Assembly (NCBI GenBank): GCA_038250515.1
Contig: JBBSCG010000002.1
Location: 4,825 to 68,824 of the forward strand
From: Candidatus Limnocylindria bacterium
Lineage (GTDB): Bacteria; Chloroflexota; Limnocylindria; QHBO01
Reading direction: 5' to 3'
Length of the DNA: 64,000 bases
Shown here: piece after piece, positions 1 through 64,000 of the stretch
How positions within the stretch are numbered: position 1 is the first letter of the stretch
Layout: every line of letters starts with the position of its first letter
The notes under the pieces: generated by a model
The model's database searches: none
Seen by the model: the letters and a program-made list of their open reading frames with translations, nothing else
Told to the model about the DNA's origin: nothing
Program-made: the position numbers and the translations under genes

Positions 1-4
1 CGCG

Positions 5-469
5 ATGACTCTTCAGCAACGGATCACATCCGCCATGCGCGATGCCATGCGCGCGCGCGACCAGCTCCGCACCCTGACACTGCGCATGGCGATGGCTGCT
101 GCCCAGAATAAGGAGATCGAGCTGCGACGGCCACTGACCGATGCCGACATGCTCGACGTGCTCAACCGTCAGCTCAAGCAGCGGCGCGAGAGCATCGAGA
201 TGTTCCGCAGCGGCGGCCGCGAGGAGCAGGCTGCGGGCGAGGAGGCGGAGGCCGCGATCCTGACCGAGTTCCTTCCCGAGCAGCTCAGCGGCGACGAGGT
301 TGCGCGCATCGTTCGGGCGGCGATCGGCGAGACTGGCGCCACGACGCCGGCCGAGATGGGCCGCGTGATGGGTCGGGTCGCGCCGCAGGTCAAGGGACGC
401 GCTGATGGCCGGGCCGTCAGCGACCTGGTGCGGCGCCTGCTCGCCGAGCAGGCGGAGAGCGGCGCCTGA
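5..469 (+). CDS. yqeY: GatB/YqeY-domain protein
   Basis: 154-aa ORF with the YqeY-type layout (N-terminal helical part, C-terminal ...GRADGRAVSDLVRRLL). Lies immediately upstream of pgpH-ybeY, a common arrangement. Confidence 0.8.
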   Translation: MTLQQRITSAMRDAMRARDQLRTLTLRMAMAAAQNKEIELRRPLTDADMLDVLNRQLKQRRESIEMFRSGGREEQAAGEEAEAAILTEFLPEQLSGDEVARIVRAAIGETGATTPAEMGRVMGRVAPQVKGRADGRAVSDLVRRLLAEQAESGA

Positions 470-483
470 CGGCGCCAGGCACG

Positions 484-2595
484 ATGTTCATTCCTCGCAC
501 GCTCGCGCAGATCGATGGCGGACCCGGACGCGGCGCCGTGCTTCGCGCCATCTTCGTCGGTGGGCTCTTGACCTTGGCCCTGTTCGCCATCCTGGCCGCG
601 CCGATCATTCCCGGGCAGGTCAGCCTGCAGGTCGGTGACGTCGCCGGTGAGGACATTCGGGCACCGCGCAGCATTTCGTTCATCTCGGACAGCCAGACCG
701 CCGCCGCGCAGCAGGAAGCTGCCGGCATGGTCGCGTCGGTGTACGACGCCATTCGACCGTTGGCCGATATCCGGGCCGACCAGTTGGCTGCCTACGATCG
801 GCTCGCCAGCCAGATTCACGGCGTCCTCGAGCGTGGGGCCGCCGACGGGCTGACCGCCGTCCAGATCGGGCCACAGCTGCGCAGCGCCGTGCCGACGCTC
901 ACCCAATCGCAGGTCGATCAGATCGCCGCGATGTCCGTTGTGCGCTGGGAGTCGGTCGCCGACGCGGCACGGATGGCGCTCGACGGGATCTACGCCGGAC
1001 AGATACGCGAGGACGAGCTGAGCGACGCGCGCCAGCAGGTGCGCAACAACGTCACCGAGGAGCTCAGCCAGAAGGACCGTGAGCTGGCAGGGGACCTCGC
1101 GGCGCAGAACGTGGTGCCCACAAGCGCAATCAGCGCGGACAAGACGGCGCAGGCGCAGCAGAAAGCGCGCGACGCGGTCGAGCCGGTCATCGTCAACGTC
1201 GCCGAGGGTTCCGTCGTCGTCCGTGACGGCGATGAGGTCACGCAGCAGCACATCGAGAAGTTGGAGCAGCTTGGCCTGACCGGGCCACGCGCCAACAACG
1301 CCGCGCTGCTCGGCAACGCCCTGGTCGCCGCGCTCATCGCCGCTCTGATCGTCGGCTTCCTGTGGCGCTTCCAACCCGAGCTGTGGCATCGCAACCGTTC
1401 GCTGCTGCTGTTCATGCTCTCCCTGGTGGTGACCGCCATCGCCATGCGGGTCGCGGCGGATCGAACGCTGTGGACGTTCGCGGTGCCGACCTCTGCGACG
1501 GTCCTGCTGGTTGGTCTGCTGCTCGGCGGTCCGGCGGGCGCGGCGGTGGCCACCGCGCTGGCGGTGCTCGCCGGCGTCATGAACCGCGGAGCGCTGGAGC
1601 CATCGGTCTATGTCCTGGCCGGTGGCGTGGCGTCGCTGCTGGCGATCGTGCGCGCGGAGCGGCTGAACGCCTTCCTGCGCGCCGGCGTGCTGGTGGCGGC
1701 CAGCAACGTCCTGGTCACGGTTGCCTTCAGCCTGCTGAACCAGCGGGACGTGGCTGCCGTGCTGCAGGGGAGCGCCGCGGGCGCGGTCAACGCGGGGCTA
1801 TCAGTCTTCCTGGCGGTTGGATCCTTCGCCGTCCTGGGCAACCTGTTCGGAATCATGACCATCTTCCAGTTGCTCGAGCTTGCCAATCCCTCCTCGCGGC
1901 TGCTGCGTCGCCTGCTGCTCGAGACGCCGGGCACCTATCACCACAGCGTCATGGTCGGCAACCTCGCCGAGCGCGCCGCGGAGACGATCGGTGCCGACCC
2001 GCTGCTCGCCCGCGTGGCGGCCTATTACCACGACATCGGCAAGATGAAGAATCCGTTGGCCTTCATCGAGAACCAGGCCGGCGCGCGCAACATTCATGAC
2101 GACCTGAGCGCCGAGACGAGTGCGCGGATCATCGCCAGCCACATTCGCGATGGGATCGACCTTGGCTACGAGTACGGGCTGCCGGTGCAGATCATCGGCT
2201 TCATTCCGCAGCATCACGGTACAAGCGTGATGAGCTACTTCTACGGCAAGGCGTTGCGCGAGGTGGGCGGCAACGACGAGCTCGTCGACGAGGACACCTT
2301 CCGCTATCCGGGACCGAAGCCGCAGAGCCTCGAGGCGGCGATTCTGATGCTTTCCGACGGCGTCGAGGCCAGCGTCCGCTCACTCGACGACAAGGACGAG
2401 GCGTCGATCCGCGTGATGGTCAGCCGCATCGTCGACGCCCGCGTCGAGGATGGGCAGCTCGACGACGCCGACCTGACGCTCAAGAACATCGCCCAGATCA
2501 AGGAAGCGTTTGTCCAGCAGCTGCTGGGCATGTATCACCAGCGCATCAAGTATCCGGACAACGTGGTGCCACTCGAGCGACGAGAACAGGCCTAG
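484..2595 (+). CDS. pgpH: 7TM-HD membrane phosphohydrolase (PgpH/YqfF-like, cyclic-di-AMP phosphodiesterase family)
   Basis: 703 aa. Extracellular N-domain, multi-pass hydrophobic core, and a C-terminal HD domain (YHHSVMVGNLAE...AAYYHDIGK...IPQHHGT). Confidence 0.85.
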   Translation: MFIPRTLAQIDGGPGRGAVLRAIFVGGLLTLALFAILAAPIIPGQVSLQVGDVAGEDIRAPRSISFISDSQTAAAQQEAAGMVASVYDAIRPLADIRADQLAAYDRLASQIHGVLERGAADGLTAVQIGPQLRSAVPTLTQSQVDQIAAMSVVRWESVADAARMALDGIYAGQIREDELSDARQQVRNNVTEELSQKDRELAGDLAAQNVVPTSAISADKTAQAQQKARDAVEPVIVNVAEGSVVVRDGDEVTQQHIEKLEQLGLTGPRANNAALLGNALVAALIAALIVGFLWRFQPELWHRNRSLLLFMLSLVVTAIAMRVAADRTLWTFAVPTSATVLLVGLLLGGPAGAAVATALAVLAGVMNRGALEPSVYVLAGGVASLLAIVRAERLNAFLRAGVLVAASNVLVTVAFSLLNQRDVAAVLQGSAAGAVNAGLSVFLAVGSFAVLGNLFGIMTIFQLLELANPSSRLLRRLLLETPGTYHHSVMVGNLAERAAETIGADPLLARVAAYYHDIGKMKNPLAFIENQAGARNIHDDLSAETSARIIASHIRDGIDLGYEYGLPVQIIGFIPQHHGTSVMSYFYGKALREVGGNDELVDEDTFRYPGPKPQSLEAAILMLSDGVEASVRSLDDKDEASIRVMVSRIVDARVEDGQLDDADLTLKNIAQIKEAFVQQLLGMYHQRIKYPDNVVPLERREQA

Positions 2596-2631
2596 ACCGA
2601 TGCGCCCCCGGTCGCCTACGATGGTTCGACC

Positions 2632-3219
2632 ATGGGCTGCGCCGTCACTATCCACGATCGCATCGGTCACGAGCGACTGGCGCTCGCGGTCGAGCCACTC
2701 TCGGTCGAGGCGGCCTCTGGCCTGCTCCAGTCCGCGATCGCCGAGACGACGCGAGCCGCCGCCAGCGTGAGCGGCTGCGAGGTGGAGCTCACGTTATGCG
2801 GCGACACCGAGATGGAGCGCCTGAACTTCGACCACATGGGTGAGCGTGGCCCGACCGACGTCCTCTCGTTTCCACTGCACGAGTGGTTCGTCGACGACGG
2901 TCGCTCGCACCTGACCGATGACGACGGCATCTCACCACCGGGACCGATGATGCTCGGTGACGTGGTGATCGACGTGGACCAGGCGGTTCGCCAGGCAGCC
3001 GAAGGGTCGTGGAGCGTTCCTGAGGAGCTCGTCCTGCTGGTCATCCACGGCACGCTGCACCTGCTCGGGCATGACCACGCGGAGCTCGACGACGAGACGC
3101 AGATGCGGCGCGTCGAGCACGAGGTGCTCCGGACGCTGCATCGCAAGCATCACGAGATCACGTGGCAGCCCGGATCGCTGTTCGATCGGGCGGGGCACGC
3201 CGTCACCACGGGCAGCTGA
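2632..3219 (+). CDS. ybeY: rRNA maturation endoribonuclease YbeY
   Basis: PTDVLSFPL and the zinc motif HGTLHLLGHDH. The position after pgpH is canonical. Start is the first start codon in frame, and the N-terminus is somewhat long. Confidence 0.85.
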   Translation: MGCAVTIHDRIGHERLALAVEPLSVEAASGLLQSAIAETTRAAASVSGCEVELTLCGDTEMERLNFDHMGERGPTDVLSFPLHEWFVDDGRSHLTDDDGISPPGPMMLGDVVIDVDQAVRQAAEGSWSVPEELVLLVIHGTLHLLGHDHAELDDETQMRRVEHEVLRTLHRKHHEITWQPGSLFDRAGHAVTTGS

Positions 3220-3297
3220 GCGTTAGCCGCCAGGCTCGCCCAGAAGTCGCTCGACGAGGATCACATCGTGTTTCATCGAGCAGCTCCTCGCGTTCGT

Positions 3298-3375
3298 TCA
3301 GCATGCCCCATCGGCGGGCGCCGCGATCCAGGTGATGAGCAGGGCGGCGAAGATGAGCAGTGCGGCAACGACCAT
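3298..3375 (-). CDS. possible 25-aa hydrophobic micropeptide (MVVAALLIFAALLITWIAAPADGAC)
   Basis: My own translation; too short for the ORF track. The ATG is preceded by AAAGGGGATTGACCG (GGGGA Shine-Dalgarno about 8 nt upstream), 16 nt after the amt stop on the same strand. Confidence 0.25.
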   Translation of the reverse strand: MVVAALLIFAALLITWIAAPADGAC

Positions 3376-3390
3376 CGGTCAATCCCCTTT

Positions 3391-4611
3391 CTACAGTTGG
3401 TAGGCAATCTCGCCGTGCTGGGCAAGGTCGAGTCCGGTCTCCTCGGCTTGGCTGGCGACGCGGACGGGCACGATGAAATTGATGACGAGCAGGATGACGG
3501 TGGTGGCGACCGCCGAATAGATCGCCACCACCCCAACGGCGAACGCCTGGATGGCGAGCTGCGGCAGCCCGCCGTCGCGTCCCGCCGGATTCAGCGCCGC
3601 GGAGGCAAGGAGGCCGGTGGCCAGCGCCCCGAACGCGCCTCCCACCCCGTGGATCGCGAAGACGTCGAGCGCGTCGTCGACGCGTGAGCGCAGGCGCAGC
3701 TGCGTGGCCCCGTAGCACAGCACACCCACGCCGAAGCCGATCAGGATCGAGGCCGCCGGCGAGACATAGCCCGCGGCCGGCGTGATGGCCACCAGCCCGG
3801 CGACGGCTCCAACCGCCGCTCCGAGCACCGACGGCGTGCCGCGGTGCAGCCACGAGATGGTGACCCAGGTGAGCGCCGCCATGGCCGCGGCCGTGTTGGT
3901 TGTGACCAGCGCCAGAGCGGCGACGCCATTGGCCCCGAGCGCCGAGCCGGCGTTGAAGCCGAACCAGCCGAACCAGAGGAGGGCGGCGCCCAGGACGGTC
4001 ATCGTCACGTCATGCGGCTCCGTCGTCTGGCGAACCACGCCCAGCCGTCGCCCGACCACCAGCGCGGCGACCAGCGCCGCCACGCCCGACGAGAGGTGGA
4101 CGACGGTCCCGCCGGCGAAATCCAGCACGCCGAGGTGGGCGAGCCAGCCGTCGGGCGACCAGACCCAATGGGCGATCGGCGCATAGACGAGCGTGGACCA
4201 GGCCACACTGAAGAGGACGAACGCCTTGAATCGCTTGCGCTCGGCGAACGCGCCGGTGATCAGCGCCGGCGTGATGATCGCGAACATCATCTGGAAGGCC
4301 ATGAAGGCCAGGTGCGGGACGGTTGGCGCGTAGGTCGACGAGGGTGCTCCGGTCACGCCCTCCAGCCCTGCCCAGTCGAGGCGGCCGATGAGACCCAGAC
4401 CGGCATCGGGCCCGAAGGCCAGTGAGTAGCCCCACAGCACCCAGGTGACACTCACCAGGGCCAGGATGAAGAAGCTGTGCATGATCGTCGACAGCACGTT
4501 CTTGCGCCGCACCAGGCCGCCATAGAAGAAGGCGAGGCCAGGTGTCATGAGCATGACCATCGCCGTGGAGATCAGAATCCAGGCGGTGTCCCCTGCGTTG
4601 ATGGCACCCAT
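3391..4611 (-). CDS. amt: ammonium transporter (Amt/MEP family)
   Basis: 406 aa, about 11 TM segments. Amt signatures present (GLAFFYGGLVR, FQMMFAIITPALITGAFAER, DFAGGTVVH, DALDVFAIHGVGG). Confidence 0.92.
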   Translation of the reverse strand: MGAINAGDTAWILISTAMVMLMTPGLAFFYGGLVRRKNVLSTIMHSFFILALVSVTWVLWGYSLAFGPDAGLGLIGRLDWAGLEGVTGAPSSTYAPTVPHLAFMAFQMMFAIITPALITGAFAERKRFKAFVLFSVAWSTLVYAPIAHWVWSPDGWLAHLGVLDFAGGTVVHLSSGVAALVAALVVGRRLGVVRQTTEPHDVTMTVLGAALLWFGWFGFNAGSALGANGVAALALVTTNTAAAMAALTWVTISWLHRGTPSVLGAAVGAVAGLVAITPAAGYVSPAASILIGFGVGVLCYGATQLRLRSRVDDALDVFAIHGVGGAFGALATGLLASAALNPAGRDGGLPQLAIQAFAVGVVAIYSAVATTVILLVINFIVPVRVASQAEETGLDLAQHGEIAYQL

Positions 4612-4703
4612 CGCATCGGCTCCGTCATTGCGGATTATGCGAGCAGCCTAGGCTGCGCTCACCGCGCAGGCGAGGTGCTCCGCGGCCTTCCCAGCGCCGA
4701 ATG

Positions 4704-4722
4704 ATTGTGCAAAGTGCACAAT
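4704..4722. promoter_or_regulatory. AT-rich palindrome ATTGTGCA-AAG-TGCACAAT, candidate operator upstream of amt
   Basis: 8-bp perfect arms with a 3-nt spacer, about 95-110 nt upstream of the amt start, in an otherwise GC-rich 115-nt intergenic region. Confidence 0.3.
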
Positions 4723-4726
4723 CGGC

Positions 4727-5866
4727 TCAGATCCGGCGGGAGGCGAGCAGTTCAGAAGGGATCGTCCCCTGACCGATGATGGCGTCAGCGACCAGCGCCG
4801 CCGACGCAGGGCCTGTGGAGATGCCCCACGGTCCGTGGCCGGCGCACACGAACAGGCCCTCGACGCCATGGACGGGACCGATGAACGGACGCCCATCGTT
4901 TGACTGAGGACGGGCGCACATGCGCGTCTGCAGGACCTCGGCCGCGGTGATGGACGGCAGGAAGCGAAGCGCCCGCGAAAGAAGGAGGCGCGTGATCGCC
5001 GTCGGATCCGGCTCGCTCGGTAGGAAGGTCGATCCCAGCGTGCTGATCCCGTCCGCGCTGGCCATGCTGAACAGTGACTGCGGTTCGCCGTCGGCCTGTG
5101 ACGCGGCGCGTGCGGTGGCCGCCGCGGGACGGTTCACCGAATCGACCTCGTCCTCCTCGATGACGTGGCGCAACGGCTCGCTGAGGCGCAGCTGCACCGT
5201 GACGCCCCAGGTGGGATGAATCGGCCTCCAGGAGCCGGCCGAATCGACCAACGGCGGCGACCACGGACCGGCCGCCACCAGGACTGCGTTGGCGGTCAGC
5301 GTCGCGCCGTCACTCAATCGGAGGCCGCGCACCCGTCCGGCATCGATCCACGGCTCGGCACTCAGGCCGATGCGCAGCGTCGCCCCGTTGCGCACGGCCA
5401 GCGCGGCGTAGGCCGCCGTGGCGGAATCGGGCGGGATCGGGTAGCCCGTGGCCAGCCAGCAGGCGGAGAAGCCGGGAGCCAGGGCGGGCTCGGCATCGGC
5501 CAGCGAAGATTCGTCGAGGAAGGCAGGCTCGAGCTCGGGCGTCGCCGTCATGAAATGGGCCGCCTGCCGCCGAACCGCATCGGCCTCGCGGTTGAGCAGC
5601 AACAGGCCGGCAGGCTCGACCGGAACCGAGAAATCGGACGCGTCGTCGACCAGGCGGCGGTATCGGTCGAGGGAGTCGTGGTAGAGCGGCGCCAGAAGTG
5701 GGTCGAACGGATGCTGGATCACGCCCAGGTTGCGCCCGGAGGCGCCGGCACCGATCGCGGTTCGTTCGAGCAGGGTGACCGATGCGCCGCGCTCGGTCAG
5801 GAATGCGGCCGCGGCACAGCCGATGATGCCGCCGCCGATGATGGCGATGTCGGGGCTTCGGGACAC
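4727..5866 (-). CDS. FAD-dependent oxidoreductase (DAO / glycine-oxidase-like family)
   Basis: N-terminal dinucleotide fold DIAIIGGGIIGCAAAAFL...LLER, and a C-terminal GLFVCAGHGPWGIS motif typical of the DAO family. Confidence 0.8.
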   Translation of the reverse strand: MSRSPDIAIIGGGIIGCAAAAFLTERGASVTLLERTAIGAGASGRNLGVIQHPFDPLLAPLYHDSLDRYRRLVDDASDFSVPVEPAGLLLLNREADAVRRQAAHFMTATPELEPAFLDESSLADAEPALAPGFSACWLATGYPIPPDSATAAYAALAVRNGATLRIGLSAEPWIDAGRVRGLRLSDGATLTANAVLVAAGPWSPPLVDSAGSWRPIHPTWGVTVQLRLSEPLRHVIEEDEVDSVNRPAAATARAASQADGEPQSLFSMASADGISTLGSTFLPSEPDPTAITRLLLSRALRFLPSITAAEVLQTRMCARPQSNDGRPFIGPVHGVEGLFVCAGHGPWGISTGPASAALVADAIIGQGTIPSELLASRRI

Positions 5867-5901
5867 TCTGGTGTCATTTTGGCACTACCATCCGCCGAGC
5901 G

Positions 5902-6473
5902 ATGAAGGTGATCTGCGGCCTGGGCAACCCGGGCGAAACGTATCGGTACACGCGGCACAACGTCGGCTTCCGGGTTGTCGATCTCTTGGCGGACCGATGG
6001 GGGGCCAGCGGTGGGCGCACGCGCGATGGCGCCGCGCTGGTCGAGGTCGCGCCGCCAGCCGGTCGGGTGCTGTTGGTAAAGCCGATGAAGTACATGAATT
6101 TGTCCGGCGGTCCCCTCAAGGCTGCCATGCGTCAGACCGATGCCGAGATCGGCGACGACCTGCTGGTGATCTGCGACGACGTCGATCTGCCGCTCGGCAA
6201 GCTGCGGCTGCGCCGATCCGGGTCGGCCGGCGGCCATAACGGCCTGCGCGACATCATCTCGAGCTTCGGCTCGAACGAGTTCGCGCGGCTGCGGGTCGGG
6301 ATCGGGCGCGGCGGCGAGACGATCGACCACGTGCTGTCGATCTTCAAGCCCGACGAGCGCGAGCTGTCCGCCCTCGCGGTCGCCATCGCGGCCGATGCTG
6401 CCGAGCAGTGGCTGGCCGACGGCATCGAAGCGGCCATGAACGAGTTCAACGGCCCGGATCTCGCGGCCTCGGT

Positions 6474-6477
<4 letters not shown>
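5902..6477 (+). CDS. pth: peptidyl-tRNA hydrolase
   Basis: MKVICGLGNPGETYRYTRHNVGF..., PMKYMNLSG, GSAGGHNGLRDI: canonical Pth motifs. Confidence 0.93.
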
Positions 6478-9893
<3,416 letters not shown>

Positions 9894-9900
9894 GGGCCAC

Positions 9901-10196
9901 ATGACCGGATGGCAGCTCGACGACACTTGGGTTCGCCTGCGAGAGATCACGGTTGACGACGTCGATCTGGTCGACAGCTGGGCCGCGCCGCCCGAGCTCG
10001 AAGGCGAGTTCAACGACTTCGAGCTGCGCCATCGGTCGTGGCGTGGCCCAGCGGTTGTTGACGGTCCTTCTGTTCGCGGAGACGGCGGTCAACCGGGTCG
10101 AGGCGTCGACCGACGTCGAGAATCGCGCCGAGCAGCGCTCGCTCGAGAAGGCGGGCTTCATGCGCGAGGGCGTCCAGCGTGGTTCGCAGTGGCGAG
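9901..10196 (+). pseudogene. decayed GNAT (RimJ/RimL-like) acetyltransferase remnant
   Basis: Frame 1 carries a GNAT-like N-terminus (VRLREITVDDVDLVDSW...). Frame 2 carries the C-terminal core (GVAQRLLTVLLFAETAVNRVEASTDVENRAEQRSLEKAGFMREGVQRGSQWR). The central beta strands and the last ~25 aa are missing, and the 3' end abuts the convergent protease gene. Confidence 0.55.
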
Positions 10197-11336
10197 TCAG
10201 GCGTGCGCCGGCTCCGTCTCGGGGTCGACGTCGAGCGTTTCGCGCAGTTGCAGCTGGCGCATCACCGCGGCGCGGGTGAGCATCCCGACGAATTCATGGC
10301 CGTCGAGGACGGGCACCTGCTCGAGGTCGTGCCCGGTGAGCGCCTCGACCGCCTCGTCGAGCATCTGCTGCGGTCGGACGCTGATCAGCCCGTCGCGGCC
10401 ACCCATGACCTGTCCCACCGGTGTCGACGCGCGCTTGTCGGGCGCCACCTTGCTGATGTCGCCGAGCGTGACGATACCCACCACCCGTCCGTTGTCGGCG
10501 ACCGGCATGGCGCGTCGATTGCGCGGCAACAGGTGGTCCTCGATCAGCTCGGCCACGCTCGTTCCCGGCATCACGGCGGTCGTGTCGCGGCTCATGACCG
10601 ACTCCACCGGGACGTCGCGCAGGCGCTCCTCGAGCACGACCTGCTTGAGGCTGGACGAGGCCGCGTTCTGAAGGAACCAGCCGATCGCCGCGATCCACAG
10701 CCCGTTGATCAGGTTCCCGCCGAAGACCTGCAGGATGCCCCACAGGATGAAGAGGCCGCCGACGATCTGCCCGGCGCCGACCGCGATCTCGGTCGCCTTG
10801 CGCAGGCTGTGCGTCAGGCCCCAGGCGATCGAGCGCAGTACGCGGCCGCCATCGAGTGGAAAGCCGGGGATCAGGTTGAAGCCACCGAGCAACGCATTGA
10901 CCACCGCGAGGTAGCCGAAGAGCGCCGCCAGGCGCGCATCGGTCATGACGAAGGCGATGGCAACGGCAACTGCGGCGATGACGAAGCTTGCGATCGGCCC
11001 CACGACGGCGACGAGGAACTCGGTCTTGGCGTTCTTCGGCTCGCTGGCAAGGTTCGAAACGCCGCCGAAGATGAACAGGGTGATGGAGCTGACCTCGATA
11101 CCCCGGGCACGTGCCACGAACGAGTGCGACAGCTCGTGCACCAGGACCGATCCGAAGAGCAACAGGGTGGCGACCGCCGCCAGGACCCAGGCAGCCGTCC
11201 GATCCAGGTTCGGGATGGTGGTCGGAAAGTAGCCAACGGCCAGCGACCAGGTCAGCAGCGCGAAGATCACCAGCCAGCTGATATGGATGCCGATGTCGAT
11301 GCCGCCGACGCTGAACAGCCTGAACGAGTTTTTCAC
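10197..11336 (-). CDS. site-2 (M50) metalloprotease with tandem CBS domains
   Basis: HELSHSF zinc motif, GFPLDGGR motif, and a C-terminal CBS pair. Start moved to the GTG at 11336 because AAGGAG lies 7 nt upstream. The track ORF runs to 11570. Confidence 0.85.
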   Translation of the reverse strand: MKNSFRLFSVGGIDIGIHISWLVIFALLTWSLAVGYFPTTIPNLDRTAAWVLAAVATLLLFGSVLVHELSHSFVARARGIEVSSITLFIFGGVSNLASEPKNAKTEFLVAVVGPIASFVIAAVAVAIAFVMTDARLAALFGYLAVVNALLGGFNLIPGFPLDGGRVLRSIAWGLTHSLRKATEIAVGAGQIVGGLFILWGILQVFGGNLINGLWIAAIGWFLQNAASSSLKQVVLEERLRDVPVESVMSRDTTAVMPGTSVAELIEDHLLPRNRRAMPVADNGRVVGIVTLGDISKVAPDKRASTPVGQVMGGRDGLISVRPQQMLDEAVEALTGHDLEQVPVLDGHEFVGMLTRAAVMRQLQLRETLDVDPETEPAHA

Positions 11337-11496
11337 GGCACTCCTTTCACACCGACTCGATGAGCAGATGGTCGTGCTCATTGTGCCTCGCGGCGTATAC
11401 TGGATGCACTCTCGACCCGGGACGGGCGCACCCGTCCGGCGCCGACCTACCCCAGAGCTGCACCTCGACGCGCGGCTGACGAAGGAGGCGCTTCCC

Positions 11497-14373
11497 GTGA
11501 GCAATCGTCCCCCCATCGATCCGACCGATGCGCGCGACACCTTGCGCGTCGCGGATCGGTCGTACGGCATCTACCGTCTCGATGCCACAGGCGCGGACCT
11601 CGGCCGGCTGCCGTACACCGTCAAAGTGCTGCTCGAGAACATGCTGCGCCACGCCGCGCGTGGCGACGGGCTGGTGACCGGCAACGATGTGCAGGCGCTC
11701 GCCGCCTGGGACCCGGCGCAGCCCGCCGAGTACGAGCTGCCGTTCATGCCATCGCGCGTTATCCTGCAGGACTTCACCGGCGTTCCGTGCGTCGTGGACC
11801 TCGCGGCGATGCGCGACGCCATGGCGCAGATGGGCGGCGATCCCGGTCGGATCAACCCACTGGTGCCCGCCGACCTGGTCATCGACCACAGCGTTCAGGT
11901 CGATATGTTCGGCTCGGACAGCGCGTTCGCCATCAACGTCGAGCGCGAGTACGAACGCAATGGCGAGCGCTACGCCCTGCTGCGATGGGCACAGCAGGCA
12001 TTCGGCGACTTCCGCGTCGTGCCGCCCGGCACCGGGATCGTGCACCAGGTCAACCTTGAGTTCCTCGCATCCGTCGTCGCCGCGCGCAAGGGCCAGGATG
12101 GCGTCGAGTACGCCTTCCCCGACACGCTGGTCGGTACCGATTCGCACACCACCATGGTCAACGGCCTCGGCGTCGTCGGCTGGGGCGTGGGCGGCATCGA
12201 GGCCGAGGCGGCGCTGCTTGGTCAGCCGCTCTACCAGCCGATGCCGATCGTGGTCGGCTTCCGCCTCGATGGCGAGATGCCGTCCGGATCGACCGCCACC
12301 GACCTCGTGCTGTACGTGACCGAGATGCTGCGCGCGCATGGCGTGGTCGGCAAGTTCGTCGAGTTCCACGGACCGGGCCTGTCGAAGCTCGGCCTGGCGG
12401 ACCGCGCCACGATCTCCAACATGTCGCCCGAATTCGGCGCGACTGCGACCCTGTTCCCGGTCGACGACGAGACGCTGCGCTACCTGGCCATGACCGGCCG
12501 GCCGGCCGACGTCCTAGCGCGCGTCGAGGCGTACACCAAGGAACAGGGCCTCTTCCGGACGGATGCCACGCGGGATCCCGTTTTCAACGAGTCGCTGAGC
12601 ATGGATCTCGGCGAGGTGCGTCCATCGGTCGCCGGTCCCAAGCGTCCGCAGGACCGCGTGGCGCTCACCGAGCTGCGCGACAGCTTCCGCGGCCTCTTCC
12701 CGAATGGCCTGCATACCCATGACGAGGTCGGCGAAGTGCACGACATGCCGCAACGCCGCCACGTGGACGAGGTGCAGGAGGCTTCCCAGGAGTCGTTCCC
12801 GGCCAGCGATCCGCCCGGCTGGACCAAGGATGGCGCCGAGGGCAACAACGCTGTCAGCTCGCCACGCATCGAGCCCGGCACCGTCCCGGCCGGCGCGCAT
12901 TACCGCTCATGCGAGATCGAGCTTGATGGAGAGCGCATGCGGCTGCGCAGCGGGTCGGTCGTCATCGCCGCGATCACGTCGTGCACCAACACCAGCAACC
13001 CGAACGTGATGGTCGCCGCGGGTCTGCTCGCCCAGAAGGCGGTTGGGCGCGGGCTGCGGGTGCCGCCCTACGTCAAGACCTCGCTCGCGCCCGGATCGCG
13101 CGCGGTGACCGACTACCTGGACGCCGCCGGCCTGACCGATCCGTTGAACACGCTCGGCTTCAACCTGGTGGGCTACGGCTGCACGACCTGCATCGGTAAT
13201 TCAGGGCCGCTGGCCGAGTCGATCGCCGAGGCCATCGAGGCCGAGGAGCTGACCGGCGTGGCCGTGCTGTCGGGCAACCGAAACTTCGAGGGCCGCATCC
13301 ATCCCCACGCTCGGGCCAGCTATTTGGCCTCGCCGCCGTTGGTGGTGGCATTCGCGCTGGCCGGACGCATCGACATCGATCTCAGCAGCGAGCCGCTGGG
13401 CATCGGTTCGGACGGACGCGAGGTCTTCCTGTCGGACCTGTGGCCGTCTCCGGCCGAGGTCGCCCGCGTCATCGCAGAGCGCGTCAGCTCCGAGATCTTC
13501 GTGCGCAACTACGCCAGCGTGTTCGACGGTGATGACCGATGGCGCTCACTGCCGGTCCCTCCGGGGGACCGCTATGCGTGGGACCCGGACTCGACCTATG
13601 TCGCACTGCCGCCGTTCTTCGAGGGACTCTCGCCGGAGCCACAGCCGGTGACCGATGTCGTCGACGCGCGCGTGCTGGCGATGTTGGGCGACTCGGTGAC
13701 CACCGACCACATCAGCCCGGCGGGGGCGATTGCGCGCACCTCGCCAGCCGGGCGCTGGCTTACCGAGCACGGCGTCGAGCTGCGTGACTTTAACTCGTAC
13801 GGGTCTCGCCGAGGCCACCACGAGGTAATGATGCGCGGCACGTTCGCCAACCTTCGGCTGCGCAACGCGCTGACGCCCGACGCGGAGGGCAATCTGACCG
13901 AGCACCTGCCGACGGGGGAGCGGATGTCCATCTTCGACGCCGCCATGCGCTACGTGGAAGATGGCATCCCGACCGTCATCCTTGCGGGCAAGGAGTATGG
14001 CTCCGGCTCATCGCGTGACTGGGCCGCCAAGGGGCCGTATCTTCAGGGCGTTCGTGCGGTGATTGCCGAGTCGTACGAGCGCATCCATCGGGCGAACCTG
14101 GTGGGCATGGGCGTGCTGCCGCTGCAGTACCTGCCCGGTGAGACGGGCGGGTCGCTGGGTCTGACCGGCCGCGAGACGTTCACCATCCATGGCCTGAGTG
14201 ACACTCTGCGGCCGCACCAGGAGCTGACGGTCAGCGTTCGGTCCGAAGAGGGCGTCAAGCGTTCGTTCCGGGTGGCGGTTCGGCTGGATGGGGCGATCGA
14301 TGTCGAGTACTACCGCAACGGCGGCGTGCTGCAGACCGTGCTGCGGCGTCTGGCGCGCGAGGGATCGGCCTGA
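11497..14373 (+). CDS. acnA: aconitate hydratase A
   Basis: LPYTVKVLLENMLR, GTDSHTTM, ITSCTNTSNP and GCTTCIGNSGPL Fe-S ligand motifs, plus the swivel domain. Start placed at the GTG at 11497 behind GAAGGAGG. Confidence 0.93.
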   Translation: MSNRPPIDPTDARDTLRVADRSYGIYRLDATGADLGRLPYTVKVLLENMLRHAARGDGLVTGNDVQALAAWDPAQPAEYELPFMPSRVILQDFTGVPCVVDLAAMRDAMAQMGGDPGRINPLVPADLVIDHSVQVDMFGSDSAFAINVEREYERNGERYALLRWAQQAFGDFRVVPPGTGIVHQVNLEFLASVVAARKGQDGVEYAFPDTLVGTDSHTTMVNGLGVVGWGVGGIEAEAALLGQPLYQPMPIVVGFRLDGEMPSGSTATDLVLYVTEMLRAHGVVGKFVEFHGPGLSKLGLADRATISNMSPEFGATATLFPVDDETLRYLAMTGRPADVLARVEAYTKEQGLFRTDATRDPVFNESLSMDLGEVRPSVAGPKRPQDRVALTELRDSFRGLFPNGLHTHDEVGEVHDMPQRRHVDEVQEASQESFPASDPPGWTKDGAEGNNAVSSPRIEPGTVPAGAHYRSCEIELDGERMRLRSGSVVIAAITSCTNTSNPNVMVAAGLLAQKAVGRGLRVPPYVKTSLAPGSRAVTDYLDAAGLTDPLNTLGFNLVGYGCTTCIGNSGPLAESIAEAIEAEELTGVAVLSGNRNFEGRIHPHARASYLASPPLVVAFALAGRIDIDLSSEPLGIGSDGREVFLSDLWPSPAEVARVIAERVSSEIFVRNYASVFDGDDRWRSLPVPPGDRYAWDPDSTYVALPPFFEGLSPEPQPVTDVVDARVLAMLGDSVTTDHISPAGAIARTSPAGRWLTEHGVELRDFNSYGSRRGHHEVMMRGTFANLRLRNALTPDAEGNLTEHLPTGERMSIFDAAMRYVEDGIPTVILAGKEYGSGSSRDWAAKGPYLQGVRAVIAESYERIHRANLVGMGVLPLQYLPGETGGSLGLTGRETFTIHGLSDTLRPHQELTVSVRSEEGVKRSFRVAVRLDGAIDVEYYRNGGVLQTVLRRLAREGSA

Positions 14374-14375
14374 GC
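14368..14375. repeat. left target-site duplication GCCTGAGC
   Basis: Identical 8-mer at 19192-19199, directly abutting the other TIR. Contains the acnA stop codon. Confidence 0.75.
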
Positions 14376-14394
14376 GGTAGTGCATCAGTTTGAG
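14376..14394. repeat. left terminal inverted repeat GGTAGTGCATCAGTTTGAG
   Basis: Exact reverse complement of 19173-19191. The match can be extended to 21 bp if it overlaps the duplication. Confidence 0.8.
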
Positions 14395-16043
14395 TCGAAC
14401 AGCCCAGCCTGCTCCGCCGCCTTCTTGATCGGCTGAGCCTGCTGGTAGGGCGACAGGACGAGCAGCGGCAGGTTGGGCTTTCGGTCCTCTTCGAGCAGCT
14501 CACGGATCGTGATGATCTGGACGGCCGGATAGTCACGCCCCGACAAATCGGAGTGGTAGAAGCCTGCTTCCGTCGCCTCTAGGCGCATCGGACCTGTCGG
14601 CTCTTCCAGCGTGACGAACAAGCCCATTACCGCGCCCTGGGCGCCAATGTCGCCCTTTAGTTCAGCGACCTGGCCACGGCCCACGTGGCCGGATTTCACG
14701 CTCACGATGCAGCTTTCGAGCTTGCCGCCTGCCCCGGTGAAGGTGATGACCCCATCTACGCCTTTATCGGCCCCCTTCTTCTGAGTGCCGCCTACGGGCA
14801 TTGCACCGACGAGCGTAAGCGCCCAAAGCTCGAACTGCTCTCGTCCATTCGGAAGTTGCTGCGCGAGCTTTCTCGCGCCCTCGACCTCAGTGGGCGAACC
14901 CTCGATGGGAACCACGATCCCGAAACTGTCGCGTAGCCGCGCCTGCATCACCGCAATGGCGAGATAGGTAACGTCGATCCCGATCCATCGCCGTCCTAGT
15001 TTCTGAGCAGCTACGACCGCCGTGCCGCATCCGCAAAATGGATCGAGCACAAGGTCGCCCGGTTTTGACGAGGACCTGATGACCCTCTCTAGCAGAGCTA
15101 ACGGTTTTTGAGTCGGATAGCCGAGGCGCTCGTTGCCGTCGACCTGCTCGATGTCGGTCCAGAGATTAGAAACAGTGCGACCCTTGGAATCGCCCAAGTA
15201 CTTCTTGTACTGCGGAATGGCGCCCGGTTTCGTCTGGACGACTAGGCCGCTGGCGTATGCGTCGGCCATCCTCTCCTTCGTCCAGCGCCAGACGCGCGTC
15301 ACGCCCAGGAACTCATAGGTGAGGTTCGGTCGGTCCTTGTTCGGATTTAGCAACGGGAGTAGGCGGTATCGACCCCCGTCATCTACGTGCCGGTACGCGG
15401 TTTCTACGTACTTCGGATCGTGCGTCTCATATGGCTGACGGAAGAAGGCCCGAGCAGACGCCGTGTACCGCAGGAGACTGTCAGTCACATTTGCGAAATT
15501 GGCGGACCCAAGGCTCTTAGGGTTTGACCGGCGCCAGATGATTTCGTTGCCAAACCGTTCTGGCCCGAAGATCGAGTCCAGAATCAGCTTCAGGTAGTGA
15601 CTCGCAGTGGGGTCGCAGTGAAGATAGAGCGAGCCGGACCGTTTCAAGACCCGATGCAGTTCGACAAGGCGAACAGCCATTTCCACCAGATAGGCGAGCA
15701 TCGGACTCGGCCTGATTCCCTTATGGAATGCTCCGATGAGGTCGCTCACCGTGCTCGGCACCCGGCCACCGTGATACCCGCTGTTCGTCAGGTACAGGTA
15801 TTGCGTTTCCGCGTCCGGCCCCCAATGCCAAGTGTCATCGAAGGCCGTGATTTGGGCATCGCTTCTCTGTCCGGATTCGTCGCGGAAGATGACGTTGTAG
15901 GCGGCGTTGCTGTTGAAGGGTGGGTCCAGGTAGATGAGGTCCACCGACTCCGGCGGGATGTAGGGCGGATCGTGACGCAGGATGTCGAGGTTGTCCCCGT
16001 AGTAGAGGACGTTGGTCTGCACGCCCCGAGCGTACCAGCCCAT
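14385..16043 (-). CDS. N6/N4 DNA methyltransferase (beta class, DPPF) fused to an Mrr-cat-like restriction-endonuclease domain
   Basis: IYLDPPFNSN (motif IV), then VLDPFCGCGTAVVAAQKLGRRWIGID (motif I). The C-terminal ~150 aa (KKGADKGVDGVITF...IVSVKSGHV) resembles an Mrr catalytic domain. The last three codons and the stop lie inside the left TIR. Confidence 0.85.
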   Translation of the reverse strand: MGWYARGVQTNVLYYGDNLDILRHDPPYIPPESVDLIYLDPPFNSNAAYNVIFRDESGQRSDAQITAFDDTWHWGPDAETQYLYLTNSGYHGGRVPSTVSDLIGAFHKGIRPSPMLAYLVEMAVRLVELHRVLKRSGSLYLHCDPTASHYLKLILDSIFGPERFGNEIIWRRSNPKSLGSANFANVTDSLLRYTASARAFFRQPYETHDPKYVETAYRHVDDGGRYRLLPLLNPNKDRPNLTYEFLGVTRVWRWTKERMADAYASGLVVQTKPGAIPQYKKYLGDSKGRTVSNLWTDIEQVDGNERLGYPTQKPLALLERVIRSSSKPGDLVLDPFCGCGTAVVAAQKLGRRWIGIDVTYLAIAVMQARLRDSFGIVVPIEGSPTEVEGARKLAQQLPNGREQFELWALTLVGAMPVGGTQKKGADKGVDGVITFTGAGGKLESCIVSVKSGHVGRGQVAELKGDIGAQGAVMGLFVTLEEPTGPMRLEATEAGFYHSDLSGRDYPAVQIITIRELLEEDRKPNLPLLVLSPYQQAQPIKKAAEQAGLFDSN

Positions 16044-16130
16044 CAGTCCAGCAGCGCTGCGATTTCCTCGCAGGTCCAGATGTGGTCGGCAACGCCTGCC
16101 AGCCGGGGTCCGCGCGGAGGGCGGGTCAGG
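16043..16130 (-). pseudogene. relic 3' end of a second IS1-like transposase copy
   Basis: Translates to ...PRGPRLAGVADHIWTCEEIAALLD*, against ...PRTPAMAAGVADHIWTCEEIAALLD* at the end of the intact transposase (17002-). Its TGA overlaps the methyltransferase ATG (TGATG). Confidence 0.55.
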
Positions 16131-16401
16131 GCGAGTGGTCGTGTCCCCTTGCCGCTAGATACTCTGGCTGACCCTTAGAGCAATCGGCCAGCTCGCGGAA
16201 GAGCGCCAGTGGTATCCCCAGTTGCCGCGCCATGTCCGACTCGCGGTGGCCGATCTCTTGTCCCTTCGCGCCATGTGACAGATGCGTGCGACCGAAGGTC
16301 TCCCCGCACTCTGGACAGGAGATATAGAAGAACTGATGGTCTCGGTTCTCCTCGTCGTCAGTGAGTTTCCTGACTCCCCGTTCGGCCTCGCGGCGCTTCA
16401 C
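16126..16401 (-). CDS. hypothetical 91-aa protein (single CPEC motif; weak HicA-like/HTH-like C-terminal segment)
   Basis: ORF coupled by a 4-nt overlap to the upstream HicB-like gene. THLSHGAKGQEIGHRESDMARQLGI loosely resembles the HicA core. No firm family call. Confidence 0.45.
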   Translation of the reverse strand: MKRREAERGVRKLTDDEENRDHQFFYISCPECGETFGRTHLSHGAKGQEIGHRESDMARQLGIPLALFRELADCSKGQPEYLAARGHDHSP

Positions 16402-16706
16402 TCGGCAAACAGGAACCGAAGCCGCTGCAACTCCAGTCGCATGTCGGCACTGAGCTTCGCCTCGCGGGTCTGTAGTCCCTTGAGCGAGATGTGCAGATGG
16501 GTGACGAGGTCATTGATCGCCGCCTCTGGCGTGACACCTTCTCCGAAGATGCCCGAGTGCTTGTCCGTTGCGACAACACCGTCTGCAACAGGCTCGACAT
16601 TCACTTGGAGTTGCCCGCCGGGCAGGATGAGGACCAAGGCCTCACGCCGTTCCGGCGTAGGCGCGACTAGCGACTTCTCGAACGTCGTCTGATTCGTGAT
16701 AGTCAC
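16398..16706 (-). CDS. HicB-like (UPF0150) antitoxin-fold protein
   Basis: 102 aa. ...VATDKHSGIFGEGVTPEAAINDL... matches the HicB/UPF0150 pattern (xGxGxTxEEAxxNL). GTGA overlap with the upstream ORF. Confidence 0.5.
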   Translation of the reverse strand: MTITNQTTFEKSLVAPTPERREALVLILPGGQLQVNVEPVADGVVATDKHSGIFGEGVTPEAAINDLVTHLHISLKGLQTREAKLSADMRLELQRLRFLFAE

Positions 16707-16990
16707 TTGTCGCCCTCCTCTATTTTGGACGCACGGTCAGGAAGTGATGACAGGCCGCGCTTAATATTGTCGGCCATCGCTTCGGCCAATTCGGACGTCA
16801 TGCGGACTCGGCAGACGATACGCCCTGCCGTAACATTGGTCGGCGCGGCATCGGGGTCGCTCAAGATGAACGTACAGGCGATTCCGAATGTTCCAGTGCT
16901 GACTCTCACCCCATCGGCAAAGATGTCAGGGAACTCTGGCTCTGTCACTGAGCCGATAGTCTTGCACAAGTCGTCAATGCGCTCGGGCAC
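16703..16990 (-). CDS. DUF3467-like small protein
   Basis: FADGVRVSTGTFGIACTFILSD...AGRIVCRVRMTSELAEAMADNIKRGL resembles the DUF3467 pattern as I recall it. Start uncertain: GTG at 16990 chosen to avoid overlap with the transposase, while the track gives 17032. Confidence 0.4.
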   Translation of the reverse strand: MPERIDDLCKTIGSVTEPEFPDIFADGVRVSTGTFGIACTFILSDPDAAPTNVTAGRIVCRVRMTSELAEAMADNIKRGLSSLPDRASKIEEGDK

Positions 16991-17001
16991 CCGCAGCCCG
17001 C

Positions 17002-17877
17002 TTAGTCGAGGAGTGCCGCGATCTCCTCGCACGTCCAGATGTGATCCGCCACGCCCGCGGCCATCGCCGGGGTCCGAGGATACGGGTTGGCGAGGGACCG
17101 ATGGGTTCGCGCGAAGTTGTAGTGAAGATGCTGTAGGGCCACGGCCGCGGCATGATTGCGGACCTTCTTGCTGAAGGCATTGGTCAGTCGGGTGAAGCGT
17201 CGGCTGCTCATCCGCAGGGTCAGGTTGCTGCGCTCGACGTAGGAAGTCGAGATGCGCGCCGGGTCGGGATCGCCCTGGATCACGCGGACCTCCATGCTGG
17301 TGCAGACCTGCGGGCTGTACTTACGGGCCTGCGGAACTTCCGCGCCTTCGCCGCCTTCCGTCCCATAGCTCTTGATGAGCATCGCGTAGTCAACGTCCCG
17401 GCCGAACTCCGTTTCGATGGCCTCTTGGTACGGCTTGTGGCCGTCCGTGGTGATCTGCACCCGGTTGGCGAGGCGGCTGCCCAGATCGGCGATGAACTCG
17501 CGGGCTGCGATCTCGTCGCGCGGGCCGACCAGCCATGCCGGGATGAGCTTGGTATCGGCGTCAATTGCGATCCAGGTCCATACGTCGCCGTAGCCGAACT
17601 CACCAGCGTGCTTCTCGGGGACGTTGCGCGCCTTGGCATGGACGAAGGCCCAAATCTCATCGCACTCGATCCGGGTCGCGGTCAGATTGCGCAGCGTCCG
17701 GCTCTGGTACTCAGTCGCCGCGTCGCCTAGCTCGACCAGCAGCTTCATGATCGTGTTCTGCGCGAAGCCGGTCATGCGGTTGATTGAGCGGATCGAGTTG
17801 CCCTCGACCAGCATGCCGATGATCCTCGCCCGTTCCTGCCTGCTCAACCGGTTCATACTGCGATGATGCTTGAGCAT
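17002..17877 (-). CDS. IS1-family DDE transposase (single-ORF type)
   Basis: N-terminal HTH (LSRQERARIIGMLVEGNSIRSINRMTG), CDEIWAFV, ITTDGHKPY, and SYVERSNLTLRMSSRRFTRLTNAFSKK...HYNF: IS1-like motifs. An alternative start is MNRLS at 17856. Confidence 0.85.
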   Translation of the reverse strand: MLKHHRSMNRLSRQERARIIGMLVEGNSIRSINRMTGFAQNTIMKLLVELGDAATEYQSRTLRNLTATRIECDEIWAFVHAKARNVPEKHAGEFGYGDVWTWIAIDADTKLIPAWLVGPRDEIAAREFIADLGSRLANRVQITTDGHKPYQEAIETEFGRDVDYAMLIKSYGTEGGEGAEVPQARKYSPQVCTSMEVRVIQGDPDPARISTSYVERSNLTLRMSSRRFTRLTNAFSKKVRNHAAAVALQHLHYNFARTHRSLANPYPRTPAMAAGVADHIWTCEEIAALLD

Positions 17878-17941
17878 CGTGACAACAGTCTGTCGCGATG
17901 CTTGAGCACCTCAGAATCGCAGCGTGTATACTTTGGGCCGG

Positions 17942-18011
17942 TGGTGGAGCGCACGGGAATCGAACCCGTCAGGGGAGGATGGTAAGCCCGTCCTGGCGAC
18001 CTGCGCGCCCC
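17942..18011 (-). other. tRNA-like element (acceptor stem, perfect T-arm, discriminator A, encoded CCA; core too short for a normal tRNA)
   Basis: The minus strand reads GGGGCGC-35 nt-ACGGGTTCGATTCCCGT-GCGCTCC-A-CCA. The 7-bp acceptor stem has one G-U pair. The T-loop is canonical (TTCGATT). The 35-nt middle cannot form both D and anticodon arms. Confidence 0.5.
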
Positions 18012-18018
18012 ACCGCTT

Positions 18019-18816
18019 CTAATCGGCGGCTTTGCGGCCTCCCTTTGCTGCCATCCCAAGCAGCTCTTCGATCTTCGCCATGAGCGCCGGATCGGGTTCG
18101 CCCTTCTGACGGAGCAACCCGATGAGTGCGCTGATGTACTCGCTCTCCAGGCTGTCCTTCGTCCGTGTTTCGGTGGGCGGTTGAGTCCGGCCACCATCGT
18201 CCCCGCTGCCTCCGCCACCATCTGCGGGGTTGACAGCGGGTGGCGGTTCAGCAGCCGGGGATACGGACCCGACGCGGGGGATGATGAGTTGGGTGCGGCC
18301 GCCTCGCGTCGAGAAGAATCCGGCCTGGTCGGCAGAGTCCATCAAGGCCCGATAGGCGTCGTCGAGCCGGCTCGGAGTGATCCCATAGCGCGTGCGGAAC
18401 GCATTCTTCATACCGAAGTCTGATGGGAGCTGCTTCCCGTGGTTATCGTCGTAAACGACTCGGAACAGAGGAACGCTTAGGAACGCTTCGGTCATTGCCC
18501 TCCGAGCATCTTCGGGAAACTCGGGCATAAGGATCATCTGCGCGCGAGGCGTGATCGTGATCCGGTCGCCCTGGCCCGCGATTAGGTCAAACGTCCGCGC
18601 GGACGCGATGCGCGCGAGATACGCTCCATTCTTGGAGGAACGGTATCCAAGGTAGGCGGCTAGCTGATCGTTGCTGGCTACCCCGCCTCCCTTGTCATGC
18701 ACGGCCTTGGCAACTGCAACCGAATCAAGGAGTGAGTAGACGGGGAACTTGGTCTTGGATAGCTCGCGCTTGCGAGGCGGCGTGACGGCCTCGGGCATTC
18801 GCTTGGGCTCGGCCAT
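18019..18816 (-). CDS. hypothetical protein, probable N-terminal winged-helix domain, Gly/Pro-rich linker, helical C-terminus
   Basis: 265-aa ORF with GGAGGG 7 nt upstream of the ATG. No family recognised. Confidence 0.6.
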   Translation of the reverse strand: MAEPKRMPEAVTPPRKRELSKTKFPVYSLLDSVAVAKAVHDKGGGVASNDQLAAYLGYRSSKNGAYLARIASARTFDLIAGQGDRITITPRAQMILMPEFPEDARRAMTEAFLSVPLFRVVYDDNHGKQLPSDFGMKNAFRTRYGITPSRLDDAYRALMDSADQAGFFSTRGGRTQLIIPRVGSVSPAAEPPPAVNPADGGGGSGDDGGRTQPPTETRTKDSLESEYISALIGLLRQKGEPDPALMAKIEELLGMAAKGGRKAAD

Positions 18817-18888
18817 CTTGCGGCCCTCCGTTACGGATTGGCAGTAACTCGCTGTACTGGCGAACCGTAAACTAGAACCGCAACAGTG

Positions 18889-19125
18889 TCAACCTTGACT
18901 CACACCCCACCGCGCCTGAGCCGCCTTCCGCGCAATCTCGCTCCGCTGCTCGGGGCTGAGTTTCGCCGCTCGGGCCTTCCCGCCCTTTAGCCCGCCACGT
19001 CGCCCCAGCTCGACCGCCATCGGGTCCTTCACCCGCTCCGGTTGAGGTTTGGCTTCACCAAGGAACGCGTCCAGCGTGGCCTTCGCCCGTTGATTCACGT
19101 CGCGCGGCATCTTCTGCTTCTTCAC
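18889..19125 (-). CDS. small basic protein with KGGKARAAKLSPEQRSEIARKAAQARW motif
   Basis: 78-aa ORF (GTG start, or MPRDV at 19110). I recognise this C-terminal motif from small mobile-element or toxin-antitoxin-associated proteins of unknown function. Confidence 0.45.
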   Translation of the reverse strand: MKKQKMPRDVNQRAKATLDAFLGEAKPQPERVKDPMAVELGRRGGLKGGKARAAKLSPEQRSEIARKAAQARWGVSQG

Positions 19126-19172
19126 CGCTCAAGCATGCGCCTGCGCGGAGCGGCTCGTCAACCGGGAGGCGG

Positions 19173-19191
19173 CTCAAACTGATGCACTACC
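19173..19191. repeat. right terminal inverted repeat CTCAAACTGATGCACTACC
   Basis: Exact reverse complement of 14376-14394. Confidence 0.8.
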
Positions 19192-19199
19192 GCCTGAGC
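19192..19199. repeat. right target-site duplication GCCTGAGC
   Basis: Identical to 14368-14375. Confidence 0.75.
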
Positions 19200-19237
19200 G
19201 CTTACATGGACGGCGGCGGTGCATCGGTCTAGACTCA

Positions 19238-19810
19238 GTGGTCGAACTCGCCAAGCCAGATGGCTGGAGTGCCCACCACGTGACGACCAGCACCGTCGAT
19301 GACCTGCGCGCCAAGATCCGTGAGGTCCCGGACTTTCCGAAGCCGGGGATCCTGTTCTACGACATCACGACCCTGCTAAAGGATGCCCATGCCTTTGCCG
19401 AGGTGATCGACCAGATGGCCGATCAGGTGAAGGGCTCGCAGGTCGATCTGGTGGTGGGCATGGAGTCGCGCGGGTTCATTTTCAGCGCGCCGCTCGCCTA
19501 CAAGCTGGACGCAGGGTTCGTCCCGGTGCGCAAGCTCGGGAAGCTGCCGGCCGAGACGCTCGAGGTCGAGTACGCACTTGAGTACGGCACGGCGACGCTC
19601 GAGATCCATCGCGACGCGATCCAGGCCGGGCAGCGAGTGCTCATCGTGGATGATCTGCTGGCCACGGGAGGCACGGTGATGGGCACCATCGAGCTGGTGC
19701 GGCGGCTGGGTGGCGAGATCGCCGGCCTGTCGTTCATGGTCGAGCTGACGGCGCTCCACGGGCGCGACCAGCTCGCCGAGTTCCAGATCAACACGCTCCT
19801 CACCTACTGA
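19238..19810 (+). CDS. apt: adenine phosphoribosyltransferase
   Basis: FPKPGILFYDITTLL, and the PRPP motif VLIVDDLLATGGT. Confidence 0.92.
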   Translation: MVELAKPDGWSAHHVTTSTVDDLRAKIREVPDFPKPGILFYDITTLLKDAHAFAEVIDQMADQVKGSQVDLVVGMESRGFIFSAPLAYKLDAGFVPVRKLGKLPAETLEVEYALEYGTATLEIHRDAIQAGQRVLIVDDLLATGGTVMGTIELVRRLGGEIAGLSFMVELTALHGRDQLAEFQINTLLTY

Positions 19811-19825
19811 GCGCGAGACAGACCG

Positions 19826-20686
19826 ATGGCTGTGGCGCAACGGCTCGAGCTGCGAGCCCGGGAGGTCAGCGATCGCGATGAGATCGGTGCGTTCCTGCGA
19901 ACCGATCGTCTGTACGCCGCGTACGCGCTCGGTGACCTCGACTCGTCGGGACGACGGCGCATGACCTGGGGCATGGCCTACGCCAGCGACGGCCACCCGA
20001 TCGCCCTGGCCATGCACCACGAGGGACTTGTTCCGCAGCCGCTCTTCGTGATGGGCGACCCCGACGGTGTGCGCGAGGTCCTCGTCGGCGTCATCAAGCC
20101 GCGCGACGCCTACTTCCAGGCGAGCGAAATCCATCAGCCGGTGCTGGGCGAGCTCTACCAGCTGGAAGCTCCGCTGGCGATGCTGCGCATGGTGGTCGAC
20201 GCCGACAGCTTCCGTCCCTTCGCCGGCCCTGCCGATCGGTTGGGGCCGGGCGACATCGATGACCTGAATCGGCATTACCAGCTCGGCTTCCGCACCGGCT
20301 TCCCGATCTCGGTGGTCGAGGACGGGGTCTACTACGGCGTGCGGGTTCGCGACCGACTGGTGAGCGCCGCCGGCACGCACGTGGTCAATCCTCGCGAGGG
20401 GATCGGCGTGGTGGGTAATGTGATGACCCACGCCGACTTCCGCGGGCACGACTTCGCCAAGGTGGTGACCTCCGCCGTCACCGCCGAGCTGCTGAGTCGA
20501 ACCGACGACGTGGCGTTGAACGTGCATGCCGACAACGCGCCGGCGATCGCGGCCTACGTGCGACTCGGATACCGTACGCACTGCGAGGTCGTCGAGCGGC
20601 TCGGACGACGACGCTCGGGCGGTTGGGGATTGATGCGACCATTACGAGAGGCAATTCGACAGACGTGGCCACGCGACAACAGGTGA
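19826..20686 (+). CDS. GNAT-family N-acetyltransferase (FR47-like C-terminal domain)
   Basis: C-terminal [19 protein letters not shown]...[13 protein letters not shown] acetyl-CoA binding pattern. Confidence 0.75.
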
Positions 20687-21945
20687 GTGCCGGCGGCGAC
20701 ATTCGCGACATCGGTCTGGCCGATGCCGGGGTGCTGAAGGTCGAATGGGCCGACCGCCAGATGCCCGTGCTGGCCGATATCCGCGAACGCTTCGCCGACG
20801 AGCGTCCGTTCGACGGCTGGCGCATCAGCGCCTGCCTGCACGTCACCTCCGAGACGGCCAACCTGATGCGCACGCTGGCCGCCGGTGGGGCCGATGCGGT
20901 GCTGTGCTCCTCCAATCCGCTCTCGACGCAGGACGATGTGGCGGCGGCGCTGGTGGGCCGTTATGGCATACCGACCTACGCCATCAAGGGCGAGGACCGC
21001 GATTCGTACTACGCGCACATCGCGGCGGTGCTCGACCATGCGCCCCACATCACCATGGACGATGGCGCGGATCTGGTCACGGCGTTGCATACCCAGCGCA
21101 CTGAGGTGCTCGACGGCGTGGTCGGCGGGACCGAGGAGACGACCACGGGCGTCATCCGCATGCGCGCCATGTCAGCTGCCGGCAAGCTGCGCTACCCGAT
21201 CGTCGCCGTCAACCAGGCGCTGACCAAGCACCTGTTCGATAACCGATACGGCACAGGGCAGAGCGCCATCGACGGCATCCTGCGCGCCACCAATGTGCTA
21301 TTCGCCGGCAAGACGGTCGTGATCGGCGGCTACGGCTGGGTCGGTCGCGGGATCGCGACGCGGGCGGACGGGATGGGCGGGAACGTGATCGTCGTCGAGG
21401 TCGACCCCATTCGCGCGCTGGAGGCGGCGATGGACGGCTATCGGGTCATGAACGCGGACGCGGCAGCGGCCGAGGGCGAGATCTTCATCAGCGCCACGGG
21501 AAACCTGAACGTCTTCGGCGTCCACCACTTCCCGCTGATGCGCGACGGAACGATCCTGGCCAACGCGGGACACTTCAATGACGAGTTCGAGCTCGGCGCG
21601 TTGGAGGCGCAGTCAGTCAGCAAGCGCGACGTGCGGCCGTTCACGACCGAGTACACCATGGAGGACGGCCGCCGCATCTACCTTCTCGCCGACGGGCGGT
21701 TGGTGAACCTTGGCGCCGCCGAGGGCCACCCGTCGCTGGTGATGGACATGAGCTTCGCCAACCAGGCGCTCGGCCTGGAATGGATGCGCAGCCACCTTGA
21801 CGAGCTGGAGCCGCGGGTCTACGGCATCCCCGAGGACATCGACCGCGAGGTCGCCCGGCTGAAGCTTGCCTCGATGGGGATCGACCTCGCCGGTATGACC
21901 CCCGAGCAGAAGGCCTATTCCGAATCCTGGGAGTCCGGCACCTAG
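20665..21945 (+). CDS. ahcY: adenosylhomocysteinase
   Basis: [27 protein letters not shown], and the NAD fold [10 protein letters not shown]. Start ambiguous: GTG at 20665 or the track start at 20623. Confidence 0.92.
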
Positions 21946-22008
21946 CACGGCGACGCCGCGGTACACTCAGCCGAGCGCCCCTCGAGCGCACGCCGGAGAA
22001 TAATCCGC

Positions 22009-23226
22009 ATGCCCAATCCTGACCTGCGAATCCTGTTCACCTCGGAATCAGTCACCGAGGGCCATCCAGACAAGCTGTGCGACGCCGTGGCCGATGCCGT
22101 TCTCGACGACGTCCTGTCGCACGACCGCCTCGCGCGTTCAGCGGTCGAGGTGGCGGCCACGACGGGCCTCGTCTTCGTCCTCGGCGAGCTGACGACCAAC
22201 CATTATGTCGACGTGCAGAGCGTCGTGCGCGAGACCGTTCGACAGATCGGCTATGACGACGCCAGGCTCGGCTTCGACTACCAGACCTGCGGCGCCATCA
22301 CGGCCCTCAAGGAGCAGTCGCCCGACATCGCGCAGGGCGTGGACAGCGCGCTGGAGTCACGCCAGGGGCTGGAACCCGCCGAGCTGGGTGCCGGTGACCA
22401 GGGGATGATGTTCGGCTTTGCGACCGATGAGACCGATGAGCTCATGCCGGCGCCGATTCAACTGGCGCATCGGGTCGTGCAGCGGCTGGCGGCGGTGCGC
22501 AAGGACGGCACGCTGCCCTTCCTGCGTCCGGACGGCAAGAGCCAGGTGACGGTCGAGTACGACGCCGACTGGCGGCCGCGCCGCGTTCATACCGTCGTCG
22601 TCAGCACACAGCACGATCCCGACGTCTCCCCTGATGACCTGACCGATGCCGTCCGTTCGACGGTGATCGCGTCGGCGATCCCTGCCGAGCTGCTCGACGA
22701 CCGAACCCGTTACCTCGTCAACCCCACCGGGCGTTTCGTGATCGGCGGACCGATGGGCGACTCCGGTCTGTCGGGCCGGAAGATCATCGTCGACACCTAT
22801 GGCGGCATGGGACGTCACGGCGGCGGCAGCTTTTCGGGCAAGGACCCAACCAAGGTCGACCGATCCGGCACCTACATGGCGCGCTACGTGGCCAAGAACG
22901 TCGTCGCCGCCGGGCTGGCGCATCGCTTCGAGCTGCAGCTGGCGTACGCCATCGGCGTGGCTCATCCGCTGGCGGTCAACGTCGACACGTTTGGCACCGG
23001 TGCGGTCGACGAGGAGCTGATCGTCGAGCTGATCGGCCGCTACTTCGACCTGCGGCCGGGCGCCATCATCGAGGCACTCGATCTCCGGCGGCCGATCTAC
23101 CGCCAGACCGCGGCGTACGGCCATTTCGGACGCCCCGAGCTCGACCTTCCGTGGGAGCGGACCGACCGGGCGGAGATGCTGCGCGATGCCGCCGGCCTGC
23201 GCGGCGAGGCGCGGCTGCCGGCTTGA
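22009..23226 (+). CDS. metK: S-adenosylmethionine synthetase
   Basis: [44 protein letters not shown]. Confidence 0.96.
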
Positions 23227-23813
23227 CGCACCGCTGGGGCGAGCGGCGCTGGACCTCAGCACTGCTTGCCCGCCTGCGTGGGATCTTCGGCGGCCGGCAG
23301 CGTGCGATTCCCGAACGCTTGCCGAACCTTCCTGCGCGCCTGCGTCGCGGTGAGCTGGCGGCGTCATATCTTGCCGCCGAACGCGACGGTGAGCACCGAC
23401 GCGCGGCGGCGGCAGCGGTGACGGCGGCGGAGCGAGCCATTGTCGAGCGCTCGTGGTGGGCGGCCGACGCCTGGGCGCATCGGGCTCTGTGGCACTTCGA
23501 GCGTGCCGAGCTGACGTTGCAGGCGACGCGCGCGGCGCGGCGCATCGGCGAGTTGCGGACGCAGGCCGGCGATCCGTCCAGCGCTCGCCGCTACTATGCC
23601 GAGGCGATCAGTGAGGCGCGCGATATCGGCGCCGAGCGCGAGGAGGGCCTCGCCGCGCTGGGTTTGGGCCGCGCGGAGCTGCAGATGGGCAACGTCACGC
23701 CGGCGCGGAGGCTGGCGCAGATTGCGATCGATCTGCTCGAGCGCTGCGGTGCTCCAGCCGGCGAGGTGCAGGCCGCGCGTGACCTGCGCGGCGAGGAGAA
23801 GGAGGTCGGGTGA
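23223..23813 (+). CDS. hypothetical TPR-like helical-repeat protein
   Basis: The ORF continues past the metK stop. Ala/Arg-rich helical repeats ([16 protein letters not shown]...[12 protein letters not shown]). Start uncertain: TTG at 23223 overlaps the metK TGA. The stop overlaps the proC GTG. Confidence 0.45.
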
Positions 23814-24646
23814 GCGACATGCGAGTGGGGATCGTCGGTGCTGGCGTGATGGCCGAGGCGATGATCGCCGGGCTGCTCGCCGAGCAGGTGGTCACGCCGG
23901 AGAACCTCGTCGCTTCGCACCCGCGGGAGGATCGAAGGAACCTGCTGGTGGAGCGCCACGGGCTTCGCGTCGTCGACGCCAATGCCGACGCGGTGGCGGA
24001 CGTCCAGATCGTGGTGCTGGCCGTCAAGCCGCAAATGCTGCCGCGCGTCATGCGCGAGCTCGCGCCGGCATTGAGTACCGTGCAGGTTGTGCTCTCGATC
24101 GTGGCCGGGGCCACGCTGCGCGCACTGGCTATTGGCCTTGATCACGAGGCCGTCGTGCGGGCCATGCCCAATACGCCCGCGCAGATCCGGCGGGGGATCA
24201 CGGTCTGGGCGGCGTCAGCGGCGTGCACGCCAACGCAGCACGGTCTTGTGCAGACGGTCCTGCGCGCACTCGGTGACGAGCGCCAGGTAGCCGACGAGGA
24301 GTTCGTCGCGATGGCAACGGCGCTGTCGGGCACCGGCCCGACCTACCTGTTCGCGGTCATGGAGGCGCTGATCGACGCCGGCGTGCACATGGGCTTCCCG
24401 CGTGAGCTGGCGCATGACCTGGTGGCCGCCACGCTGCTCGGCTCGGCCGAGTTCGCGTCGCGCTCCGAATTGCATCCCGCCCAGCTGCGCAACGCGGTGA
24501 CGTCACCGGGCGGCACCAGCGCCGCGGCAATCTACGAGCTAGAGAAGGGGCGGCTGCGCACCGTGCTTTCCGATGCGGTCTGGGCCGCGTACCGCCGTAC
24601 CCAGGAGCTTGGCGAGCTGCTCGAGCGCGAGACGGGAGGACAGTGA
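23810..24646 (+). CDS. proC: pyrroline-5-carboxylate reductase
   Basis: VGIVGAGVMAEAM Rossmann fold, and C-terminal VTSPGGTSAAAIYELE. Confidence 0.92.
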   Translation: MSDMRVGIVGAGVMAEAMIAGLLAEQVVTPENLVASHPREDRRNLLVERHGLRVVDANADAVADVQIVVLAVKPQMLPRVMRELAPALSTVQVVLSIVAGATLRALAIGLDHEAVVRAMPNTPAQIRRGITVWAASAACTPTQHGLVQTVLRALGDERQVADEEFVAMATALSGTGPTYLFAVMEALIDAGVHMGFPRELAHDLVAATLLGSAEFASRSELHPAQLRNAVTSPGGTSAAAIYELEKGRLRTVLSDAVWAAYRRTQELGELLERETGGQ

Positions 24647-25716
24647 TGTTCGCGATCATCATGGCCGGCGGCTCCGGCACGCGGCTCTGGCCGCTGTCGC
24701 GGCGGAAGTCGCCGAAGCAACTGCTGAATCTCACCGGCGATACGAGCCTGCTGCAGCAGACCGTCAGTCGCCTCGCACCGTTGCTCAAGCCGGATGATAT
24801 CTACGTCATCGCATCCCAGGCGCACGTGCGCGCGACGCAGGAGCAACTGCCGCAGCTTCCCGCCGAGAACGTGATGGGCGAGCCACTGGCACGCTCCACA
24901 GCCGTCGCCGCCGGCCTAGCGACCGTACTGGCCAGACGCGATACGGACGAGGTGGTTCTCGTCCTGCCGGCCGATCATTTCGTTGCCGACGCGGACGCGT
25001 TCGCTGACGCGCTGCGCGAGGCGGTCCGCGTCGCGCAGCGCGGCTACCTGGTCACACTCGGGGTGCCGCCGACCCACGCCGCCACCGGCTATGGCTACAT
25101 CAAGGTCGGCGAGCGGCTGCATGCCTCCACACCCAGTGCGCTCGTTGAGCGTTTCGTCGAGAAGCCGGATGCCGCGTCGGCACAGAAGTTCGCCGACGAT
25201 GGCGACTACCTGTGGAACGCCGGCATCTTCGTGTGGCGCTCCTACGTGTTCGGCCAGGCCATCACCCGCTACCAGCCCGAGCTGGCCAACGCGCTTGACC
25301 GGATCACGGCGCTACATCGGACGCCAGGCTGGATGACCGACGTGCGTGGAATCCTCGAGCAGCTGCCGGCCATCACCATCGACGTCGGCATCGCGGAACC
25401 GGCGGCCGAGGAGGGTCGCATGGCGGTCGTGCCGCTCGACGCCGGCTGGTCGGACATTGGCTCATGGTCGGCCCTGCTGGAGGCCCTCTCGACCAAGACC
25501 GGCACGGACATGATCGGGACCGGCCAGCATCTCGACCGCGGATCTCAGCGCGTGCTGGTACACGGCGGTGATCGGCTGGTGGTCACCATCGGTCTGTCGG
25601 ACGTCATCATCGTGGATACGCCGGATGCCCTGCTGGTGTGCGATCGTGACAAGGCCGAGGAGATCAAGCCGGTGCTCGACGAGATCAGCCGGAAGGCGGG
25701 CGACCGCTACCTGTGA
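24643..25716 (+). CDS. manC: mannose-1-phosphate guanylyltransferase
   Basis: IIMAGGSGTRLWPLSR nucleotidyltransferase motif. LVLPADH, GYGYIK. Confidence 0.85.
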   Translation: MMFAIIMAGGSGTRLWPLSRRKSPKQLLNLTGDTSLLQQTVSRLAPLLKPDDIYVIASQAHVRATQEQLPQLPAENVMGEPLARSTAVAAGLATVLARRDTDEVVLVLPADHFVADADAFADALREAVRVAQRGYLVTLGVPPTHAATGYGYIKVGERLHASTPSALVERFVEKPDAASAQKFADDGDYLWNAGIFVWRSYVFGQAITRYQPELANALDRITALHRTPGWMTDVRGILEQLPAITIDVGIAEPAAEEGRMAVVPLDAGWSDIGSWSALLEALSTKTGTDMIGTGQHLDRGSQRVLVHGGDRLVVTIGLSDVIIVDTPDALLVCDRDKAEEIKPVLDEISRKAGDRYL

Positions 25717-26381
25717 TCGATGCCGGCGGCGTCCGCTTGGCCTGGCTGGCGCGCCTGTTCGGACTCGCTCTGCTCGGCTATCTGCGCGTGGTGATCGGCA
25801 CCTGTCGCATCATCGGCCCGGTGACCCGCGAGCAGGTGGTCCTTGCCTTCTGGCACGAGTTCAACCTCGTCGCGCTGATCGTGGCCATCAAGCGGCGCCC
25901 CGACGTGCCGCATGCCTCATTCTCGACACGAGGCTTTCGCGGCGTGTTGATCACGACGCTTCTGGAGCGCTCCCAGTCGAAGGTCCGCGTGCTGCCCTTG
26001 CCGCCGGAGAACGACCGGGCGGCAGCTCGCGACTTCTCGCTTCGCATGGCACGCATGGCGGGCGAGGGTCGCTCGCTGGTGGTCACGCCGGATGGGCCGT
26101 TCGGCCCGTATCGCGTTGCGAAGCCCGGGACGCTGATCGTGGCGCGCGCCTCCGGCCTGGCGGTGCAGCCATGGGCCATCAGTGTCAGGCCGTCCATCCG
26201 CCTGATGCGCCGATGGGACCGCCAGGTCCTGCCGCTGCCCTTCTGCCGGATTCGGGTGGTGGAGGGTCAGCTGTTGCGAGTGGGCCAGCGGGAGCGACTG
26301 TCGCCGCGTCTGGCGGAGCTGCAGGCGGAGCTGGATCGGGTGACCGCCGTTCTCGACCCGGCACGTCAGCCGCTACCATGA
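25713..26381 (+). CDS. DUF374-domain protein (lysophospholipid-acyltransferase-like)
   Basis: VLAFWHEFNLVA...SRGFRGVLI...VTPDGPFGPYRVAKPG pattern of the DUF374 family. Confidence 0.65.
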   Translation: MIDAGGVRLAWLARLFGLALLGYLRVVIGTCRIIGPVTREQVVLAFWHEFNLVALIVAIKRRPDVPHASFSTRGFRGVLITTLLERSQSKVRVLPLPPENDRAAARDFSLRMARMAGEGRSLVVTPDGPFGPYRVAKPGTLIVARASGLAVQPWAISVRPSIRLMRRWDRQVLPLPFCRIRVVEGQLLRVGQRERLSPRLAELQAELDRVTAVLDPARQPLP

Positions 26382-26385
26382 TGCT

Positions 26386-27843
26386 GTGAGCAGGATCCAG
26401 TTCGGCACCGACGGCTGGCGCGCGGCGATCGCGGAGGAGTACACCTTTCACAACGTGCGTCGATGCGCGCGGGGCGTCGCCGAGTATCTGCAGCAGACTG
26501 GCACCGCGGACCGTGGCGTGGTCGTTGCCCATGACCGCCGCTTCGCCTCCGAATTCTTTGCGCGTGCGTGCGTCGAGGTGCTCGCGGCCCACGACATCCG
26601 CTCGTTTACGCCGCCCGAGGCCGTCCCGACCCAGGTCGGCAGCTTCTTCACGCGCGAGATGAACGCGGGCGCCGGAATCGTGATCACCGCCAGCCACAAC
26701 CCGTGGACCGACAACGGCTTCAAGGTCAAGGCCGATAGCGGCGGCGCCGCCGCGCCGGAGATGCTCCATGCCATCGAGGCGACCATGAATCGCCATCCCG
26801 AGGACGAGCTGCCGCCACGCCGCGAGTGGGACGACGCCGCGCACGCCGGCCTGGTCGAGAGCTTCGACCCGTACCCGCGCTTCCGCGAGCAGCTGATGAG
26901 CATCGTCGACATCGAGAAGATCCGCGCCGCCGACAAGCGCCTGCTGGTCGAGCCGCTGTACGGCAGCGGCGCCGGCTGGTACACCCGCCTGCTGGATGCC
27001 GGTCGGCTCACCGTTCGCGAGCTGCACACCGAGCGCAATCCGTACTTCGGGGGCGTCAACCCCGAGCCGATCCGCCCCAACATCGACGAGTGGCTCGCCG
27101 AGATCCCGCGCTGGGGCGCCGACATCGGTATCGCGCTCGACGGCGATGCCGACCGGGTGGGCATGGCCACCGAGGAGGGCGTTTTCGTCAATCAGCTGCA
27201 GGTCTTCGGGCTGCTGTACTGGTACCTGCTCGAGGTGCGCAACCAGATCGGTCCGGCGGTCTACACCGTGACCACCACCTCGATGGTCAAGAAGCTGGCC
27301 GAGATCTATGGCACGCAGGCCTTCGAGACGGGCGTGGGCTTCAAGTTCGTCGGGCCGAAGATGACCGAGACGCATGCCGTCATCGGTGGCGAGGAGTCGG
27401 GCGGCTTCGGCTTTGGCATGCATATCCCCGAGCGCGACGGTGTGGCGTCCGGCCTGTTCCTGCTCGACCTGTGGCTGACGAAGGGCAAGCAGGCGTCCGA
27501 GGTCCTCGCCGAGCTGCAGGCGCTGGCGGGGCCGAGTTACTACGACCGGATCGACATTCGCTTTGCGCGCGAGGGGTACGACGCCGTGAAGGCCGATACC
27601 CTCGCCCGGCTCGGTAACGAGGCGCCCGAGTCGCTGGCCGGTCGGCAGGTCGTCGAGCGCAGAGAGCTGGAGACCGGCGACGGCTTCAAGTTCTATCGCG
27701 ACGACGGTTCGTGGCTGCTCATCCGCTTCAGCGGGACCGAGGCGCTGCTGCGCATCTACACCGAGTCGCGCTCGCCGCAGGACGTCGAAGCGATGCTCGA
27801 GGAAGGCCGCAGGATCGCCGCGGAGCCGGCCCTGGCGACGTGA
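26386..27843 (+). CDS. phosphoglucomutase/phosphomannomutase
   Basis: Active-site loop ITASHNPWTDNGFK, metal loop ALDGDADR, and GGEESGG. Confidence 0.88.
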   Translation: MSRIQFGTDGWRAAIAEEYTFHNVRRCARGVAEYLQQTGTADRGVVVAHDRRFASEFFARACVEVLAAHDIRSFTPPEAVPTQVGSFFTREMNAGAGIVITASHNPWTDNGFKVKADSGGAAAPEMLHAIEATMNRHPEDELPPRREWDDAAHAGLVESFDPYPRFREQLMSIVDIEKIRAADKRLLVEPLYGSGAGWYTRLLDAGRLTVRELHTERNPYFGGVNPEPIRPNIDEWLAEIPRWGADIGIALDGDADRVGMATEEGVFVNQLQVFGLLYWYLLEVRNQIGPAVYTVTTTSMVKKLAEIYGTQAFETGVGFKFVGPKMTETHAVIGGEESGGFGFGMHIPERDGVASGLFLLDLWLTKGKQASEVLAELQALAGPSYYDRIDIRFAREGYDAVKADTLARLGNEAPESLAGRQVVERRELETGDGFKFYRDDGSWLLIRFSGTEALLRIYTESRSPQDVEAMLEEGRRIAAEPALAT

Positions 27844-29009
27844 GCGATGCCCGCGACTTCTTCGGCTACAAGTCGTCCGAGGATGAGCCAGGACGCCGGC
27901 CGGAGCCCGAGGACGCGGAGCTCGCGCCGCCGCAGCTCGATGAGGCGATCACGCTCGACGATCCAGCGGTCATCACCAAGATCGATCCATCCGACATGCT
28001 CGGTCGCGTGCTCGACATGCCGCGTCAGCTTTCGGAAGCCGGCCGCGTGGCCGCGGGCCTGGAGCTCGAGCAGCGCCACCGCGACGTGAACGCGGTGCTG
28101 GTCCTGGCCATGGGCGGCAGCGCGATCGGTGCAGAGCTGGTCGAGGCCGCCGCGGGGGATCGGCTGCGTGTGCCGATGGTCGTGCATCGTGCGTACGGCC
28201 TCCCGTCATGGGCGAACGAGCAGACCCTGGTGATAGCCGCCAGCCATTCGGGCGAGACGATCGAGACCCTCAGCGGCGCGCACGAGGCCGTCAGTCGCAA
28301 GCTTCCCGTGGCGGTCGTCAGCACGGGCGGCAGGCTCGGCGAGCTTGCGACGACGGCCAACCTGCCGTATCTCCGTTACCAGATGGCGGGACAGCCGCGC
28401 GCCGCCATCGGCTTCGGCGTCGGCCTCGTGCATGAGCTGCTGGCGACCGCAGAGCTGCTCGAAGATCCCGACCCCTTCGACGAAGTCGTGGAGGCACTGG
28501 AAGACCTGTTCGAGCGCATGGCAGCATCGGTCGAAACCGATCTGAATCCGGCCAAGCAACTCGCGTGGTCGCTGTTCGGCCGCATCCCGGCAATCTACGG
28601 CGCCGGTATCATGACCGCTGTGGCGCACCGCTGGAAGACGCAGCTCAATGAGAACGCCAAGGCGTGGGCATCCTATGAGCCGATGCCCGAGGCGAACCAC
28701 AACGCGATCGAGGGCTCGCTCAATCCGCGCGAGCTGGGCGACGCACCGTATGTCGTCGAGCTGCGCGATCGCGAGGAGCCCGCCGATATCGCGGCGCGCT
28801 ACCAGGCGGTCGAGGAGCTGCTCGGTGAGCGCGCGACGAACCGCAGCGCGGTGTGGGCGGAGGGGCCGTCGAGTCTGGCGCGGGCGTTGACCACGGTCGC
28901 GTACGGCGACCTGGTGAGCGTCTATCTCGCCATCCTCTACCAGACCGACCCGACCCCGGTTACACTGTTGGCGATGCTGAAAGAGCGGCTCGCCAGCGCA
29001 AGAGATTGA
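27840..29009 (+). CDS. bifunctional phosphoglucose/phosphomannose isomerase (SIS family)
   Basis: SIS motifs (VLAMGGSAIG, VIAASHSGETIET) and the C-terminal PMI-type region. Start placed at the GTG at 27840, overlapping the preceding stop (GTGA). Confidence 0.78.
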   Translation: MSDARDFFGYKSSEDEPGRRPEPEDAELAPPQLDEAITLDDPAVITKIDPSDMLGRVLDMPRQLSEAGRVAAGLELEQRHRDVNAVLVLAMGGSAIGAELVEAAAGDRLRVPMVVHRAYGLPSWANEQTLVIAASHSGETIETLSGAHEAVSRKLPVAVVSTGGRLGELATTANLPYLRYQMAGQPRAAIGFGVGLVHELLATAELLEDPDPFDEVVEALEDLFERMAASVETDLNPAKQLAWSLFGRIPAIYGAGIMTAVAHRWKTQLNENAKAWASYEPMPEANHNAIEGSLNPRELGDAPYVVELRDREEPADIAARYQAVEELLGERATNRSAVWAEGPSSLARALTTVAYGDLVSVYLAILYQTDPTPVTLLAMLKERLASARD

Positions 29010-29061
29010 CGGGCGCCCAACGTAGTGGGCGCCGGGTTCGGCGCCCAGGAGGGTAAGCGAC

Positions 29062-29352
29062 GTGCACTCGAGCATGATCGGCAAGGTCGAGAAGGCGATG
29101 CGCTACGCACATGAGCCGGATCGAGTACGGCTGCAGCGGTTCGAGGCCACCTTCGACGGTGACAACGGCACTCACCGCGTCTCGCTGGATCACGACGTCT
29201 GGCACTGCGAGTGTCACCTCTTCGAGGCGGCGCACGGCTGCGTGCACACCCTCGCCGTGCAGAAGATGCTCGACCCGATGCTGACCGATGCACAGCGAGA
29301 GACACCGCTCTACGACCACGTCGAGCCCGCCGAAGAGGCCGTTTCCGTCTGA
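29062..29352 (+). CDS. small SWIM-type zinc-finger protein
   Basis: WHCECHLFEAAHGCVHTLAV fits the CxC...CxH SWIM spacing. Confidence 0.55.
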   Translation: MHSSMIGKVEKAMRYAHEPDRVRLQRFEATFDGDNGTHRVSLDHDVWHCECHLFEAAHGCVHTLAVQKMLDPMLTDAQRETPLYDHVEPAEEAVSV

Positions 29353-29379
29353 TCGATGGTGGTACGATCGACTTACAAC

Positions 29380-29540
29380 TGAAGACCGCGTCGGGTGCCG
29401 TCGCCGCAAGGCCGATGGACAAATGGAGAAGCCGGTGAGAAGCCGGCACAGTCCCGCTACTGTATCCGCGCCGCAGCCGCCGAGCTGCTGAGCGCGGGAG
29501 TCAGGTCGCCAGCCCGCACGCGATGTCCACGACCCTCGCG
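29380..29540 (+). ncRNA. cobalamin (B12) riboswitch
   Basis: Core AATGGAGAAGCCGGTGAGAAGCCGGCACAGTCCCGCTACTGT matches the AGGGAA..GGTG..AA..CC....CCCGC.ACTGT consensus. A B12-box-like GAGTCAGGTCGCCAGCC follows. Lies directly upstream of a btuF-like gene. Confidence 0.75.
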
Positions 29541-30532
29541 TGAAAGGGAACGGCATCACTTTGATCCCTCGTCTGCGTCCTCCCCTTCTGTTCCTGGCTC
29601 TGCTTCTGGCCGCCTGTCAGCCTGCGCCCGCGGCGAGGCCTTCGACGCCGGCCACCAGCACGGTCGCATCGGTCCAGGAAAGCCCATCGGCGGCTGCATA
29701 TCCACGCAGCCTGACCGATGACGCCGGCCGAACGGTCACCCTTGCGGCTGAGCCGCACAGGATCGTGAGCCTGGCGCCGTCGAACACCGAGATCGTCTGC
29801 GCGCTGAACGCCTGCGACGAGCTCGTGGGCGCGACCGATTTCGACGACTACCCGCCGCAGGTCGCCGCTATCCCCAAGGTCGTCGTCCAGGCGGTCCCCG
29901 ATCCAGAGAAGATCGTTGCGGCCGAGCCCGACCTCGTGCTGGCCGCCGGCAACCAGCAGACACCGGCCACCGCGCTGAAGCAGCTTGACGAGCTGAAGAT
30001 TCCCTACCTCGTGCTCTACCCCGAGAGCCTGGACGAGGTCTATGCCGATATCGAGCTGGTGGGCACGGCGCTCGGGGCCTCGGACAAGGCAGCTGCACTC
30101 ACCGCAGACATGCGCCAGCGTGCCCAGGCAGTCGTCGATCGTGTTGCGGGAGCGGATCGGCCGACCGTCTTCTACGAGGTCGGCGTCTACCAGGGCGTCA
30201 TCTACGGCCCGGGCACTGACTCCTTCCTCGCCTCGATGGTCCAGCTCGCTGGAGGCCAGCCGATCGTCGGCGACGCGACCGGCGTCATCCAGCTCGAGGA
30301 CCTGGTCAAGGCCGATCCCGACCTGATCCTGCTCGGTGACGCCGCCTATCCACCGCCGGTCACGGCGAAGGACGTCGCCGCCAGGCCGGGCTGGGAGAAG
30401 ATGAGCGCCGTGGCGGGTGGCAAGGTGATCCCGGTACCCGATGACCTGCTCATCACGCGGCCGGGTCCGCGTATCGTCGACGGGCTCGAGGCGTTGGCCA
30501 AGGCCATTCACCCCGAGCGGTTCGGCGGCTGA
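29540..30532 (+). CDS. ABC transporter periplasmic/lipoprotein substrate-binding protein (BtuF/iron-siderophore class)
   Basis: Lipobox LLLAAC. Class III SBP pattern (IVSLAPSNTEIVCAL, PDLVLA). Riboswitch context suggests a corrinoid substrate. Confidence 0.82.
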   Translation: MKGNGITLIPRLRPPLLFLALLLAACQPAPAARPSTPATSTVASVQESPSAAAYPRSLTDDAGRTVTLAAEPHRIVSLAPSNTEIVCALNACDELVGATDFDDYPPQVAAIPKVVVQAVPDPEKIVAAEPDLVLAAGNQQTPATALKQLDELKIPYLVLYPESLDEVYADIELVGTALGASDKAAALTADMRQRAQAVVDRVAGADRPTVFYEVGVYQGVIYGPGTDSFLASMVQLAGGQPIVGDATGVIQLEDLVKADPDLILLGDAAYPPPVTAKDVAARPGWEKMSAVAGGKVIPVPDDLLITRPGPRIVDGLEALAKAIHPERFGG

Positions 30533-30545
30533 GGCAGCCGGACCG

Positions 30546-31646
30546 ATGCGTGCCACGGCTGCGGTTCCCGCCGCGCGAGCGTTCGTCGGCGGGCCATCGC
30601 TCACCAGGACGGCGATCGTGCTTGGCAGCGGCGGCCTGCTGCTGGCGGGCGTGCTCGTGGCGGCCGTGGCGCTGGGCAGCGTCGGGGTGAGCGTCGACGA
30701 CACCGCGCGGATCCTCGCGCATCGGCTGCTCGGCATCCCGCTGGCGCAGACCTGGAGCCCGAGCGCCGAGACGATCATCTTGGACCTGCGGCTGCCGCGC
30801 GTGCTGGCGGCCATGCTTGTCGGCGCCGGGCTCGCCAGCGCCGGCACGGTCTTCCAGGCGCTGCTGCGCAACCCGATGGCCGATCCGTACCTGATCGGCA
30901 CTGCCGCCGGGGCGTCGCTGGGCGCCATTGCCGGCATCCTCGCGCCGATGCTGCTGCCGGCACTGGTGCTGGGAGCGGGCACGGCATGGCTGGGTATCGG
31001 CCTCGTGCAGGTGCTGGCGTTCGTGGGTGGGCTGCTGACCGTGCTGCTGGTGTACAGCGTGGCGCGCAGCTCGGGTAGCGTTCCGGTCATCACCCTGCTG
31101 CTCACCGGCTACGCGGTCTCGTCGATCCTGGCCGCCGGCGTCGCGCTGCTCATGTTCCTCTCCGGGCGGGCGCTGGGTGCCATCTTCGCCTGGCTGATGG
31201 GCTCGCTGGCCGCCGCGTCCTGGGCTGACCTGGCGTTCGCGACGCCGCTGGTGCTCATCAGCTTCGTGCTGCTGCTGGCTCGATGGCGCCGCCTGAACCT
31301 GCTGCTGCTCGGCGATGGCCCGGCCGCACATCTCGGCGTCGACGTGGAGCGCGAGAAGCTGATCCTGACCGGCCTGGCCACGCTGGCCACATCCGCCGCC
31401 GTGGCGATTTCCGGCATGATCGGCTTCGTCGGCCTGGTCGTGCCGCACGTGCTGCGCCTGGCGATCGGACCCGATCATCGTCTGCTGCTGCCCGCCTCCG
31501 CGCTGTTCGGCGCTTCGCTGCTGGCGCTCGCCGATCTCGGCGCTCGGATGGCGGGCGGGATTCCGGTCGGGATCGTCACGGCATTGATCGGGGCGCCGTT
31601 CTTCCTGTGGCTGCTGCGCCGCTCCCGCACGAGGCTCGTCGCGTGA
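30546..31646 (+). CDS. FecCD/BtuC-family ABC permease
   Basis: ILDLRLPRVLAAMLVGAGLASAG, and C-terminal IPVGIVTALIGAPFFLWLL. Start at the ATG at 30546. Confidence 0.87.
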   Translation: MRATAAVPAARAFVGGPSLTRTAIVLGSGGLLLAGVLVAAVALGSVGVSVDDTARILAHRLLGIPLAQTWSPSAETIILDLRLPRVLAAMLVGAGLASAGTVFQALLRNPMADPYLIGTAAGASLGAIAGILAPMLLPALVLGAGTAWLGIGLVQVLAFVGGLLTVLLVYSVARSSGSVPVITLLLTGYAVSSILAAGVALLMFLSGRALGAIFAWLMGSLAAASWADLAFATPLVLISFVLLLARWRRLNLLLLGDGPAAHLGVDVEREKLILTGLATLATSAAVAISGMIGFVGLVVPHVLRLAIGPDHRLLLPASALFGASLLALADLGARMAGGIPVGIVTALIGAPFFLWLLRRSRTRLVA

Positions 31647-32422
31647 GCGCCCTCCTCGCGGCGCAGGATGTTCACTTTGCCTACGGCCAGCGGCCGGTGC
31701 TGCGTGGCGTCGATCTGACGATCGAACCGGGCGAGCTGGTGGCCCTGCTCGGTACCAACGGCAGCGGCAAGACGACCTTGCTGCGCCTCATCGCCGGCAC
31801 GTTGCGACCCGACGCCGGCGAGGTTCGCTTCGACGGACGATCCGTTGGCGATTGGCATCGTGACGCACTGGCGCGACGCGTGGCGGTCCTGCCGCAGCGG
31901 CTCGAGCTGCCGCCCGGCTTTCGCGTCGCCGAGCTGGTCGAGATGGGCCGCGCGCCGCACGCCACGCGGCTGTTCGGCACCACCGCCGCGGACGAGCTGG
32001 CGGTCGAGCGTGCGATGCTTGACGCGGATGCGCTGGAGCTGGCGCATCGGTCCATTGATGAGCTCTCGGGTGGCGAGCGTCAGCGCGTGCTGGTCGCCAT
32101 GGCCCTCGCGCAGGAGCCGGAGCTGCTGCTGCTCGACGAGCCGACGCTGCACCTTGATGTCGCTCACCAACTCGCGCTGCTGTCGACGATCAGCCGGCTG
32201 CGCCGCGTGCGTAACCTCACCGTACTTGCCGTGCTGCACGATCTGAGCATGGCCGCCGCCTTCGCGCCGCGCGTTGCCGTTCTCAACGACGGCCGGGTCG
32301 TGGCCGACGGTCCGCCGGTAAGCGTGCTGACGGCAGACCTCGTGGGTGCTGTATTCGGCGTCGCGATGGATGAGGCACGGACGGCAGACGGCCGCCGCCA
32401 CCTGGTGCTGCGGGCCGGCTAG
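31643..32422 (+). CDS. ABC transporter ATP-binding protein (BtuD/FepC-like)
   Basis: Walker A GTNGSGKTT, signature LSGGERQR, Walker B LLLLDEP. The GTG start overlaps the permease stop. Confidence 0.88.
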   Translation: MSALLAAQDVHFAYGQRPVLRGVDLTIEPGELVALLGTNGSGKTTLLRLIAGTLRPDAGEVRFDGRSVGDWHRDALARRVAVLPQRLELPPGFRVAELVEMGRAPHATRLFGTTAADELAVERAMLDADALELAHRSIDELSGGERQRVLVAMALAQEPELLLLDEPTLHLDVAHQLALLSTISRLRRVRNLTVLAVLHDLSMAAAFAPRVAVLNDGRVVADGPPVSVLTADLVGAVFGVAMDEARTADGRRHLVLRAG

Positions 32423-32425
32423 GGC

Positions 32426-33700
32426 TCAGGCCTTGGCATCGCCCGACTGCGGTGGCTCTTCGACGTCCAGTTGCAGCTCCTCACTGCCATCGGGCCGCAG
32501 CGATCGGTGGACGTGGATCGAGGGGTGCGTCTCGTCGCCGACCTGCTCCTTCTCGACGCGCACCATGGTGTGATCCAGCACGTCCTCGAGGCGCTCGCGT
32601 TCGGGCAGCGACGCATTGGGAACGGCGGATTCGAGCATGTAGTTGACGAAGACGTTGAGCACTGCGATGACCGGGATGCCGAAGAGCGCGCCCCACACGC
32701 CGGCCACCTGCGCGCCGACCAGCAGGGCGACCAGGACCAGGATCGGGTGCATGCCCAGCGCGTCCCGCATCAGGCGCGGCTGGAGCCAGTTGACCACCAC
32801 GGTCTGGACGGCGATCAGCACGAAGGCGATGACCAGGAACCAGTTCGGCACATAGATCCAGGCCGCGACGATCGGTGGGATGAGCGCCAGCGGCGGCCCG
32901 AAGAATGGGATCAGCATGGCCAGCGCCGATAACGTCCCGACCAGGAACAGGTAGGGCATGTGGAAGAGCGTGCCGATCACCGCCACGAGCAGCGCCTGCA
33001 CGATGGCCAGGATGAGCTGTGCGCGTAGGAAGCCACCGAAGGCGCGCGCGACGCTGCGCTCGAACATGCTCAGCTCGTCGGCGTAGCGGCGTGGAACGAG
33101 CCGGCTGATCCTCGCCAGGATCCGTCTGCTGTCCATCAGCATGTAGAGCGACAGGATGAGGATCAGGCCGAGCGAGCCGAGCGTGGCAATCGTCACTCCG
33201 GCGATCGCCTGCGCCTGGCTGAAGATCGCCTCGCCGATGTTGCTGGCCTGCGCCTGTGCGGACTGGTAGAGCTGCACCAGGTCAATCCCGAGGCGACCGA
33301 GCTGCATCGACTGCTGCCAGTCGGCCAGCGTGTTCTCGATTCGAACGCTCGTCTGCGGGAAGGTATCGGCCAGCTGAGAGCCCTGCTGCGTGATCGCGGC
33401 GCCGGTGTAGAAAACGGCGAAGCCGAGGGCCACCAGCGTCACCGCGTAGGTGAGTGCCACCACCGCGGGACGCGGGATTGGCAGGACCTCGTCGAGGAGG
33501 CGGACCACCGGCGACAGAACGAAGGCGAGCAGCCAGGCGAGGAACAGGACCAGGAAGATCTGGCTGAAGCCGCCGAGCACCTCGAGCAAGACGCGCAGCA
33601 GCAGCAGCCCGACGTAGGCCGACCCCAGGATCAGGAAGATGAGCAGCCAGCGCCGCTCACGCGAGCCGAGGCCGCCGAGCAGCGTCGGATCGCGGGCCAT
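32426..33700 (-). CDS. AI-2E family transporter (PerM/UPF0118)
   Basis: Multi-pass membrane protein with a conserved C-terminal region (GLHPILVLVALLVGAQVAGVWGALFGIPV). Confidence 0.85.
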   Translation of the reverse strand: MARDPTLLGGLGSRERRWLLIFLILGSAYVGLLLLRVLLEVLGGFSQIFLVLFLAWLLAFVLSPVVRLLDEVLPIPRPAVVALTYAVTLVALGFAVFYTGAAITQQGSQLADTFPQTSVRIENTLADWQQSMQLGRLGIDLVQLYQSAQAQASNIGEAIFSQAQAIAGVTIATLGSLGLILILSLYMLMDSRRILARISRLVPRRYADELSMFERSVARAFGGFLRAQLILAIVQALLVAVIGTLFHMPYLFLVGTLSALAMLIPFFGPPLALIPPIVAAWIYVPNWFLVIAFVLIAVQTVVVNWLQPRLMRDALGMHPILVLVALLVGAQVAGVWGALFGIPVIAVLNVFVNYMLESAVPNASLPERERLEDVLDHTMVRVEKEQVGDETHPSIHVHRSLRPDGSEELQLDVEEPPQSGDAKA

Positions 33701-34716
33701 CAGCGCGGCCCGATGCCCACTGCGTCGCGCACCTGACGCATCGTTTCGACCAGGATCGGCTGGACCTTGGCGGCACCCGCCGCGAGCACCTCCTCAACGA
33801 CCCCCGGCGTGGACGCCAGCTCGGCACGACGCTCACGCATCGGCGCGAAGAAGGCGATGATCCGCTCGGCGAGCAGCTGCTTGGTGTCGACGCAGCCGGT
33901 CCGCGCGGTCCGCTCCCCATCCTGGATCTGGAGGTAGTCGCCGCCGAAGAAGCGATGCAGCTGGCAGACGTTGCAGATCTCTGGGCGGCCCGGGTCTGTG
34001 CGCTTGATGCGCAGCGGGTCGGTGACCATGCGCATCACCAGGCGGCGGATCTCATCGGGCTCGGCGAAGATTGGAATGGTGTTGCCCGCCGACTTGCTCA
34101 TCTTGCTGGCGCCATCGATACCGAGCACCACGGGCGCATCGGTATAGACCGCCTGCGGTTCCGGGAAAAGGCTGCCGTAGCGGCGGTTGAAGGCGCGCGC
34201 GATCTCGCGCGACAGCTCCAGGTGCGCCGCCTGGTCCTTGCCGACCGGCACGCGGCTGGCCTTGTAGATCACGATGTCGGCGGCCTGCAGCACCGGGTAG
34301 TCGAGCAGACCCATGCTGTTCTCGACGCCCTGCTGGCGCTTCTCCTTGTAGGTTGGGGTGCGCTCCAGCCAGCTGACCGGCACGACCGTATTGAGAATCC
34401 AGCACAGCTCAGCGTGCTCGGTCATGTCCGATTGGCGAATCAGCGCACACTTGTTGGGGTCGAGGCCGACGGCGAGCAGGTCGAGCACCATCTCGTGCGT
34501 CAGGCGGCGGAGCTCCGCGCCATCGTGCACGGTCGTCAGGGCGTGGTAGTCGACGATCGCGTAGATCGCGTCGAAATGCTCCTGCATCGCGACGTAGTTG
34601 GCCTGTGCGCCGAGGTAGTTGCCGAGGTGCGAGGCGCCCGACGGCTGAATGCCGCTGAAGACGCGGTCGCGCGTGCCCTCCATGGCGGCGGCCGGCTGTT
34701 CCATGGTCTGGCTCAT
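33700..34716 (-). CDS. trpS: tryptophan--tRNA ligase
   Basis: FSGIQPSGASHLGNYLG (HIGH-type motif) and KMSKS. Start set to MSQTMEQ at 34716. The stop overlaps the downstream start (TGATG). Confidence 0.92.
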   Translation of the reverse strand: MSQTMEQPAAAMEGTRDRVFSGIQPSGASHLGNYLGAQANYVAMQEHFDAIYAIVDYHALTTVHDGAELRRLTHEMVLDLLAVGLDPNKCALIRQSDMTEHAELCWILNTVVPVSWLERTPTYKEKRQQGVENSMGLLDYPVLQAADIVIYKASRVPVGKDQAAHLELSREIARAFNRRYGSLFPEPQAVYTDAPVVLGIDGASKMSKSAGNTIPIFAEPDEIRRLVMRMVTDPLRIKRTDPGRPEICNVCQLHRFFGGDYLQIQDGERTARTGCVDTKQLLAERIIAFFAPMRERRAELASTPGVVEEVLAAGAAKVQPILVETMRQVRDAVGIGPR

Positions 34717-34787
34717 CAGGACGGCGAGTGTAGCGCACCCATCTTCCAGACCGATGCGCCCGCGTGGGCGGGCGGTAGAATCGGCGC

Positions 34788-35576
34788 GTGACCGACTGGA
34801 ACGCGGCCGCCGATCCGGCACGGCGGATCGGGCATGCCGTGGAAGCTCACGCCGAGATCGGCTCGACCAACGATCGTGCGCGGCTGGCGCTCGATGAGCC
34901 AGGCGGCGAGGGCCGCGCCATTCTGGCGGAGCTGCAGGTCGCTGGCCGTGGGCGGCGAGGACGAACCTGGCAATCGCCGGCGGGCCTGAACCTGACGGTC
35001 AGCGTGGCGGTTCGACCACGGCTGCGTGCCGCCGCGGCCGGCCTGCTCGGCGCGGCGGCGGCGCTGGCCGTGCGCACCGCCTGCCTGCCCCATGCCGAGC
35101 TCGCCATCAAGTGGCCGAACGACCTGGTCGACGCCGACGGCCGCAAGGTCGCCGGGCTGCTGCTCGAGACGGCGCTGGTTGAGGAGCGCGTCGCCCATGC
35201 CGTGATCGGCGTGGGCATCAATGTCAACTGGCGGCGCGAGGCGATGCCGACGGAATTCGCGGCGTCGGCCGTATCCCTGGCCGATCTTGCCCGTCACGAG
35301 GTCGATCGAGTCGCGCTGCTGGGCCGCTTGCTCGGCGCACTCGATGAAGAGGTCACCGCGCTCGAGCGCGGTGAGTCGTCGATCGACCGCTACCGCGCCG
35401 CAGCCTGGCTGGATGGAAGAACGGTCGTCGTCAGCCTCGGCGACAGGGAGGTGGAAGGCGTCGTCCTTGGCATGAACGACCAGGGCTCGCTCATGATCGA
35501 GACCGATGGCGGCCGGCTCAGCCTGACGATCGGCGAGGTCGTGCACGTGCGCCAGACGGCCGCGGTGGTCGCGTGA
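34788..35576 (+). CDS. birA: biotin--[acetyl-CoA-carboxylase] ligase
   Basis: ELQVAGRGRRGRTWQSP (GRGRxGR motif) and KWPNDL. Confidence 0.88.
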   Translation: MTDWNAAADPARRIGHAVEAHAEIGSTNDRARLALDEPGGEGRAILAELQVAGRGRRGRTWQSPAGLNLTVSVAVRPRLRAAAAGLLGAAAALAVRTACLPHAELAIKWPNDLVDADGRKVAGLLLETALVEERVAHAVIGVGINVNWRREAMPTEFAASAVSLADLARHEVDRVALLGRLLGALDEEVTALERGESSIDRYRAAAWLDGRTVVVSLGDREVEGVVLGMNDQGSLMIETDGGRLSLTIGEVVHVRQTAAVVA

Positions 35577-36148
35577 CGGCTCAGTGGCGGTCGGCGGACG
35601 GTGAGCGCGATCCCGACCTGCCGGCCGTACGGGCCGCGCAGGCGGATCGCGCCGCGTTCGATGTGCTGTACCGACGTTACCTGCGCCGCGTGTACGGCTA
35701 TGCCTTCTACCAGTTGGGCGATCATCACGACGCCGAGGACGCGACCGAGCGAACGTTCCTGAGCGCGCTGCGGGCCATCGGCCGCTATCGCGACCAGGGC
35801 TCGACCTTCCGGGCGTGGCTCTTCCGCATCGCGCACAACTGCGTGGCGAACGTGCATCGCACGCGGTCGCGGGGTCGCACCGAGCCGCTTCCCGCGGAGC
35901 CGGCGTGGGCCGCGCCGAACGCGGATCCGGCGAGACTGGTGCATCGGGCCGATGAGCTGCACGACGTGATGCGTGCCGTGGCCACGCTGCCCGACGACCG
36001 ACGCCAGGTGATCCTGCTGCGCTTCGTGGACGGATTGTCGACAGCCGAGATCGGCGAGGTGCTGGACCGGTCGCCGGGCGCCGTGCGCGTACTGCAACAT
36101 CGGGCACTGCGCGATCTTGCGGCGCGGCTCGGTCGCGGCGAGGACTGA
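35573..36148 (+). CDS. ECF-type RNA polymerase sigma factor
   Basis: Region 2 (YGYAFYQLGDHHDAEDATERTF, FRAWLFRIAHN) and region 4 (LSTAEIGEVLDRSPGAVRVLQHRAL). Confidence 0.87.
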   Translation: MTAQWRSADGERDPDLPAVRAAQADRAAFDVLYRRYLRRVYGYAFYQLGDHHDAEDATERTFLSALRAIGRYRDQGSTFRAWLFRIAHNCVANVHRTRSRGRTEPLPAEPAWAAPNADPARLVHRADELHDVMRAVATLPDDRRQVILLRFVDGLSTAEIGEVLDRSPGAVRVLQHRALRDLAARLGRGED

Positions 36149-36181
36149 GCCTGGGGTGTAACACCGCGCCTTCGCCGGTGT

Positions 36182-36544
36182 TTGGATAGGATGAACGTTT
36201 CTGATTGCCTTATCCCGTGCGCCGAGGACCAGATGCCCACTCCCGCCGAACGCCTTGATGCCGCCGTCGACGCGCTGCTCGCCGGTGAGCCGCGGCATGG
36301 TGGTGGGCTGGTCGAGCTGGCGCGCCTGGTGCACGACGCGCTGCCCCCGGTGCCCGCCGGCGTTCGCTTCGAGCAGGCGCTTCGTCGCCGCCTGACCGGC
36401 AGGTCGCGGGTCGCCTGGGCACAGCTCACCCCGAGCCGCCTCATCGCGGCCGGCGCGGTCTCAAGTGCCGCGGCCGGCTTCACCGCCCTCGCCCTGTGGC
36501 GCACCTCGCGACGGCAGCCGGCACACCGGCTGTGGCATCGGTAG
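36182..36544 (+). CDS. possible membrane-anchored anti-sigma factor
   Basis: Position after the ECF sigma gene, with a single TM segment (LIAAGAVSSAAAGFTALAL). No family motif recognised. Confidence 0.4.
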   Translation: MDRMNVSDCLIPCAEDQMPTPAERLDAAVDALLAGEPRHGGGLVELARLVHDALPPVPAGVRFEQALRRRLTGRSRVAWAQLTPSRLIAAGAVSSAAAGFTALALWRTSRRQPAHRLWHR

Positions 36545-36554
36545 GGAGGTCCGA

Positions 36555-37556
36555 TTGCCGATCAAGTTCCCCTTCAGCCGAAGACGACCGGGACCCACCG
36601 ATGCCTGGACGAAGTGCCCCGATTGCGAGCAGCAGGTCTTCAACAAGCAGCTCGAGCGCAACCTGCGGGTGTGCCCCACCTGCGGGCATCACTTCCGGAT
36701 GTCTGTCGGCGAGCGGATCGATCTGCTGGTCGACGAGGGCAGCTTCACGGAGCGTGACGCCGGGCTCGAATCGGTCGATCCGCTTGGCTTCCACGACCAG
36801 AAGCCGTACCCGGACCGCATCGAGGCCGCGAAGCTCAAGACCGGGCTGCGAGAGGCGGCGGTGTGGGGCACCGGCAGCATCGACGGGAAGCGCGTCGCCA
36901 TGGGCCTGTTCGACTTCCGCTTCATGGGTGGATCCATGGGCAGCGTGGTCGGCGAGAAGGTGGCTCGCTGCTTCGAGGCGGCCCTGATTGAGCGCATCCC
37001 GGCGATCATCGTCAGCGCGTCCGGCGGCGCGCGCATGCAGGAAGGGACGCTCTCCCTTCTGCAGCTGGCCAAGACGACGGCGCCGCTGACCCGACTGGAC
37101 GCGGCCGGCGTCCCATTCATCAGCGTCCTGACCGATCCCACCACCGGCGGTGTCCTGGCGAGCTTCGCCAGCCTGGGCGACGTGATCATCGCCGAGCCGA
37201 AGGCCTTGATCGGTTTTGCCGGCGCGCGCGTCGCCAGCGGCACGGTCGGCGAGGAGCTGCCCACCGGATTCCAGAGCGCCGAGTTCGTGCTCGATCACGG
37301 CCTGATAGACATGGTCGTTCCGCGCGCTGAACTGCGGGCGACGCTGGTCAGCCTGCTCAGGCTGCTGCCTCCGGCTGCGGTCGAGGACGGCTGGCAGGCC
37401 GATGACGAGCACGGCTGGGGCCCGATCGGCGTGCTCTCCGGGCTGGCCGAGAAGCTGGGCGGCGCGGTCTCAGAGACCGTCGGCCTCGATTCCGAGGCGG
37501 AATCCGGCAACGGTCATGCGCCGGCGCGGGCGCGAGCCACCGAGCGCGAGCGATGA
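36555..37556 (+). CDS. accD: acetyl-CoA carboxylase carboxyltransferase beta subunit
   Basis: Zn ribbon CPDCEQQ...CPTCGHH and GGSMGSVVGEK. TTG start at 36555, 7 nt after GGGAGG. Confidence 0.92.
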   Translation: MPIKFPFSRRRPGPTDAWTKCPDCEQQVFNKQLERNLRVCPTCGHHFRMSVGERIDLLVDEGSFTERDAGLESVDPLGFHDQKPYPDRIEAAKLKTGLREAAVWGTGSIDGKRVAMGLFDFRFMGGSMGSVVGEKVARCFEAALIERIPAIIVSASGGARMQEGTLSLLQLAKTTAPLTRLDAAGVPFISVLTDPTTGGVLASFASLGDVIIAEPKALIGFAGARVASGTVGEELPTGFQSAEFVLDHGLIDMVVPRAELRATLVSLLRLLPPAAVEDGWQADDEHGWGPIGVLSGLAEKLGGAVSETVGLDSEAESGNGHAPARARATERER

Positions 37557-38545
37557 CCGAGCTGTTGTCCGGGGCAAGCGCGCCGACGGCGGAGCAGGCG
37601 GACGCCGCCTGGCAGCGGGTCCAGGTTGCGCGCCACCCGGATCGGCCGCGGAGCCTGGACCTGATCGGCCGGATCTTCGACGACTTCGTCGAGCTGCACG
37701 GGGACCGTGCGTTCCGTGACGACCCGGCGATCGTCGGCGGTCCGGCGCTGCTCGAAGGCCGCCCGGTGATGGTCATCGGCCATCAGAAGGGCAGCGACAC
37801 CGACTCGAATATCTTCCGTAACTTCGGCTCACCGTATCCCGAGGGCTTCCGCAAGGCACAGCGCCTCATGCGCCTGGCCGACAAACTGGGCGTGCCGCTG
37901 ATCACCTTCCTCGACACCGCCGGTGCGTTTCCCGGTCCGGCCGCCGAAGAGCGGGGCCAGGCGGAGGCGATCGCCTCGTCGATCAAGCTGATGACCGGCC
38001 TGCAGGTTCCGATCGTCGCCGTGGTGCTGGGCGAGGGCGGCTCCGGCGGCGCGCTGGCGATCGGCGTTGGCGACGAGGTGCTGGCGCTGGAGAACAGCGT
38101 GTATTCGGTGATCTCGCCGGAGGGCTGCGCCTCGATCCTGTGGCGTGCCCCTGAGGCCGCTCCGGCTGCGGCCGCCGCGATGCGCATGACGGCTGACGAC
38201 CAACGCGAGCTGGGAATCGTGGACCGCATCGTGGAAGAGCCGGGCGAGGGAGCGCACACCGACCATGAGGCGACCGCTCGCTCGATCAAGGCCGCGCTGT
38301 TGGCATCGCTGTCACGCATCACCCGCCTCGACACCGAGTCGCTGCTCGCGACGCGCTATGCTCGGCTGCGAGGCATCGGGCCTTTCCGTGAGACCGATGT
38401 TCAGACGCCCATCAGCGCTGAGCCGCCGTCGCTGCGGCGCCGCATTGGGCGCCTGCTGCACCTGCCGGGCGTTCCGCGCCGTCCGCGTTGGAGCGAGATC
38501 TGGCCGAGCGGCGATGACTCGAACGAGACCGAAGGAGGCGCATGA
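37553..38545 (+). CDS. accA: acetyl-CoA carboxylase carboxyltransferase alpha subunit
   Basis: RHPDRP, FLDTAGAFPG, GEGGSGGALA. Confidence 0.92.
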   Translation: MTELLSGASAPTAEQADAAWQRVQVARHPDRPRSLDLIGRIFDDFVELHGDRAFRDDPAIVGGPALLEGRPVMVIGHQKGSDTDSNIFRNFGSPYPEGFRKAQRLMRLADKLGVPLITFLDTAGAFPGPAAEERGQAEAIASSIKLMTGLQVPIVAVVLGEGGSGGALAIGVGDEVLALENSVYSVISPEGCASILWRAPEAAPAAAAAMRMTADDQRELGIVDRIVEEPGEGAHTDHEATARSIKAALLASLSRITRLDTESLLATRYARLRGIGPFRETDVQTPISAEPPSLRRRIGRLLHLPGVPRRPRWSEIWPSGDDSNETEGGA

Positions 38546-38994
38546 GCGAAGCGAACGCGGATTTGGAGCAGATCCAGCGAGCGGCCGCCGAGCTCATCCC
38601 GGAGCTTACCGCGCGCCTGGTGCGGGAGGGCATCGGCGAGATCGAGGTGCGCTCCGGCGAGCTGCACGTGCGCGTTTCCGGCGCTCCGGTCGCGGCGACG
38701 CAGGCCTTCGCTTCCATGCCGGACCCGGTCGTCTCCGTGCATCCAACGTCGAGTGTGCCCAACGGTCCGCACGGGGTCCCGTCGCCCGCCGTCGGCTACT
38801 TCGTCTACGGCGAGGGCCTGGGCCCAGGCCTGGCGGTCGAGAAGGGTGACGCGCTCGGATTTGTCGAGGTGTTGGGGGTTCGTCACGATGTCCGCGCACC
38901 GCGTCGTGGCACTGTGTGCAACCTGGTGACCGAGACGGGCGAGGCGGTCGAATACGGCCAGACGCTCCTCGAGCTCGAGGCGGCGGACGCATGA
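38542..38994 (+). CDS. BCCP-like biotinyl-domain protein lacking the biotin-accepting lysine
   Basis: The C-terminal 70 aa align with the true AccB of this window, but EAMKL is replaced by EVLGV (38866-38880). Confidence 0.7.
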   Translation: MSEANADLEQIQRAAAELIPELTARLVREGIGEIEVRSGELHVRVSGAPVAATQAFASMPDPVVSVHPTSSVPNGPHGVPSPAVGYFVYGEGLGPGLAVEKGDALGFVEVLGVRHDVRAPRRGTVCNLVTETGEAVEYGQTLLELEAADA

Positions 38995-39941
38995 GCCTGG
39001 CACTCGTGTTCTCACCGCAGGGATCGCAATGGGTGGGCATGGGGCGCGACCTGGCCGCCCAATCGCATGCAGCGCGCGAGGTCTTCGCAGAGGCGGATGC
39101 GACTCTCGGCTGGTCGGCCTCCACGCTGGCATGGGAGGGACCCGAGGAGCGCCTCAACGACACGCGCCAGACGCAGCCGTGCCTGGTCGCGACCTCGTTC
39201 GCCTGCCTGGCCGCCCTGCGCGAGGCTGACCCGAGCCTCACGCCGGCGTTCGTGGCCGGCCATTCGGTGGGAGAGTATGCGGCGCTGGTGGCCGCCGACG
39301 TCCTGTCGCTGCCCGATGCATTGCGCCTCGTGGCGCGTCGTGGCGCGCTGATGGCCGAGGCCGGCGATGGTGGCATGCTGGCGGTGATCGGGCTTTCGCG
39401 CGAGGCCGTGGCCGACGCGATTGCGCGGATCGGCACATCGGACCAGGTGATCGTGGCCAACGACAACGCCCCGGGGCAGGTCGTCGTCAGCGGCCGGCCG
39501 GCCGCACTCGACGAGGCGGTCCACGCGCTGCGCGCCGCCGGTGCGAAGCGGGTGATCACGCTGCGCGTCAGCGGACCGTTCCACTCACCGGCGATGCGGC
39601 CGGTGGGCACTGAGCTGGAACACGCTTTTGGCGAAGCCACGTGGCACGACGCAACGACGCCGCTCATCAGCAACGTGACGGCGGAGCCGGTGACCGACGC
39701 GACCAAGCTGCGCAGTCTCCTGGCACGGCAGGTCAGTTCGCCGGTGGAATGGATGGCATCGGTCCGGCGCATGCGCGACGAGGGCGTCGACACGTTCGTG
39801 GAATGCGGCCCCGGAAGCGCGCTCACCGGCATGATCAAACGCATCGCGCCGCAGGCGCGCACGCTGAACGTCAGCGATCGCGCGACGCTGGTCGCGACCG
39901 TCGAGGCACTGCAACCGCAGACGGCGGACGCATCGGTCTGA
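38991..39941 (+). CDS. fabD: malonyl-CoA:ACP transacylase
   Basis: FSPQGSQWVGMG, GHSVGEYAAL, and a SGPFHSP-type motif. Confidence 0.92.
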   Translation: MSLALVFSPQGSQWVGMGRDLAAQSHAAREVFAEADATLGWSASTLAWEGPEERLNDTRQTQPCLVATSFACLAALREADPSLTPAFVAGHSVGEYAALVAADVLSLPDALRLVARRGALMAEAGDGGMLAVIGLSREAVADAIARIGTSDQVIVANDNAPGQVVVSGRPAALDEAVHALRAAGAKRVITLRVSGPFHSPAMRPVGTELEHAFGEATWHDATTPLISNVTAEPVTDATKLRSLLARQVSSPVEWMASVRRMRDEGVDTFVECGPGSALTGMIKRIAPQARTLNVSDRATLVATVEALQPQTADASV

Positions 39942-41305
39942 TGTTCTCGAAGATCCTGATCGCGAATCGTGGCGAGATCGCGGTGCGCATCCTGCGCGCC
40001 TGCCACGACCTGGGCGTGCCCGCGGTGGTCGCCTACTCAGAAGCCGATCGCGAGACGCTGGCCGTGCGGATGGCGGACGAGGCGGTTTGCATCGGTCCGG
40101 CGGAGGCACGCAAGAGCTACCTGAACCAGCCGGCGGTCGTGTCGGCAGCGCTGATCACCGGCTGCGATGCGATCCACCCCGGCTACGGCTTCCTTTCGGA
40201 GGATGCCAGCTTCGCGGAGGTGTGCGCCGCCCATGAGCTGGTGTTCATCGGTCCGCGGGCGGAGGTGCTTGAGCGATTTGCCAGCAAGTACGCGGTGCGC
40301 CGCATGCTGGCCGCCAACGGGCTGCCGACCGTGCCGGGCAGTCGCGGGATCGTCAGCGACCTCAGCGACGCCCTGGCGCAGGCGAGCGATGCCGGCTACC
40401 CCGTTCTGCTCAAGCCGTCGACCGGTGGCGGCGGGCGCGGGATGCGGCTCGTGCGCTCCCCGCGCGAGATGGAGACTTCGCTGCCGCTGGCGCGCTCCGA
40501 GGCCCAGGCGGCCTTCGGCGACGATTCAATCTACTTCGAGAAGTGGGTGGAGGAGAGCCGCCACGTCGAGGTGCAGGTGCTGATCGACCGATTCGGCAAC
40601 GGCATCCAGCTTGGTGAGCGCGACTGCAGCGTACAGCGGCGGCACCAGAAGATCATTGAGGAGGGTCCCTCCCCGGCGATGGATGACGCGAGCCGCGAGA
40701 AGCTGCGCGACGTCGCCATCCGGGCCGTGCGTGCGGCGGGCTACGAGTCGGCGGGCACGCTCGAGTTCCTGCTCGACAGCGACGGAGACTTCTACTTCAT
40801 CGAGATCAATTGTCGCATCCAGGTCGAGCATCCGGTGACCGAGATGGTGACCGGCCTCGACCTCATCGTCGAGCAGATCCGCCTTGCGGCGGGCGAGAAG
40901 CTTTCGCTGCGCCAGGAGGACGTGCGGTTCCGGGGGCACGCCATCGAGTTCCGCATCAACGCCGAGGATCCCGCCGACAACTTCGCGCCGCAGACCGGCG
41001 TGATCGAGGAGCTGCTGCTTCCGGGCGGTCCCGGCGTGCGCGTGGATACCCACCTCTACCGCGGCTACGAGATTCCGCCGTTCTATGACTCGCTGCTCGC
41101 CAAGCTGGTGATCTGGGGCGAGGATCGGGCGCAGGCGGTCGCTCGTGCGCGCCGCGCGCTCGCCGAGTTCGAGATCTCCGGTGTCCAGACCAACATCCCG
41201 TTCCATCGCGGGATCATCGAGAATGCCGCTTTCCTGGACGCGGAGGTGAGCACCAATCTGCTCGACCGCGTCGGTCCAGGCGCCTTCGTGGCCGGCGGCA
41301 CCTGA
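39941..41305 (+). CDS. accC: acetyl-CoA carboxylase biotin carboxylase subunit
   Basis: [23 protein letters not shown]-grasp motifs, [14 protein letters not shown]. Confidence 0.95.
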
Positions 41306-41309
41306 GCAC

Positions 41310-41843
41310 ATGGAGACTGACCGAACCAGACCGATGACGACCGATACCGAGAGCCACACGGCCGCCGAGACGCTGCCGCCGATGCCCTGGCAGGCCGCCG
41401 AGATCATGCGGGTCATTCCGCATCGGTATCCGTTCCTGCTCATCGACCGCGTGCTGGAGCTCGAGCCCGGAAAGCGGGTGGTGGCGCTGAAGAACGTCAG
41501 CGCCAACGAGCCGCAATTCACCGGTCACTTCCCCGAGCGGCCGATCATGCCCGGCGTGCTGATGGTTGAGGCGCTCGCTCAGGCCGGTGCCGTCGCGGTA
41601 CTGTCGTTGCCCGAGAACCGCGGCAAGCTGGCGCTCTTTGCTGCCATCGACGATTGCCGCTTCCGGCGCACCGTGCTGCCGGGCGACACCCTGCGCCTGG
41701 AGATCAGCGTCGAGAAGCTGCAGCGCATGTTCGGGCGCGCCCGCGCGGTGGCGTCGGTCGACGGCGAAGTGGCGGTCGAGGCGACGCTCTCGTTCATCAT
41801 TCCGCGCGACCAGTCGATCGGCGGAGGCCACAGCGATGCGTGA
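41310..41843 (+). CDS. fabZ: 3-hydroxyacyl-ACP dehydratase
   Basis: [35 protein letters not shown]. Confidence 0.92.
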
Positions 41844-43098
41844 CGGCGAGCGCCGTGTGGTGATCACCGGCATGGGCGCCCTAACGCCGCTCGGCAACGA
41901 CGTGGCGACCTTGTGGGACGGCCTCATCAACGGACGCAGCGGCATCACCCGCATCACCTCGTTCGATCCGAGCCGCGTGGCGAGCAAGGTAGCCGGCGAG
42001 GTCCATGACTTTGACGCGGCGGCCGTCATGGACCGCAAGGAGGTGCGCCGCAACGACCGCTACGTGCATCTCGCCTGGGCCGCCACGGTCGAGGCGATGC
42101 GCGACGCGGGGCTGCCCAATCCGATCGAGGACGAGGCGCTGGCCGAGCGGACCGGCGCGATCATCGGCACCGGGATCGGCGGCATCAACACCCTGATCCG
42201 TGACGTCATCGAGGCCCACGAGCTGGGGCCGGAGCGGGTGGGTCCGTTCCTGGTCACCGCCATGATTCCCGATATGGGTCCCGGCTTCGTGGCGATCCAG
42301 GCGCAGGCACGCGGCCCGAACTATGCGACGATCAGCGCCTGCAGCAGCTCGAACCACGCCATCGGCGGCGCGCTGCAGATCATCCGCCGCGGCGATGCGG
42401 ACGTCATGATCGCCGGTGGTGCGGAAGCGGGAATTGGCGAGATCCCGGTGGCCGCCTTCTCCGCCATGCGCGCCCTCTCCACGAAGCGCAATGACGATCC
42501 GCAGAAGGCATCGCGGCCGTTCGACGCGGAGCGCGACGGGTTCGTGATTGCCGACGGTGCTGGCATCCTGGTGCTCGAGGCGCTCGAGCACGCGCAGGCG
42601 CGCGGCGCGGCCATTCACGCCGAGTTGGTGGGCTACGCCGCGACCGATGATGCGTCGCACATCACGCTTCCGGCTCCCGGTGGTCGTGGCGCAGCGGGGA
42701 GCATGCGGCTCGCCATGGCCGACGCGGGCCTCGGCGCCGACCAGGTCGACTATATCAACGCCCACGGCACCAGCACGCCGCCGAATGATCGATCCGAGAC
42801 GGCCGCCATCAAGACCGTGTTCGGTGAGCACGCCTACAGCGTTCCGATCTCGAGCACCAAGTCGATGACCGGCCACCTGATGGGAGCCGGCGGCGGCGTC
42901 GAGGCGATCGCCTGCGTGCGTGCCCTCCAGGAGGGAATCATCCCGCCGACGATCAATTACGAATTCCCCGATCCCGACTGCGACCTTGACTACGTGCCGA
43001 ACGAAGCGCGCCGGGTCGCCATCGGCACCGCCATGAGCAACTCCTTCGGCTTCGGCGGGCACAACGCCACGATCATCTTTCGGCGGTGGGAGGGGTGA
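41836..43098 (+). CDS. fabF: 3-oxoacyl-ACP synthase II
   Basis: [15 protein letters not shown], active-site [23 protein letters not shown]. Confidence 0.93.
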
Positions 43099-43556
43099 GC
43101 GAGCGCGACCCGGCGCTCGAGGCTGTCGACCTGCTGATTCCGGCCTTCGAGGCGAGCGGCCTCGAAGAGCTGGAGGTGAGCGCCGGTGAGCTCCTCGTGC
43201 GCCTGGGGCGAACCCGTGTGCTCGCGCAGGCGGCTCCGTCCACCGCGGCCGCGGCACCACTTTCAACATCTGCTGCCTCCGGACCTGTCACCCCTTACGG
43301 CGAGCCGTCGCCCGGGATGCGCTTCGTCTCGGCGCCGCTGACGGGGATCTGGTACTCGTCGCCGTCCCCGGGTGCCCGGCCGTACCTGCAGAACGGCGAT
43401 GAGGTGTCGAACGGCCAGGTCGTGGGCCTCATCGAAGCAATGAAGCTGTTCAACGAGATCAAGTCGGACGTAGGCGGCAAGGTGATCCGCATTCTCGTCG
43501 AGAGCGGCACGCTGGTGAAGCGCCAGCAGCCTCTCCTCGAGGTGGATCCGAGCTGA
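43095..43556 (+). CDS. accB: acetyl-CoA carboxylase biotin carboxyl carrier protein
   Basis: Canonical GLIEAMKLFNEI biotinylation motif. GTG start behind GGGAGGGG, overlapping the fabF stop. Confidence 0.87.
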   Translation: MSERDPALEAVDLLIPAFEASGLEELEVSAGELLVRLGRTRVLAQAAPSTAAAAPLSTSAASGPVTPYGEPSPGMRFVSAPLTGIWYSSPSPGARPYLQNGDEVSNGQVVGLIEAMKLFNEIKSDVGGKVIRILVESGTLVKRQQPLLEVDPS

Positions 43557-43588
43557 CGCGCGTTACCACCGGAAAAGGAGACAACGAG

Positions 43589-44659
43589 ATGGCGCCGAAC
43601 GCGGTGATCAGCGGGTGGGGGATGTACGCGCCGCAGCGCGTGATGACGAACGACGATCTCGCCAAGATGGTCGATACCAACGACGAATGGATCGTGTCGC
43701 GCACCGGCATCCATGAGCGACGCATCGCGGCCGACGACGAGACGACGACGACGCTGGCGGTCAATGCCTCGCGCGATGCCCTGGCGGTCGCGGGCGTCGA
43801 CCCGCTCGACGTGGATCTGGTCATCGTCGGCACCTGCTCACCCGACTACCCGTTGCCGGCGACCGGCGTGCTCGTTGCCCGCGACCTGGGGGCGACGCGT
43901 GCCGCCGGCTTCGACCTGCAGGCGGCCTGCTCCGGCTTCCTGTTCGCGCTGGCAACCGGCTCGAGCTTCATTCGCAGCGGCATGTACCGCAACGTGCTGG
44001 TCATCGGTGTCGAGGTGCTGAGCCGATTCATCGACTGGACCGACCGCGGGACCTGCGTGCTGTTCGGCGACGGCGCCGGAGCGGTGCTCCTCTCGGCGAG
44101 CGACGCGCCCGGCGGGCTGCTGGGCATCGACATGTTCAGCGACGGGACCGGCGCGGAGGGAATCATCGTCCCGGCCGGTGGGTCCGCCTGTCCGGCCTCG
44201 CCGGAGACGACCGCCGGCAACGGGCACTTCATTCATATGGCGGGCGCCGACGTGTATCGCTACGCCACCCGGCAGATGGCCGAGTCGACCCTGGCCGCAC
44301 TGCGCGACGCCGGGATGGGCGTCGGCGACATCGACCAGTTCATCTACCACCAGGCCAACCTGCGCATCATCAACAGCGTCGGCAAGCAGCTCGGCATTCC
44401 GGTGGAGAAGGTCTTCGTCAATATCGAGAAGTACGGCAACACCTCGGCGGCATCGGTGCCGATGGCATTGGTGGAGGCGGTCGCCGGCGGTCGGGTCAAG
44501 CCGGGCGACCGGCTGCTGATGGCCGCCTTTGGATCCGGCTACACCGCCGGGGCAGCCGTCGTCGAATGGACGGCCGATCCCGCACGTGCCTTCCTGGCCC
44601 CCGGCGAGCAGACGCGACTGGGCAAGCCGCAGACCCAGCCCGCCACGGCGGTCGCATAG
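43589..44659 (+). CDS. fabH: 3-oxoacyl-ACP synthase III
   Basis: AACSGF active-site Cys, HQANLRII, GNTSAAS. Confidence 0.92.
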   Translation: MAPNAVISGWGMYAPQRVMTNDDLAKMVDTNDEWIVSRTGIHERRIAADDETTTTLAVNASRDALAVAGVDPLDVDLVIVGTCSPDYPLPATGVLVARDLGATRAAGFDLQAACSGFLFALATGSSFIRSGMYRNVLVIGVEVLSRFIDWTDRGTCVLFGDGAGAVLLSASDAPGGLLGIDMFSDGTGAEGIIVPAGGSACPASPETTAGNGHFIHMAGADVYRYATRQMAESTLAALRDAGMGVGDIDQFIYHQANLRIINSVGKQLGIPVEKVFVNIEKYGNTSAASVPMALVEAVAGGRVKPGDRLLMAAFGSGYTAGAAVVEWTADPARAFLAPGEQTRLGKPQTQPATAVA

Positions 44660-44672
44660 TCACGGAGGATCG

Positions 44673-45424
<752 letters not shown>

Positions 45425-45428
<4 letters not shown>

Positions 45429-45925
45429 CCCAGGACCTCGCCGCGTTCTACGCCTCCCTGCCGAAGAAACGCGTTGGCGCCGGCGCGCTCTTCTTCGATA
45501 TGGCCGGCCGGTTTCTCCTCGTCCGGCCCACCTACAAGCCGACATGGGAGATTCCCGGCGGTTCGGTCGAGGCCGATGAGTCGCCGCTGGCCGCCGTCGG
45601 CCGCGAGGTCGAGGAGGAGCTTGGTCTCGTCGTGCCGATCGGCCGCCTACTGTCGATCGATTGGATCAACCGCGGCCCGCCGCGCAACGAGGGGCTGATG
45701 TTCCTGTTCGACGGCGGCATGATTGATGAGGACACGATCGCCCGCATTCAGCTGCCTGCCGACGAGCTTTCGGAATTCCGCTTCGTGGACCTCACTGAAG
45801 TTGCCGCGCTGTCCTCGCCGCACATGCATCGGCGCCTTGCGGCAACCCTTGAAGCCCGCCAAACCGAAACGGCGGTCTATCTGGAGCAAGGGCGCGTGCC
45901 CGTGCTCGCCCGCTCGGGCGGATGA
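45425..45925 (+). CDS. NUDIX hydrolase
   Basis: Nudix box GGSVEADESPLAAVGREVEEELG. The GTG start overlaps the fabG stop. Confidence 0.82.
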
Positions 45926-46232
45926 CAAATGCTCACCGCAACGAGCCTTACGTCGGTGAGAGACGGTGAAAAGCGTCCCAGAAGCCTCGCAAGCGTGCCT
46001 TACAGGATGCGTGGTGCGCGTTGGTCATGGTTCGTCGCGGCTTCGCTCACGTAACGCTCACCACGCGCACAAATGTCATGCGAGCATCCGCCACCGGGGC
46101 GCGATTGCAGGTTGAATCCCAGCCAGTGCCACCGCCGCCCGACCGCTTGGTCGCCACGCGAGCCCCGGCAGGCCACTTGCTGCACAATGAGTGACAACCC
46201 AATGCATCGCTAGACGAACGAAGGAGACCTGC

Positions 46233-46664
46233 ATGCTGACGCTGCGCTCAATTCTGCGTCCGACCCGTGTGGTCGACGCTCACTGCGACATCCCCTGTGG
46301 CGTGTACGACCCGGCCCAGGCGCGCATCGAGGCGGAGTCCTGCTACAAGATCATCGAGAAGTACAACGCCAGCAACGACGACGTCTTCCGAACTCGCTGC
46401 ATCCACGTCAAGGAAGAGCGCGCTGAGCTTGCGAAGCACCATATCGACGTGCTGTGGAGCGACTACTTCAAGCCGGAGCACCTCGAGAAGTTCCCGGATC
46501 TGCACGAGACCTGCTGGCAGGCCGCCAAGCAGGCGGCCGAGGTGAAGCATACGGTCAACCTCGATGACGCCAAGAAGCTGCTGGACCTGATCGACAAGAT
46601 CGACTCGATGTGGAAGGCAACCGGCGGACCCGAGAAGACGCGCATGCAGGCGCAGACCGCCTAG
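46233..46664 (+). CDS. sodN: nickel superoxide dismutase precursor
   Basis: A 14-aa leader followed by HCDIPCGVYDP (the Ni-hook). AAGGAG 7 nt upstream of the ATG. Confidence 0.93.
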   Translation: MLTLRSILRPTRVVDAHCDIPCGVYDPAQARIEAESCYKIIEKYNASNDDVFRTRCIHVKEERAELAKHHIDVLWSDYFKPEHLEKFPDLHETCWQAAKQAAEVKHTVNLDDAKKLLDLIDKIDSMWKATGGPEKTRMQAQTA

Positions 46665-46668
46665 ACCG

Positions 46669-47154
46669 ATGCGCATGAAGAGGGGTCGCTTCCGGCCCCT
46701 CTTTCTCGTTCTTGGAGTGGGAGCGGCTCTCGCGGTGGTTGCTTCTCGCTGGACCGATGCGGTCGCCGTCCGCGGCTCATCGATGGCGCCGACGCTCCAG
46801 CCCGGCGATCAGCTCCTCGTTGAGCGCCTGACCTTTCGTTGGCGCTCGCCACGTTTGGGCGAGGTGGTCTTGGTCCGTGATCCACGCCAGCCGTCGCGCG
46901 AGCTGATCAAGCGGGTGTGGGCCATTGGCGACGCGGGCGTGGAACTGCGCGGCGATGGCATCGCGAGCACCGACTCGCGCGCGTTCGGCAGTCTGCCGTT
47001 CGACACCGTCGCCTGGCGCGTGGCGTTTCGCTATTGGCCACTCTCGCGCTTTGGGCCGGTGGGAGCGGCGTCTGTGCCAGCCGAGCCGCTCGGCGGCGAG
47101 CCCGCATGCAGCACCTTCGGCGATCTGGTGGTCGCCTCCAACCGTCGCCGCTGA
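46669..47154 (+). CDS. sodX: Ni-SOD maturation protease (S26 signal-peptidase family)
   Basis: GSSMAPTL catalytic-Ser motif, RELIKRV, and position after sodN. Confidence 0.85.
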   Translation: MRMKRGRFRPLFLVLGVGAALAVVASRWTDAVAVRGSSMAPTLQPGDQLLVERLTFRWRSPRLGEVVLVRDPRQPSRELIKRVWAIGDAGVELRGDGIASTDSRAFGSLPFDTVAWRVAFRYWPLSRFGPVGAASVPAEPLGGEPACSTFGDLVVASNRRR

Positions 47155-47174
47155 CGTTTCGTGGTCCGATGCCC

Positions 47175-47543
47175 CTAGCTGCAGCCGCACAGCACGGCCA
47201 CCGCGTCGACACAGCTCTCGCGCGGGGCCGGCAGCAGCTCGACATCCGCGCCCGCTTCGGCGGCGACCAGGTACTCCACGCCGGCGGTCGGTCGCACGGC
47301 GATGCGCGCATCGGGTGAGCGATGCCGCAGGAAGCCGACCACCGGGCCAAGCCCGGCGTCGCCGTACTCCTCGCGGATCGCGCCGGTGTCGATGACCGCA
47401 AGCTCCGGCGGCCGCAGAACGACCGCCTGGTGCAGGCGCGCCGCATCGTTGTAGAAGAAGACGAGCGCGCCGAGCAGCCGGTCGTCGAGCGCGGCGGCCA
47501 GCTCGTGGTCGCGCGTGAGGCAGTAGACGATCGTCTCGGGCAT
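47175..47543 (-). CDS. hypothetical 122-aa protein (receiver-like fold suspected, C-terminal CGCS)
   Basis: This is the only part of the 647-aa track ORF that does not lie antisense to a recognisable gene. It starts at MPETIVYC. No motif recognised. Confidence 0.35.
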   Translation of the reverse strand: MPETIVYCLTRDHELAAALDDRLLGALVFFYNDAARLHQAVVLRPPELAVIDTGAIREEYGDAGLGPVVGFLRHRSPDARIAVRPTAGVEYLVAAEAGADVELLPAPRESCVDAVAVLCGCS

Positions 47544-47597
47544 CTGCTCAGAGCGTAGCATCGGCCGAGGCGAAGTCGACGGTACAATGACCAGCCC

Positions 47598-48557
47598 ATG
47601 AGCTCCACGACACCCGTTCGACGCGAGGACTCGCGCTACCTGACCGGCCGGCACCAGGCCCTCGGCAGCCTGCTCGGCCGCGTATGGGCCGTCGACCAGG
47701 TCGGCGTCGAGGAGCGGGCCGCCAGCCTCGCCAAGCGCAGCATCAAGCGCGAGTCGAAGCTCTGGGCGCTCGACATGGTCATCCGCATGACCGATCTGAC
47801 GACCCTCGAGGGTAAGGACACGCCCGGCAAGATCCGCGCGCTGGCCGGCAAGGCACGACGCCCGGACCCAACCGATCCGTCCATCCCCAGCGTCGCCGCG
47901 CTGTGCGTCTACCCCAACATGATTACCGCGGCCCGCGAGGCGCTGAAGGGATCGACGGTCAAGATTGCCAGCGTGGCCACCTACTTCCCCAGCGGCCAGG
48001 CGCCGCTCGACGTCAAGCTCAACGACGTTCGTGATGCGGTGGCCATGGGTGCTGACGAGATCGACATGGTGATCGACCGCGGCGCCTTCCTCGCCGGCGA
48101 ATACGGCAGGGTCTACGACGAGATTACCGCGGTGAAGGAGGCCTGCGGCGAGGCGCACCTCAAGGTCATCCTTGAGACCGGCGAGCTCGAGACCTACGAC
48201 AACGTGCGCCGCGCCTCGGTCCTGGCCATGGCTGCCGGAGCTGACTTCATCAAGACCTCCACCGGCAAGGTGACGCCCGCCGCGACGCTGCCGGTGACGC
48301 TGGTCATGCTCGAGGCGATCCGCGACTTCTACGCGCAAACCGGTCGTGCCGTTGGCATGAAGCCGGCCGGCGGCATTCGCACCGCCAAAGAGTCGATCGC
48401 CTACCTGACCATGCTGTACGAGACGCTCGGGCCTGACTGGATGTCGCCGGATCGGTTCCGCTTCGGTGCCTCGTCGCTGCTCAATGACGTGCTCATGCAG
48501 ATCCGCAAGGAGCGCACGGGCCGCTACAGCGGCAGCGACTATTTCACCCTCGATTAG
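47598..48557 (+). CDS. deoC: deoxyribose-phosphate aldolase (long form)
   Basis: MTDLTTLEG, ADEIDMVI, and the Schiff-base region FIKTSTGK. Confidence 0.87.
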   Translation: MSSTTPVRREDSRYLTGRHQALGSLLGRVWAVDQVGVEERAASLAKRSIKRESKLWALDMVIRMTDLTTLEGKDTPGKIRALAGKARRPDPTDPSIPSVAALCVYPNMITAAREALKGSTVKIASVATYFPSGQAPLDVKLNDVRDAVAMGADEIDMVIDRGAFLAGEYGRVYDEITAVKEACGEAHLKVILETGELETYDNVRRASVLAMAAGADFIKTSTGKVTPAATLPVTLVMLEAIRDFYAQTGRAVGMKPAGGIRTAKESIAYLTMLYETLGPDWMSPDRFRFGASSLLNDVLMQIRKERTGRYSGSDYFTLD

Positions 48558-48561
48558 ACCG

Positions 48562-49242
48562 ATGCAGGCCGCGCCACGCACCATCGCCGTTTGGTCGGAC
48601 ATCGGCTGTCCGTGGGCGCACGCCGCCGTGTGGCGCCTCCACGACGCCCGCCGACGCCTTGACCTGACCGATGTCGTCCACTTCGAGCACCGGGTCTTTC
48701 CGCTGGAGCTGTTCAACTCGCGGCCGACGCCGCGCCAGGAGCTCGACGCCGAATGGCCGGTCATCGCCGCGCTTGCGCCGCGTGCCGGGTGGCGTGCCTG
48801 GTCCGGCCCGGCCGACGCCTGGCCGGTGACCATGCTGCCGCCGATGGAGGCGGTGCAGGCCGCTCGCGAGCAGTCGGTCGCGGCCGCCGAGGAACTCGAC
48901 CGCGGACTGCGGCGCGCGTTTTGGGGGGAGAGCCGCTGCATCAGCCTGCGGCACGTGATTCTGGAGGTCGCCAACGAATGCGAATCGGTCGACGTGGCGG
49001 CGCTGGCCGAGGCTTTGGACAGCGGTCGCGCGCGGCAGCGCATCTTCGACGATTGGGAGATCGCCAGGGGAGACGAGGTCAGCGGCTCGCCGCACCTGTT
49101 CCTGCCGGATGGCCACAACGTCCCGAATCCCGGCGTCGAGATGCGTTGGGAGGGCGACGACGGGCAGGGCGGCGGCTTCCCGGTGATTGTTGTTGACGAT
49201 CCAACGGTCTACGACGACCTGCTGCGCCGCGCCGCACGCTGA
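48562..49242 (+). CDS. DsbA-like thioredoxin-fold protein (FrnE/HCCA-isomerase-like)
   Basis: IAVWSDIGCPWAH (CPxA active-site-like) and the SGSPHLFL motif. Confidence 0.72.
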   Translation: MQAAPRTIAVWSDIGCPWAHAAVWRLHDARRRLDLTDVVHFEHRVFPLELFNSRPTPRQELDAEWPVIAALAPRAGWRAWSGPADAWPVTMLPPMEAVQAAREQSVAAAEELDRGLRRAFWGESRCISLRHVILEVANECESVDVAALAEALDSGRARQRIFDDWEIARGDEVSGSPHLFLPDGHNVPNPGVEMRWEGDDGQGGGFPVIVVDDPTVYDDLLRRAAR

Positions 49243-49292
49243 GAGCAGTGCACTGGCTTGACGGCTCACGAATCCCCGCATCTCAGCGTTGA

Positions 49293-49763
49293 ATGTCCGT
49301 GCACCTGCCGCCCTTTCAGCACCTGATCAACGAGCACGCCGCGGAGCTGCATCGGTTCCTGACGGCGTGCGTCGGCTCGACCGACGCAGATGACTGCCTG
49401 CAGGAGACGCTGCTGGCCGCATTGCGCGCCTATCCGGGACTGAGCCACGCCGACAACCTGCGAGGCTGGCTGTTCACCATCGCCCATCGCAAGGCAACCG
49501 ATACGGTGCGGCGACGCGTGAAGCATCGGGCGAGCGACCTCGAGGGCGTGGAGCCCGCCGTCGGCGCCCAACCGCTGCCCGATGACGAGCTGTGGAGCGC
49601 GGTGCGGTCGCTGCCGCTGAAGCAACGAGCAGCCGTGGTGCATCGGTATGTTTTCGACCTGGCCTATCGCGAGATCGGCGAGCGAATGGGCGTCAGCGAA
49701 CAAGCCGCGAGACAGAACGTGAGCGCCGGCCTGCGCCGTCTGCGCCTGGAGGTGAATCCATGA
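49293..49763 (+). CDS. ECF-type sigma factor
   Basis: Region 2 (LRGWLFTIAHRKATD) and region 4 (LAYREIGERMGVSEQAARQNVSAGLRRL). Confidence 0.82.
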   Translation: MSVHLPPFQHLINEHAAELHRFLTACVGSTDADDCLQETLLAALRAYPGLSHADNLRGWLFTIAHRKATDTVRRRVKHRASDLEGVEPAVGAQPLPDDELWSAVRSLPLKQRAAVVHRYVFDLAYREIGERMGVSEQAARQNVSAGLRRLRLEVNP

Positions 49764-50359
49764 ACGAGCTCGAGCATCGGCTTGGCGCTCGCCTCGAGAC
49801 CGATGCCTCCGCGGCCCTGGCGGCATTCCGGCGGCGTGCCCTGGAGCAGGGAATGCTCGACGTGGCGTATGCGGACCTCGACTCGCCGCTCGGTCCGTTG
49901 AGCATCTTCGTCACGCCACGCGGCCTGGTACGCGTCGCGTACAACGAGGCGAAGGACGAGCTGCAGGGTCTGGCCGATCGGCTTTCGCCTCGGATCCTCG
50001 CAGCCCCTGAGCGAACCGACGAGGTACGGCGCGAGCTGGAGGAGTATTTCGCCGGACGACGCCGCCAGTTCGATGTCGCGATCGACTGGTCGCTGGTGCG
50101 CGGCTTCGCTGGCGCCGTGCTGCAGGCGACCGCTCGCATTCCGTTCGGCGGCGTCTCGAGCTACCGGGAGGTCGCGGCCGAGGCCGGTTCGCCCAACGCT
50201 TATCGCGCTGCCGGCAATGCCCTGGGCTCGAACCCGGTCCCGATCGTGGTGCCATGCCATCGGGTGCTGCACGCCGGCGGGGGACTGGGCGGCTACACCG
50301 GCGGTGTCGACCGCAAGCGCTTCCTGCTACGCCTCGAGGGCGTCGTTGTCGACCGCTAG
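49760..50359 (+). CDS. ogt: methylated-DNA--protein-cysteine methyltransferase
   Basis: VPCHRV active site and YREVA...GNPNAxRAAG-type helix. The ATG overlaps the sigma gene stop (ATGA). Confidence 0.87.
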   Translation: MNELEHRLGARLETDASAALAAFRRRALEQGMLDVAYADLDSPLGPLSIFVTPRGLVRVAYNEAKDELQGLADRLSPRILAAPERTDEVRRELEEYFAGRRRQFDVAIDWSLVRGFAGAVLQATARIPFGGVSSYREVAAEAGSPNAYRAAGNALGSNPVPIVVPCHRVLHAGGGLGGYTGGVDRKRFLLRLEGVVVDR

Positions 50360-50533
50360 GCTGCCGCGAGAACGACGGCGACCAGCGCAAGCGCTGCCGG
50401 CAGCGCCTGAACGACGAGGATCCGTGGCGACACGGTGATCGCTCCATGGCGCGGCCGGGTCCGCTTCGAATGTCGCGATCGCATGGCCGCGGAGTTCGGG
50501 CGCGCGGCGACTGCGTGCGATAATCGAGCGGAT

Positions 50534-52042
50534 ATGACGCTCACCAAGAAGTCCGAGACGCCACCCGCGACTGCCTCGTGGGGACTGGCGGCGGGCAAAC
50601 ACGTGCCGTGGGAGTACGCATCGGCACCTGAGTCGACCGATCACGTTCAGATCAGGCCCGAGTACGGCCTGTTCATCGGCAACGAGTTCGTGGCGGCGAA
50701 GCCGAAGCGCACCTTCGAGGTCATCAACCCCGCCACCGAAGAGGTCCTGGCCAGGGTCGCTCGCGCCTCGACGGCCGATGTCGACCGAGCCGTGAAGGCG
50801 GCCCGCCTGGGCTACAGCCAGACCTGGTCGAAGCTGGCGGGCAGCGAGCGGGCGAAGTACCTGTATCGGATCGCGCGGATCATCCAGGAGCGCAGCCGCG
50901 AGTTCGCCGTGGTCGAGACGCTCAACTCGGGCAAGCCGATCAAGGAGAGCCGCGACGTTGACGTGCCGCTGGCCGCGGCGCATTTCTTCTACTACGCCGG
51001 CTGGGCCGACAAGCTCGAGTACGCCTTCCCGAACCGCACGCCGCGCTCGCTGGGCGTCGCCGCGCAGATCATCCCGTGGAACTTTCCGCTGATGATGCTG
51101 GCCTGGAAGATCGCGCCCGCACTGGCTGCCGGCAACACGGTCGTGCTGAAGCCGGCATCCACCACGCCGCTGACCGCCTACCTGTTCGCCGATGTCGTTC
51201 GCCAGGCGGAACTGCCGCCGGGCGTGGTCAACATCATCACCGGGCCGGGTGAGATCGGCATGGACCTGGTCAAGCATCCGGACGTCAACAAGGTCGCGTT
51301 CACCGGGTCGACGGCGGTCGGCAAGATGATCGCCCGTGCCGTCGCAGGGTCCGAGAAGAAGCTGACGCTCGAGCTCGGCGGCAAGGCGGCGAATATCGTC
51401 TTCGACGACGCGCCGATCGACCAGGCGATCGAGGGCATCATCAACGGTATCTACTTCAACCAGGGCGAGGTGTGCTGTGCCGGGTCGCGGCTCTTCGTGC
51501 AGGAGAGCGTCTACGAGCCGCTGCTCGACAAGCTCAAGGCGCGCCTCTCGACGCTGCGCGTGGGCGATCCGCTCGACAAGAACACCGACGTCGGCGCGAT
51601 CAACTCGGCGGGGCAACTGGCCAAGATCCAGGAGCTGGTGGCGAGCGGCATCGCCGAGGGCGCCGAGATCTTCCAGCCGGACTGCAGGTTGCCGGATCGC
51701 GGCTTCTTCTTCGTGCCGACCCTGTTCACCGGGGTGAGCCAGAGCCATCGGATCGCGCAGGAAGAGATCTTCGGTCCGGTGCTGTCGGTGCTCACCTTCC
51801 GCACGCCTGACGAGGCGATCGAAAAGGCGAACAACACGCCGTACGGCCTGTCCGCCGGGGTGTGGACCGAGAAGGGCAGCCGCATCTTCAAGATGGCGGC
51901 CGCCATGCGCGCCGGGGTCATCTGGGCGAACACCTTTAACCGATTCGACCCGACCTCGCCATTCGGCGGCTACAAGGAGTCGGGCTACGGCCGCGAGGGC
52001 GGGCTGCACGGCCTGGCCGCGTACCTTCGGCTCGACGCATGA
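50534..52042 (+). CDS. NAD(P)-dependent aldehyde dehydrogenase
   Basis: IIPWNFPL, FTGSTAVGK, LELGGKAA, and catalytic GEVCCAGSR. Confidence 0.92.
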   Translation: MTLTKKSETPPATASWGLAAGKHVPWEYASAPESTDHVQIRPEYGLFIGNEFVAAKPKRTFEVINPATEEVLARVARASTADVDRAVKAARLGYSQTWSKLAGSERAKYLYRIARIIQERSREFAVVETLNSGKPIKESRDVDVPLAAAHFFYYAGWADKLEYAFPNRTPRSLGVAAQIIPWNFPLMMLAWKIAPALAAGNTVVLKPASTTPLTAYLFADVVRQAELPPGVVNIITGPGEIGMDLVKHPDVNKVAFTGSTAVGKMIARAVAGSEKKLTLELGGKAANIVFDDAPIDQAIEGIINGIYFNQGEVCCAGSRLFVQESVYEPLLDKLKARLSTLRVGDPLDKNTDVGAINSAGQLAKIQELVASGIAEGAEIFQPDCRLPDRGFFFVPTLFTGVSQSHRIAQEEIFGPVLSVLTFRTPDEAIEKANNTPYGLSAGVWTEKGSRIFKMAAAMRAGVIWANTFNRFDPTSPFGGYKESGYGREGGLHGLAAYLRLDA

Positions 52043-53013
52043 GTCCACGCACGGCCACGAAGTCGCGCTCGCGCGCATCGGTCCTCGAAGACAGACCGAT
52101 GTCTCCGCTGGCGACGTCTGCCAACGGCACCTCCGCTGATCGGATCGGGGTGCGAAAGACGTACAAGCTGTACATTGGGGGTGCCTTCCCGAGGACGGAG
52201 TCCGGGCGGTCCTACGAGATCTTCGATTCGCGCGGCATGCTGTTGGCCAACGCCTGCCGCGGCACGCGCAAGGACATTCGCGATGCGGTACGCGCGGCGC
52301 GCAAGGCGTTCCCCGACTGGTGGAAGAAGACCGCCTACAACCGCTCGCAGATCCTGTATCGCATCGCCGAGCTGATGGAGGGGCGACGCGACCAGTTCAT
52401 CACCGAGGTGCAGGCGGCCCAGGGCGTCGGCCGTCGTCGGGCGATGCGCGAGGTCGACGCGGCCATCGATCGCTGGGTGTGGTACGCCGGCTGGGCCGAC
52501 AAGTTCAGCCAGATGGTCGGATCCGTCAACCCGGTCAATGGCTCGTACTTCAACTTCACGGTACCCGAGCCCACCGGCGTGGTCGGCGTGATCGCACCGG
52601 AGGAGTCGTCGCTGCTCGGCCTGGTGAGTCGTCTCGCGCCAGTGATCGTGAGCGGAAATGCCGCAATCGTGGTCGCGAGCGAGTCGCGGCCGTTGCCCGC
52701 CGTGACGCTCACCGAGGTGCTTGCCACCTCCGATGTGCCGGGCGGGGTCGTCAACCTGGTCACCGGACTTCGCCGGGAGGTGGTGCCCGCGCTGGCTGCG
52801 CACATGGACGTCAACGCGCTCGACGCCTTCGGCGTCGCACCCTCAGAGGCCGCCGCGGTCGAGGAGAGTGGCGTGGAGAACGTCAAGCGCGTCGTCCGCC
52901 CGCCGGCCGCCGGGCTCGAGCGTTACGACTGGTTCAGCGCGCGCGCGCAGTCGCCGTACCTGATCGGCCAGTACACCGAGACCAAGACGGTCTGGCACCC
53001 CATCGGCGCCTAG
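52039..53013 (+). CDS. aldehyde-dehydrogenase-like protein lacking the catalytic domain
   Basis: The ALDH N-terminus (KTYKLYIGGAF), cofactor-domain strands and C-terminal YTETKTVW are present. ELGGK and the catalytic Cys loop are absent, and the protein is only 324 aa. The ATGA overlap with the full-length ALDH gives one start; the alternative start is 52099. Confidence 0.7.
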   Translation: MSPRTATKSRSRASVLEDRPMSPLATSANGTSADRIGVRKTYKLYIGGAFPRTESGRSYEIFDSRGMLLANACRGTRKDIRDAVRAARKAFPDWWKKTAYNRSQILYRIAELMEGRRDQFITEVQAAQGVGRRRAMREVDAAIDRWVWYAGWADKFSQMVGSVNPVNGSYFNFTVPEPTGVVGVIAPEESSLLGLVSRLAPVIVSGNAAIVVASESRPLPAVTLTEVLATSDVPGGVVNLVTGLRREVVPALAAHMDVNALDAFGVAPSEAAAVEESGVENVKRVVRPPAAGLERYDWFSARAQSPYLIGQYTETKTVWHPIGA

Positions 53014-54329
53014 TCTCCGAAGAGGCCGAGCCAACCGGCGAGCGTCGAGCCGAACAGCACCAGCGTCAGGGCGACGACCAGGCCGGTGAGGCCCCAGGCG
53101 ACGACGTTCAGCCACCACGGGTTGACTTGGCTGCCCATGATCCGTGGGTTGTTCACCAGGCGCAGCATGAAGATCAGGATGATCGGCAGCAGGATGCCGT
53201 TCAGGCTCTGGCTGAGGATGATCAGGCCGGTCAGCGGCATGCCCGGGACGAGCACGACCAGTGCCCCGATGACGATCAGCGCCGTGTACAGGCCCATGAA
53301 GACCGGTGCCTCCCGGAATCGACGGGACACGCCGGACTCCCAGCCGAACGACTCGCAGACGGTGTAGCTGGTGGTCAGCGGCATGACCGTCGCCGCCAGG
53401 ACCGATGCGCCGAACAGCCCGAATGCGAACAGGGCCGAGGCGAATCCACCGGCGACGGGAGCGAGGGCCGTGGCCGCCTGCTCGGCGCTGGTCAGCACGA
53501 TTCCGGTTCCGAACAGCGTGGCGGCGGTGACGATTACGATGAACATGGCAATCACGTTGGTCCACACCGCACCCAGGATGGCGTCCGCGCGTTCGTAGGT
53601 GAGCTCCTCCGGACCGAGGCCCTTGTCGGCCACCGACGATTGCAGGTAGAAGAACATGTACGGCGTCACCGTCGTGCCGACGGTCGTCACCATCAGCAGC
53701 AGCAGGGTCGGCTCGAAGCTGAGCGAAGGCGAGACGAGCGCTCGTCCGACCTCGCCCCAGTCGGGGCCCGCGACGAAGGTGCTCACGACATACGCCAGGA
53801 AGACCACCGCGACGCTCAGGAAGACGCGCTCGACCAGCCGGTATGAGCCGAACACGACGAGCGCCCAGATGCCGGCCGCGACCACCGGGACGCTGATCCA
53901 GCGCGGAATATCAAAGATCTCGAGAGCAGCCGCCGCTCCGGCAAACTCGGCCGCGATGTTCGAGCCGTTGGCGATCAGCAGCACCACCATGGCAAGCAGG
54001 GTCCAGCGGATGCCGAAGTCGTCCCGGATCAGGTCGCCCAGTCCCTGGCCCGAGACGGCGCCCATGCGCGCCGCCATCTCGAGGACGACGATCAGCATGA
54101 CGGTCGTGATCGGCAAGATCCAGAGCAGGCTCAGGCCGGTTTCCGCGCCCAGCTTGCTGTAGGTCAGGATTCCGCCCGCGTCGTTGCCGGCCAGACCGGC
54201 GACGAGCCCGGGACCGAGCACGCCGAGGAAGGCCAGCACACCTGACCGATGCACCCGAAAGTTCGGCAGACGCTCCCGCACCGAGCGCTGGGCACGCCGA
54301 ACCGGGCGCGGCAGCGCCAGACGGCTCAC
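53010..54329 (-). CDS. NRAMP-family transporter with NRMT-like (Mg-type) binding-site substitutions
   Basis: 11-12 TM NRAMP fold. The TM1 motif reads GNDAGG instead of DPGN, and the TM6 motif reads TTVTPYMF instead of A..MPHN. Confidence 0.85.
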   Translation of the reverse strand: MSRLALPRPVRRAQRSVRERLPNFRVHRSGVLAFLGVLGPGLVAGLAGNDAGGILTYSKLGAETGLSLLWILPITTVMLIVVLEMAARMGAVSGQGLGDLIRDDFGIRWTLLAMVVLLIANGSNIAAEFAGAAAALEIFDIPRWISVPVVAAGIWALVVFGSYRLVERVFLSVAVVFLAYVVSTFVAGPDWGEVGRALVSPSLSFEPTLLLLMVTTVGTTVTPYMFFYLQSSVADKGLGPEELTYERADAILGAVWTNVIAMFIVIVTAATLFGTGIVLTSAEQAATALAPVAGGFASALFAFGLFGASVLAATVMPLTTSYTVCESFGWESGVSRRFREAPVFMGLYTALIVIGALVVLVPGMPLTGLIILSQSLNGILLPIILIFMLRLVNNPRIMGSQVNPWWLNVVAWGLTGLVVALTLVLFGSTLAGWLGLFGD

Positions 54330-55594
54330 CGATCCTCCGCCCGTTCGAAGATCTCGGGCAGGCGCCTGCGCCAGCTCTCGCCAAGCGCTCGCTCGAAGGC
54401 GTCGTCGACGGTGACCATGCCGAGCATGCGTCCTTCGTCGTCGACGACCGGCAGCGCCAGCAGGTTATAGCGCGCGATGGCTGCCCCAACCTGCTCGGCG
54501 TCGAGATCCGCGGCGACCGAGATCGGCTCGGGTCGCATGAACTGGAGCACCGGTGTGTCCGGCGACGCGACGATCAAACCGCGCAGGGTGACGGTGCCTT
54601 CGAGGTGGCCGTCGGCATCGGTCACGTAGAGGTAGTAGGCGCGGTCCGCGGGGGGAGCGAGCTTGCGCAGCCGGTCGATCACCTGCTGCGCCGTCTCGTC
54701 GGGCGTGATGGTGATGAAGTCAGTCGTCATCAGCCCGCCGGCCGTCTCCTCGCCATAGGCCAACAGCTCGCGCACGTCCTGGGCGTCCTCGGGCCGCATG
54801 AGGCCCAGGAGCTCCGCCTGACGCTCCTTGGAGAGGTCGGCCATCAGGTCGGCCGCCTCGTCGGGGCCCATCTCCTCGAGGATGTCGGCGGCACGCTCCG
54901 GCGGCAACGCCTCGAGCACGTCGACCTGGTCTTCGGCGTCGAGCTCCTCCATGACGTCCGCCGCGCGCTCGTCGTCGAGCGAGGCGAGGATGCCGGTCCG
55001 GTCACGCGGCGCGAGCTGCTCGACAATGTGCGCCACGTCGGCTGGGTGCAGGGTTGACAGCGCCTGGTGCGGCACACGCAGCTTCAGCGAGCTGACGCTC
55101 GACTCGACCGGGTCGACCTCCTCCCATTCGATGTAGTTCTCGACCTCGAGCCGAAGCGCGCGGGCGAGGCGCTCGCCGGGACCAGAGAGGCCGAGGCGGC
55201 GCAGGATGCCGGCCAGCCCGACGTCGACGGCCACCAGCCGCACGCGGCCGCGCACGGAGGCGAGCTGGATGTCGTTGACGCGCACGATCTTGCGGCCCTC
55301 GACGTCGATGATCTGCTTGTCCTGCAGGTCGAGCCACAGACGGATCTCGTTCGGCCGGCGCCGGAAGGCGGTGATGTTGATGCTCGACGTGCGCAGGCGG
55401 GCCCCGGACACGTCGAACTCGAAGACGTCGGACCAAGGCAGGAAGATGTCGCGCCCGCCGGTGACACGAACCACCAGGCCCGTGACGGGCGGGTACTTCT
55501 CACCGAGCGCGACGATCAGGTCGCGCACCTTGCCGAAGGGCTCGCCGTGACGGTCGAGCACCGGCCTGCCGATGATCTGGCTCAGGAAGAGCAT
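54326..55594 (-). CDS. soluble PRC-barrel + MgtE N-domain + CBS-pair protein (no MgtE membrane domain)
   Basis: N-terminal PRC-barrel-like repeats (IIGRPVLDRHGEPFGKVRDL). MgtE_N acidic helical repeat (DVMEELDAEDQVDVLEALPPERAADILEEM). Two CBS motifs. The protein ends about 25 aa after the CBS pair. Its stop overlaps the NRAMP start. Confidence 0.85.
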   Translation of the reverse strand: MLFLSQIIGRPVLDRHGEPFGKVRDLIVALGEKYPPVTGLVVRVTGGRDIFLPWSDVFEFDVSGARLRTSSINITAFRRRPNEIRLWLDLQDKQIIDVEGRKIVRVNDIQLASVRGRVRLVAVDVGLAGILRRLGLSGPGERLARALRLEVENYIEWEEVDPVESSVSSLKLRVPHQALSTLHPADVAHIVEQLAPRDRTGILASLDDERAADVMEELDAEDQVDVLEALPPERAADILEEMGPDEAADLMADLSKERQAELLGLMRPEDAQDVRELLAYGEETAGGLMTTDFITITPDETAQQVIDRLRKLAPPADRAYYLYVTDADGHLEGTVTLRGLIVASPDTPVLQFMRPEPISVAADLDAEQVGAAIARYNLLALPVVDDEGRMLGMVTVDDAFERALGESWRRRLPEIFERAEDR

Positions 55595-55869
55595 GAAATG
55601 ACCACCTCGCTCTCAAGGGTGCTGCGCACGCGAGCGGGTGGTCGTATCGATCGCGGGGAGCTGCGGCGTCGCTATCGACGCTGGGCGTTCACCTCGCGCA
55701 CGGGCCATCCACCACGGGCGCGGTCATTGCGTCCATTGGGGCGTCTACTGGGTTCGGCGTCCACGTTGGTCGCGCGTTGCCTCGTTGCGTATTCCGTTCC
55801 GGTGGCGCAGCCGCGCCAAGCCGGCGTCATTGTAGCCCGATCGATCGGGCTGACCCGTGGCTGTATCGG

Positions 55870-56499
55870 CTATGCCCTTGGTCCTTCGCCTCGTGCGCGT
55901 GCGCGGTGGCGCGCCACCTTGGCCTGGTTGCCGCAGGTGCGCATGTGGCACCAGCGCCGGCGGCCGGTCGGGGATCGGTCGACGAAAACGAATCGGCAGC
56001 CCGGATTGGCGCAGACCCGCAGCCGGTCGGCGGCATCATCGGCCAGGAAGTGGGCGAACGAGCTCGCAATCGTGGCCCGCGCCTGATCGAGGCGGTCGCC
56101 GACCTGCGCGAACGCGTAGCGCGTGCCATCCGGATCGAAGCGCAGCTGGTGGTAGTGCAGGCCGTGCCGCAGGATGTGATTGAGGTCGCGCAGTTGTGAC
56201 TTGGTCGGCTGCCCACCATGATCGACGCGCTCCGCGACGTCGTGCAGTACCGCGCGCAGATGGCGGAAGCGGTCGAGTCGGCGATCTGCCTCTTCTGGCT
56301 CACGGCGCAGTCGGGAACCCTCGGTCGCCCGGCCGCGGTCGCTGATCAGGTCGTGCTCGCGGAGCCAGGCGAGCAGCGCGCCGGTGTCCGGAAGCGCGTC
56401 GACCGGTTCGCCGTGCTCGTATTCGAGGGTATTGGCGAACTCGACGAAGAGCTTGTCCGAGTGGTCAGGCTCGGGCATCGTATCGTGGTTCAGGCTCAT
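55870..56499 (-). CDS. CGNR zinc-finger (ABATE-family) protein
   Basis: C-terminal CANPGCRFVFVDRSPTGRRRWCHMRTCGNQAKV. Start set to MSLNHD at 56499. Confidence 0.82.
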   Translation of the reverse strand: MSLNHDTMPEPDHSDKLFVEFANTLEYEHGEPVDALPDTGALLAWLREHDLISDRGRATEGSRLRREPEEADRRLDRFRHLRAVLHDVAERVDHGGQPTKSQLRDLNHILRHGLHYHQLRFDPDGTRYAFAQVGDRLDQARATIASSFAHFLADDAADRLRVCANPGCRFVFVDRSPTGRRRWCHMRTCGNQAKVARHRARARGEGPRA

Positions 56500-56502
56500 G
56501 AC

Positions 56503-56585
56503 GTAACCATTGTACCCCACTTGACAAGTTACGGCGCCAGGCGTAGAGTCTGCATGTAACCGCTTAACAGGTGGATACAAGTTAC
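56503..56585. promoter_or_regulatory. two tandem operator-like units GTAACC-N15-ACAAGTTAC (GTAAC-N20-GTTAC), 53-bp period
   Basis: Unit 1 spans 56503-56532 and unit 2 spans 56556-56585. They lie in the divergent region between the CGNR gene and the small-ORF operon. Confidence 0.45.
56521..56549 (+). promoter_or_regulatory. sigma-70-like promoter TTGACA-17 nt-TAGAGT
   Basis: Perfect -35 hexamer at 56521-56526, a 17-nt spacer, and a -10-like TAGAGT at 56544-56549, about 65 nt upstream of the first small ORF. Confidence 0.4.
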
Positions 56586-56612
56586 TAGAGCGTCGCGAGG
56601 AGGTCGAGTCCC

Positions 56613-56723
56613 ATGTCGTTGCTTCTGATCCTCGGGATCATCTTTGCGCTCGGCGTTGCCGGCGCGCTCCTTGGCTGCGACAGCCGGCCCGGGGCCGCTG
56701 ACGGACAGCGTCTCAACATCTGA
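56613..56723 (+). CDS. 36-aa membrane/lipoprotein-like micropeptide (MSLLLILGIIFALGVAGALLGCDSRPGAADGQRLNI)
   Basis: My own translation. GAGGAGG lies 8 nt upstream of the ATG. Hydrophobic helix ending in an LLGC lipobox-like motif. Confidence 0.4.
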   Translation: MSLLLILGIIFALGVAGALLGCDSRPGAADGQRLNI

Positions 56724-56742
56724 ACCTTTCTAGGAGGCAAGC

Positions 56743-56898
56743 ATGTCCAGCTACTGGGAGATGCAAGCCGAGCTGCGTCAGCAGGAGCTGCTCGATGATG
56801 CGAAATCGCGTCGCATCTCGCTGGTTCCCAGGCGCCGGCGACGAGGCAGGATCTTCAACCTGACTCTGCCGCGTGTCCGACGCAGCCGGGCTCGCTAG
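56743..56898 (+). CDS. 51-aa highly basic peptide (MSSYWEMQAELRQQELLDDAKSRRISLVPRRRRRGRIF...)
   Basis: My own translation. TAGGAGG lies 6 nt upstream of the ATG. Followed by a strong hairpin. Confidence 0.4.
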   Translation: MSSYWEMQAELRQQELLDDAKSRRISLVPRRRRRGRIFNLTLPRVRRSRAR

Positions 56899-56915
56899 CT
56901 CCACTACATCGACCG

Positions 56916-56954
56916 AAACAGCCCGCTCCATCCGGAGCGGGCTGTTTGGCTTCT
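56916..56954 (+). terminator. intrinsic-terminator-like hairpin
   Basis: A 14-bp perfect stem, AAACAGCCCGCTCC / GGAGCGGGCTGTTT, with a 4-nt loop, followed by GGCTTCT (a weak U tract). Confidence 0.55.
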
Positions 56955-57010
56955 AGAATGGCTTGATGCCTCGACCACGTTCCGCGCCACGCAGCAGCGA
57001 CGAGGGCGTG

Positions 57011-58720
57011 ATGAGCAATGCCGATCTCGCGCGGATCTTCGGCGAGATCGCCGACATGCTCGAGATCCTCGGCGAGGTCGTCTACAAGTCGGTGGCGTAT
57101 CGCCGGGTGGCGGATGCGGTGGAGCGCTATCCCGACGATGTCGCGGCGCTCTTCCGGCGCGGCGTGCCGCCCAAGCTTTCGGGCGCCGGTCCGGCACTCA
57201 CCGCCAAGCTCGCCGAGCTGGCCGCGACGGGCGGCCTCGAGTATCACCAGCGCCTGCGCGCGCAGGTCCCCGATGGGTTGCTCGACATGCTGCGCATCTC
57301 CGGCGTCGGCCCGCGCACCGTGAAGCTGCTGCACGGCGAGCTGGGCATCGACTCGATCGAGGCGCTGCGCGCCGCCGCAGAGCTTGGCTCGCTGCGCAAC
57401 ATCAAGGGCCTCTCCGCCAAGACCGAGGAGAACATCCTGGCGGGGATCGCGCGGGTCGAGCAGCGCAGCACCCGCCTGCTGCTGCACGACGCCGACGAGC
57501 TGATGAGCCGCCTCGTCGCCCTCCTGGCACAGACTCCCGGAGTGGTGCAGATCCAGGCGGCCGGCTCGCTGCGGCGCCGGCGTTCAACGATCGGCGACCT
57601 CGACCTGCTCGCCGCCGTCACCGATCCGCCAGCGCTGATCGCCGCGCTTGACGGCCTGCCCGAGATAGACCACATCGTCTCGGCCGGCACGGACAAGTCG
57701 AGCATCGTGCTGCGTGACGGACCACAGGTCGACCTGATGGTCTGCCCGCCGGCGGCGTGGGGCACGCACCTCGTTCATTTCACCGGGAGCAAGGAGCATA
57801 ACGTCGCCCTCCGCGGCCGGGCGCTGGCGCGAGGGTGGTCACTGTCGGAGAAGGGCTTCAAGGTGGTCGACGACGGTCGATTGCTGCTGGCTGCGACCGA
57901 AGAGGAGGTCTATGCCCGGCTCGATCTCGCATGGGTGCCGCCGGAGCTGCGCGAGGACGGCGGTGAGATCCAGGCCGCCGCCAGCGGAACGCTGCCACAG
58001 CTCGTCACGCTCGACGACGTCCGCGGCGATACGCATACCCATTCTGATTGGACCGACGGCGTGGACGGCGTCGAGACCATGGCCCGCGCGGCGCAAAGCC
58101 TCGGACGCGAATGGATGGTGCTTACCGACCACTCCCCGTCGCTCGGGATCGCACGTGGTCTCGCGCCAGAACGGGTGGCGCAGCAGCGCGATCTCATCGG
58201 CCGCCTGAATGTGGAGATGGCGCCATTTCGGATCCTGCACGGCACCGAGATGGAGATTCGCTCCGACGGCTCGCTGGACTATCCCGATGAGCTGCTGCGC
58301 ACCTTCGACGTCGTCGTGGCAAGCCTCCATACCGGGCGTGGACAATCGACGGAGCAGCTCACCCGGCGGGCCCTGTCGGCCATCGGCAACCCGCACGTCG
58401 ACATCCTGGCGCATCCCACCGGCCGGATCGTCAATCGCCGCGAGGCGATGGTCCTCGATTGGCCGCGCGTCTTCGAGGCCGCCGCCGCGACGGGTACGAT
58501 CCTCGAGATGAACGGCAGCCCCCGGCTTGACCTCGATGATGCGCTCGCTCGCGCCGCGGGCGTGGCGGGCGTTCGGCTGACCGTGGCCAGCGATGCGCAT
58601 CGGACCGAGGAGCTCGGACAGCTGCGCTATGCGGTGTCGATGGCGCGCCGCGCCTGGCTCGGCGCCGATCAGATCGTCGCGACCCGATCGGCGGACGCGC
58701 TGCTTGAGCTCGTCAGATGA
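57011..58720 (+). CDS. polX: DNA polymerase X family protein with C-terminal PHP domain
   Basis: HhH N-terminus (NADLARIFGEIADMLE), pol-beta palm (GSLRRRRSTIGDLDLL), and PHP metal ligands (GDTHTHSDWTDG...HTGRG...ASDAH). Confidence 0.9.
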   Translation: MSNADLARIFGEIADMLEILGEVVYKSVAYRRVADAVERYPDDVAALFRRGVPPKLSGAGPALTAKLAELAATGGLEYHQRLRAQVPDGLLDMLRISGVGPRTVKLLHGELGIDSIEALRAAAELGSLRNIKGLSAKTEENILAGIARVEQRSTRLLLHDADELMSRLVALLAQTPGVVQIQAAGSLRRRRSTIGDLDLLAAVTDPPALIAALDGLPEIDHIVSAGTDKSSIVLRDGPQVDLMVCPPAAWGTHLVHFTGSKEHNVALRGRALARGWSLSEKGFKVVDDGRLLLAATEEEVYARLDLAWVPPELREDGGEIQAAASGTLPQLVTLDDVRGDTHTHSDWTDGVDGVETMARAAQSLGREWMVLTDHSPSLGIARGLAPERVAQQRDLIGRLNVEMAPFRILHGTEMEIRSDGSLDYPDELLRTFDVVVASLHTGRGQSTEQLTRRALSAIGNPHVDILAHPTGRIVNRREAMVLDWPRVFEAAAATGTILEMNGSPRLDLDDALARAAGVAGVRLTVASDAHRTEELGQLRYAVSMARRAWLGADQIVATRSADALLELVR

Positions 58721-59496
58721 TGGTACGCATGCTGCGCGGCGGACGGGCCAGCCAGGTGCTCGCTCGCATCGACCGATTCGAGTTGGTTGGTCTGTCGGTC
58801 CTGCTTGCGGTGCTGTGCGCGGTCGGCTGGCTGGTGAGCCCCTTCTGGCTGGCGGTCACGGTCGCGGTGCAGCTGGCCACGGCTGGCGCGGGGGCGGTGC
58901 GCTTGATCGGTCCCGCTCGGCCAGGGCTCGGCTTTGCGCGGTACGCCACGCCTGCCATGGCGGCCGTATCGCTGACGTTGTTCGGCCGGCTCATTCCGGG
59001 CGGAACGGCGCTCCTCTTGACGCCGGTCGCCGCGGTCCTGTTGTGGTCGGTCCTGTGGCTGGAGCTGCGCGCGTCGCGTGGCGTCGGTGCGCGATGGATG
59101 CTCGACCTCGCCCAGGTTGGCATCCTGTTCCTGGCCGCATCGGGGATCTGGCACCTGTTCGGCAGTGACGCATGGCCGCCTCCACTCGTGCTCATCATGC
59201 TGCTCGCCTTCGTGTTGGCGCTGCGCGCCGCCGAAGGTCGCGGCCGCACAGGCATCGAGGCCGTGGGCCAGGCCAGTTTGCACGTGCTCGCGACCGGACA
59301 GATTGGAGCAGCGCTGATCCTGCTGCATCTCCCCGGCGTGGTAGGTCCGGCCGTGGTCGCCGCCGTCTTCCACGCGTGGGGCGGCGCGCTCGAGTCATTC
59401 GAGGAAGGTGCTTCGTTGCGCGGGATTGCGTTCGAGTTCGGGTCGCTCGGCGTTCTCGGCGTCGTCGTGGCATTCCTCCTGCATCAGGCCGCCTAG
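58717..59496 (+). CDS. hypothetical polytopic membrane protein
   Basis: 259 aa with about 7 hydrophobic segments. ATGA overlap with the polX stop. Confidence 0.6.
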   Translation: MMVRMLRGGRASQVLARIDRFELVGLSVLLAVLCAVGWLVSPFWLAVTVAVQLATAGAGAVRLIGPARPGLGFARYATPAMAAVSLTLFGRLIPGGTALLLTPVAAVLLWSVLWLELRASRGVGARWMLDLAQVGILFLAASGIWHLFGSDAWPPPLVLIMLLAFVLALRAAEGRGRTGIEAVGQASLHVLATGQIGAALILLHLPGVVGPAVVAAVFHAWGGALESFEEGASLRGIAFEFGSLGVLGVVVAFLLHQAA

Positions 59497-59538
59497 CCGT
59501 CCACGCAGCGCGCGGGCATCACCTCTGCGGCGGTCGCG

Positions 59539-59567
59539 TTGACACCGTGCAGGCCCGGTGCTACAAC
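59539..59567 (+). promoter_or_regulatory. candidate promoter TTGACA-17 nt-TACAAC
   Basis: Perfect -35 hexamer at 59539-59544 and a -10-like TACAAC at 59562-59567, about 75 nt upstream of the 59644 ORF. Confidence 0.3.
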
Positions 59568-59643
59568 AACGCTCGCTTCGCCCGGTTCGCCGCGCCAAGG
59601 GCATTCCTGTGAGTAACCCACCGACTGGAGACGTCAGATACCG

Positions 59644-60498
59644 ATGACGCTCAGTGAGATCGACACCATCAACCGTCAGCGTCGCCAACTGGGCGAAGCC
59701 GCGATCGGCCATGCCACCCGTGGCGACTGGGAGGCGGCCGTTGACGCCAATCGCGAGCTCCTGGAGCTCGGGCCGGATACCGATGCGTACAACCGGCTGG
59801 GCAAGGCCTTGGCCGAGCTCGGACGGGACGAGGAGGCGCTGGAAACCTACGAGCAGGCGCTCGCCCGTGACGGCACCAACCGCATCGCCGAGCGCAACGT
59901 CGATCGGCTGCGCGTCGTGGTCGCGAGTCTCTCCGGAACAGCGCGTAACGGCGGACGCCGCCAGAAGGCCAGGAATGCTAAGCCGGAGAAGGCTTCCGCC
60001 GCCCACTTCATCGAGGAGATGGGCAAGACCGGCCATGCCCGGCTGGTCAACGTCGCGGCGCCTCGCGTGCTTGCGCCGCTGTCGCCCGGTGACGCGGTGC
60101 AGCTCGAGGTCGATGGCGACCAGTTGGCTGCACGCGTCGGCGATGCGGAGCTCGGGCAGGTCGAGCCGCGTGTCGGTGTGCGCCTGGTCAAGCTCATCGC
60201 CGGCGGCAACCGCTACGAAGCTGCGATCACGGTTCTGCAGAGCGACGACGCGCGCATCATCATTCGCGAAGTCTTCGGTCATGCAGCGAACTTCGGGAAG
60301 GTTTCCTTCCCGGGAACGACCGCGCCTCGCCCGGGTGACGTTCGGCCGTACATGAAAGGCACCGCCGTCCGCTACGATGACGACGAGGAGAGCGAAGAGC
60401 CCGACGAAGAGTCCGAGGAGGTCGAGGAGCTCGACACCACGCTTCCGGAATTCTCAGCCGAGCCCGAGCTCGAGGAAGAGCTGCTCGAAGAATCGTAG
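59644..60498 (+). CDS. TPR-containing protein with central beta-rich domain and polyacidic C-terminal tail
   Basis: N-terminal TPR-like repeat (AYNRLGKALAELGRDEEALETYEQALARD). A basic linker. A central region GDAVQLEVDGDQLAARV...GNRYEAAITVL. The last ~45 aa are mostly D/E (DDDEESEEPDEESEEVEELD...). Confidence 0.7.
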   Translation: MTLSEIDTINRQRRQLGEAAIGHATRGDWEAAVDANRELLELGPDTDAYNRLGKALAELGRDEEALETYEQALARDGTNRIAERNVDRLRVVVASLSGTARNGGRRQKARNAKPEKASAAHFIEEMGKTGHARLVNVAAPRVLAPLSPGDAVQLEVDGDQLAARVGDAELGQVEPRVGVRLVKLIAGGNRYEAAITVLQSDDARIIIREVFGHAANFGKVSFPGTTAPRPGDVRPYMKGTAVRYDDDEESEEPDEESEEVEELDTTLPEFSAEPELEEELLEES

Positions 60499-60504
60499 GA
60501 GCCG

Positions 60505-63318
60505 ATGCGCGAGGCTGATCGGAACCGACTGGACCATGTCGTTCTTCCTCGCCGCCTCCCGGGCCTCGCGCTGCTCGAGCGCTACTTTCCGTCACCGGCA
60601 GACAACCTGCTCGATGCCGAGCTGAGCGCATTTGCCCGCCCCGGCGACACCGTGCTGGATCCGTGGGCCGGTACCGGCTGGACGGCGCGTCGGGCGACGG
60701 CCCACTCGATGCGCGCGGTGGCGGCCGATCCGAGCCCGTTCGCGCAGCTGGCCGCCCAGGCTTTCCTGCTCGCGCCTGACCCCGGCGCGATCGACGCGGC
60801 ATTCGCCCAGCTGGCAGGGTCACGCCGTGTGGACGTGCCGCTCAAGCAGCATATCGAGGAGCTGTACGCCACGCGCTGCGCGACCTGCCGGCGGCCCGTC
60901 GTGGGCGACCAGTTCATCTGGCCGCGTGATGCGGATGCGCCCGGTCGTAAGATCTATCGCTGCACGAACTGCGAGATCGGCGTCGGCCGGGGTGATGAGC
61001 GAGTTGCCCCGGTCGATGCCGGGGACCTCGCGAAGCTGGGTATCGACCGTCCGGCCGACGCAGGCGACGAGCCGATCACTGATCCATCGGCCGATGCCGA
61101 TGACGATCTGCCGCCGGCCCCCACTGGACTCACGGCGCAGTCCGTCCCCGGCGGGCGCGACGCAACGTTGGGTGAGCCAGGTGGTCCACCGCCGCCCACG
61201 ATGGCACGTCCCGACCCGCCACTGCGAGGGGGGCCCGACGCAGGACCGCGCTGGGCCTCCACCGTGCGCCCCGAAGCGGTAACCGGCCCGACCGCTGACG
61301 TTCAGCACGGTCAGCACTATCAACAGCTGCGTGACCGATTCCCGGTGCTGGACGGGCACGACGAACTGATCGACGAGCTGCTCGATCTGTACACGCCGCG
61401 CAACATCTACGCACTGCAGACGATCGCCAGCAAGATCGACGCCGAGTTTCGTTCGCAGCCGATGGCGGCCATCCTGCGCCTTGCCCTCGCCGCCTGCCTG
61501 CTGCCAGCCAGCCGCCTGAACGGCTATCCCGGGCGCGTGGCGTCGCTGCGCATCGCCAATGGACACGTGCGCCAGCCGGCCTCCCGCTACCAGCGTGAGG
61601 TGAACGTGTGGCAGCTGTTCGAGGCGGCAGTCGGCGACGTGCGTACTGCTCTGGGGGCGATCGCTGCTGATCGACGCCCCGCGCGCTTCGCGGCCGATTT
61701 CGCCGAGTTGGGCAGCGTCTCGGCAGCCAACGTACTGTGGGTTCGCTGCCGGCCGGCGGTGGTCCGCCAGTATCTGCCGCTCGAGAGCATCGACCTGGTG
61801 CTCGGCTCGGTCGGCGCTCCGGCCAGCGTCGACGAGCTGAGCTTCGAGTACCTGGCCACGGCCTGGCTGATGGGGCGCGAGGCGGCCGAGACGCTGCGGC
61901 TCGAGCCGTTGTTCGGCGCTCCCATCGGTCGCACCGAGGGAGCTGAGGCGGCCGCACTGCGACACGCTCTCTCCTCAGCCGCCGGGGTGCTGAAGCCGGA
62001 CGGCTGGTTCAATGTGCTGCTCGATGGCGATGACGCGGACCGCATGTCGAGCGTGGCCGTTGCGGGCGCCGCGGCCGGCCTGGAGCTCGTGGATGTCATC
62101 GTCCGCGAATCGCGTAGATCGGGGGACGGCGTCTCAATTCACTTCCGCAAGCCGTCGGCAGAGGATCGGCTGCGCGACGCGGTGCAGCCCCGACCGCTGC
62201 GACTGGGCGCGAAGGGGGAACGGCTGACCTATCCGGAGCTTGCTGCGGCCATGGAGGCGGCGCTGCTCGGCCTGCTGCGCGACCGCGGCGAGCCGGCCGG
62301 GCTGAGCCGGCTGGCGGCAGCGGTCCTTCTCGAGATGCAGCGCACCGGCCTGCTGCGCCGCGTCGCCGTGCTGCGAGGCCGCACCGAGCAGTCGAGCGAC
62401 GAGCAGCCGGCCGACACGGATGAGCGTCTCGAGTGCGGCGGACCAGCCCTGCTCTCGATGCTGCTGCGCGAGGAGCTGTGGCGCGAGGACCACCCCTCGC
62501 TGCTGCGGATGGGCGACCCCGAGCGGCCGTTATGGTGGCTGCGCGAACCCGAGCTCGCCGAGTCGCCGCTGGCCGACCGGGTCGAGTGGGCAACCTTCTC
62601 GATCCTCTCGACGGCGGGAAGGCTTGACGAGGCGGCCTTCCTGGATCGCATCTACGCGCTCTTCCCCGGGCTGGCCGCGCCGGACGAGGAGCTGGTGCGC
62701 GCGTGCCTCGGCGCGTACGCGACGGTCACCGAGCGCGGGCAGCTGCGCACCGAAGACGAACTGTCGCGGCGTCTCGATGAGCACGGCCGCGTGATCGCCA
62801 CACTGGCCGACTACGGGCATCGGCTCGGGCTGCGGGTCTGGATCAGCAAACGCGAGCAGTCGCGAGTGTTGGACGGCGGCGTGCTCGGCGATCGGCTGCT
62901 CGACGAGGAGCGTCGGGCGTACCTGCCGCTCGTGCTGCGCGCCCCAGCCGATGCCCTCGGTGCCGTTGACGCGATGTGGTATGTCCGCGGGCGGATGACC
63001 TTCCTGTTCGAGGTGGAGTGGACCGCGATGGTCGGCGAGGCGGTGCTGCGACGAGGGCGGCAGATCCCGGCCGGCGAGCAGCAGGCGAGGTTCCTGGTGA
63101 TCCCTGCCGAGCGTGGCGAGCTGCTGCGGCTCAAGCTCGAGCGCTCGCCGTGGCTGCGCGCCGAGATGGAACGCCAGAACTGGCATGTCCTGAAGTGGCA
63201 GCACCTCGATGCGCTTGCCGGCCGCGAGGGCGCCAGCCTCGACTGGCTGGAGCCGGTGCTCGGCCTCGATCCGCTGATCGAGCGCGGCGGCGAGCAATTG
63301 ACGATCTTTGGCGAATAG
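60505..63318 (+). CDS. 937-aa multidomain protein: methyltransferase-like core with degenerate catalytic motif, CxxC...CxxC zinc ribbon, Pro-rich linker, helical middle, nuclease-like C-terminus
   Basis: GDTVLDPWAGTGWTARRA resembles MTase motif I. CATC...CTNC forms a zinc ribbon. IDLVLGSVGAP occupies the position of the (D/N)PPY motif. LKPDGWFNVLL follows. The C-terminus carries AVDAMWY...FLFEVEWT...RFLVIP. Confidence 0.75.
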   Translation: MREADRNRLDHVVLPRRLPGLALLERYFPSPADNLLDAELSAFARPGDTVLDPWAGTGWTARRATAHSMRAVAADPSPFAQLAAQAFLLAPDPGAIDAAFAQLAGSRRVDVPLKQHIEELYATRCATCRRPVVGDQFIWPRDADAPGRKIYRCTNCEIGVGRGDERVAPVDAGDLAKLGIDRPADAGDEPITDPSADADDDLPPAPTGLTAQSVPGGRDATLGEPGGPPPPTMARPDPPLRGGPDAGPRWASTVRPEAVTGPTADVQHGQHYQQLRDRFPVLDGHDELIDELLDLYTPRNIYALQTIASKIDAEFRSQPMAAILRLALAACLLPASRLNGYPGRVASLRIANGHVRQPASRYQREVNVWQLFEAAVGDVRTALGAIAADRRPARFAADFAELGSVSAANVLWVRCRPAVVRQYLPLESIDLVLGSVGAPASVDELSFEYLATAWLMGREAAETLRLEPLFGAPIGRTEGAEAAALRHALSSAAGVLKPDGWFNVLLDGDDADRMSSVAVAGAAAGLELVDVIVRESRRSGDGVSIHFRKPSAEDRLRDAVQPRPLRLGAKGERLTYPELAAAMEAALLGLLRDRGEPAGLSRLAAAVLLEMQRTGLLRRVAVLRGRTEQSSDEQPADTDERLECGGPALLSMLLREELWREDHPSLLRMGDPERPLWWLREPELAESPLADRVEWATFSILSTAGRLDEAAFLDRIYALFPGLAAPDEELVRACLGAYATVTERGQLRTEDELSRRLDEHGRVIATLADYGHRLGLRVWISKREQSRVLDGGVLGDRLLDEERRAYLPLVLRAPADALGAVDAMWYVRGRMTFLFEVEWTAMVGEAVLRRGRQIPAGEQQARFLVIPAERGELLRLKLERSPWLRAEMERQNWHVLKWQHLDALAGREGASLDWLEPVLGLDPLIERGGEQLTIFGE

Positions 63319-63386
63319 CGGGCAAGCGATCGGCCTCGACTTGACGCAAATCGCTACACTCCATCCGGGAGTGCTGTGGTTCCCCC

Positions 63387-63731
63387 CTACGGCACTCCCG
63401 CTTCGCCCTCAGTCGCGTCGGGTTCAGGCCGGACTCGACGGCGCCCGACCGCCCGCCGCACGACCGTCATCACCTCGTCGACGTACGGTTGTCCCTGGCC
63501 CGTTTCAACGGCATGTACCAGGCAGCCCTCGATGTGATCCTCGAGCAGCAGGAGGGCCACCTGGTCGGCCGCCGCGGTCAGTGCCTCGACCTGTTGCAGT
63601 ACGTCCAGGCAGTACGCCTCTTCGGTGACGAGCCGCTGAATACCGCGGGCCTGGCCCTCGACCCGCTTCAGCCGGTTGACAAGCAGGCGTCGATCTTTGG
63701 AGTAGGCGTGGCGAAAGTGTGCTGGTTCCAT
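63387..63731 (-). CDS. csoR: CsoR/RcnR-family metal-sensing repressor
   Basis: LVNRLKRVEGQARGIQRLV, with Cys...His-x3-Cys ligands (AYCLD, DHIEGC). Confidence 0.85.
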   Translation of the reverse strand: MEPAHFRHAYSKDRRLLVNRLKRVEGQARGIQRLVTEEAYCLDVLQQVEALTAAADQVALLLLEDHIEGCLVHAVETGQGQPYVDEVMTVVRRAVGRRRVRPEPDATEGEAGVP

Positions 63732-63818
63732 ACTGCGGGTGAGTATGTGGCGTCGTGTCGGCAGCGGTCAATCGGCGCCGCCGCCGCATCGGTCCATTCG
63801 CGGTAGCATGCCTTTCAT

Positions 63819-64000
63819 ATGAGTCCGATCGAGAAGCATGAGCTGATCAGCCCACTCGAGCGCGCGCTCGTGGTGATCAGCCATCCCGACGATGCCGAAT
63901 TCGGCGCGGCCGCCACGATTGCAGCCCTGACGCGGGGTGGCGTGCGGGTCGATTACGTGCTGACCACCGATGGCGGCAAGGGCACCGACGATCCGGCGGT
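63819..64000 (+). CDS. PIG-L/LmbE-family deacetylase (5' fragment, runs off window)
   Basis: My own translation: MSPIEKHELISPLERALVVISHPDDAEFGAAATIAAL..., with the typical (A/S)HPDD(E/A) motif. Confidence 0.7.
   Translation, partial: MSPIEKHELISPLERALVVISHPDDAEFGAAATIAALTRGGVRVDYVLTTDGGKGTDDPA

Follow-up and report, generated by a model that had tools for sequence, protein, structure and literature searches.

A 4816-bp stretch between acnA and apt of a soil Chloroflexota bacterium (positions 14376-19191 of the window, by which we mean the whole 64,000-nt stretch of DNA analysed) is very probably one transposable unit, namely a transporter insertion sequence of the IS1 family that arose by fusion and landed upstream of the apt promoter. 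The observations behind this reading are the ends, the duplication, the family, relatives at other sites, empty sites in related species and the statistics of target choice. We found no copy of the exact element at another site, the sole other record being a 4901-nt contig identical to the window, and its current mobility and activity are therefore what we infer.

The two ends match each other at 19/19 positions as an inverted repeat, and an 8-bp direct repeat, GCCTGAGC, directly abuts them (Table 1), as a sequence-only reading of this DNA had described. With up to three mismatches allowed, GGTAGTGCATCAGTTTGAG matched the 64-kb window at these two places only, compared with 0 matches in 100 shuffles, and the chance expectation for perfect 19-bp ends with an 8-bp duplication was 0. 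In this single copy the boundary is ambiguous, as adding ‘GC’ from the duplication gives a longer inverted repeat (24 nt, 96%). The boundary is settled by related elements, because their ends always begin GGTAGTG and 35/45 have exact 8-bp duplications. Rather than being a generic dispersed repeat, the 19-mer marks the ends of an element family whose sites differ, each with its own 8-bp duplication. The lower GC content noticed earlier for the interior was borne out as well (61.8% against 68.5% in the rest of the window, where the lowest stretch of the same size reaches 67.1%). During insertion, the transposase would recognise both identical 19-bp ends, cut the target with an 8-bp stagger and join the element in, and repair would then have generated the GCCTGAGC duplication.

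Table 1. Features of the element and of its insertion site, in window coordinates.
Feature	Position	Strand	Remarks
Target-site duplication GCCTGAGC, left copy	14368-14375	.	Abuts IRR; includes acnA stop TGA 14371-14373
Terminal inverted repeat IRR, GGTAGTGCATCAGTTTGAG	14376-14394	+	End distal to transposase start; methyltransferase ORF stops on TGA within
N6/N4 DNA methyltransferase, 552 aa	14385-16043	-	Passenger; fused C-terminal Mrr_cat/NA-iREase1 nuclease-like domain
3' fragment of second, diverged transposase gene, ~95 nt (...AGVADHIWTCEEIAALLD*)	16043-16137	-	Stop overlaps methyltransferase ATG
Passenger ORF, 91 aa	16126-16401	-	No family match; start overlaps end of 102-aa ORF by 4 nt
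Passenger ORF, 102 aa	16398-16706	-	No family match
Passenger ORF, 109 aa	16703-17032	-	Overlaps transposase 3' end
IS1-family DDE transposase, single ORF, 284 aa	17002-17856	-	N-terminal HTH, D66/D99/E208, C-terminal extension, no zinc finger
Conserved transposase leader	17857-17941	-	Two direct (T)GCTCAAGCATC copies (17865-17876, 17897-17908) flank near-palindrome CGCGACAGACTGTTGTCAC
tRNA-like RNA	17942-18011	-	7-bp acceptor stem with G3:U70, T arm, encoded ACCA, reduced D region, variable middle hairpin
ORF, 265 aa	18019-18816	-	Slot between ORF78 and transposase; no family match
ORF78, small basic protein, 78 aa	18889-19125	-	Adjoins left end; core gene
Inward promoter-like site in left end	19132-19161	-	TTGACG (19156-19161), 18-nt spacer, CATGCT (19132-19137)
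Terminal inverted repeat IRL	19173-19191	-	ORF78/transposase-proximal end; exact reverse complement of GGTAGTGCATCAGTTTGAG
Target-site duplication GCCTGAGC, right copy	19192-19199	.	Abuts IRL
apt promoter-like site	19207-19235	+	TGGACG (19207-19212), 17-nt spacer, TAGACT (19230-19235); 7 bp past duplication

We identified 45 related elements of 2.2-5.0 kb with common ends (GGTAGTG-nn-TCA-R-TTTGA) in Chloroflexota metagenomes and MAGs and on plasmids of Mesorhizobium and Hoeflea. Duplications of their own flank 37 of the 45 (the exact 8-bp ones plus 2 of 9 bp), all with different sequences. Conservation among the relatives is confined to three blocks, the left end with ORF78, the leader with the transposase, and the right end, and the remainder differs. 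The group to which the window element belongs is large and poorly described. The conserved core of the element runs from a left end with an inward promoter-like site through ORF78, leader and transposase to the right end, with two variable cargo slots in addition. ORF78 is found in 44/45 elements, on the same strand and near the left end, and has at least 8000 homologues without a Pfam domain, some of which NCBI calls ‘histone H1’. Its predicted structure is a three-helix fold (pLDDT 81), for which a search returned no structural match, and the protein may have a role in the element.

The leader could be aligned in five elements and is present in 27 loci. A 12-mer, GATGCTTGAGCA, which had been proposed as a subterminal binding site or a 5' duplication, does occur twice in this region with its core inverted at 19127-19136, but the two direct copies belong to the conserved leader and the inverted core coincides in part with the -10 of the left-end promoter-like site. 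In that site, CATGCT lies 6 nt before the GTG start of ORF78, and TTGAC is found 31-32 nt from the element tip in 37/45 elements. Judged by sequence, the site may serve ORF78. A simple sigma-70 scan of 14300-19300, a range covering both this site and the one upstream of apt, returned no promoter-like site.

Like transporter IS (tIS) of the IS1 and IS1595 families, a concept of Siguier, Gagnevin & Chandler (2009; as cited in PMC3129680 and PMC7986276), the element has a transposase and inverted repeats around unrelated passengers, with one flanking duplication. At least six non-transposition ORFs had been described in the interior; at least six besides the transposase and ORF78 do lie between the ends, together with an RNA element, but the 78-aa ORF is a core gene and no passenger. 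Passengers within the ends and one outer duplication are equally seen in 37 relatives. In the window element, the 265-aa protein and the tRNA-like RNA occupy the slot between ORF78 and the transposase, whereas three small ORFs and the methyltransferase-nuclease-like fusion fill the one that follows the transposase. Homologues occupy the same slots elsewhere, both for the 265-aa ORF (L048, L017, L076, L063 and L004) and for the methyltransferase (L054, L050, L046, L002, L028 and L026), and homologues of the 109-aa ORF lie directly downstream of the transposase in L051, L043 and L055. The methyltransferase matches Pfam N6_N4_Mtase (1e-37), Mrr_cat (7e-07) and NA-iREase1 (4e-07) as well as PADLOC MTase_II (5e-56); the Mrr_cat and NA-iREase1 matches, each at ~1e-7, fall in the fused C-terminal domain, NA-iREase1 being an ‘inactive’ family. 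The relative L005 has a separate methyltransferase and a BglII/BamHI-like endonuclease. Genes for methyltransferases, restriction, toxin-antitoxin systems and STAND NTPases are frequent in cargo across the group, and the clade also carries a complete restriction-modification pair, Panacea/PIN/NYN-type modules, a dCTP-deaminase-like gene and, in L034, L050, L057 and L084, ordinary tRNA genes. The methyltransferase of the window element may have a role for the element.

A tRNA-like element had been suspected in the interior, and it is real: the window copy scores 75.6 bits with a covariance model (E 3.5e-13). The acceptor stem, T arm, discriminator and CCA of a tRNA are all present, including a 5-bp T stem and a UUCGAUU loop, and covariation supports them. 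A full cloverleaf is not recognised by tRNA finders: ARAGORN calls no tRNA in the window, and in Rfam the window copy scores best with tRNA-Sec, at 22.6 bits where the gathering score is 47. The homologue in L007 just passes as Rfam tRNA (31.9 vs 29) and is called ‘tRNA-Stop (tta)’ by ARAGORN. As far as comparison of sequences can tell, the element is a conserved structured RNA within one sub-lineage. AlaRS recognises the features of a G3:U70 stem, T arm and A73 discriminator. With the acceptor/T minihelix of tRNA-Ala the window RNA shares a GGGG...CUCC-ACCA stem, the G3:U70 wobble, the GGGUUCGAnUCCC T arm and the A73 discriminator, and the relative L023 even carries a UGC triplet in the loop. 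Unlike tRNA-Ala, the window RNA is only ~70 nt long, its D region is degenerate, its ‘anticodon’ is not conserved and it is located upstream of a transposase gene; unlike tmRNA, which shares a tRNA-like domain, it has no mRNA-like domain. We know of no comparable RNA in the IS1 family.

It is a substantial, if lesser, possibility that this RNA is a decaying passenger tRNA-Ala gene without a role for the element. The anticodon-loop triplet varies in nearly every copy (UAC in the window; CUA, UUA, UAG, UGG and UGC elsewhere), which together with the degenerate D arm and the missing ARAGORN and Rfam calls would suit such decay; ordinary tRNA genes are known cargo of other group elements, and most elements lack the tRNA-like RNA altogether. 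Decay accords less well with the helices, however, since pairing in the acceptor, middle and T helices extends to 93.5% of cells, as opposed to 44-54% with slid partners, and 11/22 pairs are altered on both sides, indicating compensatory change. G3:U70 is kept in all aligned copies and an encoded CCA in 6/7. Moreover, the RNA holds a fixed place, ~90-115 nt before the start of the transposase, among elements with transposases ~20-35% different from that of the window. We therefore regard the conserved tRNA-like RNA as a candidate regulatory or processing element that may have a role for the element carrying it.

We also examined the insertion locus. The acnA gene (11287-14373; Aconitase and Aconitase_C domains in Pfam) is intact, because the left copy of the duplication includes its TGA, as had been claimed. 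From a conserved GGAG-N-GTG, the apt start is most likely the GTG at 19280; with the start placed there, the gap between acnA and apt before insertion was ~82 nt, rather than the ~45 nt estimated earlier. In ~35 related Limnocylindria genomes acnA lies immediately upstream of apt, with a gap of 55-136 nt between the aligned protein ends in 12 of them, and the end sequence of the element was absent from all 80 loci searched. The search for an empty site proposed from the sequence thus yielded acnA followed by apt without the element in related species (Apt 77-88% identical), while none was recovered from the same species. Upstream of apt, TTGCCG-N17/18-TAGACT is conserved in 12 related genomes, and TGGACG-N17-TAGACT of the window aligns with this motif. 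The insertion site would leave both acnA and the apt promoter intact.

At 27/120 ends in the group, TTGAC stands exactly 7 bp outside the duplication, as compared with 0-1 at any other offset; among flanks of complete elements the count at +7 is 20/74. At 14/27 of the TTGAC+7 ends an nAnnnT hexamer follows 16-18 nt further on. Different elements of the group were found at the same orthologous promoter, and one 8-bp site is held by two different elements in opposite orientations. The hexamer at +7 in the window, TGGACG, is one mismatch from TTGAC. Landing in the acnA-apt spacer would be explained by a preference of the group for edges 7 bp from TTGAC(A/G), just upstream of a -35 box, and TTGAC would presumably be read by a protein. 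The apt promoter probably accounts for the position of the element better than the acnA stop does, with the -35-like hexamer of apt as the likely determinant. An insertion ‘exactly on the acnA stop’, as first described, is thus right in that the TGA lies within the duplication, but the coincidence with the stop is probably incidental to the preference for the +7 hexamer.

Alternatively, the same IS1-family element could have come to rest in the spacer by chance or through neutral survival, the -35-like hexamer of apt being irrelevant. We consider this unlikely, although besides the mismatch in the window hexamer several observations would fit it: no hexamer within one mismatch of TTGAC stands at +7 in 12/37 complete elements, the two plasmid copies (L089 and L090) lack it, and L049 sits in a near-identical 9-mer, CGCTCAGGC, at an unrelated locus without TTGAC, which hints that the duplicated sequence itself may be preferred. 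If harmless insertions had simply been selected, however, an exact spacing would not be expected, and TTGAC is enriched at a single offset. The window matches this offset exactly, with a properly spaced and phylogenetically conserved -10-like TAGACT.

The transposase ORF was thought to be the only one inside. It is the one full transposase ORF, but upstream of the methyltransferase there is a ~95-nt fragment from the 3' end of another. The fragment aligns to the 3' end of the resident transposase, contains a 55-nt direct repeat that is 82% identical to the resident gene at 17004-17058, and forms a junction homologous to the transposase-end/methyltransferase junction of L002. This fragment indicates that two elements have fused here. 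The right part (transposase end, methyltransferase and right end) would derive from another element of this group, and the fusion would later have moved as a unit by its outer ends. That the 4.8 kb never moved whole, a second element having nested within a smaller inserted one and been partly deleted in place, is very improbable: the fragment and the nested or truncated ends at other loci (e.g. L040 and L051) would be compatible with it, but the 8-bp duplication lies directly against the outermost ends, one of which is the right end of the methyltransferase-bearing part. Nesting in place would leave the right end of the first element and its remaining cargo beyond, and no additional end sequence occurs within or near the element at up to 6 mismatches.

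The transposase had been delimited as 17002-17877; it is IS1-like as proposed, but its start is most likely the ATG at 17856, in line with homologues of 282-284 aa. Pfam DDE_Tnp_IS1 (PF03400) matches it at 35.2 bits (cut-off 24.1), covering residues 208-245 only, and the best NCBIfam match is the IS1 model NF033558 (69.2 bits; E 4e-19), under the curated cut-off of 100. Comparison of the family profile with E. coli IS1A InsAB' in hhalign, using an IS1A reference sequence 100% identical to annotated records, gave a probability of 96.7% (E 3e-10; 32% identity over 167 columns) and aligned HTH, D, D, TDG..Y, E and FSK in order, beginning at the InsA HTH (InsAB' residue 52). The transposase has at least 8000 homologues, and the close ones carry the NCBI and JGI name ‘IS1 family transposase’. 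Pfam, NCBIfam and hhalign all place it in IS1, as anticipated, and the interpretation holds that it is, by sequence, a distant single-ORF relative of InsAB'. Membership in a different DDE family that shares this kind of end and an 8-bp duplication, such as IS1595 or IS6, is exceedingly improbable. IS1595-family elements do make 8-bp duplications too, some of them carrying passengers, and Pfam DDE_Tnp_IS240 barely reaches its cut-off (27.8 vs 27, across 57 residues only), but the weak NCBIfam matches to IS6 (NF033587; 33.6 bits vs cut-off 125) and IS1595 (NF033547; 18.2 bits vs cut-off 75) lie far below the IS1 score and the ordered motifs are those of InsAB'.

IS1-family ends are ~20 bp long and begin GGnnnTG by the ISfinder definition, a form that GGTAGTGCATCAGTTTGAG follows. 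Like IS1, the element has a homologous DDE core with an HTH, ends of the form GGT-R-R-TG (GGTGATG in IS1A, GGTAGTG here), a duplication within the 8-9 bp range (8 bp), a small left-end gene upstream of the catalytic ORF and a promoter-like site in the left end. Unlike the 768-bp IS1, which is without cargo, it spans 4.8 kb. IS1 makes its transposase by an insA/insB' -1 frameshift, and its InsA has a zinc finger; in the window, one uninterrupted ORF holds both HTH and DDE, and the protein begins MNRLSRQERARII without a Cys-rich motif. The frameshift is a mark of classical IS1 and is not universal in the family, in which single-ORF subgroups exist. The window transposase further differs in having extra residues inserted between TDG..Y and E as well as a C-terminal extension of ~40 aa, and ORF78 has no detectable similarity to InsA. 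The ISMhu11 subgroup of IS1 includes elements with passenger genes, up to ~4.6 kb in length; by this general description, the window element is compatible in cargo and length, although its 4816 bp are slightly over the limit. To our knowledge, ORF78, the two cargo slots, defence-type cargo, the tRNA-like RNA and the TTGAC+7 preference have not been described for that subgroup.

Taken singly, the element is ordinary, one more insertion sequence with passengers; it is itself new, its kind is already known, and it is the family-level features that are worth following. It offers an entry point to a clade that is abundant in soil Chloroflexota and also found on alphaproteobacterial plasmids. We tentatively suggest, as a proposal that falls just short of an even call, that this is a very large clade of IS1-family transporter IS, apparently not described as such, which reads TTGAC(A/G) 7 bp outside the staggered cut, needs ORF78, uses in one sub-lineage an alanine-identity (G3:U70) tRNA-like RNA in processing or regulation, and, in soil bacteria, shuttles small modules of defence, restriction-modification or toxin-antitoxin type. 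If TTGAC(A/G) is indeed read, elements would land repeatedly just upstream of sigma-70-type -35 boxes, sparing genes and promoters. As the cargo slots are filled with defence-type genes, small elements may carry such genes between genomes. With its sharp TTGAC+7 signal, the group makes promoter-proximal targeting by a simple DDE element directly testable. Among transposons with ‘safe-haven’ targets, Tn7 uses attTn7 and yeast Ty3 inserts upstream of Pol III genes, and IS10 (NGCTNAGCN) and IS30 are insertion sequences with sequence-defined hot spots. The resemblance to these systems is functional only: a short sequence or landmark stands at a fixed distance from the joint, and genes are spared. 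By contrast, no dedicated target-selector protein was identified for the present group, and its landmark is a 5-6-bp -35-like hexamer that lies 7 bp outside the duplication, on one side, and faces either end.

The 19-mer GGTAGTGCATCAGTTTGAG at the right end of the element recurs as an exact reverse complement at its left end, and a sequence search of the window found GCCTGAGC directly abutting the outer side of both. At up to 3 mismatches the 19-mer occurs only twice in the 64-kb window, and not at all in shuffled sequence. The enclosed 4816 bp are also less GC-rich than their surroundings, as the sequence-only reading had noted (61.8% vs 68.5% for the rest of the window, where no equal-size segment falls below 67.1%). 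The element lies between acnA (Aconitase and Aconitase_C in Pfam), which terminates on a TGA within the left copy of the duplication, and apt (Pribosyltran), its right-hand neighbour, and every gene it carries is on the minus strand. The original description is essentially right: the unit is a transporter IS of the IS1 family, inserted in the acnA-apt spacer, whose ends match perfectly and are flanked by a duplication of 8 bp. A prophage or integrative-element remnant, suggested by the tRNA-like 3' end, was excluded: the unit is without an integrase, both acceptor strands are present in the tRNA-like element, and inverted repeats and an 8-bp duplication bound the whole.

Features of the element and its flanks, and copies of the tRNA-like element in related elements (unprefixed coordinates refer to the window)
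Feature	Location	Strand	Remark
acnA	11287-14373
Duplication, left copy	14368-14375
Right end	14394-14376		contains TGA, the methyltransferase stop codon
Methyltransferase, 552 aa	16043-14385	-	N6/N4 methyltransferase with C-terminal Mrr_cat / NA-iREase1 domain
3' fragment of second, diverged transposase gene, ~95 nt	about 16137-16043	-	translates ...AGVADHIWTCEEIAALLD, then stop
ORFs of 109, 102 and 91 aa	after transposase	-
Transposase	17856-17002	-
Repeated 12-mer	17865-17876, 17897-17908
Conserved leader	between tRNA-like element and transposase; ends at ATG 17856	-
tRNA-like element	18011-17942	-
265-aa ORF	18816-18019	-
ORF78, 78-aa basic	19125-18889	-
Left end	19191-19173	-	inverted repeat
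Duplication, right copy	19192-19199
TGGACG, -35-like hexamer	19207-19212
TAGACT	19230-19235
tRNA-like element, L005	9845-9915
tRNA-like element, L007	9846-9915
tRNA-like element, L023	1103-1175
tRNA-like element, L033	1050-1119
tRNA-like element, L044	67-138
tRNA-like element, L050	1151-1223
tRNA-like element, L060	1111-1181
tRNA-like element, L035	2498-2570	-

Assignment of the transposase to IS1 was upheld by three comparisons. Pfam DDE_Tnp_IS1 scored 35.2 against a gathering score of 24.1, the match spanning a short stretch, and the NCBIfam IS1 model, at 69 bits (E 4e-19; below its curated cut-off of 100), was far ahead of IS6 (34), IS481 (21) and IS1595 (18 bits). For the third, InsAB' was rebuilt from an IS1A sequence that matches, at 100% identity, thousands of records annotated 'IS1-like element IS1A family transposase'; a 16-sequence profile of the family aligned to InsAB' in hhalign with a probability of 96.7% (E 3e-10, 167 columns), colinearly through the HTH, cDEiW/mDEqW, AID/AYD, TDGh..Y/TDGw..Y, vERsNL/iERhNL and FSKK/FSKS. 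Unlike InsAB', the window transposase has neither the InsA zinc finger nor the insA/insB' frameshift, and it is enlarged by an insertion ahead of the catalytic E and by an extended C terminus, features that mark it, as judged from its sequence, as a divergent, single-ORF IS1 member. Homologues number at least 8000 database proteins; the closest among the matches listed, 282-284 aa long, are Chloroflexota and Candidatus Limnocylindria proteins that NCBI and JGI call 'IS1 family transposase'. A literature search returned nothing relevant on ISMhu11 or on IS1 in Chloroflexi.

Related elements were gathered from contigs with close transposase homologues, from 80 metagenome loci, and from two plasmids of cultured Alphaproteobacteria (Mesorhizobium loti p_1 and Hoeflea sp.). 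Both ends were recovered for 45 elements of 2.2-5.0 kb, with the end consensus GGTAGTG-nn-TCA-R-TTTGA and exact duplications of 8 bp (35/45) or 9 bp (2/45) whose sequences all differ; none of the 45 was a bare ~1.2-kb IS. The window element adds one member to an already known kind, the passenger-carrying 'transporter IS', which is an established concept (PMC3129680, PMC7986276). Of more interest than the element itself, and open to experimental test, are features of the group: a small core protein, two defence-rich cargo slots, a preference for TTGAC 7 bp outside the duplication, and a tRNA-like RNA of apparent alanine type.

Set against four relatives, the window element retains three conserved blocks only, namely the left end with ORF78 (1-287), the leader with the transposase, and the right end. 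In 44 of the 45 elements ORF78 adjoins the left end and keeps the same strand, and we therefore treat it as a core gene rather than cargo; the six or more non-transposition ORFs originally counted are present, but this one belongs to the group's core. The basic protein it encodes has the consensus ...KDPAAVELGRxGGLxGGKARAAKLTPExRSEIARKAAxARW in the group. At least 8000 proteins of 73-86 aa make up its family, which is without a Pfam domain; NCBI names a few of them 'histone H1'. Searches of Pfam, NCBIfam and PADLOC gave no match to ORF78, those of PHROG only weak matches to families of unknown function, and those of PDB sequences none; the AlphaFold model predicts three helices (pLDDT 81), for which Foldseek gave no structural match.

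Cargo occupies two slots, one from ORF78 to the transposase leader and the other from the transposase stop to the right end. Pfam searches of 121 cargo ORFs from 36 elements identified DUF5343 (8), N6_N4 methyltransferase (5, plus one N6_Mtase), XRE-type HTH (4), Peptidase_M78 (3), SocA_Panacea (2), AAA_16, AAA_22, nSTAND or NACHT (2), and one each of dCTP-deaminase-like, ClpP-like, GNAT, PIN, BglII-type endonuclease and NYN. Homologues of the 109-aa and 265-aa proteins and of the methyltransferase of the window element occupy matching slots elsewhere in the group. The 265-aa protein was also considered as a relative of the DUF5343 proteins that fill its slot in other elements; BLASTP was not significant and the hhalign probability was 4.7%, so no common function is claimed. 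Among individual loci, the transposase of a close relative (L005 10882-12554, also L006; transposase 85% identical) is followed by a type II restriction-modification pair that is complete, with both an N6_N4 methyltransferase and a BglII/BamHI-like endonuclease, while L007 has an NYN-domain protein in that slot and L002 a SocA_Panacea gene pair upstream. At L004 14664-16322, a 552-aa homologue of the methyltransferase-Mrr fusion, 56% identical, lies outside the IS of that genome, beside an AAA_15/AAA_21 ATPase gene, so that this cargo gene exists in a defence-island-like context as well.

To characterize target choice, targets were reconstructed and aligned for all complete elements (37 elements, 74 flanks; offsets 0-23 outward from the duplication). 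TTGAC lay exactly 7 nt beyond the duplication in 20 of the 74 flanks, and in 27 when one mismatch was allowed, compared with 0-1 at any other offset; over all 120 ends (L002-L090 and the window) the counts at 7 nt were 27 exact and 37 at up to one mismatch, with 0-1 exact elsewhere. Counted per element, an exact hexamer was present on one side or both in 19 of 37, and one with no more than a single mismatch in 25 of 37; the hexamer may face either end of the element. A second hexamer, nAnnnT, follows 16-18 nt further on in 14 of the 27 flanks with TTGAC (e.g. TTGACA-N17-CATAAT, TTGACG-N17-TACAAT and TTGACA-N16-TACAAT), and such flanks read as putative sigma-70-type promoters directed away from the element. 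Four different elements with different duplications (L007, L015, L051, L075) lie before one orthologous promoter, and in metagenome Ga0315284 two elements with different cargo (L017 592-5594, 5003 bp; L023 109-2729, 2621 bp) share one 8-bp target, CGTCCGAC, in opposite orientations, both preceding a single TTGACA-N17-CATAAT promoter. Taken at the level of sequence, the pattern argues that this IS group prefers landing just upstream of -35 boxes, with TTGAC(A/G) 7 bp beyond the duplication. The hexamer may be read by the transposase HTH, by ORF78, or by a host factor at promoters; a literature search returned nothing relevant on -35-directed insertion.

In the window, the duplication on the left-end side is followed by GCTTACA and then by TGGACG-N17-TAGACT, a conserved apt upstream motif whose first hexamer has one mismatch to TTGAC. 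Since this hexamer stands at the group-wide offset, location of the element at the acnA stop most likely just follows from its insertion 7 bp ahead of the -35-like hexamer of apt. The element had been described as inserted exactly on the acnA stop codon; the TGA does lie inside the left duplication copy, but the offset from the apt hexamer is the likelier determinant. At an unrelated locus, L049 (65-3588), another element sits in the target CGCTCAGG, offset by one base from that of the window (14368-14376/19192-19200) inside a shared 9-mer, CGCTCAGGC; the L049 target also reads GCC-TGA, at an apparent ORF end. The shared 9-mer could be coincidence or a secondary sequence preference.

The acnA-apt site was then followed through 80 loci from an Apt scan of species-representative genomes. 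In ~35 Limnocylindria MAGs, whose Apt is 77-88% identical, acnA and apt are co-oriented neighbours with acnA directly upstream, separated in 12 of them by 55-136 nt between aligned protein ends. The end sequence of the IS group was found at 0 of the 80 loci; the site is unoccupied in these related species. The spacers share TTGCCG-N17/18-TAGACT followed by GGAG and a GTG start, which places the Apt start at 19280 with a promoter-like site upstream. One relative's acnA ends GGTTCGGCGTGAGCG, so close to the window's GGATCGGCCTGAGCG that the TGA is judged native. In seven loci (L094, L109, L110, L114, L116, L122, L129) acnA and apt are 2.5-3.3 kb apart. These intervals were rejected as other mobile elements, having host-like GC (0.69-0.71), mostly a single opposite-strand ORF of ~780-816 aa, and no end sequence of the IS group; the acnA-apt spacer varies within the clade independently of the IS.

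Within the species, exact look-up of two Apt start variants and of the gene downstream of apt found no empty site, and exact-protein look-ups found no second copy of the element at another site. The 291-aa transposase ORF matched no record; the methyltransferase and the 270-aa transposase call matched one other record only, a 4901-nt contig identical to the window. This is Logan contig SRR19962013_2502910 (L001), an independent short-read assembly equal to window 14347-19247 with the element 100% identical. Its left edge is exactly the first 31-mer that only the occupied allele would have, should an empty acnA-apt allele also be in the sample, while its right edge fits that expectation less neatly; the contig edges are no more than a hint of presence/absence polymorphism.

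ARAGORN reported no tRNA in the window, and Rfam gave a weak tRNA-Sec match to the tRNA-like element and marginal tRNA matches only across the element family. The tRNA-like element first noticed from the sequence alone is nevertheless real: L005, L007, L023, L033, L044, L050, L053 and L060 have homologous sequences at the matching position, with ~90-115 nt between them and the transposase start (that of L035 is in reverse orientation), its stems covary, and the window copy scores 75.6 bits in a covariance model. In seven aligned copies 93.5% of cells pair, vs 44-54% with partners slid, and both-sided changes occur in 11 of 22 pairs. G1-C72, G2-C71 and G3:U70 are invariant in these copies, six of which encode ACCA (ACUA in L050). 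The D region is shrunk to an invariant GCAGGU(U)CGC, and the 'anticodon' triplet varies (UAC in the window; CUA, UUA, UAG, UGG and UGC elsewhere), with ARAGORN labelling the L007 copy 'tRNA-Stop'. The element seems to descend from tRNA-Ala; what selection appears to maintain is the acceptor/T minihelix and not decoding. It occurs in a sub-lineage of the IS group. With low confidence, we favour a signal for processing or insulation, such as an RNase P site, that would separate transcripts of upstream cargo from the mRNA of the transposase. It may instead be a passenger tRNA in decay; ordinary-looking tRNA genes do occur as cargo in other members of the group (L034 625-699, L050 1061-1135, L057 5378-5452, L084 2068-2140, L009 6820-6895; Ser-GCU, Val-GAC, Asn-GUU and one without an assigned type), in L050 and L009 in the matching position just upstream of the transposase. 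A literature search returned nothing relevant on tRNA-like elements in ISs. Elsewhere in the window the covariance model matched weakly at 36399-36482 (+; 21.5 bits, E 0.13), probably by chance.

The two copies of the repeated 12-mer, the leader repeats (GCTCAAGCATC), flank a near-palindrome in the leader, which is near-invariant in five elements and continues directly into the transposase ATG. Near the left end, the inverted copy shares bases with the CATGCT of a promoter-like arrangement that is conserved within that end. There TTGAC(G), which 37 of the 45 elements have at 31-36 nt from the tip, is followed by a ~18-nt spacer, CAnnnT and, 6-12 nt on, the ORF78 start; this short distance suggests a leaderless ORF78 mRNA. 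The repeats, suggested at first to be subterminal binding sites or a 5' duplication, are real and conserved, but they look like promoter or operator elements more than a 5' duplication; they may be bound by the transposase or ORF78. A simple scan for sigma-70 promoters returned none within the element, and the promoter-like sites described here rest on conservation and spacing.

The DNA of the second transposase fragment is 82% identical to the 3' end of the resident gene, too low for a local duplication, and its stop overlaps the methyltransferase ATG. It is contiguous with the methyltransferase, and the junction between transposase end and methyltransferase in L002 is homologous; no internal end remnants were found inside the window element. 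The fragment is best read as a remnant left when two elements of the group recombined or nested. In the simplest history, one element, ordered 'transposase - methyltransferase - right end', would have been joined to the cargo of another, losing most of its transposase, and the fused element would then have transposed via its outer ends, a step supported by the 8-bp duplication that abuts them. At L040 1425-1500 and L051 1470-1545, a truncated end of one subtype comes at most ~25 nt after the left-end tip of another (...GCATCAGTTTGAGGGCG and ...GGTCAGTTTGAGGGCG), suggesting that one element inserted into the end of another.

Follow-up and report, generated by a model that had tools for sequence, protein, structure and literature searches.

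Gene organization of the locus

In the 64,000-nucleotide stretch of DNA analysed (the window), which derives from a soil Chloroflexota bacterium (Candidatus Limnocylindria), ORF analysis revealed a two-gene locus on the minus strand, composed of a partner gene followed by a predicted NRMT gene. The partner gene (54326..55594, minus strand) encodes a 422-aa protein with a PRC module, an MgtE_N domain, a CBS pair and a basic tail, and without a TM domain; the second gene (53010..54329, minus strand) encodes a 439-aa protein (Pfam Nramp, E 5e-88) assigned below to the NRMT clade of SLC11/NRAMP transporters. A preliminary description of this DNA had placed both ORFs here, with the partner gene upstream and a 4-nt overlap, and the ORF list of the window agreed: the overlap reads GTGA (54326..54329, minus strand), the GTG start of the transporter lying over the TGA stop of the partner. 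In the locus comparison the GTGA junction occupied the equivalent position in most Limnocylindria relatives, and this overlap suggests translational coupling.

The intergenic region 5′ of the partner gene (55595..55869, minus strand) contained neither an M-box nor any further Rfam element; scanning positions 52500-57500 against Rfam by E-value gave nothing relevant, and a simple scan of the minus strand found no promoter-like site upstream of the partner gene.

Domains and fold of the partner protein

The partner begins with a PRC-barrel (aa 1-67; 55394..55594, minus strand) that scored 47.3 bits with Pfam PF05239 (cut-off 21.2; aa 2-60, E 2e-12) and was modelled by AlphaFold2 as a beta-barrel with pLDDT 78-92. 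Foldseek with the N-terminal model returned PRC-barrel proteins only (CdpB1/B2, RimM, reaction-centre H subunit and MTH1859, E 2e-4 to 1e-2). Behind it lies a divergent, putative second PRC-like beta unit with the helix motif 'VDVG.AG(I/L)LRRLG' (aa 83-135; 55190..55348, minus strand), for which the Pfam match was sub-threshold (aa ~83-125, E 0.015, 15.8 bits against 21.2) and the modelled strands were of low to moderate confidence (pLDDT 51-77). Thus, of the "PRC-barrel repeats" described before, repeat 1 is solid and repeat 2 tentative. The aa 83-135 segment has the highest mean column conservation among the partner segments (0.71), and residues Q94, D97, G100, R105, N107, D108, G129 and R132 were invariant in 14 sequences from different phyla.

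The MgtE N-domain (aa 176-285; 54740..55069, minus strand; Pfam MgtE_N aa 182-283, E 3e-28) is very acidic and rich in D/E. It is followed by the CBS pair (aa 286-402; 54389..54739, minus strand; two Pfam CBS domains, E 2e-20) and by a C-terminal basic tail, ALGESWRRRLPEIFERAEDR (aa 403-422; 54329..54388, minus strand), which stands in place of the acidic plug helix and TM domain of MgtE; Chloroflexota and a number of further lineages share the conserved tail motif W(R/K)(R/K)RLP. The Pfam scan found no MgtE TM domain in the partner, and the NCBIfam mgtE equivalog scored 168 bits, under its cut-off of 232.75, covering profile positions 24-249 of 450 only. Residues 172-402 aligned to the cytosolic domain of Thermus thermophilus MgtE (2yvy, E 2e-44), which was also the top Foldseek match of the AlphaFold2 model (mean pLDDT 76.8; E 1e-21, TM-score 0.80 on target). 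The earlier reading of this protein as an MgtE N-domain and CBS pair lacking the TM domain was confirmed, and its identity as the MgtE cytosolic sensor module minus the membrane domain is supported by sequence and model.

Compared with T. thermophilus MgtE (2YVX/2ZY9; cytosolic domain 2YVY), the partner lacks the TM pore and carries an extra 170-aa N-terminal PRC module. Using the ligand list of the T. thermophilus Mg2+ sites (PMC5882242), we mapped partner D213, D245 and D249 to E59 (Mg7), D91 (Mg4) and D95 (Mg6), D398 to D247 (Mg4), and N377 and E401 to D226 and D250 (both Mg5). The acidic ligands of Mg4, Mg6 and Mg7 are therefore kept, whereas the Mg5 ligand D226 is replaced by Asn in the window partner and in 73/95 family members. 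Across the family, D249 was present in 95/95 members and position 213 was acidic in 94/95; D245 and D398 were each found in 79/95, being jointly lost in 15 sequences of a single clade. The plug-helix ligands E258/D259 (Mg2/Mg3) fall on the Arg-rich tail, a tentative mapping made by ungapped extension of the HMMER alignment past residue 402, over T. thermophilus MgtE beyond residue 251. The partner thus keeps the Mg2+ ligands of the MgtE N-domain and CBS pair and, on this mapping, not those of the plug helix, which appears to go beyond the searchable papers.

Identity and metal site of the transporter

The best PDB match of the transporter was EleNRMT of Eggerthella lenta (7QIA, E 1.5e-107, a 396-residue HMMER alignment without gaps), compared with ~1e-22 for MntH structures. 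The metal-site motif of helix 1 is D50-A-G-G53 (54171..54182, minus strand; canonical D-P-G-N) and that of helix 6 is T219-T-V-T222-P-Y224 (53658..53675, minus strand; canonical A-x-x-M-P-H). In the HMMER alignment with the canonical NRAMP structure 10ky_A, DAGG stood opposite DPGN and TTVTPY opposite AVVMPH. This alignment bore out the Asn to Gly, Met to Thr and His to Tyr substitutions proposed earlier and added one, Ala to Thr at T219, so that Thr occupies both the canonical Ala position (T219) and the canonical Met position (T222). In EleNRMT the functionally tested Thr, T224, is at the Ala and not the Met position (PMC8806188).

The signature defined for NRMTs is DxxG-TxxA/T (PMC8806188), and the window transporter carries it as the DxxG-TxxT variant. 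Among 105 compared NRMT sequences, 103 contained DAGG, while helix 6 was TxxT in 66 and TxxA in 39. Pairwise alignment with EleNRMT (7QIA/7QIC/7QJI/7QJJ) gave 45% identity over all 439 columns. The two proteins share helix-1 D-A-G-G, Thr at the T224 position, the helix-3 Glu (E128, EleNRMT E133) and the helix-10 Gln (Q374, EleNRMT Q379), and both are without the proton-relay histidines. They differ at the Met position (Thr in the window, Ala in EleNRMT) and at the first helix-6b His (Tyr and Trp, respectively); the second helix-6b His of NRAMP is Leu in the window protein. Because of the 7QIA match, the signature, E128/Q374 and the lost helix-6b His, the membership in the NRMT clade of SLC11 is supported, in agreement with the preliminary description.

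Conservation of the gene pair

The partner gene was directly 5′ of the NRMT gene in all 26 evaluable Limnocylindria loci and in 74 of the 79 evaluable NRMT-seeded loci, which span Chloroflexota, Syntrophales, Bacillota, Myxococcota, Acidobacteriota, Bacteroidota, Armatimonadota, Saccharimonadales, Margulisbacteria and Actinomycetota. Loci of EleNRMT relatives (n = 80) contained a complete partner in 74 cases and a partial one in 4 more (78/80). The expected co-occurrence of NRMT and MgtE_N-CBS genes was thus found, and the two genes are a conserved and apparently translationally coupled pair across many phyla; the neighbourhood comparison revealed no other neighbour gene conserved beyond close relatives. 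Five of the 79 NRMT loci had no partner gene, and about ten soluble partner genes had no NRMT nearby, one of them (locus L028) adjoining a phosphoribosyltransferase gene. Hundreds of clusters, 58-92% identical, carry the partner as an unbroken ORF of constant length (~418-424 aa), and 7079 homologues were found at E <= 1e-10. Of 15 diverse loci, 3 had an M-box riboswitch ahead of the partner gene; all three belong to Bacillota, and this position ties the whole operon to Mg2+ there, as reported for Bacillota NrmT operons by Shin et al. (2014, PMC4072509).

In Eggerthellaceae, including the loci of close EleNRMT relatives (up to 96% identical), a single predicted TM helix takes the place of the basic tail, and in Atopobium, Olsenella and Collinsella a multi-TM tail does so; forms with degenerate TM tails that the Pfam MgtE domain fails to recognise also occur. 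Since the TM-bearing forms always adjoin an NRMT gene (24/24 loci), the partner would act close to the membrane. Full-length PRC-MgtE proteins (~600 aa, e.g. P0284 and P0278; loci L195, L197, L200 and L201 in Slackia, Ktedonobacterales and Dictyobacter) share the PRC tandem, MgtE_N and CBS pair with the window partner and, unlike it, retain the TM domain PF01769, which argues for descent of the partner from MgtE. An NRMT gene was immediately downstream in 4 of 9 such loci; these channels can also stand alone, so the PRC tandem is not an NRMT-specific adaptor. The relatives grade from complete PRC-MgtE channels, by way of forms with several TM helices and forms with one, into the soluble form, and the N-terminal PRC module is conserved and always on the partner; both points appear to lie beyond the searchable papers.

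Relation to reported NrmT operons

The pairing is genuine and occurs very widely, and it had already been reported in 2014; the window locus adds a Chloroflexota case. The preliminary description knew of no such pairing that had been characterised, and novelty is not supported: according to Shin et al. (PMC4072509), most NrmT genes lie next to a gene for a homologue of the cytoplasmic domain of MgtE, and the authors speculated on cytoplasmic feedback regulation or a metal chaperone. Their operons (C. acetobutylicum Ca_c0685, A. capsulatum Acp2976-Acp2977) have this gene immediately 5′ of NrmT as in the window. In C. acetobutylicum, however, the partner is split over two genes, and the window locus differs from the reported operons in its Chloroflexota host and absent M-box. 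A search of the available text of that paper did not find the term 'CBS', and no searchable paper contained 'MgtE' and 'PRC-barrel' together; the N-terminal PRC module of the MgtE-like partner seems previously undescribed, as far as these sources extend.

In the same paper, C. acetobutylicum NrmT alone complemented a Mg2+-transport mutant. A. capsulatum NrmT, the sole riboswitch-less NrmT tested there with a partner, was mainly a Mn2+ importer, which fully rescued a Mn2+-uptake mutant and gave Mg2+ rescue only at millimolar levels, not improved by co-expression of the partner. EleNRMT transports Mn2+ and Mg2+ by itself in proteoliposomes, and its T224A mutant lost detectable Mg2+ transport (Ramanadane et al. 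2022, PMC8806188).

Proposed function

We give about an even chance to a two-gene divalent-cation uptake operon of the type of Shin et al., in which the MgtE-derived partner is a putative negative-feedback sensor on the NRMT. The widened all-oxygen site (DxxG / TxxT) would admit Mg2+ in hydrated form and probably Mn2+ too, as in EleNRMT, and from this site and the missing NRAMP proton-relay histidines uptake is predicted to be uncoupled and driven by the membrane potential. The partner, probably a descendant of the PRC-barrel-bearing MgtE subfamily that lost the pore domain, keeps the acidic residues by which MgtE locks its N-domain to the CBS pair at high cytosolic Mg2+ (Mg4, Mg6, Mg7 and part of Mg5) and has apparently lost those bridging the plug helix to the pore (Mg2, Mg3). 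It may dimerise through its CBS pairs and bind the cytoplasmic side of the NRMT, with the highly conserved PRC2/'LLRRLG' surface, the basic tail or both as the contact; rising cytosolic Mg2+, possibly Mg-ATP, could then change its shape and throttle the transporter. If so, an otherwise ungated uniporter would be under negative feedback at the protein level, and the partner outside Bacillota would be the counterpart of the M-box riboswitch, which acts at the RNA level within Bacillota.

Several observations weigh against this feedback model. NRMTs work partner-free (C. acetobutylicum NrmT in the 2014 work; EleNRMT in proteoliposomes), the riboswitch-less A. capsulatum NrmT is mainly a Mn2+ importer and the window locus is M-box-free too, the Mg5 ligand D226 is mostly Asn, and NRMT genes without partner and soluble partners without NRMT exist. 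The PRC tandem also occurs on standalone channels, and the PRC2 fold is of low model confidence. The unimproved Mg2+ rescue reported for the A. capsulatum partner does not refute the model, because a negative regulator is not expected to improve rescue.

A minority possibility that we take seriously is import of mainly Mn2+ or another transition metal, with a partner that only resembles a Mg2+ sensor and senses that metal or a general cue, for example adenine nucleotides. The Mn2+ rescue by A. capsulatum NrmT (partner-adjacent and riboswitch-less like the window transporter), the Mn2+ transport of EleNRMT, the absent M-box, the TxxT variant in place of TxxA and the ATP bound by MgtE CBS domains (title of PDB 5x9g) agree with it. 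However, the site signature is tied to Mg2+ transport through T224, equivalent to T219 here, the site has no soft thioether, a ligand favouring transition metals, the partner conserves Mg2+-binding residues of MgtE, and Bacillota loci of equal layout sit behind Mg2+ riboswitches. It is quite unlikely that the partner is a positive factor, either a chaperone or buffer that receives the hydrated ion as it leaves on the cytoplasmic side or a tether for assembly and stability: Mg2+ is abundant and needs no chaperone, and conservation falls specifically on the residues of the MgtE regulatory clamp. The acidic MgtE_N region would suit such a factor, as would the PRC barrels, which in RimM and the reaction-centre H subunit (fold matches) are protein-docking or assembly modules, and the chaperone was raised by Shin et al. 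(PMC4072509); but NRMTs function alone in heterologous hosts and liposomes, and A. capsulatum co-expression brought no gain in Mg2+ rescue.

The two proteins may also never touch, the partner being an independent cytosolic Mg2+/nucleotide sensor, for example on ribosomes via its PRC barrels, and synteny reflecting co-regulation only. The unpaired genes on both sides, with L028 beside a phosphoribosyltransferase gene, and the PRC barrel of the ribosome-maturation factor RimM are in line with this, but we judge it very unlikely, as adjacency, gene order and the frequent 4-nt overlap are kept over ~10 phyla while other neighbours all change, a pattern typical of physically interacting subunits, and wherever a lineage has its own membrane anchor on the partner, an NRMT is present as well. 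Extremely improbable is a functionless MgtE remnant decaying after pore loss. Full-length PRC-MgtE relatives and degenerate TM tails could be read as such decay; the intact ORF, the many residues invariant across phyla and the thousands of homologues indicate purifying selection instead, and the conservation data effectively refute it.

A related arrangement is that of CorC/CNNM, where, judging from PDB titles, a Mg2+ transport domain is controlled by a cytosolic CBS pair that binds Mg2+, ATP or both. In CorC/CNNM the CBS pair and the transporter it serves are fused in one protein, whereas in the window it is a separate polypeptide beside a transporter of unrelated fold.

Organization of the locus

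The window has a G+C content of about 68%, and its closest relatives are metagenome-assembled Chloroflexota genomes named 'Candidatus Limnocylindria'. As in the preliminary description, two minus-strand ORFs overlapping by 4 nt were found: a 422-aa ORF at 54326..55594 (-), encoding a protein with PRC, MgtE_N and CBS domains (hereafter the partner), and directly downstream a 439-aa ORF at 53010..54329 (-), encoding an NRAMP-related transporter (NRMT). The junction reads GTGA, in which the GTG start of the NRMT gene overlaps the TGA stop of the partner gene.

An MgtE-cytoplasmic-domain homologue immediately 5' of an nrmT-type gene is the arrangement already reported by Shin et al. (2014, PMC4072509). 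According to the available text of that report, the gene adjoining NrmT is an MgtE-like fragment, split in two in C. acetobutylicum and dispensable for complementation, for which cytoplasmic feedback regulation or metal-chaperone activity was speculated. The earlier statement that such a pairing had not been characterised is fair as to characterisation, while the pairing and the hypothesis were both in print; its protein identities and conserved gene pair stood, its claim to novelty did not. The locus is a two-gene system already known and mechanistically uncharacterised, here from a new phylum. The constant PRC module, the PRC-MgtE class, the series from membrane-anchored to soluble partners and the M-box survey seem to go beyond the published description.

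In the family of Shin et al. the M-box is frequent without being defining, whereas the window locus has none: no M-box riboswitch (RF00380) turned up when 52500-57500 was scanned with Rfam by E-value, and riboswitch control of this locus was rejected on that scan. A simple promoter and terminator scan of the minus strand found nothing useful.

On the minus strand, 275 nt upstream of the partner gene, is a gene for an ABATE and CGNR zinc-finger protein, a putative stress-induced regulator (55870-56580, -); every close Limnocylindria locus has it in the same place, and distant partner-NRMT loci lack it. On the other side, a full-length aldehyde dehydrogenase gene (535 aa; 50435-52042, +) overlaps by 4 nt with the next gene, for a 324-aa protein (52039-53013, +). 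The match of this protein to the aldehyde dehydrogenase profile is confined to the N-terminal half of the profile (positions 17-232 of 461), and relatives keep the short gene at 74-90% identity; its stop codon and that of the convergent NRMT gene overlap at 53010-53013. A 585-aa ORF at 56963-58720 (+), also conserved beside the locus in relatives, we take from reading its sequence to be a putative family-X DNA polymerase with a PHP domain (PolX). None of the CGNR/ABATE, PolX and aldehyde dehydrogenase-like genes was accepted as a third component, because they are kept among close Limnocylindria relatives only and are missing from distant loci; the partner-NRMT pair is the only unit that persists.

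Assignment of the transporter

The transporter is a full-length Nramp-family protein (Pfam Nramp, E 5e-88). Its best solved relative is the Eggerthella lenta Mg2+ transporter EleNRMT (7QIA; E 1.5e-107, ungapped over 396 residues), whereas MntH and other NRAMP structures gave 1e-22 or worse, and the NCBIfam MntH model scored only 133 bits against a cut-off of 430. NRMTs are distinguished by the binding-site signature DxxG in helix 1 and TxxA/T in helix 6, in place of DxxN and A/CxxM in classical NRAMPs (available text of PMC8806188).

The unwound centre of helix 1 reads D50-A-G-G53 and aligns with D55-A-G-G58 of EleNRMT and with the canonical DPGN, so that Asn is replaced by Gly. Helix 6 reads T219-T-V-T222-P-Y224, of which the first four residues align with T224-T-I-A227 of EleNRMT; the canonical NRAMP sequence A-V-V-M-P-H stands opposite. 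The Asn to Gly, Met to Thr and His to Tyr replacements noticed before were right, and an Ala to Thr change was found in addition, T219 corresponding to T224 of EleNRMT. In that protein the mutant T224A lost detectable Mg2+ transport (available text of PMC8806188). Proton coupling was compared at the helix-6b histidines and E128: both histidines are lost (Y224 and L229), and E128, equivalent to E133 of EleNRMT, is retained in both proteins. Q374 corresponds to Q379 of EleNRMT.

All 105 NRMT sequences compared contained the DxxG-TxxA/T signature (66 TxxT and 39 TxxA), and the window protein is thus a typical member. With the signature present and EleNRMT closer than the MntH structures, the NRMT-type assignment is upheld. 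Mg2+ is its predicted substrate.

The MgtE-derived part of the partner

Pfam domains MgtE_N (aa 182-283, E 3e-28) and two CBS domains (E 2e-20) were found in the partner, which ends 20 residues past CBS2; PF01769, the five-helix MgtE transmembrane pore domain, gave no Pfam match. The NCBIfam mgtE equivalog TIGR00400 scored 168 bits against a cut-off of 232.75, with only profile positions 24-249 of 450 matched. Lacking PF01769 and scoring below the TIGR00400 cut-off, the partner is not an MgtE channel; it is an MgtE N-domain and CBS pair free of a transmembrane (TM) domain, as had been proposed. Residues 172-402 aligned to the cytosolic domain of Thermus thermophilus MgtE (TtMgtE; 2yvy) with E 2e-44, and the AlphaFold2 model (mean pLDDT 76.8) fits 2yvy at a target TM-score of 0.80.

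The TtMgtE Mg2+ sites listed involve E258 (Mg2), D259 (Mg3), D91/D247 (Mg4), D226/D250 (Mg5), D95 (Mg6) and E59 (Mg7) (PMC5882242). We mapped these residues onto 95 family members from the fetched loci. The Mg6 ligand D95 is D249 in the partner and was kept in 95/95; the two Mg4 ligands D91 and D247 are D245 and D398, each kept in 79/95. For Mg7, E59 is replaced by D213 (acidic in 94/95). For Mg5, D250 is replaced by E401 (E or D in 87 of the 95) and D226 by N377 (Asn in 73 of the 95). Joint loss of D245 and D398 was confined to 15 sequences of one Syntrophales/Smithella clade and was probably a single event. The plug-helix ligands, which in MgtE make the connection with the pore, map to the basic tail ALGESWRRRLPEIFERAEDR of the partner; for this mapping we assumed that the alignment extends ungapped past residue 402, and assumed the TtMgtE sequence beyond residue 251. 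As the clamp ligands are kept and the plug-helix positions lie in this tail, the partner, judged by alignment, retains the N-domain/CBS 'clamp' Mg2+ sites and not the pore-facing ones.

The N-terminal PRC module

The partner is more than an MgtE fragment: it is a constant four-part protein of about 420 aa with a conserved PRC module. The first PRC barrel was recognised by Pfam PF05239 (aa 2-60, E 2e-12; 47.3 bits against a cut-off of 21.2) and modelled as a confident barrel (pLDDT 78-92). Repeat 2 (aa 83-125) scored 15.8 bits with Pfam PRC (E 0.015), below the cut-off, and its strands were at low to moderate pLDDT (51-77). When the N-terminal 170 or so residues were modelled separately, Foldseek returned PRC-barrel proteins only, with modest E-values: archaeal CdpB1/B2, RimM, reaction-centre H subunits and MTH1859. 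The CdpB alignments covered about 150 columns, but with an rmsd of 8-13 A.

Repeat 2 and the following 'VDVG.AGLLRRLG' motif form the best-conserved stretch of the whole partner across phyla, and this conservation points to a functional surface.

The PRC region alone gave 902 representative clusters at E <= 1e-10. No natural partner-NRMT fusion, usable as a proxy for a model of the complex, was found among the best 150 of these 902 representatives (longest, 656 aa).

Linkage of the two genes across genomes

NRMT follows the partner gene in 26/26 evaluable close relatives. A scan seeded with an NRMT alignment covered 80 loci from about ten phyla, of which 79 were evaluable and one lay at a contig edge; a PRC-MgtE_N-CBS gene was directly upstream of NRMT in 74 of the 79 and missing in 5. 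Another scan of 80 loci, seeded with EleNRMT, gave a complete partner in 74 and a partial one, cut by contig ends, in 4 more. The pairing exceeds chance by a wide margin, and the predicted co-occurrence of NRMT with MgtE_N-CBS genes was borne out.

Of 15 diverse loci, 3 had an M-box riboswitch 5' of the partner gene, and all 3 were from Bacillota. One M-box-controlled operon, in a Clostridia metagenome-assembled genome (locus L096), has a c-di-AMP riboswitch (RF00379, 84.9 bits; 8111-8263, -) about 3 kb downstream.

Five loci (L065, L072, L090, L099 and L103) contained an NRMT with the full DxxG-TxxA/T signature and no partner gene within 4 kb upstream; in three of them, Asn replaces Glu at the helix-3 position of EleNRMT E133. 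Conversely, locus L028 carries an orphan soluble partner gene (3947-5263) with a phosphoribosyltransferase gene downstream, and further orphan soluble partners, with no NRMT within 4-5 kb, were found at L225, L238, L253, L262, L266, L267 and L271. At L045 (2492-3758) the partner is split across two overlapping frames, one with the PRC part and the other with the MgtE_N-CBS part, to be explained by a frameshift, by faulty assembly or by a true two-gene split as in C. acetobutylicum.

From PRC-MgtE channels to the soluble partner

Besides the class of about 420 aa, we found a related class of about 600 aa, whose members are entire MgtE channels that share the PRC tandem and have the Pfam MgtE TM domain (representatives P0263, P0278, P0279, P0284, P0321, P0348 and P0381; loci L195-L209). 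A recognisable TM domain occurred at 9 loci, with NRMT adjacent in 4, standalone in 4 and not evaluable in 1. Standalone examples came from Ktedonobacterales, Dictyobacter alpinus and Slackia heliotrinireducens; others were directly upstream of NRMT. No description of PRC-MgtE channels was found in the searchable literature.

In some lineages the partner is membrane-anchored. A single C-terminal TM helix was predicted at 8 loci of Eggerthellaceae, the family of EleNRMT, always with NRMT adjacent; the helix (…KLGLKIAGVALVAVLVLALYTLVLFQII…) was seen in L118 (Raoultibacter) and L212-L229 (Eggerthellaceae). A degenerate multi-TM tail was found at 16 loci of Atopobium, Olsenella and Collinsella, again all with NRMT adjacent. 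This lineage-specific C-terminus (L177, L180, L193 and L228-L263; Coriobacteriales, Atopobium, Olsenella and Collinsella) follows an MgtE-like 'DVLEEEH.EDLQ' motif, is about 215 aa long and contains 4-5 hydrophobic segments. It was rejected as an MgtE pore, with no match to Pfam PF01769 or to any PDB sequence, and an HMM made from full-length PRC-MgtE proteins picked it up at no more than a few loci. The soluble form with a short tail was the most frequent (43 loci; NRMT adjacent in 32 and not adjacent in 11).

Possible role of the partner

Among the bacterial Mg2+ importers, NRMTs make up the fourth class known, and they seem to work as uncoupled uniporters. The MgtE and CorA channels are each closed by cytosolic Mg2+ sensors that are part of the channel protein. 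For NRMT, the obvious candidate for preventing overload of the cell is the partner, a sensor protein of its own whose gene is linked almost universally. That gene has been known as a neighbour since 2014, yet the structures and biochemistry of EleNRMT did not include its product, and in the available text of that work MgtE is named only as an unrelated transporter and the terms 'operon' and 'CBS' are absent (PMC8806188). A term search of the available text of the 2022 Cellier review gave no mention of MgtE, keyword searches from 2015 onwards and from 2022 onwards gave no title addressing the partner, and a literature keyword search gave no paper on MgtE and PRC-barrel together.

We consider it an even chance that the partner would bind the cytoplasmic face of NRMT, close as cytosolic Mg2+ (possibly Mg-ATP) rises, and by closing throttle what is otherwise an uncoupled uniporter. 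A more specific reading, somewhat less probable and put forward tentatively, is that the partner is an obligatory regulatory NRMT subunit which arose by pore loss from a PRC-MgtE channel, and whose Mg2+-operated clamp would gate the unrelated LeuT/NRAMP fold by direct contact through the PRC2/LLRRLG surface and the C-terminal tail or anchor. In that case all published NRMT biochemistry and structures, obtained with EleNRMT alone, would describe the unregulated half of a native complex, and the succession of full MgtE, multi-TM, single-TM and soluble forms would record the stepwise capture of one transporter's sensor by another transporter.

The main rival, that riboswitch-less members carry Mn2+ rather than Mg2+, seems unlikely to us but draws on a riboswitch-less relative that favoured Mn2+: A. 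capsulatum NrmT gave full rescue for Mn2+ uptake and rescue for Mg2+ only at millimolar concentration, as given in the available text of Shin et al. (PMC4072509). In the same text, co-expression of the A. capsulatum partner did not improve rescue, and we regard a positive factor or chaperone as improbable. The co-expression result is no test of throttling by the partner, because at limiting Mg2+ a negative regulator is not expected to raise rescue. Slightly less probable still is that the partner acts independently and the near-constant gene order reflects mere co-regulation. A pseudogene or decay product was rejected, and is given next to no weight, since the conservation of the partner contradicts it.

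Gating of NRMT by the partner would clearly exemplify the transfer of a regulatory module from one transporter fold to an unrelated one, and NRMT kinetics and structures would have to be read differently. The locus itself is no surprise to a specialist; the question it raises is real and directly testable.

Annotation of the partner

In public records the TM-less partner is named 'magnesium transporter', 'Mg/Co/Ni transporter MgtE', 'flagellar motility protein MotE' or 'CBS domain-containing protein'. For a soluble protein the name 'magnesium transporter' is wrong, and the transporter and MotE labels are misleading.

Follow-up and report, generated by a model that had tools for sequence, protein, structure and literature searches.

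A methyltransferase-fold pseudoenzyme with a nuclease-like domain and a clamp-binding-type motif, encoded with a TPR partner beside polX in Limnocylindria

Does a gene pair that joins a degenerate DNA methyltransferase to a nuclease-like domain modify DNA, defend the cell or repair its genome? The question is raised by two genes downstream of polX in a 64,000-nt stretch of Candidatus Limnocylindria DNA (the window), which an earlier note made from the sequence alone had read as an operon for DNA-modification reading, repair or defence. The locus comprises the following features.

56963..58720, forward strand: polX, 585 aa, PolX core plus PHP domain (Pfam; conserved upstream neighbour)
58717..59496, forward strand: 259-aa predicted membrane protein between polX and gene 1, its start overlapping the polX stop (ATGA)
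59539..59567, forward strand: sigma-70-type promoter (sequence read; conservation in 74 Limnocylindria loci)
59539-59544, forward strand: −35 TTGACA (sequence read)
59562-59567, forward strand: −10 TACAAC, after a 17-nt spacer ending in TGc (extended −10)
59627..59631, forward strand: gene 1 ribosome-binding site GGAGA, 12 nt 5′ of the ATG (block conserved)
59644..60498, forward strand: gene 1, 284-aa TPR/HIRAN-like/acidic-tail protein (ORF list)
60505..63318, forward strand: gene 2, 937-aa dead-methyltransferase/Zn-ribbon/winged-helix/nuclease-like/clamp-motif protein (ORF list)

A gene pair fixed beside polX

Both claimed open reading frames are real, as are nearly all the sequence features described for them. 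They lie in the same frame with 6 nt between them, and an AGGAG Shine-Dalgarno sequence overlaps the gene 1 stop codon. The dedicated TTGACA-17-TACAAC promoter that had been proposed is present and carries in addition a TGn extended −10; its blocks, TTGACAC and TGCTACAAC, are at least 90% conserved across the 74 Limnocylindria loci, while the surrounding intergenic DNA is variable. A generic promoter scanner made no call on this promoter because the final −10 base is C, and neither a stable nor a known RNA structure was found in the gene 1 5′ UTR.

In all 74 informative Limnocylindria loci (those including DNA upstream of gene 2), gene 1 lies directly 5′ of gene 2 in the order polX, membrane-protein gene, gene 1, gene 2, and the pair is fixed between polX and csoR among housekeeping neighbours, a chromosomal position shared by at least 74 species-level genomes. 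Of 81 loci, 71 have polX upstream, the only ones without it being those whose fetched DNA begins downstream of its expected position, and the membrane-protein gene, whose product has no Pfam match, keeps its position in 74 loci. A sister clade retains polX and the same gene order, with gene 2 36% identical, a gene 1 orthologue 47% identical and a hydrophobic 293-aa protein, likewise without a Pfam match, in the slot of the membrane gene. The suspected linkage to polX was therefore corroborated, and co-occurrence of the two genes holds in Limnocylindria and one sister clade but not elsewhere, where the gene 2 family occurs alone. The pair and its repair-polymerase neighbour are always together in one group of soil bacteria.

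Gene 1 homologues are 70-84% identical, and the sole name they carry is 'tetratricopeptide repeat protein'. Three regions can be delimited in the protein.

59656..59946, forward strand: TPR domain of five helices, aa 5-101 (~2 repeats and their capping helices)
59989..60315, forward strand: HIRAN-like beta-rich domain, aa 116-224 (AF2 model and Foldseek)
60373..60495, forward strand: acidic C-terminal tail, aa 244-284 (composition; conservation; disordered in the model)

The claimed TPR is supported by Pfam TPR_1 at aa 47-78 (E 2.9e-8, above the cut-off), its helices are modelled at a pLDDT of about 90, and Foldseek matched it to the EEVD-peptide-binding TPR domains of Cyp40, FKBP51/52, SGT and Hop. 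The Lys/Arg-rich linker described earlier exists (7 K/R in 25 aa), poorly conserved and disordered in the model. AF2 models the beta-rich segment confidently as a domain (aa 129-211, pLDDT 80-89) with the order beta-alpha-beta-beta-beta-alpha-beta-beta; one moderate Foldseek match, to four chains of 3k2y (lp_0118; E 2.7e-3 to 7.9e-3, target TM 0.60-0.69 over 94-99 columns), makes it HIRAN-like at the level of fold, and 3k2y is also the best non-HLTF match of the HLTF HIRAN domain sequence in the PDB (E 0.11). The HIRAN likeness suggested earlier is thus upheld by structure but not by sequence, as comparing profiles with HLTF HIRAN gave a probability of 0.1%, and gene 1 lacks the NPYD 3′-end pocket motif. 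The tail is strongly acidic and highly conserved, with most positions invariant among close homologues, but 'almost pure Asp/Glu' overstated its composition: its 41 aa, ending in ...EEVEELDTTLPEFSAEPELEEELLEES, hold 23 D/E and zero basic residues. The sister-clade orthologue also closes with an acidic tail (...EEELDEADES).

The methyltransferase module of gene 2

Searches with gene 2 returned 437 word-index matches and 1289 cluster representatives, and its AF2 model has a pLDDT of 86.7 and a pTM of 0.86. The part upstream of the nuclease-like domain is divided as follows.

60592..60864, forward strand: N-terminal methyltransferase part with motif I VLDPWAGTGWT (aa 50-60) and motif II acidic D75 (profiles, alignment)
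60868..61014, forward strand: inserted 4-Cys Zn ribbon (C125/C128 at 60877-60888; C153/C156 at 60961-60972)
61045..61308, forward strand: disordered Pro/Asp/Gly-rich spacer, aa ~181-268 (model, alignment, composition)
61309..62184, forward strand: methyltransferase helical insert and C-terminal Rossmann half, aa 269-560 (near-invariant columns, hhalign, Foldseek)
61789..61821, forward strand: motif IV remnant IDLVLGSVGAP (column-for-column alignment with P0339/P0380 and the L165 methylase)
62218..62739, forward strand: two winged-helix-like units, aa ~572-745 (AF2: three helices plus a beta hairpin, twice)

The AdoMet-binding motif I proposed for gene 2 is real, though weak on its own (Pfam N6_N4_Mtase E 0.014, under the cut-off); gene 2 matches PADLOC MTase_II at E 4e-8 and M.RsrI among PDB sequences at E 0.004, and motif I shows just 7 variants in 120 close homologues. 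With hhalign, aa 33-526 aligned to an active DUF1156 methylase (L165; 98.8%, E 9e-17) through motif I, the Zn insert, the near-invariant family signatures TPRN (297-300) and ExNxW (365-369) and the motif IV position, and Foldseek returned class I methyltransferase folds. DPPY and GxG are still present in the distant full-length relatives P0339/P0371/P0380, which match PglXI at E 1e-45 to 2e-72. On these sequence comparisons, the first ~560 residues of gene 2 constitute a DUF1156/COG1743/PglXI-class N6/N4 DNA methyltransferase module, and what had been taken for a loose COG1743 resemblance turns out to be real homology.

Active DUF1156/COG1743 relatives carry a DPPY loop, whereas gene 2 keeps the same module and Zn insert but has lost the loop. 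IDLVLGSVGAP pairs column by column with VDYVFTDPPYGD in distant active relatives, where the motif IV position reads (V/I)D(Y/A)(V/I)(F/V)TDPPY, confirming the earlier reading of a replaced catalytic loop, and the segment is hypervariable, with 78 different variants in 120 close homologues and no conserved residue. The (D/N)PP(Y/F) loop is gone and the segment evolves freely, which argues that canonical methyl transfer has been lost and bears out the proposal of a methyltransferase-fold pseudoenzyme. That gene 2 continues to methylate DNA, RNA or protein, with non-canonical catalytic residues standing in for the DPPY loop, is very improbable: the clade keeps motif I (DPWAGTG) and the acidic residue of motif II under strong conservation, and relatives are called 'site-specific DNA-methyltransferase' in some database records, but the loop meant to position the target amino group is the very segment that varies, the GxG of motif I is also lost in most other clades and the Pfam score lies below the family cut-off.

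The CxxC-N24-CxxC Zn ribbon read at 60877-60972 has all four Cys near-invariant across the family and beta strands at 122-151 in the model, and DUF1156 methylases carry an equivalent insert that hhalign aligned with it. The Pro/Asp-rich spacer is present as described, with most of 191-264 modelled at a pLDDT under 50 (191-195, 197-199, 205-264); only the Limnocylindria clade has this insertion, which all more distant relatives lack. The modelled units at aa ~572-745 are putative winged helices, and distant family members give weak Stork_head winged-helix Pfam matches.

A nuclease-like domain and a C-terminal pentapeptide

62752..63219, forward strand: R.NmeDI-like, PD-(D/E)xK-type nuclease domain, aa ~750-905 (topology, NmeDI_C, REase_II)
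62968-62970 (D822), 63010-63012 (E836) and 63016-63018 (E838), forward strand: candidate catalytic residues (conservation)
63295..63309, forward strand: QLTIF pentapeptide, aa 931-935, beta-sliding-clamp-binding-motif match (motif count)

The C-terminal ~190 residues of gene 2 are related, as judged from family-level profiles, to the restriction endonuclease R.NmeDI. Homologues carry the precomputed Pfam label PF27126 NmeDI_C, and 10 of 18 family members match the PADLOC REase_II profile PDLC03534 (best E 2e-6), which has 351 positions, the same length as R.NmeDI; gene 2's own C-terminal domain matched neither the REase profile nor PDB sequences. The alpha-beta-beta-beta-alpha-beta order of the model and the family's match to a Type II REase profile together support the PD-(D/E)xK-like fold suspected earlier. 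The candidate active site reads D...ExE instead of D...ExK, and the active site of BamHI is a variant of the D...ExE type. Among the 120 close homologues, D822 is invariant, position 836 is only E or D, position 838 is E or rarely Q, and (E/D)V(E/Q)WT is conserved; the sister clade also has FEVEWT.

Relatives of gene 2 are encoded in 522 species-level genomes. The family spans several Chloroflexota classes, with members in Anaerolineae and Dehalococcoidales too; its genes are chromosomal and mostly stand alone. Outside the Limnocylindria clade most members have lost the nuclease motif (for example FVVRWQ, FAFRQT and FLIRQK), and therefore the family-wide function cannot be DNA cleavage. About 90% of the distant homologues sampled are dead in both methylase and nuclease motifs. 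In other clades the gene often neighbours recA, polA or dnaX: recA-recX is divergently adjacent in 11 loci, and polA is a neighbour in 5, dnaX in 5 and dnaG in 6.

Scored only inside the final 14 residues, Q[LIM]x[LIM]F occurs in 119/120 close homologues, 43/56 diverse representatives, 39/40 of the P0257 set and 60/68 metagenome homologues versus 0/392 control ORFs, nearly always 0-2 residues from the C-terminus. The bacterial beta-clamp-binding consensus is QL[S/D]LF or QxxLF (PMC12309361), and this five-residue motif predicts that gene 2 docks on the beta sliding clamp. In the model, residues 931-937 average a pLDDT of 48, with 935-937, directly past the pentapeptide, below 50. The earlier note had overlooked this family-wide motif.

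Gene 2 could be viewed as a non-catalytic clamp-binding DNA scaffold, a replisome or repair factor whose nuclease-like residues are structural leftovers, with gene 1 as an adaptor whose TPR domain and acidic tail recruit further partners. What is conserved family-wide is the Zn ribbon, TPRN, ExNxW, the winged-helix region and QLxLF, not the catalytic residues, and the doubly dead homologues are still retained beside recA, polA or dnaX. However, the conservation of D822, 836 and 838 is the pattern expected for metal ligands, FEVEWT persists in the sister clade too, and the near-invariance of motif I within the clade suggests a ligand pocket still in use, leaving a pure scaffold unlikely, albeit deserving some weight.

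Defence or replication-coupled repair

The defence reading was not borne out: the locus is chromosomally fixed, the plasmid search gave no match for either protein, the phage search, made with gene 2 only, gave none, and PADLOC models returned for both proteins only generic methyltransferase and TPR matches plus a marginal PglXI (E 0.072). These results also weigh on the proposal, which we regard as quite unlikely, of a domesticated restriction- or toxin-antitoxin-like module, in which gene 2 would be the nuclease, its dead methylase a reader of sequence or modification, and gene 1 an inhibitor whose DNA-mimicking acidic tail covers the DNA-binding surfaces until phage, DNA damage or some other trigger lifts the block. 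Restriction-modification ancestry is evident in the active relatives that match PglXI and Type II methylases and in the R.NmeDI relationship; in one clade (L127, L128, L165 and L168) a nuclease-intact homologue lies immediately 3′ of an active DUF1156 methylase, resembling a classical R-M pair, and the conserved gene 1 tail, acidic without basic residues, would suit an inhibitor. By contrast, the position between polX and csoR is no variable island, a clamp-binding-type motif is not known from restriction systems, and the P0257-type clade (L082/L124/L125) keeps the nuclease motif intact with neither gene 1 nor a methylase adjacent.

The clamp-type motif, taken with polX, recA, polA and dnaX as neighbours in different clades, moves the likely role to replication-coupled repair; this synteny is clade-specific and could in part be inherited gene order. 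We tentatively favour, at somewhat less than even confidence, a domesticated single-chain restriction-modification enzyme that the clamp recruits and that acts in DNA repair or processing. EndoMS/NucS, a PD-(D/E)xK-type nuclease working with the sliding clamp (PMC6159521), offers an analogy for the nuclease-like domain and predicted clamp motif of gene 2. Through its C-terminal pentapeptide, the protein would dock on the beta sliding clamp that remains on DNA at sites of replication or repair, where the dead methyltransferase module, Zn ribbon and winged helices would recognise DNA, possibly by base-flipping, and the nuclease domain of the Limnocylindria clade would incise it. Gene 1 would work alongside it as a partner: its HIRAN-like domain would hold a DNA 3′ end for gap filling by PolX, and its acidic tail may regulate the complex, either by mimicking DNA on the DNA-binding surfaces or by binding in the TPR groove as a ligand. 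Overall, the pair would then serve replication-coupled DNA repair or processing, and neither methylation nor mobile phage defence.

A gene pair fixed downstream of polX

Gene 1 and gene 2 lay on the same strand in a common frame, separated by a gap of 6 nt, and the Shine-Dalgarno sequence of gene 2, AGGAG, overlapped the gene 1 stop codon 4 nt ahead of the gene 2 ATG. Long opposite-strand ORFs over the two genes, expected because of the 69% G+C content, were without support. The features of the locus are as follows.

55870-56580, − strand: ABATE/zf-CGNR gene, divergent, upstream of polX
56916-56947: palindromic hairpin immediately 5′ of polX
58717-59496, + strand: gene for a 259-aa hydrophobic membrane protein
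59644-60498, + strand: gene 1 (284 aa)
60505-63318, + strand: gene 2 (937 aa)
60877-60888 and 60961-60972: the two Cys pairs of the zinc ribbon in gene 2
63366-63400: G+C-rich inverted repeat
63387-63731, − strand: gene for a CsoR-like metal-sensing repressor, convergent with gene 2

Protein searches returned full-length homologues of both products in hundreds, the nearest being 80-84% identical and coming from MAGs labelled Candidatus Limnocylindria or Chloroflexia, which places the window in this class of Chloroflexota. When species were scanned with one genome each, 522 genomes had gene 2 relatives, the best 80 being Limnocylindria. In all 74 loci with upstream DNA, gene 1 was the upstream neighbour of gene 2, and polX and the membrane-protein gene preceded gene 1; a csoR-like gene lay convergent downstream of gene 2 across the clade. 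The sister clade, whose gene 2 and gene 1 were 36% and 47% identical to those of the window, kept the order polX, membrane protein, an inserted opposite-strand gene, gene 1 and gene 2. The link to polX drawn in the earlier note was thus confirmed in both clades, and so was its promoter, preserved as CGCGTTGACAC-N-GGTGCTACAAC in the 74 loci while the surrounding intergenic DNA had diverged. Co-occurrence of the two genes held for Limnocylindria and the sister clade but not beyond, where neither gene 1 nor polX was nearby in the sampled loci. A structured 5′ UTR was rejected, neither a known nor a stable RNA structure being found there.

The membrane protein, without a Pfam hit, is translationally coupled to polX by an ATGA overlap (58717-58720); its position was kept in the 74 Limnocylindria loci and was occupied by a 293-aa counterpart in the sister clade. 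The CsoR-like and ABATE/zf-CGNR genes likewise kept their positions across the clade. On both strands, the hairpin 5′ of polX resembled the terminator portion of Thr_leader, with scores well short of the model's threshold (E 0.3-0.4); it probably forms a terminator-like stem that separates the ABATE-like gene from polX. The inverted repeat, spotted by eye, consisted of 9-bp arms (CGGGAGTGC ... GCACTCCCG) around a 17-nt loop without a T run, and lay where gene 2 and the csoR-like gene converge, overlapping the end of the latter.

A defence function, one of the roles suggested earlier for the pair, was not borne out. PADLOC returned only generic methyltransferase models for the query (PglXI at E 0.072), no BREX or other defence partners were found near gene 2 in the window neighbourhood, gene 2 matched no phage record and neither gene matched a plasmid record. 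The neighbours were polX, the membrane protein, csoR, PIG-L and an ABC transporter, in a locus fixed across species. Gene 2 is outside any described defence system.

A methyltransferase module without its catalytic loop

On its own, the query matched methyltransferase models over aa 34-104 (PADLOC MTase_II, E 4e-8; M.RsrI in the PDB, E 0.004; Pfam N6_N4_Mtase, E 0.014), with a Pfam score of 15.8 bits against a curated cut-off of 26.7; no NCBIfam model came near its threshold, and Pfam's DUF1156 N-terminal motif gave no hit. The AlphaFold (AF2) model of gene 2 (pLDDT 86.7, pTM 0.86) had the class I methyltransferases TrmM, GidB, CcrM, TTHA0409 and CamA as its top PDB neighbours in Foldseek, and N4/N6 DNA methylases as its viral neighbours. 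An exhaustive search returned 1289 relatives among 50%-identity cluster representatives, some of them full-length and 22-44% identical. Both GxG and DPPY were present in three of 56 full-length representatives (P0339, P0371 and P0380); all three matched the BREX methylase model PglXI (E 1e-45 to 2e-72), and P0339 and P0380 matched Pfam N6_N4_Mtase at ~1e-20, split in two pieces. In the multiple alignment, IDLVLGSVGAP of the query shared exact columns with VDYVFTDPPYGD of these three proteins, GSVGAP standing in motif IV against TDPPY in P0339, P0380 and the methylase of the distant locus L165. Comparison of the gene 2 family profile with an active DUF1156-type methylase by hhalign (probability 98.8%, E 8.9e-17, 392 columns, aa 33-526) extended the homology with DUF1156/COG1743/PglXI over the N-terminal ~500 residues, in the shared order of motif I, Cys-rich Zn insert, helical insert (TPRN paired with FNERQ, ExNxW with ENNVW) and motif IV strand.

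Motif I, VLDPWAGTGWT (aa 50-60), and the acidic D75 of motif II aligned to both M.RsrI and the active DUF1156 methylase. Among 120 close homologues, motif I occurred in 7 variants, with VLDPWAGTGWT in 81 proteins, against 78 variants of the motif IV segment. By descent, the module is a true member of the DUF1156/COG1743/PglXI lineage, with a cofactor loop under selection in the Limnocylindria clade and a catalytic loop free of it; the family's catalytic motif IV, (D/N/S)PP(Y/F/W), has been lost. The AdoMet motif noticed earlier is therefore present and constrained, but sub-threshold when the query is taken alone, and the proposed methyltransferase-fold pseudoenzyme and its resemblance to COG1743, first called loose, are both upheld. 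A methyltransferase of non-canonical chemistry would account for the constrained AdoMet loop, yet the freedom of the segment aligned with the catalytic loop speaks against it, making this explanation very improbable. The zinc ribbon was equally well founded, its four cysteines being near-invariant family-wide, and the Pro/Asp/Gly-rich spacer proved to be 88 residues long, disordered in the model and restricted to the Limnocylindria clade.

Unlike the DUF1156/PglXI methylases, gene 2 has lost the DPPY loop, now unconstrained, and carries winged helices, a nuclease-like domain and a clamp-type motif on the same chain; unlike PglXI, it is a fixed chromosomal gene rather than an island gene and has no BREX partners. 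Family members occurred in Anaerolineae, Dehalococcoidales and other Chloroflexota under the names 'hypothetical' or 'site-specific DNA-methyltransferase', the latter, for relatives without the catalytic motif, probably a recurrent mis-annotation. The P0264 and P0404 clusters of relatives, without motif IV, were named 'site-specific DNA-methyltransferase' by NCBI and 'predicted RNA-binding Zn-ribbon protein involved in translation (DUF1610 family)' by JGI, and the JGI name is probably an annotation error. No source named family members beyond generic or automatic labels; we found no paper on the gene 2 family and no relevant one on an inactive methyltransferase with a restriction nuclease.

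The C-terminal half of gene 2

Downstream of the methyltransferase module, the model contained two units of helix-helix-helix-hairpin at aa ~572-745, a region over whose equivalent distant members gave weak winged-helix hits. It was followed at aa ~750-905 by the alpha-beta-beta-beta-alpha-beta order of restriction-endonuclease-like nucleases (DSSP H753-773, E777-780, E823-827, E831-837, H844-853 and E860-866, with pLDDT >90). Foldseek of the whole model against PDB and viral structures returned methyltransferase folds only, leaving the nuclease domain unprobed by these searches, and a PDB profile search with the C-terminal domain gave no match. Homologues carried PF27126 NmeDI_C labels, graded weak or faint in the precomputed tables, and 10 of 18 family members matched the PADLOC Type II REase (REase_II) profile PDLC03534 (best E 2e-6) at its positions 185-293, the query itself being below detection. 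With its 351 positions, this profile is as long as R.NmeDI, a 351-aa Type II restriction endonuclease of Neisseria meningitidis (PMC2095814). The likeness to R.NmeDI/PF27126, confined to the C-terminal ~150 residues, is thus weak to moderate across the family, and the gene 2 domain differs in being the tail of a 937-aa multidomain protein without an adjacent cognate methylase gene.

In the model, D822 stood at the start of strand 2 and E836-V-E838 on strand 3, forming a candidate site that read D + (E/D)V(E/Q)WT in the 120 close homologues. This is a D...ExE variant without the Lys of D...(D/E)-x-K, conserved in the Limnocylindria clade and degenerate in most others; BamHI has an active site of the D...ExE type. 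FEVEWT was kept in 7 of 84 sampled distant homologues (4 beside an active methylase, 3 in the P0257 clade), the remainder carrying substitutions such as FVVRWQ and FAFRQT. The fold order of the query, together with the NmeDI_C labels and REase_II matches of its relatives, supports the restriction-nuclease-like domain that had been read from strand pattern and acidic residues.

A C-terminal pentapeptide had gone unremarked in the earlier note. The end of gene 2, ...ERGGEQLTIFGE, contains QLTIF at aa 931-935, which fits the bacterial clamp-binding motif QL[S/D]LF, more generally QxxLF (PMC12309361). Q931, L932 and F935 were among the few near-invariant columns of the protein, and almost every homologue carried the motif within 0-2 residues of its C-terminus; the last block of the query was modelled at a mean pLDDT of 48.

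Occurrence of Q[LIM]x[LIM]F inside the last 14 residues
Close homologues: 119/120 (QLTMF or QLTIF, two residues from the end)
Diverse full-length representatives: 43/56
P0257 relatives: 39/40
Metagenome homologues: 60/68 (QLPLF, QIPLF or QLSLF, mostly the very last residues)
Control, other ORFs of the same loci: 0/392

Its retention in members with both the methylase and the nuclease motifs dead makes this predicted clamp-binding motif, on sequence grounds, the best candidate for a function common to the whole family. The same retention would suit a non-catalytic scaffold bound to the clamp, for which the degenerate nuclease sites of most clades also speak; the conserved nuclease residues and AdoMet loop of the Limnocylindria clade weigh against it, and for gene 2 we regard it as unlikely.

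Methyltransferase and nuclease on one chain recall the Type IIC/IIG enzymes, whose single-chain layout is found in P0339 and P0380, of the active-methylase branch. Type IIG enzymes such as MmeI have an N-terminal nuclease and an active methylase of the gamma class. By contrast, the methylase of gene 2 is dead, its nuclease-like domain is C-terminal and its inheritance is vertical across Chloroflexota classes. In logic, gene 2 would most resemble EndoMS/NucS, a clamp-dependent mismatch endonuclease that joins a restriction-enzyme-type nuclease to a DNA-recognition domain (PMC6159521). The parallel is one of analogy without relatedness, as no sequence or fold homology was detected and the recognition module of gene 2 would be a dead methyltransferase.

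Gene 1, distant neighbours and a possible role in repair

The TPR of gene 1 was secure, TPR_1 (33.6 bits versus 27.8) and TPR_2 (29.7 versus 27) both exceeding their curated thresholds, and aa 5-101 formed five helices in the model. The best structural matches of this region in Foldseek were the 'carboxylate clamp' TPRs of Hop, FKBP51/52, Cyp40 and SGT, whose ligands are acidic EEVD peptides at protein C-termini; unlike them, gene 1 has only ~two repeats. The C-terminus of gene 1, ...EEELLEES, is itself acidic; that its TPR, with ~two repeats, might bind peptides is speculation by analogy. The basic linker after the TPR was weakly conserved and disordered in the model.

The beta-rich domain at aa 129-211, confidently modelled, had been likened to HIRAN. 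Among the Foldseek top 50 of gene 1, which were mostly TPR hits, the sole non-TPR matches were four chains of 3k2y (bacterial lp_0118; E ~3e-3, target TM 0.60-0.69, 94-99 columns), and the HLTF HIRAN structures were not among them. We take 3k2y to be a HIRAN domain, as in Pfam; in a search with the HLTF HIRAN domain against PDB sequences, it came next best after HLTF, a weak match at E 0.11. Pfam HIRAN gave no gene 1 hit at E<=1, hhalign of the domain against HLTF HIRAN gave a probability of 0.1%, a PDB profile search gave no match, and the NPYD 3′-OH pocket motif was absent, its expected position reading DGDQ (aa 156-159, hand alignment). The likeness is thus one of fold, from a moderate match to 3k2y, and does not extend to the profile or the pocket; 'HIRAN-like fold' is the furthest reading that the evidence supports. 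A literature search on 3k2y/lp_0118 and on HIRAN with PolX found nothing relevant.

The acidic tail was conserved residue by residue, and the sister clade has an acidic tail as well; within its 41 residues there were no basic ones, but D/E made up 23, so that it is less pure than first described. Such a tail beside conserved nuclease residues could indicate a domesticated restriction- or toxin-like nuclease restrained by a DNA-mimic inhibitor; we consider this quite unlikely.

At distant loci, whose gene context was read from individual contigs and a single metagenome scan, the recurrent neighbours of gene 2 homologues varied by clade.

Recurrent neighbours of distant gene 2 homologues
recA-recX-rny, divergent, adjacent: 11 loci
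dnaG: 6 loci
polA: 5 loci
dnaX: 5 loci
Cob(I)yrinic acid a,c-diamide adenosyltransferase-like (Cob_adeno_trans) + AP_endonuc_2: 8-9 loci, with DJ-1 in five
Active DUF1156 methylase, immediately upstream: 4 loci
Coordinates of the active DUF1156-type methylase genes: L127 3779-5992; L128 2223-4436; L165 3743-5938; L168 1008-3089

At the last four loci (L127, L128, L165 and L168), which belong to one distant clade, the methylase is co-oriented, with GxG and DPPY intact and several CxxC pairs, and the gene 2 homologue has a dead methylase motif and an intact FEVEWT nuclease motif; the two look like a restriction-modification pair made from two paralogous methylase modules. At the recA-type loci (L085, L087, L100, L104, L110, L112, L119, L120, L142, L143 and L163), the homologue is dead in both motifs and lies ~130-490 nt from recA-recX-rny, making a shared regulatory region possible. 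A small Cas4/PDDEXK_1-like gene lay 2-5 kb from homologues at L083 (14288-14809), L084 (3875-4474), L130 (11348-11863) and L149 (12151-12669), of which L083, L130 and L149 are in the DJ-1/Cob_adeno_trans/AP_endonuc_2 clade. It was rejected as a linked partner, since at that distance it recurs within one clade only, which may be inherited synteny. A rule that an intact nuclease motif always accompanies a controlling neighbour (gene 1 or an active methylase) was also dropped, the P0257 clade having neither.

Gene 2 fits descent from a single-chain restriction-modification enzyme. In Chloroflexota, methyl transfer would have been lost first, the protein then being kept as a vertically inherited one with the clamp motif, and the nuclease site would later have been lost too in most lineages. 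We consider the architectural and evolutionary statements well supported. In the Limnocylindria clade, by sequence conservation, nuclease residues and AdoMet loop are still constrained, and gene 1 and PolX are co-inherited, which together argue for a complex that the clamp recruits to incise or process DNA in the course of replication-coupled repair; this is the reading we favour, tentatively. Clamp binding, cleavage, 3′-end capture and regulation by the tail are what we infer.

A previously unrecognised post-replicative incision system with a MutH- or NucS-like role would be a bolder and rather improbable proposal. Under it, the protein would travel with the beta clamp while its dead methyltransferase used base flipping to recognise sites that are hemimethylated, mismatched or damaged; nicking would fall to the NmeDI-like domain, and the HIRAN-like domain of gene 1 would catch the new 3′ end and pass it to the co-inherited PolX, the acidic tail gating the nuclease. 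In most other Chloroflexota, the scaffold without a nuclease would persist as a clamp-bound DNA reader.

We predict that the gene 2 family, phylum-wide and with a conserved partner linked to PolX, is an exapted restriction-modification enzyme tethered to the clamp, with a function that we infer. If so, a restriction-modification enzyme would have been exapted as a vertically inherited housekeeping factor throughout a poorly studied phylum, the stepwise loss of both catalytic centres would be visible in living lineages, and a methyltransferase fold would read DNA instead of acting as an enzyme. One more protein would join the predicted users of the bacterial sliding clamp, and bacterial PolX gains a conserved set of candidate partners.
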